NCBI RefSeq assembly: GCF_003334255.1
Contig: NZ_QOWU01000039.1
DNA: 49,222 nucleotides
Origin: Escherichia coli
Lineage (GTDB): Bacteria > Pseudomonadota > Gammaproteobacteria > Enterobacterales > Enterobacteriaceae
Reading direction: 5' to 3' (one strand)
Position 1 is the stretch's first letter, and every line of letters starts with the position of its first letter. The position numbers and the translations under genes were made by a program. A model generated the notes under the pieces. The model was not told where the DNA came from. It saw nothing but the letters and a program-made list of their open reading frames with translations, and searched no databases. Positions 1-49,222 of the stretch are shown here, in pieces.

Positions 1-77
1 AATCGGTGGAGCTGCATGACAAAGTCATCGGGCATTATCTGAACATAAAACACTATCAATAAGTTGGAGTCATTACC
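1..77 (+). mobile_element. IS1 right-hand terminus (last 77 nt of the element; the rest lies beyond the left window edge)
   Basis: nt 1-77 end in ...CATTATCTGAACATAAAACACTATCAATAAGTTGGAGTCATTACC. I recognise this as the insB-distal end of IS1 with its terminal inverted repeat (complement GGTAATGACTCCAACTTATTGATAGTG). IS1 identity stops at nt 77/78. Confidence 0.85.
3..62 (+). CDS. insB: C-terminal fragment of IS1 transposase InsB/InsAB' (SVELHDKVIGHYLNIKHYQ*); 5' part lies outside the window
   Basis: Hand translation of nt 3-62 gives the remembered InsB C-terminus followed by TAA at 60-62. Confidence 0.8.
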   Translation, partial: SVELHDKVIGHYLNIKHYQ

Positions 78-1005
78 CTGCGTTCTCCACTAACGATATA
101 ACGTTGGCAATCGATAAATCGGGGTTATTGGTGTATTCACAGGAGAGCGCCATTGACGAACATCCCTGTGCGAAACGAACAGATTCGGCAAACGGCATTC
201 CGTCTACCCAACACGAAGCAAGTCCCGCCATCATGGCATCGCCCGCTCCGGTAACATTAATAACATTGGTTTTGATCGGCGCAGACCAGCCACTTTCACC
301 GCTGATATCGCTGTAATAAACGCCGTCGCCGCCCATGCTCAATACCAGTCGGTTCAGGCCATGTTGATGGAACCAGGCAGCAACTTTTGCCACATCTTCA
401 CGCCCTGACAGCGCAATCCCACTCAGGGTTTCCGCTTCAAGGCGGTTTGGCTTGAGAGTGTGGATCTGATTTAGACGGTCGCGCACTTTGACACATTTCC
501 ATGCCGAAACCGGATCGACAAATACGGGTACGTTGGCGGCATTATCCAGAATCCATGCCAGTGCCTCTTCACTGATATTACAGTCCGCGACAATGACCTT
601 TGCCCTCTGAATAAATTCACCGTGCTGTGCGAGATATTCAGCTGTAATAGCGTTGCTAATATTCATGTCATTTATAGCAACCAGCATTTCACCGGTATTA
701 TCGAGTAATGATAAATAACTCGACGTATTTTCTCCCGGCACAATCAGGCATTTATCGACATAAACGCCAGATTGATTGGTTTGCGTTAGCAGCGATTGAC
801 CATAAAAATCACTGCCTACGGCGCTCAGTAGCCAGGCTTTGTTACCCAGCAACGCCAGGTTTTGTGCAATATTGCGCCCTACTCCACCAGGCGTAAATTT
901 TATTTTACCTGGATTTGAATCCGCATAATTTAATGATTCATGTGAATATCCGGCGACATCAATATTCGCCGAACCTATAATTACGACATAATCCTTTTCG
1001 CGCAT
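73..1005 (-). CDS. psuK: pseudouridine kinase PsuK (YeiC), pfkB/ribokinase family; 3' end altered by the IS1 junction
   Basis: The 310-aa ORF MREKDYVVIIGSANIDVAGYS... carries a GAGDA pfkB motif. Two bases of the final Gly codon and the TAA stop (73-75) lie inside the IS1 inverted repeat. I recall native PsuK as 313 aa ending ...ENAECLN. Confidence 0.9.
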   Translation of the reverse strand: MREKDYVVIIGSANIDVAGYSHESLNYADSNPGKIKFTPGGVGRNIAQNLALLGNKAWLLSAVGSDFYGQSLLTQTNQSGVYVDKCLIVPGENTSSYLSLLDNTGEMLVAINDMNISNAITAEYLAQHGEFIQRAKVIVADCNISEEALAWILDNAANVPVFVDPVSAWKCVKVRDRLNQIHTLKPNRLEAETLSGIALSGREDVAKVAAWFHQHGLNRLVLSMGGDGVYYSDISGESGWSAPIKTNVINVTGAGDAMMAGLASCWVDGMPFAESVRFAQGCSSMALSCEYTNNPDLSIANVISLVENAG

Positions 1006-1072
1006 AGCACGTCCTCTGGTAAAAAATTACCAACCCTGTCAATCCACAAGAATATAGATACTGCAAAGACGG

Positions 1073-1108
1073 TTTAAACATGTGTTCATATTTAAACATG
1101 TGCTCATA
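1073..1108. promoter_or_regulatory. tandem 18-bp direct repeat TTTAAACATGTG(T/C)TCATA upstream of psuK; candidate operator
   Basis: Two adjacent copies (1073-1090 and 1091-1108) differ at one base and lie 68-103 nt upstream of the psuK ATG. A related GCATGTTTTA follows at 1113-1122. Confidence 0.3.
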
Positions 1109-1243
1109 GTATGCATGTTTTACGTAAAGTAAATTACCGCCAGAGAGGCAAAATGGGCAGATTTGAGCAGGCTCACAAAATGCGATTAAATGCCTGAATT
1201 ACAAAAGCGAGGAATTTGTGACGGGATGCACAGAACAGAACAA

Positions 1244-1271
1244 TAAAAAAGGGCAGAAAATAATCTGCCCT
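1244..1271 (-). terminator. rho-independent terminator of the fruBKA operon
   Basis: The minus strand reads GGGCAGATTATTTTCTGCCC followed by TTTTTTATT, about 160 nt downstream of the fruA stop. Confidence 0.75.
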
Positions 1272-1387
1272 TGAGGAAATAACCTGAGTGTTTGATGAAC
1301 GTTTGAAGTTTCTACTGAAAGATAAAACCATTTAAATTCATAAAATTACATTCACAAACCGGTCATTCTCTTTGCGCTCATCAAATG

Positions 1388-1416
1388 TTACAGGACAGGA
1401 AATTTCTGCCCTGTAA
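1388..1416 (-). other. stem-loop immediately 3' of the fruA stop (no U-tract)
   Basis: TTACAGGACAG/CTGCCCTGTAA forms a 10-bp stem with one mismatch. No T-run follows on the minus strand, so it may stabilise the RNA rather than terminate. Confidence 0.4.
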
Positions 1417-1427
1417 CACACCTTTTA

Positions 1428-3119
1428 TTACGCTGCTTTCGCTACTGCGTCCACTTCCGGACGTTTCAGGAAGGCATAGGCCAAACCCGCCACCAGCGTA
1501 CCGGCAATAATTGCTACCAGGTAACCCAATACCGGCGTAATAGCGCCAGGGATCAGCAGAACAAACAGACCACCGTGCGGTGCCATCAGTTTCGCACCAA
1601 TCGCCATTGAGATTGCGCCAGTCAGCGCCCCACCCACGATACAGCACGGCAGCACACGCATCGGATCACGAGCAGCAAACGGAATTGCACCTTCCGAAAT
1701 GAAGCACAGTCCCAATACCAGAGCGGCTTTGCCACCTTCCTGCTGCGCTTTGTCGAATTTGCGACGCGCCACCATTGTTGCCAGACCCATTGCCAGCGGT
1801 GGCACCATACCTGCCGCCATAATCGCCGCCATCGGGCCATAGGTTTGAGTACTCAGCAGACCCACACCGAATGCGTACGCTGCTTTGTTTACCGGACCGC
1901 CCATGTCAGTACACATCATGCCACCGAGGATCGCCCCCAGCAGAACCGCATTCGCAGTCCCCATGGTCTGCAGCCAGTGAGTCAGCCCTTCGAGAATGCC
2001 AGCAACTGGTTTACCGATCAGGTAGATCATCGCCAGACCGACCACCAGACTGGAAATTAGCGGAATGATCAGGATCGGTTTCAGCGCCTCCATACTCTGT
2101 GGCAGTTTCAATTGCGTACTGATTAACTTCGCAATGTAACCAGCCAGGAAGCCCGCAATAATACCACCAATGAAGCCAGAACCGGTGCTGACCGCCAGCA
2201 TACCGCCAATCAGACCCGGAGTGAGGCCCGGACGATCGGCAATGGAAAAGGCAATATAACCTGCCAGTACCGGCACCATCAGCGCAAAGGCTGAACCACC
2301 ACCAATCTGCATCAGCGCCGCAGCCAACGTACCCGGCTCTTTAAACGCTTCGATACCAAAAGCAAAAGAAAGCGCGATACACAGACCACCTGCAACGACC
2401 ATCGGCAGCATGTAAGAAACGCCCGTCAGCAAGTGACGGTATGCGCCTGCACTCTCTTTCTTACTTTCAGTGGTCGCCGTTTGAGCTTTGCCCGCCGGTT
2501 CATACGGCGTTGCTTCAGCAACCGCTTTATCCAGTTCCTGCGCGGTTTTCTTCAGCGCCAGACCGGTAGAGGTACGATACATCGGTTTACCAGCAAATTT
2601 CGCCAGATCCACTTCGATATCTGCCGCCACAATCACCAGATCCGCTGCTGCGACTTCTTCGGGAGTGATTGCATTACCCGCGCCAACAGAACCACGGGTT
2701 TCAACTTTCACCCACCAGCCACGTTTTTTCGCTTCGGTTTCAATGGCTTCAGCCGCCATAAAGGTGTGTGCTACGCCAGTCGGGCAAGCAGTCACCGCAA
2801 CTACGCGTTTCGGACCGCTGGCGGCAACTGGTGCTGTCGCAGCGACCGGCGCAGTGTAAGGTTTCGCATGGCCTTTGGCTTCACTCAGGAACAGCTCAGG
2901 GTGCGCAACTGCCCGGGAAATATCGCCCAGCCAGACATTTTTACCGTTCAGCGCGCTGTCGTTCGGGATGGAATCACCGAGAACAATCGCCATTTCAGCG
3001 TCGTTCGGATTGTCGATGATTTCCAGTTTTGCTTTTCGCGCCGCCGCGCCCAGCAGGGTCTTCGCCATATAGGCGCGTGCCTGACCGAGATTAGCGTCAA
3101 TAATCAGCAGCGTTTTCAT
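1428..3119 (-). CDS. fruA: PTS fructose-specific enzyme IIB'BC (FruA)
   Basis: The 563-aa ORF has duplicated IIB'/IIB domains with the phospho-Cys motif VTACPTGVAHTFMAAE and a polytopic IIC domain. It sits in fruB-fruK-fruA operon context. Confidence 0.96.
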   Translation of the reverse strand: MKTLLIIDANLGQARAYMAKTLLGAAARKAKLEIIDNPNDAEMAIVLGDSIPNDSALNGKNVWLGDISRAVAHPELFLSEAKGHAKPYTAPVAATAPVAASGPKRVVAVTACPTGVAHTFMAAEAIETEAKKRGWWVKVETRGSVGAGNAITPEEVAAADLVIVAADIEVDLAKFAGKPMYRTSTGLALKKTAQELDKAVAEATPYEPAGKAQTATTESKKESAGAYRHLLTGVSYMLPMVVAGGLCIALSFAFGIEAFKEPGTLAAALMQIGGGSAFALMVPVLAGYIAFSIADRPGLTPGLIGGMLAVSTGSGFIGGIIAGFLAGYIAKLISTQLKLPQSMEALKPILIIPLISSLVVGLAMIYLIGKPVAGILEGLTHWLQTMGTANAVLLGAILGGMMCTDMGGPVNKAAYAFGVGLLSTQTYGPMAAIMAAGMVPPLAMGLATMVARRKFDKAQQEGGKAALVLGLCFISEGAIPFAARDPMRVLPCCIVGGALTGAISMAIGAKLMAPHGGLFVLLIPGAITPVLGYLVAIIAGTLVAGLAYAFLKRPEVDAVAKAA

Positions 3120-3135
3120 TATGCCTCTCCTGCTG

Positions 3136-4074
3136 TCAGTTAAAAGGTTGTAAGTCGACGCGCGCCATCATTGCGGCCAACTGCGGACGATCGGTAATAC
3201 CCACATTGCTTTGACTTACCGCCAGGGCTGCAACAGCTGTCGCCAGACGCAGTGTGTGTTCACTGGATTCACGCATCAGCAAGCCATAAATCAGGCCACC
3301 AACCATAGAATCCCCTGCGCCAACGGTGCTTACGACATCGACTGACGGTGGTTTGGCGATCCATTCGCCGGAGGCATTAACCCAAAGCGCGCCTTCGGCA
3401 CCCAGTGAAATAACAACATGCGCGATGCCTTGTTCACGTAGCGCATGTGCAGCTTCAATCACATCTTTCATTTCAGGCAGTTTACGGCCTGCCCAGATTT
3501 CCAGCTCGCGGCGGTTAGGTTTCACCAGCCACGGTGCCGCTTTCAAACCTGCTACTAACGCTTCACGGCTACTATCAAAGATAATGCAAGGACACTGACT
3601 ACGCAGGCGAGTCATCCAGTCGGTGAACGCTTCCGGGCTGACGCCTGACGGTAAGCTTCCGCTGACACAGACCATATCGAACTGACCGAGCCAGCTCAGA
3701 GAATCAGTCACAAAGCGTTCCCAGTCGGCGGGGGTGACTTCAAAACCCGAGAAGTTGAAGTCGGTCACTTCGCCGTCTTTTTCCGTCAGCTTAACGTTAA
3801 TTCGGGTGCGCCCCTGTACAACCTGGAAACGGTTGGCAATGCCCAGCTCGCTGAACAGTTGCTGAAAACCATCCTGATTGTCTTTACCCAGGAAGCCGCC
3901 AACGGTGACATCAATTCCCAGGTCTTTTAATACTTTGGCCACGTTGATGCCTTTACCCGCCGCATGCAGACCGGTGGTTTTCACCAGGTTCACTTCGCCG
4001 CGTTCAATTTCCGGGCAGAAACCAACAAGGTCATAAGCCGGATTAAGGGTGATAGTAGCAACACGTCTGCTCAT
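3136..4074 (-). CDS. fruK: 1-phosphofructokinase FruK (pfkB family)
   Basis: The 312-aa ORF carries a GAGDS motif. Its start overlaps the fruB stop (TAATG at 4072-4076). Confidence 0.96.
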   Translation of the reverse strand: MSRRVATITLNPAYDLVGFCPEIERGEVNLVKTTGLHAAGKGINVAKVLKDLGIDVTVGGFLGKDNQDGFQQLFSELGIANRFQVVQGRTRINVKLTEKDGEVTDFNFSGFEVTPADWERFVTDSLSWLGQFDMVCVSGSLPSGVSPEAFTDWMTRLRSQCPCIIFDSSREALVAGLKAAPWLVKPNRRELEIWAGRKLPEMKDVIEAAHALREQGIAHVVISLGAEGALWVNASGEWIAKPPSVDVVSTVGAGDSMVGGLIYGLLMRESSEHTLRLATAVAALAVSQSNVGITDRPQLAAMMARVDLQPFN

Positions 4075-5204
4075 TATGCGCCCTCCCCAAGACCAGCAGC
4101 GATAGCGTCGCCGATTGCTTTCAGCGCCTGTTCAGCATCTGCACCCTGGGCGGTAAAGCGTAGGCGATGACCTTTCTTAACGCCAAGTGCCACAACTTTC
4201 ATCAGACTACGTCCGTTTGCCGGTTTGCCGGTACCATCAAGGTTTGTCACGGTAATATCACTGTTAAATTGTTTAATGGTATTGACCAGCATGGTACCTG
4301 GACGAGCATGCAGGCCGTGTTCATTGCGCACCACAAACTCCGCGCTTAACACGTCGTCGGTCGGCGCATCATCGCTGGTCAGCAGCGCCAGCAACGTTGC
4401 CGCATCCGCTTTCAGCAAGCGGTCAGCTTTATTGTCGAGCAATAAATCAGCGAGACGCTTAAGAACCGCGATGGGCTGATCGTCATTCATCGCCACACTC
4501 ACCAGCATGGCTGCCGTTTCGCCGTCCACATCAAAAGCATTTGCCGCACGGCTTACCGCAATCGCGCTACGCAGATTGCCTTCGGCGCTATCGCTCAGCC
4601 AGATACCCTGTCCGAGATTCAGCGGTTGTTCATTGATGGCTTTGGTGACGAAAGTGGCGTCAACTGCCCCCGCCTCTTTCAGACGCGCAGCGTTCAGCGC
4701 CTGAAGAGTCAGCAGATCGCTGGCGACGATATCCAGTGTCAGCATTTCGTTGTCGAGCTTCAGCTGCTCACTCTGCTTTTCGCCCATCAGTAATGCGCGA
4801 AGTTCTTCTGCTGTTGTTGCTGACTTCAGTTGTTCAGCAACGGAATCATCGCTCAGTACGTGGGTCAGCTGGCGTAGCAGGCCCAGATGTTCATCCGAGC
4901 TGGCAGCAATACCGATTGCCACGTACGCTACCTGACCGTCACCCCAGGTGACGCCTTCCGGGAACTGAAATACCTGAACGCCGGTTTTCAGCACCTGATC
5001 GCGGGTGTCGGTAGTGCCGTGTGGAATAGCAATACCATTGCCGAGGAACGTTGAGGTTTGCTGTTCGCGCGCCAGCATGCCATTGACGTAGCCTTCTGCT
5101 ACATTACCGGCCTGCACCAGCGCCGCAGCGACCTGGCGAATCGCCTCTTCTTTGTCTCCGGCCTTTTCGCCCGGATGGATGTCCTGTACGGATAACTGGA
5201 ACAT
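4074..5204 (-). CDS. fruB: fructose PTS multiphosphoryl transfer protein FruB (EIIA-Fru / M domain / FPr)
   Basis: The 376-aa ORF has an N-terminal EIIA domain (GIAIPHG) and a C-terminal HPr-like FPr domain ([10 protein letters not shown]). Confidence 0.96.
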
Positions 5205-5225
5205 AGTTCTCCTCTCTTGCTGAAT

Positions 5226-5239
5226 TGAAACGATTCAGC
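5226..5239 (-). promoter_or_regulatory. Cra (FruR) operator in the fruB promoter/leader
   Basis: The minus strand reads GCTGAATCGTTTCA, a close match to the Cra half-palindrome consensus (GCTGAAnCGnTTCA), 22-35 nt upstream of the fruB ATG. Confidence 0.7.
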
Positions 5240-5290
5240 CTCTATGAGAAAAAAAGCGCCAACCTGGCTTAGGGTTAAAGACAAGATCGC

Positions 5291-5306
5291 GCTGAAACGT
5301 TTCAAG
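5291..5306 (-). promoter_or_regulatory. second Cra (FruR) operator upstream of fruB
   Basis: GCTGAAACGTTTCAAG contains the palindromic core TGAAACGTTTCA. Confidence 0.7.
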
Positions 5307-5571
5307 AAAGCATAATACTTCTGTTTCAGCACGCAAGGAAAGCCGTAAAGTTATGAGCAAAAGTTTGATGTGCTGCACAATTTTTTGCCATTTTTCCTAA
5401 TTGCTGATGGGAAAATCCGTTATCAGCAATTTCATTTCAGCAGCGTCAGCAGCCAATCAGCAACAGTGAAATGGCATTTTGACTATTCGTGGCGCTTTTG
5501 ATTTCGCTGTCTGTTTATTTTCTGACAAGCAGCGTAAACTCCGCGTCTTCCTCTTCCAGTGATCGACCAGC

Positions 5572-6753
5572 ATGCATAACTCCCCCGCAGTCTCCAGCGC
5601 GAAATCGTTTGACCTGACCTCGACGGCGTTTTTAATCGTTGCCTTTCTCACCGGTATTGCGGGCGCTCTGCAAACCCCGACACTCAGTATTTTTCTTACC
5701 GATGAAGTACATGCCCGTCCGGCGATGGTGGGATTCTTCTTTACCGGCAGCGCTGTCATTGGGATTCTGGTAAGTCAGTTTCTCGCCGGGCGCTCTGATA
5801 AGCGCGGCGATCGCAAATCGCTGATTGTCTTTTGCTGCCTGTTAGGCGTGCTGGCCTGCACCCTTTTTGCCTGGAATCGCAACTACTTTGTTTTGCTATT
5901 CGTTGGCGTCTTTCTTAGCAGCTTTGGCTCGACCGCTAACCCGCAAATGTTTGCCCTTGCCCGTGAACATGCCGACAAAACCGGACGTGAGGCGGTGATG
6001 TTCAGCTCTTTTTTACGCGCTCAGGTTTCACTGGCATGGGTCATTGGCCCACCGCTGGCTTATGCCTTAGCGATGGGTTTCAGCTTTACGGTAATGTATC
6101 TGAGCGCAGCGGTAGCGTTTATTGTTTGCGGTGTGATGGTGTGGCTGTTTTTACCGTCGATGCAAAAAGAGCTTCCGCTGGCGACCGGCACGATCGAAGC
6201 GCCGCGCCGTAACCGTCGCGATACGCTGCTGCTGTTTGTCATTTGTACATTGATGTGGGGCTCGAACAGCCTGTACATCATCAACATGCCGCTATTTATT
6301 ATCAACGAACTGCATCTTCCCGAGAAACTGGCCGGTGTGATGATGGGGACCGCCGCCGGGCTGGAAATCCCGACGATGTTGATTGCCGGATATTTCGCCA
6401 AACGTCTGGGTAAGCGTTTCTTAATGCGCGTTGCTGCCGTGGGTGGCGTCTGTTTTTACGCAGGAATGCTGATGGCGCATTCACCTGTCATTCTGTTGGG
6501 CTTGCAGCTGCTAAATGCTATTTTTATTGGCATTCTGGGCGGCATCGGGATGCTCTATTTTCAGGATCTGATGCCCGGTCAGGCGGGTTCAGCCACCACG
6601 CTCTATACCAACACTTCGCGCGTGGGCTGGATCATCGCAGGATCAGTGGCGGGCATCGTCGCCGAGATCTGGAATTATCACGCTGTGTTCTGGTTTGCGA
6701 TGGTGATGATTATCGCCACTCTGTTTTGCTTACTGCGGATTAAAGATGTTTAA
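5572..6753 (+). CDS. setB: MFS sugar efflux transporter SetB
   Basis: The 393-aa polytopic [28 protein letters not shown]... lies divergent from fruB, as in E. coli. Confidence 0.93.
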
Positions 6754-7004
6754 GGCGCGGTCAGCATTTCCAGATCGATAAGCCAGGTCATGGCCTGCTG
6801 ACGCGAGTTACCGCACATTTCAGCGCTGGCTTGTAAGCCTGCACAGACTTTCGGTCGCAGTGGCGAGGTGAAAATTTTACAGCGTTGCTGTTCATCAAGC
6901 TGAATGCAGGGCGTATTGGCGGGCTTGCCATCTGGCATACCGGGAATAGGGCTGGAAATTGAAGGGGCAGTGCAACACGCCCCGCAACCCGGACGGCATT
7001 CCAT
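6750..7004 (-). CDS. yeiW: Cys-rich small protein YeiW (UPF0153 / YkgJ-like CxxCxxCC family)
   Basis: The 84-aa product is [15 protein letters not shown]...IDLEMLTAP. The track ORF 6750-7136 is an N-terminal over-extension; I used the internal ATG at 7004. Confidence 0.8.
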
Positions 7005-7158
7005 ACGTTGTTCTCTTAAGGTTAACCACCGGATTGATGAGCGCGCACAGTACCACCTTTTTTGCACCAGCAAAAGTGCGAATACCACTTGCCCGAAAGG
7101 CCCGTCGCGAGTACTTTGTCGCGATATTTTTGACATTTTCGACTACAGGAATTTTTCG

Positions 7159-7731
7159 ATGCCAAGAGCGAACGAAATTAAAAAAGGTATGGTACTGAAT
7201 TACAACGGCAAACTGCTGCTGGTTAAGGATATTGATATTCAGTCGCCCACTGCCCGCGGTGCCGCTACGCTGTACAAAATGCGTTTTTCTGATGTCCGTA
7301 CCGGGCTGAAAGTAGAAGAGCGTTTCAAAGGTGATGATATCGTTGACACCGTGACGCTGACCCGCCGTTACGTTGACTTCTCCTATGTCGATGGCAACGA
7401 ATATGTCTTTATGGATAAAGAAGACTATACCCCGTATACCTTCACCAAAGATCAGATTGAAGAAGAGTTGCTGTTTATGCCAGAGGGCGGCATGCCGGAC
7501 ATGCAGGTGCTGACCTGGGACGGTCAACTGCTGGCGCTTGAGCTGCCGCAGACCGTTGATCTGGAAATCGTTGAAACCGCACCAGGCATCAAAGGGGCAT
7601 CTGCCAGCGCCCGTAACAAACCGGCGACATTGAGCACTGGTCTGGTGATTCAGGTACCAGAATACTTAAGCCCGGGCGAAAAAATTCGTATCCATATCGA
7701 AGAACGCCGTTATATGGGGCGTGCTGACTAA
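7159..7731 (+). CDS. yeiP: elongation factor P-like protein YeiP (EfpL)
   Basis: The 190-aa product is [30 protein letters not shown]..., an EF-P paralogue. The track ORF 6904-7731 is over-extended; the ATG is at 7159. Confidence 0.93.
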
Positions 7732-7751
7732 CTTCAGCCGCATGCAGAAAA

Positions 7752-7778
7752 GGGATAGCTCAGGCTGTCCCTTTTTTA
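7752..7778 (+). terminator. rho-independent terminator after yeiP
   Basis: GGGATAGC-tcag-GCTGTCCC forms an 8-bp stem including one G-U pair, followed by TTTTTT. Confidence 0.75.
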
Positions 7779-7953
7779 ATTTATTATACCAATCTTCTAT
7801 TTTGCGCTTCCTGAACACCTTACGCCCTCAATTTTCACTCGTTGATTGATCGCCCTCACACTTCATCGCATTAACAATCCAGACCAATTTCAATTGCTGT
7901 CATATAACTTTACACTGTCGTTGTTAATTAATCGTTACTAAGACGTGACTCCT

Positions 7954-9420
7954 ATGAATACAATCGCCTCCGTTACGCTCCCGCATCATGTACGCGCTCC
8001 ACGCTATGATCGCCAGCAGTTGCAATCACGTATCGTTCATTTTGGCTTTGGAGCCTTTCACCGCGCTCATCAGGCGTTACTGACCGATCGTGTGCTGAAT
8101 GCCCAGGGCGGCGACTGGGGGATCTGTGAAATCAGCTTGTTCAGCGGTGATCAACTGATGAGCCAGCTCCGCGCACAGAACCATTTATATACCGTGCTGG
8201 AGAAAGGTGCGGACGGCAATCAGGTGATAATTGTCGGTGCCGTTCACGAATGCCTTAATGCAAAACTGGATTCCTTAGCGGCAATTATTGAGAAATTTTG
8301 CGAGCCACAGGTGGCAATTGTTTCCCTGACGATTACCGAAAAAGGCTATTGTATTGACCCGGCCACCGGTGCACTCGACACCAGTAATCCGCGGATTATT
8401 CACGATCTACAAACCCCTGAAGAACCTCACTCCGCACCGGGTATTCTCGTCGAAGCACTGAAACGCCGCCGTGAGCGCGGCCTTACACCGTTTACCGTGC
8501 TCTCCTGCGACAATATTCCCGACAATGGTCATGTGGTGAAAAACGCGGTGCTGGGAATGGCAGAAAAACGTTCGCCAGAACTCGCCGGGTGGATAAAAGA
8601 GCACGTCAGTTTTCCGGGAACCATGGTCGACCGCATTGTTCCGGCTGCAACCGACGAATCACTGGTGGAAATCAGCCAGCATCTGGGGGTGAATGATCCC
8701 TGCGCGATTAGCTGCGAACCGTTTATCCAGTGGGTGGTGGAAGATAACTTCGTCGCTGGGCGTCCTGCCTGGGAAGTCGCAGGTGTACAAATGGTGAATG
8801 ATGTCCTGCCATGGGAAGAGATGAAACTGCGGATGCTTAATGGCAGCCACTCTTTTCTCGCTTATCTGGGTTACCTCTCAGGATTCGCCCATATCAGTGA
8901 TTGCATGCAGGATCGCGCATTTCGCCATGCCGCCAGAACATTAATGCTGGATGAGCAAGCGCCGACACTGCAAATTAAAGATGTCGATTTAACACAATAT
9001 GCGGATAAGTTAATTGCACGTTTTGCTAATCCGGCGCTGAAACATAAGACCTGGCAAATCGCGATGGATGGCAGCCAGAAATTACCGCAACGCATGCTGG
9101 CAGGTATTCGCATACATCAGGGGCGCGAAACGGACTGGTCGTTGCTGGCATTAGGCGTTGCAGGCTGGATGCGTTACGTCAGCGGCGTTGATGATGCCGG
9201 AAATGCCATTGATGTTCGCGATCCGCTTAGCGATAAAATTCGCGAACTTGTTGCGGGCAGCAGCAGTGAACAACGCGTAACCGCCCTGCTTTCCCTGCGT
9301 GAAGTTTTCGGTGATGATCTGCCAGATAACCCGCATTTTGTGCAGGCCATCGAACAAGCCTGGCAACAAATCGTACAATTCGGCGCACATCAGGCGCTAT
9401 TAAACACCCTCAAAATTTAA
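7954..9420 (+). CDS. yeiQ: putative NAD-dependent oxidoreductase YeiQ (mannitol/fructuronate dehydrogenase family)
   Basis: The 488-aa product starts MNTIASVTLPHH... and carries an HFGFGAFHRAH dinucleotide-binding region. I chose the ATG at 7954 rather than the track's GTG at 7945. Confidence 0.9.
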   Translation: MNTIASVTLPHHVRAPRYDRQQLQSRIVHFGFGAFHRAHQALLTDRVLNAQGGDWGICEISLFSGDQLMSQLRAQNHLYTVLEKGADGNQVIIVGAVHECLNAKLDSLAAIIEKFCEPQVAIVSLTITEKGYCIDPATGALDTSNPRIIHDLQTPEEPHSAPGILVEALKRRRERGLTPFTVLSCDNIPDNGHVVKNAVLGMAEKRSPELAGWIKEHVSFPGTMVDRIVPAATDESLVEISQHLGVNDPCAISCEPFIQWVVEDNFVAGRPAWEVAGVQMVNDVLPWEEMKLRMLNGSHSFLAYLGYLSGFAHISDCMQDRAFRHAARTLMLDEQAPTLQIKDVDLTQYADKLIARFANPALKHKTWQIAMDGSQKLPQRMLAGIRIHQGRETDWSLLALGVAGWMRYVSGVDDAGNAIDVRDPLSDKIRELVAGSSSEQRVTALLSLREVFGDDLPDNPHFVQAIEQAWQQIVQFGAHQALLNTLKI

Positions 9421-9537
9421 CGATTTCTGCGGTTAAAGCGGATGAAGCTCACCTTCGTCCGCTCTCCCCTTCTCTTTTCTGCCTTTTTTAGCCAGGATTA
9501 ACGCTCAGTTAACTTACCAGAGTATTGCGGAGCCGTT

Positions 9538-10524
9538 GTGACCAGGACCAACCTCATCACCGGTTTTCTCGGCAGCGGGAAAACCACGTCGATTCTTCAT
9601 CTGTTAGCCCATAAAGATCCCAACGAAAAATGGGCGGTACTGGTTAATGAATTTGGGGAAGTCGGAATTGATGGTGCTTTGCTCGCCGATAGCGGCGCAT
9701 TGCTGAAAGAGATCCCCGGCGGCTGCATGTGCTGCGTTAATGGTTTACCCATGCAGGTAGGGTTGAATACCTTACTGCGTCAGGGAAAACCAGACCGCTT
9801 GTTGATAGAGCCGACCGGGCTGGGCCATCCGAAACAGATCCTCGATCTGTTAACCGCACCAGTCTATGAACCGTGGATAGATCTGCGCGCCACCTTGTGC
9901 ATTCTCGATCCGCGCTTGCTGCTGGACGAAAAAAGCGCCAGCAATGAAAACTTCCGTGACCAGCTGGCTGCCGCAGACATCATTGTCGCCAATAAATCCG
10001 ACCGTACGACGCCCGAAAGTGAGCAAGCGCTACAGCGTTGGTGGCAGCAAAATGGTGGCGATCGACAATTAATTCACAGTGAGCATGGGAAAGTTGACGG
10101 TCATCTTCTGGATTTGCCGCGTCGCAATTTAGCCGAGTTGCCCGCCAGCGCCGCGCATTCTCATCAGCATGTCGTGAAAAAAGGGTTAGCAGCGTTAAGC
10201 CTGCCAGAGCATCAACGCTGGCGTCGCAGTCTGAACAGCGGGCAAGGATATCAGGCCTGCGGCTGGATATTCGACGCTGATACGGTATTCGACACCATTG
10301 GCATTCTGGAATGGGCGCGACTTGCACCGGTGGAACGCGTCAAAGGCGTGCTGCGTATTCCCGAAGGGCTGGTGCGAATCAACCGTCAGGGCGATGACCT
10401 GCACATTGAAACGCAAAACGTTGCGCCACCGGACAGCCGTATTGAGCTGATTTCCAGCAGCGAAGCTGACTGGAATGCCTTGCAGAGCGCGCTGTTGAAG
10501 CTTCGTTTAGCGACTACCGCGTAA
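9538..10524 (+). CDS. yeiR: COG0523-family zinc-binding GTPase YeiR
   Basis: The 328-aa ORF starts with GTG. It has the P-loop GFLGSGKTT and the metal-binding motif GCMCC. Confidence 0.92.
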   Translation: MTRTNLITGFLGSGKTTSILHLLAHKDPNEKWAVLVNEFGEVGIDGALLADSGALLKEIPGGCMCCVNGLPMQVGLNTLLRQGKPDRLLIEPTGLGHPKQILDLLTAPVYEPWIDLRATLCILDPRLLLDEKSASNENFRDQLAAADIIVANKSDRTTPESEQALQRWWQQNGGDRQLIHSEHGKVDGHLLDLPRRNLAELPASAAHSHQHVVKKGLAALSLPEHQRWRRSLNSGQGYQACGWIFDADTVFDTIGILEWARLAPVERVKGVLRIPEGLVRINRQGDDLHIETQNVAPPDSRIELISSSEADWNALQSALLKLRLATTA

Positions 10525-10562
10525 GGTTGCCTGCGTTTTTCAGTAAGATAATTAGAGAAAAT

Positions 10563-11276
10563 ATGATTAAAAATTTGCCGCAAATAGTGTTGTTGAATAT
10601 TGTCGGCCTCGCGCTGTTTCTTTCCTGGTATATCCCCGTTAATCATGGATTCTGGTTGCCGATTGATGCGGATATTTTTTATTTCTTTAATCAGAAACTG
10701 GTCGAAAGTAAGGCCTTTTTGTGGCTGGTTGCATTGACCAACAATCGCGCCTTCGACGGTTGTTCACTGCTGGCGATGGGTATGTTGATGCTGAGTTTCT
10801 GGCTGAAAGAAAACGCCCCTGGCAGACGACGTATCGTGATTATTGGTCTGGTCATGCTATTAACTGCAGTGGTATTAAACCAGCTGGGTCAGGCATTAAT
10901 TCCTGTAAAACGGGCCAGCCCAACATTGACTTTTACCGATATTAACCGCGTCAGCGAACTGCTCTCTGTTCCCACGAAAGATGCCTCACGAGATAGCTTT
11001 CCCGGCGATCACGGCATGATGCTGCTTATTTTTTCGGCATTCATGTGGCGTTATTTCGGCAAAGTTGCAGGCCTTATCGCCCTTATTATTTTTGTGGTTT
11101 TTGCATTTCCCAGAGTAATGATTGGCGCACACTGGTTTACTGACATCATTGTCGGTTCGATGACCGTGATATTGATCGGTTTGCCCTGGGTGTTGCTGAC
11201 GCCATTAAGTGATCGATTAATCACCTTTTTTGACAAATCACTACCAGGAAAAAACAAACATTTCCAAAACAAATAA
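10563..11276 (+). CDS. lpxT: lipid A 1-diphosphate synthase LpxT (YeiU), PAP2 family
   Basis: The 237-aa product starts MIKNLPQIVLLNIVG... and carries PAP2 motifs (SFPGDHG, HWFTD). The ATG is at 10563, inside track ORF 10527-11276. Confidence 0.92.
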   Translation: MIKNLPQIVLLNIVGLALFLSWYIPVNHGFWLPIDADIFYFFNQKLVESKAFLWLVALTNNRAFDGCSLLAMGMLMLSFWLKENAPGRRRIVIIGLVMLLTAVVLNQLGQALIPVKRASPTLTFTDINRVSELLSVPTKDASRDSFPGDHGMMLLIFSAFMWRYFGKVAGLIALIIFVVFAFPRVMIGAHWFTDIIVGSMTVILIGLPWVLLTPLSDRLITFFDKSLPGKNKHFQNK

Positions 11277-11687
11277 CTCACAGTAATTAACATCATCAGG
11301 GTTATTTTTATAGTGAGGATAATCCTGATGATGCGCACCGTGCTTTCATCTATCGAACGCAAAAATCATTCTCTAAGTAAATGAATGGATTGCATGCGTT
11401 TCACTCAATTGTACTTTAATTGACCAACCCCGCTTATTAACTTTCTGTATCACTTTTTCTTATAAAAAATCATGTAAAACCGCTCGCCAAGACCGCACCA
11501 ATCGGGTAATCTCGAACTCGTTTTGCCTCGGCGGTAGATTATCCTCACAGCATATAATTTTGTGCGTTAGTCCACAGATTTGGCCTTAAGGAATTGTTTC
11601 AACATGCCCAGGTAATTAGTCTCGTGTCGCTTGGCATTTTTTTATAACGATATTTGTCGTTAAGGACTTCAAGGGAAAACAAACAAC

Positions 11688-12254
11688 ATGGTCAAATCTC
11701 AACCGATTTTGAGATATATCTTGCGCGGGATTCCCGCGATTGCAGTAGCGGTTCTGCTTTCTGCATGTAGTGCAAATAACACCGCAAAGAATATGCATCC
11801 TGAGACACGTGCAGTGGGTAGTGAAACATCATCACTGCAAGCTTCTCAGGATGAATTTGAAAACCTGGTTCGTAATGTCGACGTAAAATCGCGAATTATG
11901 GATCAGTATGCTGACTGGAAAGGCGTACGTTATCGTCTGGGCGGCAGCACTAAAAAAGGTATCGATTGTTCTGGTTTCGTACAGCGTACATTCCGTGAGC
12001 AATTTGGCTTAGAACTTCCGCGTTCGACTTACGAACAGCAGGAAATGGGTAAATCTGTTTCCCGCAGTAATTTGCGTACGGGTGATTTAGTTCTGTTCCG
12101 TGCCGGTTCAACGGGACGCCATGTCGGTATTTATATCGGCAACAATCAGTTTGTCCATGCTTCCACCAGCAGTGGTGTTATTATTTCCAGCATGAATGAA
12201 CCGTACTGGAAGAAGCGTTACAACGAAGCACGCCGGGTTCTCAGCCGCAGCTAA
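11688..12254 (+). CDS. mepS: peptidoglycan DD-endopeptidase / LD-carboxypeptidase lipoprotein MepS (Spr), NlpC/P60
   Basis: The 188-aa ORF has the lipobox LLSAC and the NlpC/P60 catalytic Cys in GIDCSGFV. Confidence 0.95.
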
Positions 12255-12300
12255 TAAACCGTTTGGATGCAATCCCTTGGCTATCCTGACGAGTTAACTG

Positions 12301-12328
12301 AAAGCACTGCTTAGGCAGTGCTTTTTTG
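12301..12328 (+). terminator. rho-independent terminator after mepS
   Basis: AAAGCACTGC-ttag-GCAGTGCTTT hairpin followed by a T-run. Confidence 0.8.
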
Positions 12329-12434
12329 TTTTCATTCATCAGAGAAAATGATGTTTCCGCGTCTTGATCCAGGCTATAGTCCGGTCATTGTTATCTTTTA
12401 AATGTTGTCGTAATTTCAGGAAATTAACGGAATC

Positions 12435-13991
12435 ATGTTCATACGCGCTCCCAATTTTGGACGTAAGCTCCTGCTTACCTGCATTGTTGCAGGCGTAATG
12501 ATTGCGATACTGGTGAGTTGCCTTCAGTTTTTAGTGGCCTGGCATAAGCACGAAGTCAAATACGACACACTGATTACCGACGTACAAAAGTATCTCGATA
12601 CCTATTTTGCCGACCTGAAATCCACTACTGACCGGCTCCAGCCGCTGACCTTAGATACCTGCCAGCAAGCTAACCCCGAACTGACCGCCCGCGCAGCGTT
12701 TAGCATGAATGTCCGAACGTTTGTGCTGGTGAAAGATAAAAAAACATTCTGTTCATCTGCGACCGGTGAGATGGACATTCCACTCAATGAATTGATTCCG
12801 GCGCTCGACATTAATAAAAACGTCGATATGGCGATCTTACCCGGCACGCCGATGGTGCCGAACAAACCCGCAATCGTCATCTGGTATCGCAACCCTTTGC
12901 TGAAAAATAGCGGCGTCTTTGCCGCTCTGAATCTCAACCTGACGCCTTCACTCTTTTATAGTTCACGGCAGGAAGATTACGATGGCGTCGCCCTCATTAT
13001 TGGCAATACTGCGCTATCTACCTTTTCTTCACGTTTGATGAACGTTAACGAATTAACCGACATGCCAGTCCGTGAAACTAAAATTGCGGGCATTCCTCTG
13101 ACCGTTCGGCTTTATGCAGATGACTGGACATGGAACGATGTGTGGTACGCATTTTTACTGGGCGGCATGAGTGGAACTGTCGTTGGCCTGCTCTGCTATT
13201 ACCTGATGAGCGTACGTATGCGCCCCGGCAGAGAAATCATGACCGCCATCAAGCGCGAACAATTTTACGTGGCGTATCAACCGGTGGTGGATACACAAGC
13301 TTTGCGAGTAACGGGCCTGGAAGTACTGCTACGCTGGCGGCATCCTGTCGCGGGAGAAATTCCCCCGGATGCCTTCATTAACTTTGCCGAATCGCAAAAG
13401 ATGATTGTGCCGCTGACTCAGCACCTGTTTGAGTTAATTGCCCGCGATGCCGCAGAATTAGAAAAAGTGCTGCCGGTAGGCGTCAAATTTGGTATTAACA
13501 TTGCGCCGGACCATCTGCACAGCGAAAGCTTTAAAGCAGATATCCAGAAACTGCTCACTTCCCTGCCCGCACACCATTTCCAGATTGTGCTGGAAATTAC
13601 CGAGCGCGATATGTTGAAAGAGCAAGAAGCCACACAACTCTTCGCCTGGCTGCACTCGGTCGGCGTAGAAATTGCTATTGATGACTTCGGCACCGGGCAC
13701 AGCGCGCTTATCTATCTTGAGCGTTTTACGCTCGATTATCTGAAAATTGACCGTGGATTTATCAACGCCATCGGTACGGAAACGATCACTTCCCCCGTAC
13801 TTGACGCGGTGCTGACGCTGGCGAAACGCCTCAATATGCTGACGGTTGCTGAAGGGGTCGAAACGCCGGAACAGGCGCGATGGCTAAGCGAACGCGGCGT
13901 TAATTTCATGCAAGGCTACTGGATTAGCCGCCCGTTACCGCTGGACGATTTTGTTCGCTGGCTAAAGAAACCGTATACGCCGCAGTGGTAA
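12435..13991 (+). CDS. pdeN: c-di-GMP phosphodiesterase PdeN (Rtn); periplasmic CSS-type domain plus EAL domain
   Basis: The 518-aa ORF has an N-terminal TM segment, a second TM segment near residue 240, and a C-terminal EAL domain (EVLLRW, DDFGTG, KIDRGF). Confidence 0.92.
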   Translation: MFIRAPNFGRKLLLTCIVAGVMIAILVSCLQFLVAWHKHEVKYDTLITDVQKYLDTYFADLKSTTDRLQPLTLDTCQQANPELTARAAFSMNVRTFVLVKDKKTFCSSATGEMDIPLNELIPALDINKNVDMAILPGTPMVPNKPAIVIWYRNPLLKNSGVFAALNLNLTPSLFYSSRQEDYDGVALIIGNTALSTFSSRLMNVNELTDMPVRETKIAGIPLTVRLYADDWTWNDVWYAFLLGGMSGTVVGLLCYYLMSVRMRPGREIMTAIKREQFYVAYQPVVDTQALRVTGLEVLLRWRHPVAGEIPPDAFINFAESQKMIVPLTQHLFELIARDAAELEKVLPVGVKFGINIAPDHLHSESFKADIQKLLTSLPAHHFQIVLEITERDMLKEQEATQLFAWLHSVGVEIAIDDFGTGHSALIYLERFTLDYLKIDRGFINAIGTETITSPVLDAVLTLAKRLNMLTVAEGVETPEQARWLSERGVNFMQGYWISRPLPLDDFVRWLKKPYTPQW

Positions 13992-14072
13992 GGTGTGCTT
14001 ACGTCCCTTATTATTCATAGTGAAAGCATGCCGGATTGCGGCTAATGATGAGTAAAAGGAAATCCGTTGCAG

Positions 14073-15887
14073 ATGATTGTGCGCATACTGCTGCTGTTTA
14101 TCGCTCTGTTCACCTTTGGTGTGCAGGCGCAGGCTATCAAGGAAAGCTATGCCTTTGCCGTGCTGGGCGAACCCCGGTACGCGTTTAATTTCAACCATTT
14201 TGATTATGTGAACCCCGCCGCGCCAAAAGGTGGGCAGATAACGTTGTCAGCCCTCGGCACCTTCGATAATTTCAACCGCTATGCACTGCGCGGCAACCCG
14301 GGCGCACGCACCGAGCAGCTGTACGACACGCTATTTACGACTTCCGATGACGAACCAGGCAGTTATTACCCGCTGATTGCTGAAAGCGCACGCTATGCTG
14401 ACGATTATTCCTGGGTGGAGGTCGCTATTAATCCGCGCGCCCGTTTTCATGATGGTTCGCCCATTACTGCCCGCGATGTAGAGTTTACTTTTCAAAAATT
14501 TATGACCGAAGGCGTGCCGCAATTTCGTCTGGTCTACAAAGGCACCACCGTCAAAGCCATTGCACCGTTAACCGTGCGCATTGAGTTAGCTAAACCCGGC
14601 AAAGAAGATATGCTGAGTCTGTTTTCGCTGCCGGTATTTCCAGAAAAGTACTGGAAGGATCACAAACTTAGCGACCCGCTCGCCACGCCTCCGCTTGCCA
14701 GTGGTCCGTACCGCGTTACGTCCTGGAAAATGGGGCAAAATATTGTCTATTCCCGTGTGAAAGATTACTGGGCAGCAAACTTACCGGTAAACCGTGGACG
14801 CTGGAATTTCGACACCATTCGCTACGATTATTACCTCGATGATAATGTCGCCTTTGAAGCGTTTAAAGCAGGTGCCTTTGATTTGCGTATGGAAAACGAC
14901 GCCAAAAACTGGGCCACGCGTTATACCGGTAAAAATTTCGATAAAAAATACATCATCAAAGATGAGCAAAAGAACGAATCAGCCCAGGATACGCGTTGGC
15001 TGGCGTTTAATATCCAACGTCCGGTATTCAGCGATCGCCGGGTCCGGGAAGCTATCACTCTCGCCTTTGACTTTGAATGGATGAACAAGGCGTTGTTTTA
15101 CAATGCCTGGAGTCGCACGAACAGTTATTTTCAGAATACCGAATACGCGGCCAGAAATTACCCCGACGCCGCGGAGCTGGTGCTTCTGGCACCAATGAAA
15201 AAAGATCTACCGTCAGAAGTCTTCACACAAATCTACCAGCCGCCGGTATCCAAAGGCGATGGCTACGATCGTGACAACCTGTTAAAAGCCGACAAACTTC
15301 TCAACGAAGCGGGCTGGGTGCTGAAGGGTCAGCAACGCGTTAATGCCACAACGGGTCAGCCACTCAGCTTTGAATTATTGCTTCCCGCAAGCAGCAATAG
15401 TCAGTGGGTATTGCCGTTCCAGCACAGCCTGCAACGGCTGGGTATCAACATGGACATTCGCAAGGTGGATAACTCGCAAATCACTAACCGCATGCGCAGT
15501 CGCGACTATGACATGATGCCGCGCGTATGGCGGGCGATGCCGTGGCCCAGTTCCGATTTACAGATTTCCTGGTCATCGGAATATATCAATTCCACTTATA
15601 ATGCCCCCGGCGTGCAAAGCCCGGTTATCGACTCGCTGATCAACCAAATTATTGCCGCGCAGGGAAATAAAGAAAAATTACTGCCGTTGGGGCGAGCACT
15701 GGATCGCGTATTAACGTGGAATTATTACATGCTGCCAATGTGGTACATGGCGGAAGACCGTCTCGCCTGGTGGGATAAATTCTCCCAGCCGGCCGTGCGC
15801 CCCATCTATAGCCTCGGTATCGATACCTGGTGGTATGACGTCAATAAAGCGGCCAAACTGCCGTCCGCCAGCAAACAGGGAGAGTAG
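14073..15887 (+). CDS. yejA: periplasmic substrate-binding protein of the YejABEF peptide/microcin C ABC importer
   Basis: The 604-aa product starts MIVRILLLFIALFTFGVQAQA (signal peptide). I used the ATG at 14073 inside the track ORF, which starts at a TTG at 14067. Confidence 0.93.
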   Translation: MIVRILLLFIALFTFGVQAQAIKESYAFAVLGEPRYAFNFNHFDYVNPAAPKGGQITLSALGTFDNFNRYALRGNPGARTEQLYDTLFTTSDDEPGSYYPLIAESARYADDYSWVEVAINPRARFHDGSPITARDVEFTFQKFMTEGVPQFRLVYKGTTVKAIAPLTVRIELAKPGKEDMLSLFSLPVFPEKYWKDHKLSDPLATPPLASGPYRVTSWKMGQNIVYSRVKDYWAANLPVNRGRWNFDTIRYDYYLDDNVAFEAFKAGAFDLRMENDAKNWATRYTGKNFDKKYIIKDEQKNESAQDTRWLAFNIQRPVFSDRRVREAITLAFDFEWMNKALFYNAWSRTNSYFQNTEYAARNYPDAAELVLLAPMKKDLPSEVFTQIYQPPVSKGDGYDRDNLLKADKLLNEAGWVLKGQQRVNATTGQPLSFELLLPASSNSQWVLPFQHSLQRLGINMDIRKVDNSQITNRMRSRDYDMMPRVWRAMPWPSSDLQISWSSEYINSTYNAPGVQSPVIDSLINQIIAAQGNKEKLLPLGRALDRVLTWNYYMLPMWYMAEDRLAWWDKFSQPAVRPIYSLGIDTWWYDVNKAAKLPSASKQGE

Positions 15888-16982
15888 ATGGGCGCTTACC
15901 TGATTCGCCGTCTGTTGCTGGTGATCCCAACATTATGGGCGATTATCACCATCAACTTTTTCATCGTGCAAATTGCGCCTGGCGGTCCGGTCGACCAGGC
16001 CATCGCCGCCATTGAGTTTGGTAATGCCGGAGTATTACCCGGCGCAGGCGGTGAAGGTGTTCGTGCCAGCCATGCGCAAACGGGTGTCGGCAATATCAGC
16101 GACAGTAATTACCGTGGCGGACGCGGATTAGATCCAGAAGTGATCGCTGAGATCACTCATCGCTACGGTTTTGATAAGCCGATCCACGAACGTTACTTCA
16201 AAATGCTCTGGGACTACATCCGCTTTGATTTTGGCGATAGCCTGTTTCGCAGCGCCTCGGTGCTGACGCTGATTAAAGACAGTCTGCCGGTTTCCATCAC
16301 CCTCGGATTGTGGAGCACGCTGATTATCTATCTGGTGTCGATTCCGTTAGGCATTCGCAAAGCTGTTTATAATGGGAGCCGCTTTGACGGCTGGAGTAGC
16401 GCATTTATCATCATCGGCTACGCCATTCCGGCCTTTTTGTTTGCCATCCTGCTGATTGTCTTCTTCGCGGGCGGCAGCTATTTCGACCTGTTCCCTCTAC
16501 GCGGCCTGGTTTCCGCTAACTTTGATTCGCTGCCGTGGTATCAGAAAATCACCGATTATCTGTGGCATATCACGCTGCCGGTGCTGGCGACAGTGATTGG
16601 TGGCTTTGCGGCGCTGACCATGCTGACAAAAAACTCATTCCTTGATGAAGTGCGCAAGCAATACGTGGTGACCGCGCGTGCGAAAGGGGTAAGTGAAAAA
16701 AATATTCTCTGGAAACATGTGTTCCGCAACGCCATGCTGCTGGTGATTGCCGGTTTTCCGGCGACGTTTATCAGCATGTTTTTTACCGGCTCGCTGCTGA
16801 TTGAGGTGATGTTTTCACTCAATGGTCTGGGCTTACTGGGCTACGAAGCGACCGTCTCGCGCGATTATCCTGTAATGTTTGGTACCTTGTATATTTTCAC
16901 CCTGATTGGCCTGCTGCTGAATATTGTCAGTGATATCAGCTATACGCTGGTTGATCCGCGTATTGATTTTGAGGGACGTTAA
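15888..16982 (+). CDS. yejB: ABC importer permease YejB
   Basis: The 364-aa polytopic ORF starts 1 nt after the yejA stop. Confidence 0.93.
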
Positions 16983-18007
16983 TGTCGCGACTCAGCCCCG
17001 TCAATCAGGCCCGTTGGGCGCGTTTTCGTCATAACCGTCGCGGCTACTGGTCGTTATGGATTTTCCTCGTCTTGTTTGGTTTGAGTTTGTGTTCTGAACT
17101 TATCGCCAACGATAAACCGTTGCTGGTGCGTTATGACGGCAGTTGGTATTTCCCGTTATTGAAAAACTACAGCGAAAGCGATTTTGGCGGCCCGCTGGCA
17201 AGTCAGGCTGATTATCAGGACCCGTGGCTGAAACAACGGCTGGAAAATAACGGCTGGGTACTGTGGGCACCGATTCGCTTTGGTGCTACCAGTATCAACT
17301 TTGCTACCGATAAGCCCTTCCCTTCTCCACCCTCCCGGCAAAACTGGCTGGGAACGGATGCCAACGGCGGCGATGTGCTGGCACGCATTCTCTATGGCAC
17401 GCGGATCTCGGTTCTGTTTGGCCTGATGCTGACTCTCTGTTCCAGCGTGATGGGCGTGCTGGCGGGGGCGCTACAAGGCTATTACGGCGGTAAAGTCGAT
17501 CTCTGGGGACAACGCTTTATTGAAGTATGGTCGGGGATGCCGACGCTGTTTTTGATTATTTTACTTTCCAGCGTCGTACAGCCTAACTTCTGGTGGCTGC
17601 TGGCAATTACTGTCTTGTTTGGCTGGATGAGTCTGGTCGGCGTGGTGCGGGCGGAGTTTTTACGTACTCGTAATTTCGACTACATTCGTGCGGCACAGGC
17701 GCTTGGCGTCAGCGATCGCAGTATCATCCTGCGTCATATGTTGCCTAATGCCATGGTCGCGACCCTCACCTTTTTACCGTTTATTTTATGTAGTTCGATA
17801 ACCACCCTGACCTCGCTCGATTTCCTCGGCTTCGGTCTACCGCTCGGTTCACCGTCACTCGGTGAACTGCTGTTACAAGGGAAAAATAACCTTCAGGCCC
17901 CGTGGCTTGGGATCACCGCCTTCTTGTCGGTGGCGATATTATTGTCTTTGCTGATCTTTATTGGTGAAGCCGTCCGCGACGCATTTGATCCTAATAAGGC
18001 GGTGTAG
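16982..18007 (+). CDS. yejE: ABC importer permease YejE
   Basis: The 341-aa polytopic ORF has its start overlapping the yejB stop (TAATG). Confidence 0.93.
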   Translation: MSRLSPVNQARWARFRHNRRGYWSLWIFLVLFGLSLCSELIANDKPLLVRYDGSWYFPLLKNYSESDFGGPLASQADYQDPWLKQRLENNGWVLWAPIRFGATSINFATDKPFPSPPSRQNWLGTDANGGDVLARILYGTRISVLFGLMLTLCSSVMGVLAGALQGYYGGKVDLWGQRFIEVWSGMPTLFLIILLSSVVQPNFWWLLAITVLFGWMSLVGVVRAEFLRTRNFDYIRAAQALGVSDRSIILRHMLPNAMVATLTFLPFILCSSITTLTSLDFLGFGLPLGSPSLGELLLQGKNNLQAPWLGITAFLSVAILLSLLIFIGEAVRDAFDPNKAV

Positions 18008-18008
18008 C

Positions 18009-19598
18009 ATGACGCAAACTCTGTTAGCGATTGAAAATTTGTCGGTGGGTTTTCGCCATCAGCAAACCGTACGTACAGTAGTCAATGATGTTTCACTACA
18101 GATTGAGGCTGGCGAAACGCTGGCGCTGGTGGGTGAGTCAGGTTCAGGCAAAAGCGTTACCGCGCTGTCAATTTTACGCCTGCTCCCTTCCCCGCCGGTT
18201 GAATATCTCTCCGGCGATATTCGTTTTCATGGCGAATCGCTGCTTCACGCCAGCGATCAAACGTTGCGCGGTGTACGCGGTAATAAGATCGCCATGATTT
18301 TTCAGGAACCGATGGTGTCGTTAAATCCATTGCATACCCTGGAAAAACAGCTTTATGAAGTGCTTTCACTCCACCGCGGGATGCGTCGGGAAGCGGCTCG
18401 TGGCGAAATTCTTAACTGCCTTGATCGCGTTGGTATCCGCCAGGCGGCAAAACGGCTGACAGATTATCCGCATCAGCTCTCCGGCGGCGAACGGCAGCGG
18501 GTGATGATTGCGATGGCGCTGTTAACGCGACCGGAATTATTAATTGCCGATGAACCGACCACCGCACTGGACGTCTCTGTCCAGGCGCAGATTTTACAGC
18601 TGTTGCGCGAACTGCAAGGCGAGCTGAATATGGGCATGCTGTTTATTACTCATAACCTCAGCATTGTCAGAAAACTGGCCCACCGCGTGGCGGTAATGCA
18701 AAACGGTCGCTGTGTCGAGCAAAATTACGCCGCTACGCTATTTGCATCACCCACTCATCCTTACACACAAAAGCTACTCAACAGTGAACCGTCAGGCGAT
18801 CCAGTGCCGTTGCCAGAACCTGCCTCAACGTTGCTGGATGTTGAACAGCTTCAGGTTGCCTTCCCCATTCGCAAAGGGATTTTGAAGCGCATTGTGGATC
18901 ATAATGTGGTGGTGAAAAACATCAGTTTTACGCTACGAGCGGGTGAAACACTGGGTTTAGTGGGCGAGTCCGGTTCCGGGAAAAGTACGACGGGACTGGC
19001 GCTGCTGCGACTGATTAATTCTCAGGGCAGCATCATCTTTGACGGTCAGCCACTGCAAAATTTAAATCGCCGCCAGCTGTTACCTATTCGTCATCGCATT
19101 CAGGTGGTATTTCAGGATCCAAACTCCTCGCTCAACCCACGACTCAACGTTTTGCAGATTATTGAGGAAGGCTTACGGGTTCACCAGCCGACGCTTTCTG
19201 CCGCACAACGCGAACAACAAGTGATAGCCGTGATGCATGAAGTGGGATTAGATCCTGAAACACGCCACCGTTATCCGGCGGAGTTCTCTGGTGGTCAGCG
19301 ACAACGTATTGCGATTGCCAGGGCATTAATTCTTAAGCCCTCGCTGATCATACTTGATGAACCGACATCATCACTCGACAAAACGGTACAGGCGCAAATA
19401 TTGACGCTATTGAAATCATTGCAACAAAAGCATCAACTGGCCTATTTGTTTATCAGCCACGATTTGCACGTTGTCCGCGCGTTATGTCATCAGGTTATCA
19501 TACTGCGACAAGGGGAAGTAGTGGAACAAGGACCGTGCGCGCGCGTGTTTGCCACACCGCAGCAGGAGTATACGCGTCAGCTACTGGCGTTGAGCTGA
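18009..19598 (+). CDS. yejF: fused double ATPase of the YejABEF importer
   Basis: The 529-aa product starts MTQTLLAIENLSVGF. It has two Walker A motifs (GESGSGKS twice) and two LSGG signatures. The ATG is at 18009, inside track ORF 17961-19598. Confidence 0.94.
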   Translation: MTQTLLAIENLSVGFRHQQTVRTVVNDVSLQIEAGETLALVGESGSGKSVTALSILRLLPSPPVEYLSGDIRFHGESLLHASDQTLRGVRGNKIAMIFQEPMVSLNPLHTLEKQLYEVLSLHRGMRREAARGEILNCLDRVGIRQAAKRLTDYPHQLSGGERQRVMIAMALLTRPELLIADEPTTALDVSVQAQILQLLRELQGELNMGMLFITHNLSIVRKLAHRVAVMQNGRCVEQNYAATLFASPTHPYTQKLLNSEPSGDPVPLPEPASTLLDVEQLQVAFPIRKGILKRIVDHNVVVKNISFTLRAGETLGLVGESGSGKSTTGLALLRLINSQGSIIFDGQPLQNLNRRQLLPIRHRIQVVFQDPNSSLNPRLNVLQIIEEGLRVHQPTLSAAQREQQVIAVMHEVGLDPETRHRYPAEFSGGQRQRIAIARALILKPSLIILDEPTSSLDKTVQAQILTLLKSLQQKHQLAYLFISHDLHVVRALCHQVIILRQGEVVEQGPCARVFATPQQEYTRQLLALS

Positions 19599-19601
19599 CG
19601 C

Positions 19602-19946
19602 TTAAAAAGGATTGTAGTTTGAAAAGGGTTCGGCAATTGCCACACCAAAATTTTTCAATCGGCATGTTGCAGCAAACTCGTCCTGGCGATTTACAAACAG
19701 GCACGGCTCACCTTCACACTCCAGCACCGAACATGGAACTTCGATGTCGCTTAACGCCTGGCTTAGTTTATACATCACCGACCATGCATTATCACCATCC
19801 GGGCTAAGCAATTTAAGCGCCACCAGGCTGTTGTCACCGCACGGTCCATTTTGCGGAATCGGTTCAACCTTCGAACCTGCGAAACCAGCAGACCAGCGAT
19901 AGTTCTGCGGCAGTCGATGGACGATTGAGAGTTGTAATGAAGTCAC
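19602..19946 (-). CDS. yejG: uncharacterised cytoplasmic protein YejG
   Basis: The 114-aa [21 protein letters not shown]... has no signal peptide or TM segment. It is convergent with yejF. Confidence 0.85.
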
Positions 19947-20237
19947 TTATTTTCCCCGGAAGCACATTCACTTCACAATTTGTTTACATCAATTTTAACA
20001 CATCATCGACAATCCGTCTTTATACAGATCGTAAAGATTGATGCCTCGCCTGCGTGGCCTCTATGGCTCTGATTTAAGTAATATCTGCGGGCGTGGTCAC
20101 GTTTGCGGGGCTATATGTACCCGTTTCTGCGATCTAACTCAACCTTTTTAACTACAATGATGTGACTTTTTACATAAATTGATTTTACATAAAATAAACA
20201 TATATCGGGGGAATGATAGATTTGTGGTTGACATGCA

Positions 20238-20263
20238 TCAACAAAGGAAGCCTTTTAGCTTCC
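20238..20263 (-). terminator. probable terminator after bcr
   Basis: The minus strand reads GGAAGC-taaaag-GCTTCC followed by TTTGTTGAT, a weak U-tract. Confidence 0.5.
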
Positions 20264-20278
20264 TCGTTGTGCAATAGA

Positions 20279-21469
20279 TCACCGTTTTTTCGGCCGACTG
20301 GCGTACAGACAGAAGAGAATGGAGCTGGTTGCGCAGAATGCAATTGACCAAATCATCGGCCATGCAGAGTTAAAGGTCGCAAGAGAAAGCAATGCGCCAA
20401 CAATTGCCCCTATGCCAAAACGGAAGGTTCCTGCCAGCGAAGATGCCGTTCCCGCCATATGGGGAAACTCATCAAGAATGACCGCCATCGCATTGGATGA
20501 CACCATCGACACGCAGCCCACAAACGCCGCAACGCCAACCACCAGCGACCAAAATCCCAGCCCCAGCAGCGCACTGATGACCATCCACGCTGCCATAATA
20601 AATTGTATCCACAACCCCGAGCGGAACATATTTAACGCGCCAATGCGGCGGACGAAGCGGCTGTTAAAGATGGTCATCACGAACAGAAAAACAATGTTTA
20701 GCGCAAAGTAATAACCAAAGTTTTCCGGCGCGACGTGGTTAATTTCAATATAAACAAACGGTCCGGCGCTTAAGAATGAGAACATCCCGGCAAAGCTGAA
20801 ACCACTGGCAAGCATGTAGCTCAGGACACGTTTATGGCGGAACAGCGCCGCAAAGTTACCAATAGTGGTACGAATGTGAAATGGCTGACGACGCTCCGGT
20901 GGTAAGGTTTCTTTAATCAGGAAGAAAATCATTGCCGAAGCCAGAATCGCCGCTAATGCCAGGATCCAGAAGATGTAATGCCAGCTCAGCCACACCAGCA
21001 CCCAGCCGCCAACTATCGGTGCCATCAGCGGTGCAATGGTTGTCACCAGCATGACAAACGACATCATCCGCGAGAACTCTTCTTTCGGGTAAATATCGCG
21101 CATCAGGGCGTTAATGACCACGCTGGCCGCAGCCGCAGCCAGCCCGTGGAAGAAACGCATCACAATCAGCTGATCGATGGTGTTTGCCAACGCACACGCC
21201 ACCGCGGCGGCGGCAAACACCAGCGTACCGCCGAGCACCACCGGCTTACGCCCGAAGCTGTCTGCCATCGGCCCGTAGATTAACTGCCCCAACGCAAAGC
21301 CCAGAATATAAGTACTGAGGGTCATCTGCGTACTGCCCGCCGGTACGCCAAACTGCGCTGAAATTACCGGTAGCGCGGGCAGATACATATCAATCGACAG
21401 CGGCATCAACATGGCCAGCAGGCCAAGGATAAAAACAATAGCAAACGACGAATGCTGTCGGGTGGTCAC
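20279..21469 (-). CDS. bcr: MFS multidrug (bicyclomycin) efflux pump Bcr
   Basis: The 396-aa ORF is a 12-TM-type MFS protein, [21 protein letters not shown]... Confidence 0.94.
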
Positions 21470-21496
21470 AACGGGCTCCTGAAAGTCATTGAAAAG

Positions 21497-22192
21497 TTAG
21501 ACGACGCTGGCAATTTCTTCTTCAGTTAACGGACGATATTCACCGGGGGCTAAATCAGCATCCAGCGTAATACCGCCAATACGTTCACGATGCAGCTCAA
21601 CCACGTGGTTACCCACGGCGGCGAACATGCGTTTCACCTGATGATAACGCCCTTCGCTGATGGTCAGACGAACCTGCGTTGGGGTAATCACTTCCAGCAC
21701 CGCAGGCTTAGTGAGATCTTTTTCGTTATGCAGCTGCACGCCTTTAGCAAATTGCTCTGCCGTATCGTCAGCTACAGGTGATTCCAGTGTCACCAGATAG
21801 GTCTTCTCGCAATGATGGCGCGGAGAAGTAATGCGGTGCGACCACTGACCATCATCAGTCATCAGCACCAGACCGGTGGTATCAATATCCAACCGCCCCG
21901 CCGCATGCAGTTTCCACGCTACCGGTTCATCAAGAAAATAGAGCACCGTTGGGTGATCAGGGTCGTCCGTGGAGCAAACATAGCCCTGAGGCTTATTGAG
22001 CATGAAGTAACGTGGACCGTGTTGCTGCGCCAGCGGGTTGCCATCGTAAGCGACATCATGTTCAGGAAGCAGTTTGAACGCTGCATTACGGACGATTTCG
22101 CCATCGACGGTGACACGATTGCCGCGGATTTCACGCCCGGCAATAGCACGGCTAACGCCGAGTTGCTGTGCGATAAATTTATCAAGTCGCAT
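21497..22192 (-). CDS. rsuA: 16S rRNA pseudouridine-516 synthase RsuA
   Basis: The 231-aa ORF has an N-terminal S4 domain and the catalytic motif GRLDIDTTG. Confidence 0.95.
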
Positions 22193-22340
22193 GTGTGTGA
22201 TTTTGCCTGTAAAAACGGAGGTCGGGCATTGACCCGAAAATCTGAACTGTTGTCTGCCCAGTATAGCGGTCTAATAACATCCCTCAAGGGAAAAAGATCC
22301 ATGGCATACTATTAGCAGAATAATCTACCTACGCGAGACC

Positions 22341-24101
22341 ATGATTTTTACACTTCGCCCATATCAGCAAGAAGCCGTGGATGCCACGCTCAACCATTTT
22401 CGTCGTCATAAAACCCCTGCCGTTATCGTGCTGCCCACCGGCGCAGGTAAAAGCCTGGTGATAGCGGAACTGGCACGGCTGGCTCGTGGTCGCGTGCTGG
22501 TGCTGGCACACGTTAAAGAACTGGTGGCGCAAAACCATGCAAAGTATCAGGCGCTGGGGCTGGAAGCCGATATTTTTGCCGCCGGGCTAAAGCGCAAAGA
22601 GAGCCACGGTAAAGTGGTATTTGGCAGCGTGCAGTCTGTCGCCCGTAATCTTGATGCCTTTCAGGGTGAATTTTCGCTGTTGATTGTCGATGAATGTCAC
22701 CGTATTGGTGACGATGAAGAGAGCCAGTATCAGCAAATCCTCACTCACCTGACAAAAGTGAATCCCCACTTACGCCTGCTGGGGCTGACTGCCACGCCTT
22801 TTCGATTGGGCAAAGGCTGGATCTACCAGTTTCATTATCACGGCATGGTACGCGGCGATGAGAAAGCCCTTTTCCGTGACTGCATTTATGAGCTGCCGCT
22901 GCGTTATATGATTAAACACGGCTATCTGACGCCGCCAGAACGACTGGATATGCCAGTAGTGCAATACGATTTCAGCCGCTTGCAGGCACAGAGTAACGGG
23001 CTGTTCAGCGAAGCCGATCTCAACCGTGAGCTGAAAAAACAACAACGTATTACCCCGCACATCATCAGCCAGATTATGGAGTTTGCTGCAACGCGCAAAG
23101 GGGTGATGATTTTTGCCGCGACGGTTGAACACGCAAAAGAGATTGTGGGATTACTGCCTGCCGAAGATTCAGCACTGATTACTGGCGACACCCCCGGCGC
23201 TGAGCGCGATGTGTTAATTGAAAATTTTAAAGCCCAGCGTTTTCGCTATCTGGTCAACGTCGCGGTACTGACCACCGGATTTGACGCCCCGCACGTCGAT
23301 CTTATCGCCATTCTGCGCCCTACCGAATCAGTGAGTCTTTACCAACAAATTGTCGGGCGCGGTCTGCGTCTCGCTCCGGGCAAGACTGATTGCTTAATTC
23401 TTGATTATGCGGGTAATCCTCACGATCTCTACGCGCCGGAAGTTGGTACACCAAAAGGCAAAAGTGACAACGTTCCGGTACAGGTTTTCTGCCCTGCCTG
23501 CGGTTTTGCCAACACCTTTTGGGGGAAAACGACCGCCGACGGGACATTGATTGAACACTTTGGTCGTCGCTGTCAGGGATGGTTTGAAGATGACGACGGT
23601 CATCGCGAACAATGTGACTTCCGTTTCCGTTTTAAAAATTGCCCGCAATGTAACGCGGAAAACGATATTGCCGCCCGCCGCTGCCGCGAATGTGACACCG
23701 TACTGGTTGATCCGGACGATATGTTAAAAGCGGCGCTACGACTGAAAGACGCGCTGGTATTACGCTGTAGCGGCATGTCTTTGCAACATGGGCACGACGA
23801 GAAAGGCGAATGGTTGAAAATCACCTATTACGATGAAGACGGCGCGGATGTGAGTGAGCGTTTCCGTCTGCAAACACCTGCCCAGCGTACCGCCTTCGAG
23901 CAGCTTTTTATCCGCCCGCATACGCGCACACCGGGCATCCCGCTGCGCTGGATCACCGCCGCCGATATCCTCGCCCAGCAAGCCTTATTGCGACACCCGG
24001 ATTTTGTCGTCGCCCGCATGAAAGGCCAGTACTGGCAGGTGCGTGAAAAAGTGTTCGATTACGAAGGTCGTTTTCGTCTGGCGCACGAATTACGCGGTTA
24101 A
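22341..24101 (+). CDS. radD: SF2 helicase-like DNA repair protein RadD (YejH)
   Basis: The 586-aa ORF has Walker A LPTGAGKS, the DECH box, and C-terminal Cys4 zinc-finger motifs (CPACG...C, CPQCN...CRECD). Confidence 0.93.
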
Positions 24102-24113
24102 TGGTAGTTTTGA

Positions 24114-24510
<397 letters not shown>

Positions 24511-24525
24511 TTGCTGAATAAGTTG

Positions 24526-24555
24526 TAAAAAACCCCGCTCCGGCGGGGTTTTTTG
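24526..24555 (+). terminator. rho-independent terminator after rplY; the A-tract/T-tract symmetry suggests it is bidirectional with yejK
   Basis: AAAAACCCCGC-tccg-GCGGGGTTTTTT. Confidence 0.85.
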
Positions 24556-24595
24556 TATCTGCAGATTATGCCTGATTACGGTATTGCTATTTTTT

Positions 24596-24631
24596 GCAGG
24601 CCAGATAAGGCGTTCACGCCGCATCTGGCAT
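24596..24631. repeat. single REP (repetitive extragenic palindrome) element
   Basis: GCAGGCCAGATAAGGCGTTCACGCCGCATCTGGCA is a canonical REP palindrome between the convergent genes rplY and yejK. Confidence 0.85.
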
Positions 24632-24648
24632 TCAGAACACAAAACCGA

Positions 24649-25656
24649 TTAATTGCCGCCAGACGTCCGGCGCTGCAATTGGTCGCGCAAATTCGGCGGC
24701 GTGCCTTTAATGGTCAAGGTATCGGTTGCTGGATCCCAGAAGATGCGTTCACCTAACAGCATCGCATCAAAGTTAATAGTCAAGCCACCGCCGCTACCGG
24801 CAAACTTCGTCAACTGACGCAGTGTGCTACGGTCTGCCGGGAAGCTCTCTTCCAGTTCGTAGCCTTTTTCAGCCGCAAACTCCGTGAAGCTCACTTCGCT
24901 TACGCCTGCCAGCTCTTTCGACAGCGATTTCAGTTCGATCTCTTCGCCTGCCTGCAGCTGCTCATTACAGTAGCTATAAACCTGCTGGCGCACGTTCTGT
25001 CGCTCTGCTTTATCCAGTTGTGCTTCGGCAGTGAAATCATCAACCGCTTGCAACAGCCCACGGTTTTGCGCTTTCGCGTTTAACCCTTCGCTGGCCCCGA
25101 GGAAATCCATAAAGAAATCCGCCACTTTGCGCCCTACTCGCCCTTTCAGGAAAGTGAGATAGCGGGTGGACTCTGGATTGGTTTCCCATTCGGTTAAATC
25201 GATACGCGCAACAATATCCGCATGATTGATATCAAGATAATGGGTTGGGTTGATGTCGAGATTTTCGTTAACGCGCATACTGCTCAGGTTGCTCAGAACT
25301 GCCACCAGCAAATACTCCACCGCCAGATAGCGATAGTGGCAAAACAGCACGAATCCACCGTCAGCAAAAGGATATTTCGCTAATTCGTCACGCAGGCGGC
25401 CGGTTGCCGCGCGGCTAAATGCCAGGAAGTCCTCTTCGCCCTGACGCTGTAAGCGCAGCGTCTGCGCCAGTTCACTCTCTTCGCTAAACAAGCCGTAAGC
25501 TTTATTTTTGGCGCTATAGACCCGATGCAGTTCTGCCACCATCTCAACGACGGTTTCTGTCGGTTCCAGCAATGAATCGCGCAACACCAGCTCAAGGTTC
25601 TGCTCATCACGCTTGATAAGCTGGTGCAGAGCAATCTGGTTGATATCCAGACTCAT
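24649..25656 (-). CDS. yejK: nucleoid-associated protein YejK (NdpA)
   Basis: 335-aa [33 protein letters not shown]... Confidence 0.94.
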
Positions 25657-25837
25657 GATAAACTCTCCTTTAAGACCGGGCGGTATTCAACCACCGCCGG
25701 TTAAGCGACGCAATAAAAGATGGCGGTCATTTTACAGAAGGCAGCGTAACGAGAATGATTTAACGCATAAAAAAGCAGAAAAAAAACCGTTGCTACGGTA
25801 ATATGTTGCCCTTTCATCAACTAACTGATTTCGATTT

Positions 25838-26065
25838 ATGCCACAAATTTCCCGCTACAGTGATGAACAGGTTGAACAATTGCTCGCAGAGCTGCTCAAC
25901 GTACTGGAAAAACATAAGGCTCCGACCGACCTTTCCCTGATGGTGTTAGGCAACATGGTCACTAACCTTATCAACACCAGCATTGCCCCGGCCCAACGCC
26001 AGGCAATTGCCAACTCTTTTGCCCGCGCCTTACAGTCCTCTATCAACGAAGACAAAGCGCACTAA
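25838..26065 (+). CDS. yejL: UPF0352 family small protein YejL
   Basis: The 75-aa [32 protein letters not shown]... lies 19 nt upstream of yejM. Confidence 0.88.
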
Positions 26066-26084
26066 GGGAAACAGATAACAGGTT

Positions 26085-27845
26085 ATGGTAACTCATCGTC
26101 AGCGCTACCGTGAAAAAGTCTCCCAGATGGTCAGTTGGGGGCACTGGTTTGCACTGTTCAATATTCTGCTTTCGCTCGTCATTGGCAGCCGTTACCTGTT
26201 TATCGCCGACTGGCCGACAACGCTTGCTGGTCGCATTTATTCCTACGTAAGCATTATCGGCCATTTCAGCTTCCTGGTGTTCGCCACCTACTTGCTGATC
26301 CTCTTCCCGCTGACCTTTATCGTCGGCTCCCAGAGGCTGATGAGGTTTTTGTCCGTCATTCTGGCAACGGCGGGAATGACGCTATTACTGATCGATAGCG
26401 AAGTCTTTACTCGTTTCCATCTCCATCTTAATCCCATCGTCTGGCAACTGGTTATCAACCCAGACGAAAATGAGATGGCGCGCGACTGGCAGCTGATGTT
26501 CATCAGCGTGCCGGTTATTTTATTGCTTGAACTGGTGTTTGCGACGTGGAGCTGGCAAAAGCTGCGCAGCCTGACGCGTCGTCGACGCTTCGCGCGCCCG
26601 CTGGCCGCATTCTTATTTATCGCCTTTATCGCCTCGCATGTGGTGTATATCTGGGCCGATGCCAACTTCTATCGCCCGATCACCATGCAGCGCGCTAACC
26701 TGCCGCTTTCGTACCCGATGACGGCGCGACGTTTTCTTGAGAAGCATGGTCTGCTTGATGCGCAGGAGTATCAACGCCGTCTTATTGAGCAAGGTAATCC
26801 AGACGCCGTTTCCGTTCAGTATCCGTTAAGCGAACTGCGCTATCGCGATATGGGCACCGGGCAGAATGTGCTGTTGATTACTGTCGATGGCCTGAACTAC
26901 TCACGCTTCGAGAAGCAGATGCCTGCGCTGGCAGGTTTTGCTGAGCAAAATATTTCGTTCACGCGCCATATGAGCTCCGGCAACACTACAGACAACGGCA
27001 TCTTTGGCCTGTTCTATGGCATCTCGCCGAGCTATATGGACGGCATTCTGTCGACCCGTACGCCTGCGGCATTAATTACTGCGCTTAATCAGCAAGGCTA
27101 TCAGCTGGGGTTATTCTCATCAGATGGCTTTACCAGCCCGCTGTATCGCCAGGCATTGTTGTCAGATTTCTCGATGCCGAGCGTACGCACCCAATCCGAC
27201 GAGCAGACCGCCACGCAGTGGATCAACTGGCTGGGACGCTACGCACAAGAAGATAACCGCTGGTTCTCGTGGGTTTCTTTCAATGGTACTAACATTGACG
27301 ACAGCAATCAGCAGGCATTTGCACGGAAATATAGCCGGGCGGCAGGCAATGTCGATGACCAGATCAACCGCGTGCTCAATGCACTGCGTGATTCTGGCAA
27401 ACTGGACAATACGGTGGTGATTATCACTGCCGGTCGGGGTATTCCACTGAGCGAAGAGGAAGAAACCTTTGACTGGTCCCACGGTCATCTGCAGGTGCCA
27501 TTAGTGATTCACTGGCCAGGCACGCCGGCGCAGCGTATTAATGCTCTGACTGATCATACCGATCTGATGACGACGCTGATGCAACGCCTGCTACATGTCA
27601 GCATACCTGCCAGCGAATATTCGCAAGGTCAGGATTTGTTCAACCCTCAACGCCGTCATTACTGGGTTACCGCAGCGGATAACGATACGCTGGCAATTAC
27701 CACCCCGAAAAAGACGCTGGTACTGAACAATAACGGTAAATACCGCACTTACAACTTACGTGGTGAAAGAGTGAAAGATGAAAAACCACAGTTAAGTTTG
27801 TTATTGCAAGTGCTGACAGACGAGAAGCGTTTTATCGCTAACTGA
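26085..27845 (+). CDS. yejM: inner-membrane LPS-homeostasis protein YejM (PbgA/LapC); 5 TM segments plus a sulfatase-like periplasmic domain
   Basis: 586-aa ORF with an N-terminal polytopic region and a C-terminal alkaline-phosphatase-superfamily domain. Confidence 0.94.
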   Translation: MVTHRQRYREKVSQMVSWGHWFALFNILLSLVIGSRYLFIADWPTTLAGRIYSYVSIIGHFSFLVFATYLLILFPLTFIVGSQRLMRFLSVILATAGMTLLLIDSEVFTRFHLHLNPIVWQLVINPDENEMARDWQLMFISVPVILLLELVFATWSWQKLRSLTRRRRFARPLAAFLFIAFIASHVVYIWADANFYRPITMQRANLPLSYPMTARRFLEKHGLLDAQEYQRRLIEQGNPDAVSVQYPLSELRYRDMGTGQNVLLITVDGLNYSRFEKQMPALAGFAEQNISFTRHMSSGNTTDNGIFGLFYGISPSYMDGILSTRTPAALITALNQQGYQLGLFSSDGFTSPLYRQALLSDFSMPSVRTQSDEQTATQWINWLGRYAQEDNRWFSWVSFNGTNIDDSNQQAFARKYSRAAGNVDDQINRVLNALRDSGKLDNTVVIITAGRGIPLSEEEETFDWSHGHLQVPLVIHWPGTPAQRINALTDHTDLMTTLMQRLLHVSIPASEYSQGQDLFNPQRRHYWVTAADNDTLAITTPKKTLVLNNNGKYRTYNLRGERVKDEKPQLSLLLQVLTDEKRFIAN

Positions 27846-27877
27846 TTAATTATAAATCAGTTAGCGAAATATCTTAC

Positions 27878-27905
27878 TTGCAATCGGTGTGGAAAACGGT
27901 AGTAT
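27878..27905 (+). promoter_or_regulatory. candidate proL promoter (-35 TTGCAA, 16-nt spacer, -10 TAGTAT, GC-rich discriminator)
   Basis: The hexamers lie at 27878-27883 and 27900-27905, which would give a 7-8-nt leader before the mature tRNA 5' end. Confidence 0.45.
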
Positions 27906-27919
27906 TAGCAGCCACGAGT

Positions 27920-27996
27920 CGGCACGTAGCGCAGCCTGGTAGCGCACCGTCATGGGGTGTCGGGGGTCGGAGGTTCAAATCCTCTCGTGCCGACCA
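27920..27996 (+). tRNA. proL: tRNA-Pro (anticodon GGG)
   Basis: The 77-nt sequence CGGCACGTAGCGCAGCCTGGTAGCGCACCGTCATGGGGTGTCGGGGGTCGGAGGTTCAAATCCTCTCGTGCCGACCA folds as a cloverleaf. It has a 7-bp acceptor stem CGGCACG/CGTGCCG, a T-arm GGAGG-TTCAAAT-CCTCT, an anticodon loop AUGGGGU and an encoded CCA. Confidence 0.95.
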
Positions 27997-28007
27997 AAAA
28001 TCCCAAG

Positions 28008-28037
28008 AAAAAACCAACCCTTACGGTTGGTTTTTTT
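28008..28037. terminator. bidirectional rho-independent terminator between proL (+) and yejO (-)
   Basis: AAAAAACCAACC-cttac-GGTTGGTTTTTTT has an A-tract and a T-tract flanking the stem. A second hairpin (28058-28087, AAACAG...CTGTTT) lies next to the yejO stop. Confidence 0.8.
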
Positions 28038-28098
28038 ATATCTGCAATTAATTCGATAAACAGACCGTGACACATCACAGCCTGTTTATTTTCTGTTA

Positions 28099-30690
28099 TC
28101 AGAACGTCCAGACCACACCCGCCTGAGTATTCCACGGCGATTCTACCCCTGCGCCATTGCCATAGCTGACTGACAAATGACCGCTTAACGTCGGGGTAAA
28201 CGATGACCTTATACCAGCCTGATAAACGCCACTGGTTCCAGCCACATCATTATTAAATTTGCCATCGTCATTAACTTTCACCTGGTTAGAATCGGCGTAT
28301 TCCTGACGCACGGCCGCTTTCAGCCAGGGTTCCAGCGTCGTACCGTTTTGCAGGTCCATGTGATAGCTTACCGCCGTTCCCGCTTCAGCGCGTAATATCC
28401 GGGTATTTCCCACATCCGCGCGCATGCCGTTTGATAACGTGTAGTCCTGACCATCTGTGGTAAAGCCGGTAAAGGCCAGATAGGGTCTAACACTCCACAA
28501 TCCGTCAACCCAACGGAACCCGCTCTCAACATGAGCACCCGCGCCGTTACTATTGTAATCGCCAAACGCTGTTGCCCCATTACTCATCTTGCCATGGATG
28601 GTGTTGGCAAAACGGTCAACTTTCACCACCCCATCAACATAGGCACCGTTCTGATGCTCCCAACCGGCATAAGCCCCCAGGGTATAGCTATCGATATTAC
28701 CTTTGCCGCCGCGATCAAAACCAATATCAGAATGAGAGTAACCAAAGATCAAGCCGCAAATTGTACTGCTTTCTTCACGGGAGAAACGGCTATCGATACC
28801 GAGCGTCAGGCCCGTCAATGTTTGCTCAAAACCAGCTCCCGCATCAGTGGTCACGTTGTTGCGGGTGTTAATTGCCGAACTCCACATCGCCGTATCGTAA
28901 CTAACGCCTTTTACGCTACCAAGACGCTCACGCACGGTGTCCAGTTCTGCATCAAATACCAGCGGTTGTGCGGCCGCCATATTCAGCACATCAGTGGTTG
29001 AAGGGGTAATTTGCGCGCGATTCTCTGCCAGACTCCAGCTATGGTTGCCATTATCCAGCAAGGTATATTCATACGTACCGATATCAACAACGCCTCCGGC
29101 ATTGCCCAACGTAAATGCAGCATCACCGCCGCCCGTTGTTACCAGTGTAAGGCTATCTCCTGCTGCCGGGCTGGCACCGGTGTCCGTCACGAATATTTTG
29201 AAATCACCTGTTGCCTGACCGGTGACGTTGAGCTGATCGCTCTGATGATTAGCCATATCGGTACGCATATAAAAATTGCCGTTTCCCGACAGGGTATTGG
29301 TGGTCAACGTAATGAAATTTTCCGCACTTGCCGTCACTGATGAACGAGTCACTGGCTCATCCATCATAATCACATTTGCGTCAGACATCGCAAGGTTGGC
29401 TAAGTTGAGGAGGGTGTTTTGGTTCGTCGTAGTGATATCGGCAATGATGGTCCATACGCTATTTTCGAGCGAAACGTCCGCTTTGCTGGTATCCACGGCA
29501 CCATGCGTTCTAAAAGAAGCGCCCTCAGAAACCACTACCTTACCCACCAACATTGCGGGTGCATAATTTATTTGCGGCTTCATGACCTCAAGAATGCCAT
29601 CATTCCCTCTGACTGAAACGTTAACCATTGTGCCAGCCCAGACGTTAGCGCGGCCATTGTTGATAACCATATTTTCAGAGATGGCTTTTGAGGAATACGT
29701 GATACTTCCATTCTGATATGATCGACCGAGATCATATACCGCATTTGCCTGCACTTTCGTACCAGTATCCTTTCCCAGCGATTGCATAGTGGCATGCTTA
29801 TCAAGGATAGTATCAATGGCCTGCGTGTCCTCCATAACAATGAGCCCGGAACCATCATCCAGTTCATAATTTTTTGACACACCATCTTTTATACTAAATT
29901 GGCCTTTACTGTTTGGACCACTCACTTCCAGCGCATTCGTTGAGACAATTAATTTTCCGCCTGCTTTTTTATCAACGCCAGTTACAGTCCCGCCATCCAT
30001 AACCTCCAGTAAGCCGCCACTATCTACAGTGGTATTATAAGCGAAGTCATTTTCTTCAACTCGCAAACTTCCGCCGTTTTCCAACAACATATTATTAGCA
30101 ATACCATTCTTGATATCGAACTGACCGAGACGGTTTGTTCCGAATACCTCCATGGCCCGCGTGGTTGTTTTAATAGCACCGCCTGCTTTCTGATCTACCG
30201 CAAATGCAAATCCCCCCTCTTTAACCTCCAGTAGTCCTCCCTTTTCGATAGCGACAAAGACGGCCCCCCCATCTTTTTCAACGATTAAGCGCCCGCCTTT
30301 AATCGTGGTATCATTCGCTGCGCCATAAACCTGTAGCACACCATTATTGAGCGTAGTCTGGTTTGCCGCGCCACCCATTTGAACAATTTGATAACCGTCA
30401 TTTAATACTGAGTATTCTGCGGCGCCATTCATTTCAATGTACTGATACCCTCCGTTAATTTCAGTATTATTACTTACACCAAATTCTTTTATATGCTGTT
30501 CTCCGCCAGGATTGATTTTCGTATTATTGGCGGTCCCATAAACCAGCTGGATATCTTTTTCCAGGACAACACCATCAACTGTCTCACCATACTCAACAGT
30601 TGATGCCAATGCTATGGGTGAATATAACGCTGTAGCCACCAGAACAGATATTGCGGAACGACAAAGAGAAACAGAACCAGATTGATGCAT
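28099..30690 (-). CDS. yejO: AIDA-I-type autotransporter adhesin YejO, intact ORF
   Basis: The 863-aa ORF has a signal peptide (MHQSGSVSLCRSAISVLVATALYSPIALA) and a Gly/Asn-rich beta-helix passenger with repeated GG...V...GG units. Its C-terminal roughly 290 aa form the translocator barrel, ending in the OMP signature ...GVVWTF. Confidence 0.9.
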   Translation of the reverse strand: MHQSGSVSLCRSAISVLVATALYSPIALASTVEYGETVDGVVLEKDIQLVYGTANNTKINPGGEQHIKEFGVSNNTEINGGYQYIEMNGAAEYSVLNDGYQIVQMGGAANQTTLNNGVLQVYGAANDTTIKGGRLIVEKDGGAVFVAIEKGGLLEVKEGGFAFAVDQKAGGAIKTTTRAMEVFGTNRLGQFDIKNGIANNMLLENGGSLRVEENDFAYNTTVDSGGLLEVMDGGTVTGVDKKAGGKLIVSTNALEVSGPNSKGQFSIKDGVSKNYELDDGSGLIVMEDTQAIDTILDKHATMQSLGKDTGTKVQANAVYDLGRSYQNGSITYSSKAISENMVINNGRANVWAGTMVNVSVRGNDGILEVMKPQINYAPAMLVGKVVVSEGASFRTHGAVDTSKADVSLENSVWTIIADITTTNQNTLLNLANLAMSDANVIMMDEPVTRSSVTASAENFITLTTNTLSGNGNFYMRTDMANHQSDQLNVTGQATGDFKIFVTDTGASPAAGDSLTLVTTGGGDAAFTLGNAGGVVDIGTYEYTLLDNGNHSWSLAENRAQITPSTTDVLNMAAAQPLVFDAELDTVRERLGSVKGVSYDTAMWSSAINTRNNVTTDAGAGFEQTLTGLTLGIDSRFSREESSTICGLIFGYSHSDIGFDRGGKGNIDSYTLGAYAGWEHQNGAYVDGVVKVDRFANTIHGKMSNGATAFGDYNSNGAGAHVESGFRWVDGLWSVRPYLAFTGFTTDGQDYTLSNGMRADVGNTRILRAEAGTAVSYHMDLQNGTTLEPWLKAAVRQEYADSNQVKVNDDGKFNNDVAGTSGVYQAGIRSSFTPTLSGHLSVSYGNGAGVESPWNTQAGVVWTF

Positions 30691-31009
30691 TGAGCTTTCA
30701 TCCTATGAAATTAATTGCTGTTAAAAGCATTGGGTACAGAAAATACCCATAGCTCCATACCCGGAGTCAGTTTTTAAAAACTGTTTAAAGAAATGCACAA
30801 GTATTGTGATTGATTTTTTAGTTGTTTTTCTTGATGAGAAGCTGATGCAAAATTCCGTCTTTATAATGAAAATGATGCCAAAGCGAACGACAAGGTTGTA
30901 GTTTTCACTACATGTCCATACATAAAATGGGGTAACATTCACGCGCCTGGTAGCGTTACCAACGCTACGCTCAAACATAATGATTCTAATAAAACCTCAG
31001 GAGACTACT

Positions 31010-31657
31010 ATGCCTGAAGCAACGCCTTTTCAGGTGATGATTGTGGATGATCATCCACTTATGCGACGCGGTGTTCGTCAGTTACTGGAGCTTGATCCTG
31101 GCTTTGAAGTGGTCGCCGAAGCGGGCGACGGCGCGAGCGCTATCGATCTGGCGAATAGACTGGATATCGACGTGATCTTGCTGGATCTCAATATGAAAGG
31201 TATGAGTGGCCTGGATACTCTCAATGCCTTGCGCAGGGATGGCGTTACCGCGCAAATTATTATCCTGACCGTATCCGATGCCTCCAGCGATGTCTTTGCG
31301 CTGATAGACGCAGGCGCAGACGGTTATCTGTTGAAAGACAGCGACCCGGAAGTATTGCTGGAAGCGATTCGTGCCGGAGCGAAAGGCAGCAAAGTCTTTA
31401 GCGAACGCGTCAATCAGTACTTACGTGAACGTGAAATGTTTGGCGCGGAAGAAGATCCCTTCAGCGTGCTGACGGAGCGCGAGCTGGATGTTCTGCACGA
31501 GCTGGCACAGGGGCTGTCAAATAAACAGATTGCCTCGGTGTTGAATATTTCCGAGCAGACAGTAAAAGTACATATTCGCAATCTGCTGCGTAAACTCAAT
31601 GTCCGCTCACGCGTGGCGGCCACCATTCTGTTCCTGCAACAACGCGGGGCACAATAA
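31010..31657 (+). CDS. narP: nitrate/nitrite response regulator NarP (NarL/FixJ family)
   Basis: The 215-aa product starts MPEATPFQVMIVDDHPLMRRG... and has a receiver domain plus a LuxR-type HTH. An AGGAG SD lies 8 nt upstream. The ATG is at 31010, inside track ORF 30980-31657. Confidence 0.95.
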   Translation: MPEATPFQVMIVDDHPLMRRGVRQLLELDPGFEVVAEAGDGASAIDLANRLDIDVILLDLNMKGMSGLDTLNALRRDGVTAQIIILTVSDASSDVFALIDAGADGYLLKDSDPEVLLEAIRAGAKGSKVFSERVNQYLREREMFGAEEDPFSVLTERELDVLHELAQGLSNKQIASVLNISEQTVKVHIRNLLRKLNVRSRVAATILFLQQRGAQ

Positions 31658-31661
31658 AAAT

Positions 31662-31686
31662 AGCCCGATGGATTTATCATCGGGCT
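31662..31686 (+). terminator. hairpin 3' of narP (probable terminator H1)
   Basis: AGCCCGATG-gatttat-CATCGGGCT begins 5 nt after the narP stop. Its T-tract is weak. Confidence 0.55.
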
Positions 31687-31710
31687 GAGATTTATGACAA
31701 ACGCAAAACT

Positions 31711-31809
31711 GCCTGATGCGCTACGCTTATCAGGCCTACGTGGATCGATCAATTTATTGAATTTACACAATTTTGTAGGCCGGATAAGGCGTTCACGCCG
31801 CATCCGGCA
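31711..31809. repeat. BIME-1 / RIP element (REP - IHF site - inverted REP)
   Basis: REP GCCTGATGCGCTACGCTTATCAGGCCTAC lies at 31711-31739 and the inverted REP GTAGGCCGGATAAGGCGTTCACGCCGCATCCGGCA at 31775-31809. The spacer contains ATCAATTTATTGA, which fits the IHF core consensus ATCAAnnnnTTR. Its minus strand, CTACAAAATTGTGTAAATTCAATAAATTG, matches the remembered RIP consensus. Confidence 0.85.
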
Positions 31810-31837
31810 TAAACTAAGCGCACTTTGTCAACAGTCT

Positions 31838-31873
31838 AGCCCGATGGCATCACCATCGGGCCTCTTTTTATTT
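31838..31873. terminator. hairpin H2 at the ccmH stop, followed on the + strand by a T-tract
   Basis: GCCCGATGG-catca-CCATCGGGC is followed by CTCTTTTTATTT. Its 5' arm TAGCCCGATGG is identical to that of H1. Confidence 0.55.
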
Positions 31874-32920
31874 ACTCTCCTGCGGCGACAAATGTTGCAT
31901 CGCCTGCGCGATACTACGTTCAATCACCGCACGGCGAGTATCGTTGGCAGGTAAGAGTTTCAACATCATCTCCCACGCGGCAACGGCTTCGCCAAATCGC
32001 TGCTGCTCAAAGGCATTAAACGCATACATGCTTAGCACACGGATATTGCTATGGTCCGTTCTCACCAGCTGACGTAGCAGTTCACCGCCGAGGCGGTTGT
32101 CGTTGGGATCAGATGAACGAGTCAACGCTTCAGCGTATCCCAGTGCAGCATCACTGTTTTTCGGATCGAGGCGATACGCAGTGGCGTATGCATCGGTGGC
32201 GATACTGGCGTTACCCAGCGCCATGCCAACGCGGCCCAACATAATCCAGCCTTCTATATCTCCCGGATTTTTTTGCAGTTGAGTACGCATCCCCAGCGCA
32301 AGACGCGACATCTCTTCTTCGTTGAGCGGATCGGCTTTCGGATCCAGCGCCCTGTCCAGCAACGCCGGAGCCTGTGCCGTGGCCTGCTGCCAGATTTTCA
32401 CCTGCTGATAATTGCCAGTCTGGTAGTAGCTGACGCCAGCCACAATTAACGCCACCACAATACCCGGCAGATAAACAACATATCCGGCACGCTTACCTTC
32501 CGGCACGCTTTGTTCAGGAAACGCTTCCGGCACCACGCGTACCCGACGCCGCGAGCGGGCGTATATGACCCAACCGCCAATGCCAATAGCCACTACTGGC
32601 AGCACCCACAGCAGCACGGTCAGCGGCGTTAACGGCGGATCGTAAGTGACGAAGTTGCCGTAACGCGCCACCATATAATCGACAATCTCTTTTTTACTTT
32701 TACCTTCCTGCATCAGTTCATACACTTTCTGACGCAGGTCGGTGGCAATCATCGAGTTGGAATCGGCAATGCTGTTGTTCTGGCATTTCGGGCAGCGCAG
32801 TTCTTCAGTGAGCTGACGGAACTGTTGTTCCTGTGCTTCATCTTTAAACTGCAACACATCGATGGTCGCCAGCGCTGAGCCGGAGATCATCAGCATCAGC
32901 ACGCCCAATAAAAACCTCAT
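31868..32920 (-). CDS. ccmH: cytochrome c maturation protein CcmH (fused CcmH/CcmI type with TPR region)
   Basis: The 350-aa ORF has a signal peptide and the LRCPKCQ thiol motif. It overlaps ccmG by 4 nt. Confidence 0.95.
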   Translation of the reverse strand: MRFLLGVLMLMISGSALATIDVLQFKDEAQEQQFRQLTEELRCPKCQNNSIADSNSMIATDLRQKVYELMQEGKSKKEIVDYMVARYGNFVTYDPPLTPLTVLLWVLPVVAIGIGGWVIYARSRRRVRVVPEAFPEQSVPEGKRAGYVVYLPGIVVALIVAGVSYYQTGNYQQVKIWQQATAQAPALLDRALDPKADPLNEEEMSRLALGMRTQLQKNPGDIEGWIMLGRVGMALGNASIATDAYATAYRLDPKNSDAALGYAEALTRSSDPNDNRLGGELLRQLVRTDHSNIRVLSMYAFNAFEQQRFGEAVAAWEMMLKLLPANDTRRAVIERSIAQAMQHLSPQESK

Positions 32921-33474
32921 TGTGCGGCCTCCTTACTGTATTTCTCCCACAGCGGCTTGATCTCTTCTTCCCAGACGCGAGGATTCAGATCGCCCGCATG
33001 GCGATAGCGAATGATGCCGTTGCCGTCAATAAGAAACGTTTCTGGCGCGCCATAGACACCGAGATCCAGCCCTAACATGCCATCGCCATCAAACAGGCTT
33101 AGCGCGTAAGGATTGCCCAGCTCTTTCAGCCAGCTGATTGCCTTCTGGCGATCGTCTTTATAGTTCATGCCGACCACGCGGATGCCCTGCGCAGAAAGCT
33201 GATTCAGATATTGATGTTCCGCACGGCAGGTCGGACACCAGGTCGCCCAGACGTTAAGCAGTACTGGTTTGCCCTGAGTCAGCACATCCGCCTGATAAAA
33301 CTGCCCCGGATTGTCCAGTGATTCGAGACGAAACTTCGGCACAGGCTTGCCAATGAGCGCCGATTCCAGATTGGTCGGATCATCCCCTTCGGCATTACGC
33401 GCCAGCTGCCACAGCAGCGCCGCGGCAATCGCCAAGAAGATAATCAACGGAATTAACAATACTTTGCGCTTCAT
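32917..33474 (-). CDS. ccmG: periplasmic thiol:disulfide oxidoreductase CcmG (DsbE)
   Basis: The 185-aa ORF has a membrane anchor and the thioredoxin motif WCPTC. Confidence 0.96.
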   Translation of the reverse strand: MKRKVLLIPLIIFLAIAAALLWQLARNAEGDDPTNLESALIGKPVPKFRLESLDNPGQFYQADVLTQGKPVLLNVWATWCPTCRAEHQYLNQLSAQGIRVVGMNYKDDRQKAISWLKELGNPYALSLFDGDGMLGLDLGVYGAPETFLIDGNGIIRYRHAGDLNPRVWEEEIKPLWEKYSKEAAQ

Positions 33475-35414
33475 ACGGCCTCCGGCGCAGTTTTTTGCGG
33501 ACTCACGCGCTTACGATAGCGAGGATCAAACAGACACAGCAGTCCGCCCAACGCCATCATCAGCCCGCCCGCCCAAATCCAGCGAACAAATGGTTTGTAG
33601 TAAAGACGCACGGCCCACGCGCCGTTTTCCAGCTCTTCACCGAGGGCCGCGTACAGGTCACGCGTGATGCCGCCGTCAATTGCCGCTTCGGTCATCATCG
33701 ACCCGGCAGTGTTGTAATAACGTTTTTCCGCATACAGCACCGTTTCCGGCTTGCCATCGCGCGTTACGCCGATAGTCGCCACACCGCCACGCCAGTTCGG
33801 GCCAGTCACCTCTTTGACATCACGGAAGGTGAAGCGATATTCATGAATATCGACGCTATCGCCGGACTTCATGCGCACATCACGCTCAACGCTATAGTTC
33901 TGGCTAAAGGCAATGCCAACAATTGTCACTGCCAGCCCAAGGTGAGCCGCCACCATCCCCCAATAACTGAAGGTGGTTTTCGTGCCGCGTGAAATACGTA
34001 GCGCAGCTTCCGCAATTGCCAGCACCGCAATCCAGCAGGCCATTGCCAGGCCGAGCACCGTCATCGCCACAACTTTGCTTTCGAACAGCCACGGCAACAG
34101 CAGCGACAGCACCAGCGTAGAGATGAAGGCGATAATCAATAAATTGCGGATCTTACGCGGGCGATCCCGCCCCCAGCGCACCAGAGGACCGACACCAAGC
34201 AGTAGCGCAAACGGCACCATCAGCCAGGTAAACATGGTGTTGAAGAACGGTTCGCCAATCGAAATACTGCCCAGTCCCAGTTGCTTATGCACCAACGGCA
34301 GCAGCGTCCCCAGCAACACCACCAGCATCGCAGCGACCAGCAAAACATTGTTCGCTAACAGCAAAGATTCCCGCGACCACAGCGCATTGTTTACGCGTGA
34401 GCGAACTTTGTGTCCACGCGCGGCAAACAGCAGCAGCGAACCGCCAATCACCAGCACCATAAAGGCGAGGATAAACATACCGCGCGCCGGATCAGACGCA
34501 AACGCGTGTACCGATACCAGCACGCCGGAACGCACGAGGAAAGTCCCCAACAGACACAACGAGAAGGCACTGATTGCCAGCAGTAATGTCCACGCTTTGA
34601 AGCTGGCGCGTTGTTCAGTGACCGCCAGTGAGTGCATCAGCGCAGTCCCCACCAGCCACGGCATAAACGAGGCGTTTTCTACCGGATCCCAGAACCACCA
34701 GCCACCCCAGCCGAGTTCGTAATAGGCCCATGCGGAACCGAGCACGATGCCGAGCGTCAGGAAGATCCACGCTGCCAGCGTCCACGGACGAGTAAAACGC
34801 GCATAAGTGCTGTCCAGACGCCCGCTCAGCAAAGAAGCAATGGCAAAAGCAAACGCCACCGAGAAACCCACGTACCCCATATAAAGCAGAGGCGGATGGA
34901 AGATCAGCCCCGGATCCTGCAATAGCGGGTTAAGATCGCGACCTTCAATCGGGAAGTTCGGCAACGTGCGAGAGAACGGGTTAGAGGTAAAGAGAATGAA
35001 CAGCAAAAAGCCGACACTGACCATCCCCATTATCGCCAGTACACGGGCCACAATATCCAGCGGAATACGCTGACTAAAAATCGCCACCGCAAAGGTCCAG
35101 CCGCTCATCAGCAGCACCCACAGCAGTAGCGAGCCTTCATGCGCGCCCCAGGTAGCCGCCACGCGATACCACACCGGAAGCTGGGTATTGGAGTTGCTGG
35201 CAACATAGGTGACGGTGAAGTCGTTGACCACGAAAGCATTGACCAGCACCAGAAATGCGCCAGCCACAGACATAAACAGCAGCCAGGCAAACAAGCGGGA
35301 AGACGCCATCATGCGCGCATCTCCGCGCGCCACGCCCCATAGCGGATACACGGACAGCAGCAGCGCAATTCCCAGCGCCAGGCACAGCAGTCCGTTACCA
35401 ATTTCTGGCATCAT
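33471..35414 (-). CDS. ccmF: cytochrome c heme lyase subunit CcmF
   Basis: The 647-aa polytopic ORF carries the WWD motif [12 protein letters not shown]. Confidence 0.96.
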
Positions 35415-35890
35415 GATGCTGGGTCCTTATAAACACTCGCCGGGCGACGGTGGTTAGCTTCCATCGCTTTCTCAACTTCTGGCGGCGTATAGTTTTCATC
35501 GTGTTTCGCCAGCACTTCTTTCGCGAGGATATGATTGCCTTTTTCCAGTTCGCCCTGCACCACAACGCCCTGCCCTTCACGGAACAGATCCGGCAAAATG
35601 CCTTCGTAAGAGACATCCACTGAGCCTTCAGCATCGTAAATGGTGAAGGTCACTTTCAGCGAATTGGGATCGCGCTGCACACTACCCGGCATCACCATCC
35701 CGCCAACGCGCAGACGCTGACCGACTTCCGGCATTTGCTGAGTTTCACGCTTGCCGTAGAGAATTTCCCCCGGCGTATAAAAGAGATCGATATTCGAGCG
35801 CAGCGCATATAGCACCAGACCGATAGTCAGCGCCAGCCCTGCCAACACGGCACAGGCAATCCACAAGCGGTTTTTACGGCGAATATTCAT
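35411..35890 (-). CDS. ccmE: heme chaperone CcmE
   Basis: The 159-aa ORF has an N-terminal anchor and the heme-binding His region [12 protein letters not shown]. Confidence 0.96.
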
Positions 35891-36096
35891 GCAGCCTCCT
35901 GCTGTTGCGCAGCACGTAAACGCGCCTCACGCGCCCGCTGTTGCGCCACGCCACGCAGAATTGCGCGATGTTGCATCACCGAGTGCACGACCAAAACCAC
36001 CAGCGGAATAACGGTCATCACCACCGCCAGCCAGACAAAAAAGGCGTAACCGCCCATTGCGAAAAATTCATTCCAGGAAGCAAATGCAGGGGTCAT
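35887..36096 (-). CDS. ccmD: heme export accessory protein CcmD
   Basis: The 69-aa single-TM ORF overlaps both neighbours by 4 nt. Confidence 0.93.
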
Positions 36097-36830
36097 TTAC
36101 GGCCTCTTTTCAGTATCAGTTCACTCACCCACGGACGGCGTTTTTCCATCAGCAAAATCAAATTACGCATCCGCATCAGCGTCAGCGTGGCAGACAGGAG
36201 CAGGAAGCCAAAAATCGACCAGCGCAGCGGCGAACGCATCGCCGGATCGATACTTTGCTGCATCCGCGTTGATCCCTGATGCAGGGTGTTCCACCACTCC
36301 ACGGAGTAATGAATAATCGGCAGATTCACCACGCCAATCAGCACCAGGATACCTGCCGCACGGCCCGCCAGACGGCGGTCGTCGAAGGCGTGCCACAGGG
36401 CAATCACACCCACATACAAAAACAGCAGCACCAGTTCAGAAGTCAGACGTGCATCCCATACCCACCAGGTGCCCCACATCGGTTTTCCCCATGCAGAGCC
36501 GGTAACCAGGGCAATAAAGGTAAACACGGCACCAATGGGGGCCATCGCCGCCACCGCCAGGTTGGCCATTTTCATCTGCCAGACAAGGCCAATAAACGCT
36601 GCCACTGCCATTGATGCATAAATGCCCATCGACCAGATCGCCGCAGGCACATGCAGGTAGATAATGCGGTAGCTATTTCCCTGCTGATAATCAGCCGGAG
36701 CAAAGCCGAATCCCCAGATCCAGCCGACGGTAAGCACGACCACACTGGCAATTGCCAGCCACGGTATAAACCAGCCACAGATTTGATACAGCCGTGGTGG
36801 GATCGCCAGTTGATGCAGTGTTTTCCACAT
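36093..36830 (-). CDS. ccmC: heme exporter protein CcmC
   Basis: The 245-aa product starts MWKTLHQLAIPPRLYQ and carries the Trp-rich motif WGTWWVWDARLT. The track ORF is extended to a TTG at 36854; I used the ATG at 36830. Confidence 0.94.
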   Translation of the reverse strand: MWKTLHQLAIPPRLYQICGWFIPWLAIASVVVLTVGWIWGFGFAPADYQQGNSYRIIYLHVPAAIWSMGIYASMAVAAFIGLVWQMKMANLAVAAMAPIGAVFTFIALVTGSAWGKPMWGTWWVWDARLTSELVLLFLYVGVIALWHAFDDRRLAGRAAGILVLIGVVNLPIIHYSVEWWNTLHQGSTRMQQSIDPAMRSPLRWSIFGFLLLSATLTLMRMRNLILLMEKRRPWVSELILKRGRK

Positions 36831-36871
36831 AGTTTCGATACCAGACTCGAACAAAAATCAGTAATCCAGCG

Positions 36872-37534
36872 TTATTGAATGCTGATTCGTAACGCTGCCG
36901 CCGTCGCAAAAGGACTTAATGTCGCGGTGCCTGCCAGCAACGCGCCTAAAATTGCCAGATACCCGTCAACGGGCAAATGCATAGAAGCCGCGTCCATCGC
37001 GGCGGTGGCAAAGATGAGTAATGGGATAGTCAGCGGTAACACCAGTATGCTGAGCAGCACACCACCGCGCTTAAGTCCCACTGTCAGCGCCACGCCCGGT
37101 GCACCGAGAAAGCCAAGCGTAGGCGTTCCCAGCAGCAGCGTCAGCGCCATCACTTGCCAGCCATAAACATCCATTCCCAGTAGCATTGCTACCAGTGGCG
37201 AAAGGATGAGTAACGGCAGACCGGTTACCATCCAGTGCGCCATCACCTTCGCCAGCACAACGGCGGGCAAGGGTAACGGCAACAACATCAATTGTTCAAG
37301 ACTGCCGTCCTGCAAATCGTCACGGAACAGTCGTTCCAGCGCCAGCAAGGATGAAAGCAGCGCAGCAACCCAGATAATGCCCGGTGCAATACGCGCCAGC
37401 AGTTGCGGCTCCGGACCGATACTGAGCGGAAAAAGGGTAATTACAATCAGGAAGAACCACAGCGGGTTGGCGATTTCGGCGCTATGGCGAAACGCTACAC
37501 GCAGCTCAAGACGGAAAATGCGCCAGAACATCAT
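36872..37534 (-). CDS. ccmB: heme exporter permease CcmB
   Basis: 220-aa polytopic ORF. Confidence 0.95.
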
Positions 37535-38154
37535 GCGGCCCTCGTTTGCGTCAGTGAAATGCGGCGAATTTTACTTTCAGCAACGTTGAGCGGCTGGTGG
37601 GTAGTCAGAATCACAATCCCCCCCTGCTCCGTATGCTGCGCCATACGCTGGGTCAGACGATCGACACCGTTAACGTCAATCGCGGTAAAAGGCTCGTCGA
37701 GGATCCATAACGTGGCACGGGTCAGCCACAGACGCGCTAAAGCGACGCGGCGTTGTTGCCCGGCCGAGAGCTGATTTACAGGAATATCTTCGAATCCGGC
37801 AAGCCCGGCCTGCGCCAGGGCTTCCAGACATTGTGCGGTATCGCCATCGCGATGATAAAAGTGCAGATTTTCTAACGCCGTCAGCCGGGTTTTGATCCCC
37901 GGCTGATGGCCTATCCATAACAGGTTTTGATGGTAGCTGTCGCGTACCTGATGCAAGGGCTGCCCTTGCCAGAGAACCTCGCCTGCGTCAGGGCGAGACA
38001 ACCCCGTCAGCAAACGGAGAAGCGTTGTCTTCCCCGCGCCGTTGCTACCGGTGATTTGTACCCACTCTCCTGCGTTCAGCGTAAATGACAAGCCACTAAA
38101 TAAGGTTCGTTCATCCCGCTCACAAAGTAACTCTCTGGCTTCAAGCATACCCAC
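37531..38154 (-). CDS. ccmA: heme exporter ATP-binding protein CcmA
   Basis: The 207-aa ORF starts with GTG. It has Walker A GSNGAGKT and the LSAGQQRR signature. It begins 12 nt after the napC stop. Confidence 0.94.
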
Positions 38155-38166
38155 GCAATAACCCTG

Positions 38167-38769
38167 TTAAAAACCTGGCTCGACTTCACGCATATCGGGC
38201 AGCTTGTGCGCTATCCCTTTATGGCAATCAATACAGGTTTGCCCATCTTTCACCGCCTGGTCATGCATCTTCGCGGCAACCGATTTCTGGGCGGTTGTAT
38301 CCATATACTCGAAGTTGTGACAGTTACGGCACTCCTGCGAGTTATTGTCCTTCATGCGCCGCCACTCATTCTGTGCCATCGTCAGACGATGAGCTTCAAA
38401 TTTCTGCGGCGTGTCAATAACGCCAAAAATTTTACCATACAGCTCTTTACTTGCTTTGAGCTTGCGTATCATCTTCGGCACAAACTCGTGCGGAACGTGA
38501 CAATCCGGACAGGTCGCACGGACGCCGCTACGGTTGTTGTAGTGCACGGAATCCATGTATTCCTGATACACCGTGTTGCGCATTTCGTGGCAGCTAATGC
38601 AGAACTCTTCGGTATTGGCTTTTTCCATCCCGGTGTTAAAGCCACCCCAGAAGACGATGCCGCCAACAAAACCGATCAACAGCAGCGTCCCCAGCGCCAG
38701 ACGGCTGGGGGTACGCCACCATTTCCACAGGCGCTTAATCAGACCAGGCTTACGGTCAGAATTTCCCAT
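38167..38769 (-). CDS. napC: membrane tetraheme cytochrome c quinol dehydrogenase NapC (NapC/NirT family)
   Basis: The 200-aa ORF has four CxxCH motifs (CISCH, CPDCH, CRNCH, CIDCH) and an N-terminal anchor. Confidence 0.96.
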   Translation of the reverse strand: MGNSDRKPGLIKRLWKWWRTPSRLALGTLLLIGFVGGIVFWGGFNTGMEKANTEEFCISCHEMRNTVYQEYMDSVHYNNRSGVRATCPDCHVPHEFVPKMIRKLKASKELYGKIFGVIDTPQKFEAHRLTMAQNEWRRMKDNNSQECRNCHNFEYMDTTAQKSVAAKMHDQAVKDGQTCIDCHKGIAHKLPDMREVEPGF

Positions 38770-38778
38770 AATAACCTC

Positions 38779-39228
38779 TTATTTCCCGTAACCTTTTGAT
38801 GGGGTAAAGGTATTCCCCACGATTGGCGCGGTATCGGCCTGCGGTACGTGACATTGCAGACAGAAATAACGACGCGGAGCCACTTCCGCGCCCACTTTGC
38901 CGTCGCTGTCCATAAAGTGAGTAGGACTGATACGCGGCGCGCCAGTGGTGCGATAGCTTTCGACACCGTGGCACTGCAAGCAGCGATTGGTATTGGTCGT
39001 TACCTGATAACCTTCAACGCTATGCGGGATCATTGGCGGCTGATTCACATAGTTCAGCGGCATCCGATCCTGCTCTTTTGGCATCCGAATGGCCCCTTCC
39101 TGTGTCCCGGATACTTCCGGCGACTGGCTAAAATCGACGCCATTAGCCGCCCAAACCGCGCCGCTTACCACCAGGGCCAGCATCGCCGTCCATTGACACA
39201 GCGCTTTCTTCAGGTCATGGCTTTTCAT
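38779..39228 (-). CDS. napB: periplasmic diheme cytochrome c NapB
   Basis: The 149-aa product starts [27 protein letters not shown] and has two CLQCH motifs. Its ATG at 39228 overlaps the napH stop (ATGA). The track ORF is over-extended to 39249. Confidence 0.95.
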   Translation of the reverse strand: MKSHDLKKALCQWTAMLALVVSGAVWAANGVDFSQSPEVSGTQEGAIRMPKEQDRMPLNYVNQPPMIPHSVEGYQVTTNTNRCLQCHGVESYRTTGAPRISPTHFMDSDGKVGAEVAPRRYFCLQCHVPQADTAPIVGNTFTPSKGYGK

Positions 39229-40088
39229 GATTTCGCTCCCGAACTCCATCGTGTAGTTATTGTAAATACATCCTCAGAACAGACATCCACGCAGCGACCG
39301 CACGTCATGCAATCGCGGCTGGTGACCTGCACCGGGCTTTGTTCATCCAGCACCGGGGCACGTAGCACATGCGGTTCCGGGCAAACATGAAAACAATCCA
39401 TACAGCGGTTACATTTCTGCCGATCGGTGGCCGCAACGGTAATCACACCTTTGCTACCCAGCACGCCATACAGCGCGCCAACCGGACAAATGTGCCCGCA
39501 CCAGCCGTGTTCAACGACCAGTAGATCAAATAAAAACAGCGCGAGAATAAGCAGCGCGCCGCTGCCGAAGCCCATTACCAGGCTACGCCCCATCAGAGAA
39601 ACGGGGTTGATCCATTCCCAAATGAGCGTGCCAGTTAAGGCTGATCCCACCAGAATGACCACCAACAGCACGTAGCGAATGTGGCGAGGGATCGTCGCAG
39701 ACTGATTGAGGTCAAAGCGCCTGCGTAACCAGTTCGCTAAGTCGGTAATCGGGTTCAGCGGGCAGACCCAGCTGCAAAATAATCGCTTTCCCGCCAGGGC
39801 GTAGAGCACGGTGATAATCACCGCACCGGTCAACGCCACCGTGGCAGGCAGATGACCACTGGCAAGACTTTGCAGCGTCATCAGCGGATCGGTCAGCGGA
39901 ACGGTGTCGAATAACAGGCTACTGCTGTAGTTGCCGTGCAAGATCCACACACCAAACCATGGACCGCTCAAAAACATCCCCAGCACGAAGAACTGACAAA
40001 GGCGACGTAACACCAGCCAACGGTGACTGCGCCACCAGCCTTTTTTCTCCAGCGCCTCGCGCCCGGCGTCACGTTTACGATTTGCCAT
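39225..40088 (-). CDS. napH: membrane ferredoxin-type quinol dehydrogenase subunit NapH
   Basis: The 287-aa ORF has four TM segments and C-terminal 4Fe-4S Cys clusters ([23 protein letters not shown]). Confidence 0.95.
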
Positions 40089-40770
40089 TGTTCCCCTCCA
40101 GCCAGCCGAAGCGGTAATGGTGACCTAACTCCCCTTTCGCCAGTGACAGCGGTAACACCTTGATTGCCGGTTGTTCCAGCACGCATACTTTTTCGCACTT
40201 ACCGCAACCGGTACAGGCGTCGCTGTGAACCGTCGGCAGAAAGCGGGCGTGCTTACCGGTACGCGTGTTGCGCTCCAGCTCCAGGGTGATGGCCTCATCA
40301 ATTTTCGGGCATTCGCGATAACAAACATCGCAGCGCAGCCCCTGAAAGTTGAGACAGTTTTCCTGGTCCACCAGTACCGCCAGCCCCATCCGCGCGTCGT
40401 CGATCGATTCAATCTCACGATCCAGCGCACCGCTTGGGCACACTTTGGCGCACGGAATGTCCTCACACATTTCGCAAGGAATATCCCGTGCGACAAAATA
40501 TGGCGTGCCCGCCGACAGACCAGAGGCCAGCGTCGCCAGTTTTAAGGTGTCGTAAGGGCAAGCCTGAACACACTGACCGCAACGCACACAGGCACTGGCA
40601 AAGGCGTTCTCGTTTATGGCTCCGGGCGGGCGCAACCGCACGCCAGATGCGCGTGCGGTTTGCTGTTGTAACCCCAGCGCCACACCCACGGCAGCCAGCC
40701 CGCCTGCTGTGCGAACGACATCGCGCAGAAAGCGGCGGCGACCATTTTGAGGTTTCGCTGACCGGGACAT
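40075..40770 (-). CDS. napG: periplasmic ferredoxin-type subunit NapG (Tat signal)
   Basis: The 231-aa ORF has the twin-arginine signal [10 protein letters not shown] and multiple CxxCxxCxxxCP motifs. Confidence 0.95.
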
Positions 40771-40776
40771 AATGGC

Positions 40777-43263
40777 TTACACCTTCTCCAGTTTGACCGC
40801 GCACTTCTTGAAGTCCGTCTCTTTCGAGAGCGGATCGGTCGCATCCAGCGTCAGTTTGTTAACCAACTGTGCGGCGTCGAAGAACGGCATGTACACCAGG
40901 CCCTGTGGCGGACGGTTACGACCGCGCGTTTCAACAATCGAGATCACTTCGCCACGGCGAGAAACCACTTTCACTTTGTCGCCACGGCGCAGATCGCGCG
41001 CTTTCGCATCCAGCGGGTGAATAAACAGGACCGCTTCCGGGAAGGCGCGGTGCAGTTCTGGTACACGGCGAGTCATACTGCCGGTGTGCCAGTGCTCCAG
41101 AACGCGTCCGGTAGAGAGCCACAGGTCGTACTCTTCATCCGGTGCTTCCGCCGCCGGTTCGAATGGCAGTGCGAAGATCACCGCTTTGCCATCCGGTTTA
41201 CCGTAGAACTTATAGCCTTCGCCCGCTTTCACGTACGGGTCGTTACCTTCGCTGTAACGCCACTGCGTTTCTTTACCGTTCACCACCGGCCAGCGCAGAC
41301 CGCGCGCTTTGTGGTAGTCATCGAACGGTGCCAGATCGTGACCGTGACCGCGACCAAACCATGCGTACTCTTCGAACAGCCCTTTTTGCAGATAGAAGCC
41401 CAGCTCGCGGGATTCATCGTTCAGCTGATCTTCCGCCAGTTCGGATACCGGGAATTTGCTCACTTCCGGTGTGGCATACAGCACTTCGTACAGCGTTTTG
41501 CCACGCAGTTCCGGTTTCTTCGCCAGCAGATCTTCCGGCCATACTTCTTCAGTTTTGAAGCGGCGGGAGAACTGGACTAACTGCCAGAGATCCGATTTCG
41601 CTTCGCCCGGTGCCTGTACCTGTTGACGCCAGAACTGAGTACGGCGTTCGGCGTTACCGTAAGCGCCCTCTTTCTCTACCCACATTGCGGTCGGCAGGAT
41701 CAAGTCGGCGGCCAGCGCACTGACTGTCGGATACGGATCGGAGACGATGATGAAGTTGCGCGGATCGCGCCAGCCCGGCATACGCTCTTCATTGATGTTC
41801 GGCCCGGCCTGCATGTTGTTGGTACACATGGTCCAGTAAACATTCAGTTTGCCGTCTTTCAGCGCACGGTCTTGTGCCACCGCGTGCAGACCGATTTTCG
41901 CCGGAATGGTGCCGCTCGGGATATTCCACTTCTTCTCGCAGATATCACGGTGTTTCTCGTTGGTCACCACCATGTCCGCAGGCAGACGGTGAGCAAAGGT
42001 GCCCACTTCACGCGCAGTACCACACGCAGAAGGTTGCCCGGTCAGGGAGAACGGACCGCAACCCGGCTGGGAAATTTTGCCGGTCAGCAGGTGCAGGTTG
42101 TAGACCAGGTTGTTAGCCCACACGCCACGAGTATGCTGGTTGAAGCCCATCGTCCAGTAGGAGATGACTTTCTTGTTCGGATCGGCATACAGCTGCGCCA
42201 GTTGTTCTAACTGGTCTTTCGGCACGCCGGTCATTTCGGCAGTTTTTTCCAGCGTATACTCGGCAACGAAGGCTTTGTAATCTTCAAAGCTCATCGGTTC
42301 GGAGGCGTCAGAACCCGGATTCTTCGCTGCTTTTTCCAGCGGATGGGTCGGACGTAAACCGTAGCCGATGTCCGTCGCCCCTTTGCGCAGGTTAACGTGC
42401 TTGCTGAAGAAGTCCTGATTTATCGCATTGTTTTGAATGATATAGTTGGCGATGTAGTTCAGGATCACCAGGTCAGATTGCGGCGTAAAGATGATGCCGT
42501 TATCCGCCAGCTCGAAGCTACGATGCTGGTAGGTAGAAAGCACCGCCACGGTGACGTTCTGGTTAGAGAGACGACGGTTAGTGATGCGCGACCAGAGGAT
42601 CGGGTGCATTTCCGCCATGTTTGCGCCCCACAGCACAAACGCGTCAGCCTGCTCGATGTCGTCATAGCAGCCCATCGGCTCATCCATACCAAAGGTACGC
42701 ATAAAGCCAACTACTGCCGACGCCATACAGTGACGCGCGTTCGGGTCGATGTTGTTCGAACGGAAGCCCGCTTTAAACAGCTTGGACGCGGCATAACCTT
42801 CCCAGATAGTCCACTGACCAGAACCGAACATACCGATCGATTCCGGCCCTTTTTCTTTCAGGGCGGTTTTGAATTTCTCTTCCATCACATCGAAGGCCTG
42901 ATCCCAGGTGATTGGGGTAAATTCGCCTTCTTTGTCATATTTACCGTTTTTCATACGCAGCAGCGGCTGCGTCAAACGGTCTTTACCGTACATGATTTTG
43001 GGCAGGAAATAGCCCTTAATGCAGTTCAGGCCACGGTTAACCGGTGCGTCCGGGTCGCCCTGACAGGCCACCACACGTCCCTGCTGCGTTCCGACCAGAA
43101 CGCCGCAACCAGTACCGCAGAAACGGCACGGCGCTTTATCCCATTTGATGGCTTCCTGCTGACCAACAACGGCGCGGGCAACGCCCGGCACGCTGAGACC
43201 GGCAGCCGCCGCAGCGGCCGCAACGGCGTTAGCTTTCATAAAGCTACGACGACTGAGTTTCAT
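40777..43263 (-). CDS. napA: periplasmic nitrate reductase catalytic subunit NapA (Mo-bisMGD, 4Fe-4S)
   Basis: The 828-aa ORF has the Tat signal [22 protein letters not shown] and the N-terminal Fe-S motif CRFCGTGC...C. Confidence 0.97.
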
Positions 43264-43523
43264 GGTGTTTCCTCACCTTGCTCTTCCTGCTGGTGATAAA
43301 CCAGCGACACCGCCAGCACGCCCTCTACGTTGCGTACTGACTCAATGGTTTGGATCAGCGTTTCGCTGTCTTCTGCTTCCACCACCACAATCAACTGACC
43401 GCTCGGCGCGTCGCTGACAGCAACTTCACAGCCGGGAAAGGCGTTCAGTTGGGTGCTGATGTCTGAAATTCGTTCGCTTTTGGCCTGCACGACCAGGCTG
43501 CAAACTTGCCAGTTAGTGTGCAT
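43260..43523 (-). CDS. napD: NapA signal-peptide-binding chaperone NapD
   Basis: The 87-aa [18 protein letters not shown]... overlaps napA by 4 nt. Confidence 0.94.
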
Positions 43524-44007
43524 GGAGATACTCCGCAGTTATGGCTGATACCGGACAGCTGGCTGCACATGCTCCACATCCGTTGCAAAGTTGGCTATTA
43601 AGTTGCGGCTGGTAGATCCCGGAGAGCGTCGGGCGAAAGATAATTGCCATTGGCTCACAGCTATCCTGACAGCGGCGGCATTCAACTGACTGATACGCCA
43701 GGCACGCGTCCCCGATGGTGAACTGCAAATCCCAGGCCCTGGTGTGGCGCGGAGAAAATAGCGATTCGGGGCAAGCCTGCGCGCAGGCGTAACAGAAGCT
43801 GCACTCGTTATTTTTGAAATTAACGCTCGGATAGCCGCCCGCGCCGCGTTGCAGAATGTTGTTTTCACAAGCATTAATACAGGCGTCGCAGCGGGTGCAA
43901 TGGGTCAGAAAATGAGATTCATCACCGGACCAGGGCGGACGGATACCGTTACTGGCTTTGCGCCAGCGACCAGTGAGTATGCCCCGACGGGATGCATCAA
44001 TCTTCAC
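43513..44007 (-). CDS. napF: cytoplasmic ferredoxin-type protein NapF
   Basis: The 164-aa ORF starts with GTG and carries several CxxCxxCxxxC(P) 4Fe-4S motifs. Confidence 0.94.
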   Translation of the reverse strand: MKIDASRRGILTGRWRKASNGIRPPWSGDESHFLTHCTRCDACINACENNILQRGAGGYPSVNFKNNECSFCYACAQACPESLFSPRHTRAWDLQFTIGDACLAYQSVECRRCQDSCEPMAIIFRPTLSGIYQPQLNSQLCNGCGACAASCPVSAITAEYLHAH

Positions 44008-44115
44008 ATTGACCTTCCATCATTAACGCGCTCTGAAAATTGAGAGCGACCAAATAAACCGCATAATTAATAAGCCATTTTTATAGCCGCTAAGATATTA
44101 AAGGATGTGTCAAAG

Positions 44116-44280
44116 ATGCATACCCCGATCGGGGTAAAACCTGTAGCAGGATCAAAAGAGTGGCGGGAAGCGTGGCAAAAACGGGCTTTTGCTCACATTT
44201 CAAATGGTTATAAATATATTTATATAGCGATTGATTCACCAGAGATATTTCTGCTGGTTTGCTCTCTCATTAGAATTTAA
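44116..44280 (+). CDS. yojO: small ORF YojO (54 aa), annotated in K-12; expression uncertain
   Basis: Hand translation gives MHTPIGVKPVAGSKEWREAWQKRAFAHISNGYKYIYIAIDSPEIFLLVCSLIRI*. It falls below the ORF-track length cut-off and lies entirely within the napF regulatory DNA. Confidence 0.45.
   Translation: MHTPIGVKPVAGSKEWREAWQKRAFAHISNGYKYIYIAIDSPEIFLLVCSLIRI
44121..44136 (-). promoter_or_regulatory. NarP/NarL 7-2-7 heptamer pair in the napF control region
   Basis: TACCCCG-AT-CGGGGTA is a perfect 16-bp palindrome of two TACYYMT-type heptamers. Its 20-bp spacing from the FNR site fits the published -44.5/-64.5 architecture (recalled). Confidence 0.7.
44142..44155 (-). promoter_or_regulatory. 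FNR site of the napF promoter
   Basis: The minus strand reads TTGAT-CCTG-CTACA; the consensus is TTGAT-N4-ATCAA. Confidence 0.6.
44206..44231 (-). promoter_or_regulatory. ModE (molybdate) operator upstream of napF
   Basis: The minus strand reads ATCGCTATATAAATATATTTATAACC, which resembles the ModE consensus ATCGCTATATA-N6-TATATAACGAT. It lies about 90 bp upstream of the NarP site, as recalled for napF. Confidence 0.55.
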
Positions 44281-44414
44281 CACTAAAAGAGCAGGTAAAA
44301 TTGTCTGAATGTTCTTTAAGTTATTCATAAAGCAAATTAATAAATCTGATGAATATGTTAACCTTCAGCGACATCATCGGTGAAAACCTATAAATGAAGA
44401 AGGAAAGCAAAAAA

Positions 44415-44903
44415 ATGAAGACCATTCTACCTGCAGTATTGTTTGCCGCTTTCGCTACCACTTCCGCCTGGGCGGCAGAAAGCGTCCAGCCACTGGAAAA
44501 AATCGCGCCTTATCCACAAGCTGAAAAAGGGATGAAGCGTCAGGTGATTCAGTTAACCCCGCAAGAAGATGAATCTACCCTGAAAGTAGAACTGTTAATC
44601 GGTCAGACGCTGGAAGTCGATTGCAATTTGCATCGTCTCAGCGGGAAGCTGGAAAACAAAACGCTGGAAGGCTGGGGCTATGATTATTATGTCTTTGATA
44701 AAGTCAGTTCCCCGGTTTCAACGATGATGGCCTGCCCGGATGGCAAGAAAGAGAAGAAATTTGTCACCGCGTATCTGGGCGATGCTGGAATGCTGCGTTA
44801 CAACAGCAAGCTGCCGATCGTGGTGTATACGCCAGACAATGTAGATGTGAAGTACCGCGTCTGGAAGGCGGAAGAGAAAATTGACAACGCGGTAGTTCGC
44901 TAA
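44415..44903 (+). CDS. eco: ecotin, periplasmic serine protease inhibitor
   Basis: The 162-aa product starts [20 protein letters not shown] (signal peptide) and has the reactive-site loop [13 protein letters not shown]. The ATG is at 44415, inside track ORF 44394-44903. Confidence 0.95.
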
Positions 44904-44904
44904 A

Positions 44905-45462
44905 CTGCCGTGAAGTGCGGCACCCCGTAGGTCAGACAAGGCGGTCACGCCGCATCCGACATCCAACGCCCGAGCCGGTTGCCTGATGCGACGCTGGCGC
45001 GTCTTATCAGGCCTACACCGCTGTGAAGTGCTCCACCCCGTAGGTCGGATAAGGCGGTTACGCCGCATCCGACATCTAACGCCCAAGCCGGTTGCCTGAT
45101 GCGACGCTGGCGCGTCTTATCAGGCCTACACCGCTGTGAAGTGCTCCACCCCGTAGGTTGGATAAGGCGGTTACGCCGCATCCGACATCCAACGTCCGAG
45201 CCGGTTGCCTGATGCGACGCTGGCGCGTCTTATCAGGCCTACACCGCTGTGAAGTGCTCCACCCCGTAGGTCGGATAAGGCGGTTACGCCGCATCCGACA
45301 TCTAACGCCCAAGCCGGTTGCCTGATGCGACGCTGGCGCGTCTTATCAGGCCTACACCGCTGTGAAGTGCTCCACCCCGTAGGTTGGATAAGGCGGTTAC
45401 GCCGCATCCAACATCTAACGCCCGAGCCGGTTGCCTGATGCGACGCTGGCGCGTCTTATCAG
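44905..45462. repeat. BIME-2-type tandem array: 5 copies (the last truncated) of a 113-bp unit, each with two inverted REP palindromes
   Basis: Unit starts fall at 44905, 45018, 45131, 45244 and 45357. Each unit contains GTAGGTCGGATAAGGCGGTTACGCCGCATCCGAC and GCCTGATGCGACGCTGGCGCGTCTTATCAGGCCTAC. Units 2 and 4 are identical. Confidence 0.9.
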
Positions 45463-45494
45463 CATACGCATACCATGCCGGATGTGGCGCATCA

Positions 45495-47153
<1,659 letters not shown>

Positions 47154-47358
47154 TTACTTTTAGTCGCTTTATTGCAGGTGAGATTTGCGCGGCATCAACG
47201 GTAACACTTAAGTAACAACATTTAAATAATGTTTATAAATTATATTCTAATTTTAGAAACATTATAATTTCGTTGATTAATTATAGGGTTATTAGAAATG
47301 AAGGGATTTTTAGCATATTGACCTGACGGCAGCAGTCCGCCAGGTCAGCGTCGTAATA

Positions 47359-49002
47359 TTATGCCGTCCGGGCAACGGCATCACGCGAAGCGGCATCGCG
47401 CTCTTCGCCCGTCAGCTCGCTAAGTTGCCCATTGCGCATTTCCAGCAGGCGGTCGGCGTGGATAAAGTAATGATCATCATGACTGATAGCGAAAATAGTT
47501 TTACCCATCTCCTGCATCAGCGGCAGCAACACCTGATAAAACTCACGACGGAAGTGTGGATCCTGATCCGCCGCCCATTCATCCAGCAGGATAATATCGC
47601 GTTCTTCTGCCAGCGCCAGCAACAGCGCCACGCGTTTTTTCTGCCCTTTTGATAACTTCAGGTTAACAATACGCCCGTTGCTTAACTCAAGCTTATGAGC
47701 CATTTTCAGCTGCGCCAGCCACTTCTCAACCAGTTGCGGGTTAGCGGGTTTACCCTCCGGCCCCAGCAGTTGATCAAACAGCCAGACATCGGTAAACACT
47801 GCCGAAAACAGTTTGCGATAATCTTCCGGTTGTTCGCCGCTGACAGGTTTGCCATCCAGCAAGATTTCGCCGCTTTGTGGCTGATACAAGCCCGTCAACA
47901 ACATCGCCAGCGTCGATTTTCCGCTACCGTTGCCGCCAATCAGAAACAGCAGCTCGCCACGTTTGATGGTGAGATTAATCGGACCAACGGAAAACGCGTT
48001 ATCCTGATAAGCAAACGTCACGTTACGCAGCTCCAGCGTTTGCCAGTTGGGAAACGCCTGCGGGCGCGGAAACTCTGCTTTGAAAGGCGCGAGCGCGAAT
48101 TTGTTCAGCTTGTTAAACGCCACCTGCGCCGTCAGCAGCGTCGGCAATGCGCCAACCGCCGAAAGCAGCGGCGTACGCAGGAATAAAAGCGTCAACGAAT
48201 AGGTCGCGGCAACGTTGGTATCAGCCCAACCGAGGCTGTTCGCCATCCAGAACACCAGGCCGATTGCGCCCAGCATCATGATGTTTGACCAGTTCACGGC
48301 ACTAAGATGGAAGGTGTCTGCGCGAATAATATGGTGGCGATACTCTTGCGCATCAGGAATGTAGAGGTTGTTAAACACATACTCGGCGCGTTCCCGGTTC
48401 AGAGTCAGCTCTTTGCGCCCTTCAAGTACAGTTTGAAAATCCGTGTACAGCTTGTCTTCGGTTTCACGCAGGGTCGCCATATGTTTGTACACCCGCGCCA
48501 CCAGCACAAAACCGCCCCAGATGGTGATCGCCATCCAGATAGCCGTTACCAGCAACATTTTGCCCGACAGCATCCACAGATACGCCGCTGAACCGATAGT
48601 GAGAATGATCCCCTGCACCAGTTCCGGCAGACGCACAAAAGCAATGGTGATATTGCGCACATCGCTGGTTAACCCCGCCAGCAACGAGGCGCTACCGAGT
48701 TGTTCAATGCGCTCGACGTGAGTATCCAGAATCCGCTTGATAAATTCACTACGCAGTCGGTAAACGAAGTGATGCCCCAAAGTGGTGAGCGCCAGTTGCG
48801 ATCCGAGAGTGACTGCCATCAACAGCAGCAATAATCCCAGAAACTCCGGCAACACCAGCAGACTGGTATCCGCCGTTTCGATAAGGCGCTGATTGATAAA
48901 AGCAATTAAGCCAATGCCTAATGCCGCACTGGCGAGGCTTAGCGCCATCACACTGATAAATGGCCAGCGATACTGCCGCCAGACAAGTACAAGAAGTTCC
49001 AT
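47359..49002 (-). CDS. yojI: fused TMD-NBD ABC exporter YojI (microcin J25 efflux)
   Basis: The 547-aa ORF has six N-terminal TM segments, Walker [10 protein letters not shown], the LSKGQKKR signature and Walker B ILLLDE. Confidence 0.94.
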
Positions 49003-49077
49003 GCAGAAAACCCGGACAATGAATTACAGCCCGCAGTTTAAACATCTTCGCGCGCACAGCAATAATAATTCTTATTT

Positions 49078-49146
49078 TTATTCTTTTTTACCTGCCTGAC
49101 GGAATGTCAGGTTGTAGCGGCAGTCGATGGTGAGTGGATGAAACCC
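49078..49146 (-). pseudogene. alkB: 3'-terminal fragment of alkB (last 22 codons plus stop), cut by IS186
   Basis: The minus strand translates to GFHPLTIDCRYNLTFRQAGKKE*, the remembered AlkB C-terminus. The reading frame upstream runs straight into the IS186 inverted repeat and hits a stop. Confidence 0.85.
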
Positions 49147-49222
49147 ATAAGCGCTAACTTAAGGGTTGTGGTATTACGCCTGATATGATTTAACGTGCCG
49201 ATGAATTACTCTCACGATAACT
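49146..49222 (+). mobile_element. IS186 left terminus (first 77 nt; element continues beyond the right window edge)
   Basis: CATAAGCGCTAACTTAAGGGTTGTGGTATTACGCCTGATATGATTTAACGTGCCG... matches the remembered IS186 terminal inverted repeat and leader. Confidence 0.85.
49201..49222 (+). CDS. insL: first 7 codons of the IS186 transposase InsL (MNYSHDN...); 3' part lies outside the window
   Basis: ATGAATTACTCTCACGATAAC at 49201 matches the remembered InsL N-terminus MNYSHDNWSAIL. Confidence 0.75.

Follow-up and report, generated by a model that had tools for sequence, protein, structure and literature searches.

A twin palindrome at the psuK promoter of Escherichia coli is a candidate operator for the kinase-like protein YeiI

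The DNA upstream of psuK in Escherichia coli contains two abutting copies of an 18-bp sequence, each of which encloses a 12-bp palindrome, RAACA-NN-TGTTY. From sequence comparisons we consider it likely that the two palindromes form a twin operator of a weak, probably CRP-dependent psuK promoter, that the protein bound there is most likely YeiI, and that it represses psuK until a ligand releases it. The window, a stretch of 49,222 nucleotides, contains psuK (pseudouridine kinase), the regulated gene and the first of psuK-psuG-psuT, as an open reading frame at positions 73 to 1005 of the minus strand, on which the boxes, the promoter elements and the terminator described below are also located. 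As the initial annotation had stated, psuK appears to lack an assigned regulator: none was found in the searchable literature, and a search there for control of psuK (yeiC) by CRP or other factors likewise gave no result.

Two palindromic boxes and the psuK promoter

The two 18-bp copies described in the initial annotation are present, the proximal one (TTTAAACATGTGTTCATA) at 1073 to 1090 and the distal one (TTTAAACATGTGCTCATA) at 1091 to 1108, and they are identical at 17 of 18 positions. Their placement close to psuK also holds, as 68-103 nt separate them from the ATG at 1005. TRF reported a period of 18, 2.0 copies and a score of 65, and a separate repeat search agreed (family D1). Allowing up to three mismatches, a degenerate 18-mer matched only these two copies in the 49-kb window; 0.08 matches are expected from shuffled sequence, and two matches were reached in 0 of 100 shuffles. 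The functional unit, on the other hand, is better described as an inverted repeat that occurs twice than as a direct repeat, the 12-bp palindromes being the widely conserved part. Box O1 (GAGCACATGTTT, 1104 to 1093 on the psuK strand) lies in the distal copy and has one mismatch to RAACA-NN-TGTTY, and box O2 (GAACACATGTTT, 1086 to 1075) lies in the proximal copy and has none; their centers are 18 bp apart. Besides the palindrome, which recurs in 12 species, a family-wide pair spacing supports O2 and a family-wide place after the -10 hexamer supports O1. The direct repeats of the OmpR/PhoB class (units of about 6-7 bp, a period of 10-11 bp and no internal dyad) are a poor match, because the psuK repeat has an 18-bp period and carries a palindrome within each of its units.

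The boxes are embedded in what is probably a weak, CRP-dependent sigma-70 promoter, as judged from its sequence. Its predicted -10 hexamer, TACTAT (1106 to 1111), is supported by an alignment of 12 species and by the same arrangement of -10 and boxes in distant operons, and its predicted -35 hexamer, TTTACT (1128 to 1133), by the invariance of TTTAC in the 12 species and by an adaptive SNP (see below). The two hexamers are separated by a 16-nt spacer. The distal repeat copy opens with the TAT that ends the -10 hexamer, and the boxes begin 1 nt past the -10, where the window reads TACTAT-G-GAGCAC. Relative to the predicted start site, O1 would cover about -5 to +7 and O2 about +14 to +25. The third partial motif of the initial annotation (plus strand, CATGTTTTA; psuK strand, TAAAACATG) does exist at 1114 to 1122; it is located within the -35/-10 spacer and amounts at most to a half-site. 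Between its AAACA (1120 to 1116) and the first half-site of O1 the distance is 16 bp, which is off the 18-bp register, and its AAAACAYG is kept in 11 of the 12 aligned species, the exception being Enterobacter lignolyticus.

The boxes might instead activate a promoter further downstream, with YeiI or another factor sitting at about -35 and -55. A consensus scan does find a 9/12 match there (-35 TTTAAA at 1078 to 1073, -10 TATATT at 1056 to 1051), and O2 overlaps that -35. The segment downstream of O2, including TATATT, is however unconserved outside Escherichia, and both end positions of TATATT, 1051 and 1056, are polymorphic in E. coli. The adaptive SNP strengthens the upstream -35 instead, and the distant operons leave no room for such a promoter, as their box 2 abuts the start codon. 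We thus rejected TTTAAA-16-TATATT as the main psuK promoter and regard activation from the boxes as improbable.

Upstream of the TTTACT/TACTAT promoter lie two CRP-like sites, TGTGAGCCTGCTCAAA (1162 to 1177, center about -70.5) and TGTGCATCCCGTCACA (1217 to 1232, center about -125.5), each with one mismatch to TGTGA-N6-TCACA and together the only matches with at most one mismatch in the 49-kb window. The distance between the proximal site and box 1 is equal in 12/12 species, a class I position relative to the predicted start (class I sites are centered near -61.5, -71.5 or -82.5). The distal site departs from the consensus at one position in Escherichia and at two in Citrobacter and E. lignolyticus. 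Nucleoside-catabolism promoters under CytR/CRP and DeoR control (deoP2, cdd, udp, nupG, tsx) carry CRP-like sites in tandem, spaced by about 55 bp, together with a specific repressor. The psuK sites have the same tandem arrangement and spacing at a nucleoside catabolic operon, but at about -70.5 and -125.5 and not at the -41.5 and -93.5 of CytR/CRP-type promoters, and no TGCAA-type CytR half-sites were seen by eye between them. Of the psuK box junction, the outer TGTT...AACA alone resembles the DeoR palindrome, TGTTAGAATTCTAACA, and none of the PurR, DeoR, GlpR, KdgR, LexA and PhoP motifs is known to have a 5-2-5 geometry. Further upstream, the intrinsic terminator of the fruBKA transcript (1249 to 1272; a 9-bp stem followed by TTTTTTATTG) separates the psuK promoter from read-through out of fruA.

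The published tables that we searched, among the supplements of the Cappable-seq, Kim 2012 and Conway 2014 studies, list no transcription start in the psuK-fruA spacer. In vitro SELEX with RNA polymerase gave an RpoD constitutive promoter peak at nfo>yeiI and none at psuK (PMC3946193). This pattern fits a constitutively made regulator, YeiI, and an activator-dependent target, psuK.

Conservation of the boxes

The initial annotation had read the repeats as tandem operator sites of the kind that a dedicated regulator binds, an idea that non-conservation in other enterobacteria with psuK would have spoken against. Footprinting of the psuK upstream regions strongly supports it, as the two boxes persist across 12 species of enterobacteria, among them members of Citrobacter and Buttiauxella as well as E. 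lignolyticus. The conserved blocks of this alignment are the CRP-like site, TTTACT, TACTAT, the two boxes and the region of the RBS. The half-sites GAACA/TGTTY are constant and the central dinucleotide of the box varies between CA, TG and TA; box 2 of Escherichia albertii is a perfect GAACATATGTTC. Within E. coli, the psuK-fruA spacer of the window (1006 to 1427) is identical to that of K-12 MG1655 at 422/422 positions, and among sampled variants no polymorphism fell into the boxes, the -10, the -35 or the CRP site. About 22% of E. coli genomes, those without a megablast match to psuK, have a divergent haplotype (80% nucleotide identity in psuK), in which both boxes are kept and the perfect direct repeat is gone.

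A recent, functionless tandem duplication would account for the perfect 18-bp periodicity, for the 17/18 identity that extends into the flanks and for the restriction of the near-perfect direct repeat to the K-12-like Escherichia haplotype. The boxes themselves are however older than Escherichia and have the same place in the promoter in different genera and even classes, and we give this explanation hardly any credence.

The box motif also occurs upstream of HTH-PfkB-psuG(-psuT) operons in distant genera. Such operons were found in Yersinia, Serratia, Pasteurella, Shewanella, Xenorhabdus, Aliivibrio and one Burkholderiaceae genome, and the loci surveyed, beta- and gammaproteobacterial as well as metagenomic, range in G+C content from 25% to 63%. 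Boxes with at most one mismatch number 7 in 2.2 kb of upstream DNA versus 29 in 117.6 kb elsewhere (Poisson P 1.7e-6), and a pair 18-19 bp apart is present in 17 of 33 distant loci, where 0.1 are expected from shuffles. Yersinia, Serratia and Xenorhabdus have one extended 5-2-5 box. Recognizable -35 and -10 hexamers end 1-3 nt ahead of box 1 (e.g., loci L066-L094, L028 and L029). The fusion gene is followed by psuG in 68 of 70 loci, and apart from the fusion, whose gene lies directly downstream of the box pair, no DNA-binding protein is a consistent feature of the surveyed loci. On this basis we define the operator of the wHTH-PfkB proteins (YeiI and HTH-PsuK), a family that has no earlier curation. 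The psuK site shares its palindrome, the 18-19 bp between centers and a box 1 that starts 1-3 nt after the -10, together with a psuG-containing operon downstream and an HTH-PfkB gene in the genome.

YeiL, the CRP/FNR-family neighbor that the initial annotation had suggested as the binder, fares poorly in this comparison. It is true that the yeiL gene of Escherichia is flanked by psuT and rihB and that the E. coli box junction, TGTTT-N6-GAACA, can be read as a palindrome of 5-6-5 type, spaced like a CRP site. The boxes also resemble the sites of CRP (TGTGA-N6-TCACA) and FNR (TTGAT-N4-ATCAA) in being inverted repeats of the dimer-bound type. They differ from both in their 5-2-5 rather than 5-6-5 or 5-4-5 geometry, in being paired, in overlapping the predicted +1 and in being conserved without yeiL. 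At the locus level, yeiL was detected only in Escherichia and Shigella, whereas six species of Citrobacter and Buttiauxella, and also E. lignolyticus, have intact boxes at a locus that lacks the nupX-rihB-yeiL block. The boxes persist, too, in the distant beta- and gammaproteobacterial operons without yeiL nearby. In addition, the 19-bp spacing of distant taxa destroys the 5-6-5 junction, while each 5-2-5 box survives it. Binding by YeiL is thus highly improbable.

The repeats could also act as RNA, through a hairpin in the 5' UTR that affects mRNA stability or translation, either alone or besides DNA binding. The predicted 5' UTR does fold, with an 11-bp hairpin of GUUUAAAUAUG and CAUGUUUAAAC (MFE -25 kcal/mol for 99 nt, z = -2.4), and some two-box hairpin is possible in every species. 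Yet the hairpin register of Escherichia is unlike that of other genera, and what is conserved is the sequence of the half-sites and not complementarity with covariation. Moreover, each box is self-palindromic with a 2-nt center that is useless for an RNA stem, and adjacent palindromes would yield such a hairpin anyway, as a by-product. Rfam gave no match, only two results at chance level (E about 0.5-1), so that the element shows neither a curated family nor a conserved structure with covariation, the marks of a cis-regulatory RNA. We consider an RNA function very doubtful.

YeiI and the single-gene HTH-PsuK proteins

The gene that tracks the box motif is yeiI (b2160), which encodes an HTH_24 and a PfkB domain. 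In E. coli it lies outside the window, directly behind nfo and about 6.5 kb from the psuK boxes, and is present in 5423 of 5426 complete genomes; in Citrobacter, Buttiauxella and E. lignolyticus it is found beside psuT. According to Pfam, HTH_24 exceeds its gathering score and covers residues 1-48 (E 1.2e-10), PfkB covers residues 58-348 (E 2.4e-68), and no ROK domain is found. E. coli YeiI is a paralogue of the winged-helix/PfkB pseudouridine-kinase fusion. Its putative recognition helix, ISRSxVAGHIMNL, is nearly invariant, which matches the invariant half-site. YeiI retains the equivalents of S30, N143 and K170 of EcPUKI, which contribute to pseudouridine affinity and to the substrate-induced conformational change (PMC9061257). 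Both of its catalytic motifs are altered, from GAGD to GADD and from NxxE to TxxE. GADD and TxxE were found in all 45 YeiI-type proteins scored for both motifs, while all 42 single-gene HTH-PsuK proteins have GAGD and NxxE. YeiI was still termed uncharacterized in papers from 2022 and 2025 (PMC9061257, PMC12506659). Predictions by machine learning wrongly take it for another pseudouridine kinase.

In its logic, YeiI is reminiscent of the ROK repressors NagC, Mlc and XylR, in which an N-terminal wHTH is joined to a kinase-fold sugar sensor whose catalysis is lost or reduced, and which repress genes for catabolism or transport of the ligand. The pattern of retained HTH, retained ligand residues and altered catalytic motifs is the same. 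The resemblance is one of logic only, as YeiI has a PfkB/ribokinase and not a ROK/ASKHA fold, and as NagC/Mlc sites are about 23 bp long, versus the 12-bp 5-2-5 palindromes paired 18-19 bp apart at psuK. The N-terminus of YeiI also matches MarR- and AsnC-type models weakly, and its best, but non-significant, sequence neighbors in the PDB include Lrp/AsnC proteins. It lacks the RAM domain of Lrp/AsnC and the MarR dimerization domain, its partner being the PfkB kinase fold. No solved structure of a wHTH-PfkB fusion was found in the PDB, where the best matches cover residues 55-359 (E. coli PsuK, 7vkp).

The single-gene HTH-PsuK proteins are closer to trigger enzymes such as BirA (wHTH and biotin ligase) and NadR (HTH and NMN adenylyltransferase/ribosylnicotinamide kinase). 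Given the canonical GAGD and NxxE motifs and a gene that stands first in its operon behind the operator pair, HTH-PsuK looks like an active enzyme that may regulate its own synthesis. E. coli differs from the BirA and NadR cases in having two paralogues, PsuK and YeiI, instead of one bifunctional protein. We lean, with some reserve, toward YeiI and its single-gene relatives being an undescribed and widespread class of one-component regulators, which recognize twin RAACA-NN-TGTTY boxes over the transcription start and have been subfunctionalized in Enterobacteriaceae, with PsuK left as a pure enzyme and YeiI as a pseudokinase repressor.

The twin operator could also be genuine but bound by a transcription factor other than YeiI, perhaps a global one, the association with HTH-PfkB being indirect, for example through a shared pseudouridine regulon. 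This would be in line with the 6.5 kb between yeiI and psuK in E. coli and with the evolution experiments discussed below, where the material available to us mentions no yeiI mutations. Against it stand the surveyed loci, where no DNA-binding protein but HTH-PfkB is consistently present, and a recognition helix that is conserved as strongly as the half-site. We regard a different binder as unlikely, though less so than the other alternatives considered here. Some observations nevertheless sit uneasily with YeiI. Apart from its gene not being adjacent to psuK in E. coli, no boxes were found upstream of yeiI, nupX, rihB, yeiL or psuT in a scan of the window and of 18 kb around yeiI-psuK. With centers 18-19 bp (some 1.7 helical turns) apart, two dimers would not share one face of the DNA, and the boxes can also form an RNA hairpin in the predicted 5' UTR. 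The same scan returned one further exact box within the yejB coding region (16713), which has no proper partner and was taken as a chance occurrence and not as a member of the regulon.

Proposed mechanism and adaptive mutation of the -35 hexamer

We posit the following model for YeiI. The box pair, starting one base after the -10 and spanning roughly -5 to +25, would be occupied by YeiI, which would keep RNA polymerase from binding to the psuK promoter or from escaping it. Pseudouridine or its 5'-phosphate would bind to the kinase-like domain and thereby release YeiI from the DNA. In many other proteobacteria, a single protein, HTH-PsuK, would combine the role of kinase with control of the HTH-psuK-psuG(-psuT) operon that encodes it. 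In the Enterobacteriaceae, the gene for HTH-PsuK appears to have been duplicated and its functions split between PsuK, an enzyme without HTH, and YeiI, which kept the HTH while its catalytic motifs degenerated.

An adaptive A->C substitution at NC_000913.2 2257444 arose recurrently in evolution experiments (PMC7518454, PMC9509342), and an A->C at psuK/fruA was likewise reported in PMC7858067. The substitution was repeated in mouse-gut colonization, and an A->C at this location was also seen in 1,200-day stationary-phase cultures. It maps to position 1131 of the window and changes T to G on the psuK strand, converting the -35 from TTTACT to TTGACT. Mechanistically, we read it as a -35 up-mutation in a weak, activator-dependent and operator-controlled promoter. 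In the portions of the gut and stationary-phase studies available to us, this SNP is the sole allele at the psuK locus, and the supplement text examined mentions neither loss-of-function mutations in yeiI nor operator mutations. The repressor genes frlR, srlR, dgoR and glpR are repeatedly mutated in the same experiments, as far as this material extends. If loss of yeiI derepressed psuK, yeiI would be a larger mutational target than a single -35 position, and its absence from the mutations in that text is weak evidence against YeiI as a repressor.

The analysis proposes a specific regulator, an operator and a promoter for the pseudouridine catabolic operon of E. coli. If correct, it would assign a function to YeiI, the product of an E. 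coli y-gene, and would offer a reason for adaptation in the gut to hit the psuK promoter repeatedly. It would also provide a ready-made pseudouridine sensor, with a repressor/operator pair that may be useful as a biosensor; pseudouridine production strains are now being engineered for mRNA manufacturing (PMC12500856, PMC10552469). The split of HTH-PsuK into PsuK and YeiI would represent a clean example of subfunctionalization, in which a regulator separated from an enzyme.

Paired palindromic boxes upstream of psuK

The window covers the psuK / fruA-fruK-fruB region of E. coli. The spacer between psuK (ORF 73..1005, minus strand) and fruA (1428..3119) comprises 422 bp (1006-1427) and is identical to that of K-12 MG1655. 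Within it, two 18-bp copies, TTTAAACATGTGTTCATA (1073-1090) and TTTAAACATGTGCTCATA (1091-1108), abut and agree at 17/18 bases (TRF score 65, 2.0 copies, period 18). The 49-kb window contained no further site for the 18-mer at ≤3 mismatches; shuffling predicted 0.08 matches, and two matches were obtained in 0/100 shuffles. The abutting direct repeats described in the initial annotation are thus confirmed. A third partial motif, CATGTTTTA, is located at 1114-1122.

The 200 nt upstream of psuK were aligned for 12 species or clades (four Escherichia species/clades, E. albertii, two Buttiauxella, four Citrobacter and Enterobacter lignolyticus), revealing a clear footprint. On the psuK strand it consists of a CRP-like site TGTGA-N6-TCAwA (1177..1162), a -35 element TTTACT (1133..1128), a -10 element TACTAT (1111..1106) 16-17 nt past the -35, box O1 GAGCACATGTTT (1104..1093) one base past the -10, and box O2 GAACACATGTTT (1086..1075). 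O1 and O2 both read RAACA-NN-TGTTY and start 18 bp apart. Their half-sites are conserved and the central dinucleotide varies among CA, TG and TA, with box 2 of E. albertii being a perfect GAACATATGTTC. The segment after O2 displayed no conservation outside Escherichia before the ribosome-binding region. Because the half-sites are conserved and this segment is not kept outside Escherichia, the near-perfect 18-bp repeat with its flanking TAT and AAA is, judging from the alignment, a later refinement, specific to Escherichia, of a more ancient pair of boxes. The tandem operator proposed earlier is partly supported: two boxes are kept across species, and the conserved unit is the palindrome and not the direct repeat.

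In about 22% of complete E. coli genomes the haplotype is divergent and resembles that of E. albertii (psuK 80% nt identity), reading TTTACA-17-TATTAT-G-GAACATGTGTTT-AAATCT-GAACACATGCTC, in which the two boxes are kept and the perfect direct repeat is absent. That the repeat is a neutral duplication has, in our view, a next to negligible probability. The E. albertii-like haplotype has a spacer of 455 bp. The yeiI...psuK region as a whole exists as two deeply divergent haplotypes in E. coli (loci L117, strain AVS0935, 7577-8973, and L115), with two allele classes of yeiI (2060 genomes at 80-90% nt identity; proteins 86% identical). Linkage between the yeiI and psuK haplotypes is not strict: in NCCP 13905 the divergent yeiI occurs together with a psuK region that is K-12-like.

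In Citrobacter, as in C. braakii (locus L010, 4777-5697), fruA and psuK are separated by three extra genes (a Dcu-type transporter, a cysteate/aspartate racemase-like gene and a HypT-like LysR regulator), and the psuK promoter and operator are nonetheless unchanged. E. coli VE-T9 (locus L031) carries IS1 within the distal box O1 (~1094), at the predicted start site. IS1 also lies inside psuK (strain 23AR1101, H23) and in the fruA-psuK spacer (PigCaeca_1, H39), and an IS1-bounded deletion has removed yeiL-psuT-psuG-psuK in strain NH-21 (locus L116); the locus looks like a recurrent IS1 target. The 12-mer AAACATGTGTTC (box O2, plus strand) recurs exactly at 16713-16724 within a yejB-like coding ORF (15888..16982); lacking a proper partner box, this copy was judged to be chance rather than a regulon site.

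The predicted psuK promoter

As the published TSS data searched contained no experimental TSS for psuK, its promoter was predicted from conservation, an adaptive mutation and the disfavoring of an alternative. The -35 and -10 are kept across genera in the 12-member alignment, and among the sampled E. coli variants both hexamers, the two boxes and the CRP site were invariant. In mouse-gut E. coli, a single recurrent adaptive A to C change at NC_000913.2 2257444 in the psuK/fruA spacer has been placed in the psuK promoter region and is reported to alter growth (PMC7518454, PMC9509342, PMC6731689, PMC10340439). Adding 1978 converts this coordinate to NC_000913.3 2259422, which maps to window position 1131 (plus-strand A), 23 bp upstream of the repeats and outside them. 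On the psuK strand the mutation turns TTTACT into TTGACT, by sequence a classical -35 up-mutation; the published papers describe a promoter-region SNP without this reading. An A to C allele at psuK/fruA, labelled 'psuKp', also arose in 3/4 long-term stationary-phase populations (PMC7858067). A consensus scan proposed an alternative promoter, TTTAAA (1078..1073) / TATATT (1056..1051), which is disfavored: it falls in the non-conserved segment and both end positions of its '-10' (1051, 1056) are polymorphic in sampled E. coli. Activation of a downstream promoter by the boxes is highly unlikely.

With a TSS inferred at ~1099, O1 would span -5..+7 and O2 +14..+25 of a 5' UTR of ~94 nt. The boxes could form an RNA hairpin in this UTR (z = -2.4), but its register varies between genera, Rfam gave no match and such a hairpin is a by-product of any two adjacent palindromes, making it very improbable that they act as RNA. 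The proximal CRP-like site, at constant distance to box 1 in 12/12 species, would be centred at -70.5, and a second one (1232..1217, psuK strand) at -125.5. These two, 55 bp apart, are the only matches to TGTGA-N6-TCACA (≤1 mismatch) in the 49-kb window. The tandem arrangement is reminiscent of CytR-regulated nucleoside promoters; no clear CytR half-sites were seen between the two sites. RNA-polymerase SELEX lists a constitutive RpoD promoter for nfo>yeiI and none for psuK (PMC3946193), which fits a weak, activator-dependent psuK promoter.

After fruA (region 1243-1427), an imperfect hairpin at 1386-1418 precedes a strong intrinsic terminator, which lies ~155 nt past the stop codon at 1272..1249. 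GGGCAGA/TCTGCCC arms are common to both hairpins, and a 52-aa ORF (1173..1331, minus) overlaps this region. E. lignolyticus has a single terminator ~25 nt past fruA. These features might reflect a long 3' UTR of fruA, or a small RNA derived from such a 3' UTR.

YeiL and YeiI as candidate binders

The CRP/FNR-family protein YeiL had been proposed as the binder. This proposal found no support: the nupX-rihB-yeiL block is absent at the locus in Citrobacter, Buttiauxella and E. lignolyticus, where yeiI directly follows psuT and the boxes are kept, and tblastn matches to YeiL were confined to Escherichia and Shigella among the loci examined. The boxes are also not of CRP/FNR type, and we give YeiL binding only a very slim chance.

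YeiI (b2160; K-12 yeiI at locus L022:6701-7789, outside the window) is a 362-aa fusion protein in which a winged HTH at residues 1-48 (Pfam HTH_24, E 1.2e-10) is joined to a PfkB kinase domain whose nearest solved relative is E. coli pseudouridine kinase. A PDB sequence search found no solved structure containing the HTH-PfkB fusion. YeiI was listed merely as a hypothetical transcription factor in a 2018 survey and still called uncharacterised in papers of 2022 and 2025; no link to psuK was found in the literature searched, a search that did not extend to RegPrecise and RegulonDB.

Aligned with PsuK, YeiI retains equivalents of EcPUKI S30, N143 and K170, of which N143 and K170 maintain substrate affinity and S30 induces a catalytic conformational change (PMC9061257). 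Its PfkB signatures are altered, the anion-hole/catalytic GAGD to GADD and NxxE to TxxE. GADD and TxxE occur in 45/45 YeiI-type sequences scorable for both motifs, and GAGD and NxxE in 42/42 single-gene HTH-PsuK sequences (winged HTH and PfkB in one gene). From what is known of the ribokinase family, these substitutions would impair catalysis. Because the catalytic motifs are altered and the pseudouridine-contact equivalents retained, YeiI may be a pseudokinase, and a role in sensing seems more plausible for it than one in catalysis. In the logic proposed for YeiI, as in ROK repressors (NagC, Mlc) and trigger enzymes (BirA, NadR), a DNA-binding protein would sense its ligand through a reused enzyme fold. 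The YeiI system belongs to neither family and shares only their logic; from the ROK repressors it differs in its PfkB fold and distinct operator.

HTH-PfkB operons and a predicted repressor site

Two-domain YeiI homologues are widespread. HTH-PfkB-psuG(-psuT) operons with the fusion gene first occur in Yersinia, Serratia, Pasteurella, Shewanella, Xenorhabdus, Aliivibrio and one Burkholderiaceae genome, and separate psuK and yeiL are both absent from these loci. Upstream of the fusion gene we found box pairs in Shewanella (AAACAAAAGTTT and AAACATATGTTT, spacing 19 bp), Pasteurella (AAACAAAAGTTG and AAACAGGTGTTG, 18 bp), Aliivibrio (AAACAATAGTTA and GAACATATGTTT, 19 bp) and Burkholderiaceae (AAACCTTATTTT and CAACACTTGTTT, 19 bp), and a single extended box (~ACCAAACAnnTGTTTGGT, best match in Yersinia) in Yersinia, Serratia and Xenorhabdus. 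Upstream DNA contained 7 box matches (≤1 mismatch) in 2.2 kb, compared with 29 in 117.6 kb elsewhere, a 13-fold enrichment (Poisson P 1.7e-6). Scanning metagenomes contributed a further 26 non-redundant regions, taken from upstream of fusion genes that share 37-57% identity with YeiI. Pairs spaced 18-19 bp were present in 17/33 distant loci (0.1 predicted by shuffling), and psuG came next after the fusion gene in 68/70.

In the fusion-gene loci, box 1 lies 1-3 nt past the end of a recognisable -35/-10, and in most of them box 2 stops just ahead of the ATG. As judged by sequence, this promoter/operator geometry is common to them and E. coli psuK. Hardly any variation is seen across the HTH-PfkB family, including YeiI, in the putative recognition helix ISRSxVAGHIMNL, which agrees with the invariance of the half-site. 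In loci L066, L069, L071-L073, L025 and L029, only 0-2 nt separate the end of box 2 from the HTH-PfkB ATG (element ~-33 to -1). Many single-gene HTH-PsuK operons have their predicted TSS within box 1, leaving leaders of ~25-30 nt that are nearly all operator DNA with no obvious Shine-Dalgarno.

We consider it rather likely that the twin boxes are a YeiI-operated repressor site on the psuK promoter; binding by some other factor is unlikely. YeiI, probably one dimer per box, would sit on O1 and O2 across -5..+25, at a spacing (18-19 bp) that is a non-integer number of helical turns, and would block RNA polymerase there; the promoter, with its TTTACT, is weak and probably requires cAMP-CRP. YeiI would bind DNA less tightly once its kinase-like pocket is occupied by pseudouridine or the 5'-phosphate of pseudouridine. 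In the evolution experiments the -35 SNP is the sole allele reported at the psuK locus, and the supplement entries examined include no yeiI or operator mutations while other repressor genes are mutated repeatedly. This would be odd if YeiI loss alone gave equal benefit; the derepressed promoter may still be too weak, gut pseudouridine may already induce it, or losing YeiI may carry a cost.

The simplest history, as read from these sequences, is that a bifunctional HTH-PsuK was duplicated in Enterobacteriaceae, giving rise to PsuK, which would have lost the HTH, and YeiI, which would have kept the HTH and lost catalytic integrity.

Follow-up and report, generated by a model that had tools for sequence, protein, structure and literature searches.

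Our analysis indicates that an IS186 element has very probably inserted between codons 198 and 199 of alkB in this Escherichia coli genome, as a recent, simple insertion at a hot spot of the element, leaving a predicted null allele. The window, i.e., the whole stretch of 49,222 nt analysed here, is E. coli chromosomal DNA whose minus strand carries mqo, yojI, and the 3′ end of alkB in the K-12 order. Its relevant features are:

73–1005, minus strand: PsuK::IS1 fusion ORF of 310 aa, window positions 1–77 being the right end of IS1
44910–45462: tandem array of 113 bp × 4.9 copies (95% matches) between eco and mqo, with REP/BIME-like palindromes
45495–47141, minus strand: mqo
47359–49002, minus strand: yojI, downstream of the alkB remnant
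49003–49077, no strand: yojI-alkB intergenic spacer, unaltered
49078–49146, minus strand: 3′ remnant of alkB, codons 195–216 (GFHPLTIDCRYNLTFRQAGKKE) plus TAA stop, with the RXXXXXR arginines R204 and R210
49136–49145, no strand: one copy of the 10-bp target-site duplication GGATGAAACC
49146–49168, plus strand: left terminal inverted repeat of IS186/IS421, CATAAGCGCTAACTTAAGGGTTG, 23 bp, exact
49146–49222, plus strand: left end of IS186/IS421, exactly 77 nt, ending with the contig
49201–49222, plus strand: first seven codons of the transposase gene insL (MNYSHDN), running off the window

The switch from alkB to an IS186 terminal repeat at 49146, proposed in a first-pass annotation made from the letters of this DNA, is borne out by the exact 23-bp repeat. 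The 54 nt that follow the repeat are identical to annotated IS421/IS186 copies, so that all 77 nt from 49146 to the contig end agree with the left end of the element. IS186/IS421 belongs to the IS4 family, is ∼1.34 kb long, and encodes the 370-aa DDE transposase InsL; we take IS421 to be the NCBI name for the IS186 group. The proposed insL start likewise holds, as the ATG at 49201 corresponds to the first codon of WP_001300563.1, annotated as ‘IS4-like element IS421 family transposase’ in genomes that share the junction (the CDS at 4199–5311 of locus L001 corresponds to window position 49201 onward). While the window itself holds seven insL codons, the full element in those genomes measures 1,338–1,340 bp and encodes WP_001300563.1 with the domain PF01609 DDE_Tnp_1.

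On the other side of the switch, the reverse complement of 49078–49146 encodes the last 22 residues of AlkB, again in agreement with the earlier reading: 22/22 residues are identical to positions 195–216 of K-12 AlkB (216 aa), and the same peptide forms the C-terminus of solved AlkB chains, e.g., 6y0q_A 195–216. The break falls just upstream of R204-x5-R210, as had been stated, and a partial AlkB pseudogene is annotated at the corresponding place in junction-sharing genomes. At 49146, the base c opens the Gly195 codon and also the IS repeat, which leaves a one-base ambiguity in the boundary. Since 49136–49145 represents one copy of the target-site duplication, residues G195–P198 would recur across the IS.

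Based on these features and on the other genomes described below, IS186 (IS421) would have transposed between alkB codons 198 and 199 at the site GTGG-ATGAAA-CCCC, thereby duplicating the 10 bp GGATGAAACC. The likely full structure is ada - alkB(1–198)::IS186::alkB(195–216) - yojI, with the first operon gene, ada, presumably untouched. In such a simple insertion the right end of IS186 (…CAACCCTTAAGTTAGCGCTTATG) would join GGATGAAACCCCGC and alkB codons 1–198, and the sequence expected to follow this end at the alkB junction is GGATGAAACCCCGCTTTCAACGG.

Both edges of the window consist of multicopy elements, 77 nt of the IS1 right end (1–77) and 77 nt of IS186 (49146–49222). We infer that these matching edges are the signature of a k=77 short-read assembly that broke at repeats. 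Because exactly 77 nt of repeat are present at both edges, the window represents a whole draft contig, and the sequence beyond IS186 is not readable from it. As a short-read contig, the window thus extends from one IS1 copy, in psuK, to one IS186 copy, in alkB.

At the psuK edge, IS1 is inserted 14 nt ahead of the normal stop codon of psuK (pseudouridine kinase), and psuK is cut off from psuG. The PsuK::IS1 fusion ORF is found on six public contigs, including CBCRYS010000038.1 of GCA_965136505.1 (49,073 nt) and a contig from Logan ERR1948968. IS1 is absent from psuK in strain VG48B2; in G1/2, one of the complete genomes, an IS1 match lies ∼2.6 kb past the window start, and the psuK::IS1 junction is apparently not shared by it either. 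The 113-bp tandem array has one extra unit in VG48B2, and several public draft contigs stop ∼180–430 nt from mqo on the eco side, possibly at this array.

To search for the same insertion, the 220-nt junction (49003–49222) was used as query against 5,426 complete E. coli genomes. IS186 is present at exactly this alkB position in 11 of them, in the orientation of the window in six and in the opposite orientation in five. The full 220-nt junction is found in the first six, at 100% identity in VG48B2 and at 99.5% in PCN061, MLI023K1, MLI023K2, PRO_A-1412-6M-A, and LT883142, indicating that it is no chance resemblance. In the remaining five (PSS-08-2, MB06233, SCU-104, ETEC1749, and PCP06021) the element sits at the same base, and the query match extends only through the 23-bp repeat. 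Ten of the 11 genomes carry a simple insertion, in which an IS of 1,338–1,340 bp lies between two copies of GGATGAAACC and is followed on the far side by alkB codons 1–198, ada, and apbE. The first-pass annotation had expected the other IS end to continue into the alkB 5′ part with a short GC-rich duplication. This arrangement is seen in these ten genomes with a duplication of 10 bp; the break, however, comes after codon 198 and not after codon ∼194 as predicted, and the duplication is flanked by G and C runs but is itself just 50% GC. In SCU-104 (L012, 2348–4000 and 5440–6075) an additional internal stop is found in the alkB 5′ part, and yojI exceeds that of the other strains by 9 nt.

Several observations suggest that the site was hit repeatedly. 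The flanks in the 11 genomes fall into several haplotypes, which differ at up to 40 positions over 3.5 kb on the left and at up to 62 over 2.6 kb on the right, and opposite orientations occur on near-identical flanks, e.g., in PCN061 and ETEC1749. The IS copies themselves are identical or 1 nt apart in a MAFFT alignment. Whereas the strict minimum is two insertion events, one per orientation, the combination of orientation and flank haplotype suggests ∼7 or more independent insertions, a count that recombination could lower. The insertion in the window is probably one more independent event. The closest complete relatives of the window (G1/2, G6/7, and G8), which match it at 100.0% (rounded) over its whole unique length, carry an intact alkB of 216 aa, indicating a recent insertion in this lineage. 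In GCA_965136505.1, a sister contig (49,073 nt) shows no difference from the window in the 3 kb compared and has its IS1-psuK junction, which shows that the clone of the window has been sequenced more than once.

The alkB::IS186 allele is already known from public genomes, at least 11 of them finished, and from more than 140 public contigs. Exact matches to the fusion ORFs of the K-12 allele occur on 42 contigs for the same orientation (217 aa) and on 99 for the opposite one (211 aa) in public collections, and draft contigs that end in ada-alkB(1–198)-IS186 end are common; a look-up of the AlkB fusion yielded contigs from samples other than that of the window. An exact-match scan of metagenome contigs with a 39-nt junction gave no match, and our literature search found no paper that mentions both IS186 and alkB.

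IS186 has hit the alkB site recurrently, which makes it a hot spot of the element. In K-12, the unoccupied site, GTGG-ATGAAA-CCCC, fits the IS186 target motif 5′-GGGG(N6/N7)CCCC-3′, derived from 59 new insertions (Lee et al. 2016, PMC5009759), with one mismatch. In K-12 mutation-accumulation lines, IS186 inserted in both orientations and struck single sites repeatedly, e.g., in fimA and menC (PMC5009759). Copies of the motif with one mismatch are no rarer in the 49-kb window than by chance (11 observed, 13.8 expected), so the motif alone cannot account for the alkB site being hot, and we rejected it as the sole cause.

In one of the 11 junction genomes, VG48B2, the only one to match the window at 100% over the 220 nt, yehM follows the IS, which speaks against a simple insertion. 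The side with the alkB remnant reads alkB3′-IS186-yehM5′-yehL, and the reciprocal junction, yehQ-yehP-yehM3′-IS186-alkB5′-ada, lies ∼101.6 kb away; the DUF5682 gene that yehL and yehP flank is here taken to be yehM. The two IS186 copies of VG48B2 are located on NZ_CP128584.1 at about 2,838.9–2,940.4 kb:

L001, 4144–5482: IS186 copy
L008, 15396–16734: IS186 copy

These copies are mutually inverted, and each is bordered by a duplication half from alkB (GGATGAAACC) on one side and by one from yehM (GGAAATCGCC) on the other; the target in yehM, GGGG-AAATCG-CCCC, fits the motif perfectly. The swapped duplication halves together with the inverted IS copies point to homologous recombination of two IS186 copies that had inserted separately. 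The arrangement in VG48B2 is thus a 101.6-kb inversion between IS186 in alkB and IS186 in yehM, and it shows that alkB copies of the element can go on to mediate large inversions.

With this precedent, and with VG48B2 as the best match of the junction, the IS186 copy of the window could also be one end of a larger IS186-mediated rearrangement, either an inversion of this kind or a deletion, in which the alkB 5′ part and ada are not adjacent to it. We consider this unlikely. The window is no close relative of VG48B2, from which it differs by 29 mismatches in 45 kb and by the IS1 in psuK, and the 100% match merely reflects a K-12-like flank allele that is also present in PSS-08-2 and in K-12. 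Moreover, the simple insertion is the arrangement in all the other junction genomes. A simple insertion into alkB therefore remains our preferred reading.

What would this insertion mean for the AlkB protein? A complete 2OG-FeII_Oxy_2 domain, with HxD...H and RxxxxxR on one polypeptide, is not encoded in the window, which holds only AlkB residues 195–216. The 5′ ORF in relatives with the orientation of the window encodes AlkB 1–198 followed by 19 IS-derived residues, ISANLRVEPSEECDASVPR, i.e., 217 aa, and the interrupted gene of the window would encode the same product, a putative null. In the opposite orientation the tail is ISANLRVVVLRLI and the total length 211 aa. The AlkB(1–198) fusion still has the iron ligands H131, D133, and H187 and has lost R204 and R210. 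Residues 18–210 of intact AlkB match positions 1–194 of the Pfam profile 2OG-FeII_Oxy_2, whereas the fusion matches positions 1–181 and thus lacks the last 13 of 194. In 2OG oxygenases the arginine that binds the C5 carboxylate of 2OG, R204 in AlkB, is carried by the jelly-roll fold on its last core strand. The first-pass annotation had described the arginines of RYNLTFR as binding 2-oxoglutarate, in keeping with R210 being part of the AlkB family's RXXXXXR motif, which is thought to anchor this cosubstrate (PMC7968990). QM/MM models place R210 in contact with the oxo group, succinate, and D133 (PMC3994944).

A fusion that still works as a demethylase, so that the insertion has no phenotype, is very unlikely. 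Although the fusion keeps its three iron ligands, unrelated sequence takes the place of the last core strand of the jelly-roll, generally known to carry the 2OG-binding arginine, a replacement expected to abolish activity, and R204 and R210 both disappear together with profile positions 182–194. Several single substitutions of R210 keep 57–70% activity (PMC7968990), so the argument for a null allele rests on the joint loss of both arginines, R204 and R210, and of the domain end. Loss of AlkB function from the IS186 insertion is, on these grounds, likely. The acceptance of the truncated fusions as ordinary genes by NCBI's pipeline (PGAP) counts in favour of a working protein: they are named ‘DNA oxidative demethylase AlkB’ and not marked as pseudogenes (L002, L004–L008, L011, L013, and L014), with accessions such as WP_021557963.1, WP_101430439.1, WP_047928799.1, and WP_032237461.1 and others of 217 or 211 aa. 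Due to this label, surveys of gene presence or absence would miss the knockout.

Finally, it is hardly credible that the junction is an assembly artefact or stems from a minority subpopulation while most cells have an intact alkB: the contig does end within a repeat, where assembly graphs are ambiguous, but the switch from alkB to IS lies 77 nt inside the contig and at the same base as a real IS186 with its 10-bp duplication in finished genomes, an intact alkB would have let the contig run on into ada, and the sister public contig comes from the same clone.

The presence of the insertion in 11 of 5,426 genomes, in both orientations, in ∼7 or more backgrounds, and on more than 140 contigs for the K-12 allele alone raises the idea that the repeated hits reflect selection, either for loss of AlkB or for an uncoupled or altered expression of yojI, the microcin exporter gene downstream of alkB, and that they would seed inversions of ∼100 kb with other IS186 copies. 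We regard this as improbable, and nothing in the data requires selection for AlkB loss. An outward IS186 promoter selected to drive yojI was considered as well and finds no support, as the two orientations are near-equal (six and five). A scan for promoters and terminators near the junction revealed nothing notable.

Overall, we regard the finding as an ordinary IS186 knockout at a consensus-like target and of modest importance. The isolate, together with a scattered minority of wild E. coli, is predicted to lack AlkB repair of 1-methyladenine and 3-methylcytosine and to be sensitive to agents of the MMS type; sensitivity to SN2 alkylating agents, already proposed in the first-pass annotation, is a reasonable prediction. 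With this insertion site, alkB joins the list of natural IS186 hot spots, another of which is the lon promoter of E. coli B.

Classical alkB mutants of E. coli are MMS-sensitive and defective in the repair of 1-methyladenine and 3-methylcytosine. The allele described here resembles them in the predicted loss of the Fe(II)/2OG-dependent DNA demethylase with ada left intact; in all relatives with the simple insertion, ada is intact and lies upstream. In contrast to these mutants, the allele goes back to an IS that inserted naturally, and an N-terminal fragment of 198 residues is left. In comparison with published IS186 hot spots, the alkB site differs in having GTGG instead of GGGG, and the main text of PMC5009759 does not mention it. 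The site is nevertheless similar to the hot spots of that study, with G and C runs on either side of a 6-nt core, insertions in both orientations, and repeated hits, and the element is the same, its 23-bp repeat being exact and its sequence identical in relatives. Relative to the known public alkB::IS186 alleles, the window shares the insertion point and the duplication, whereas the strain backgrounds differ.
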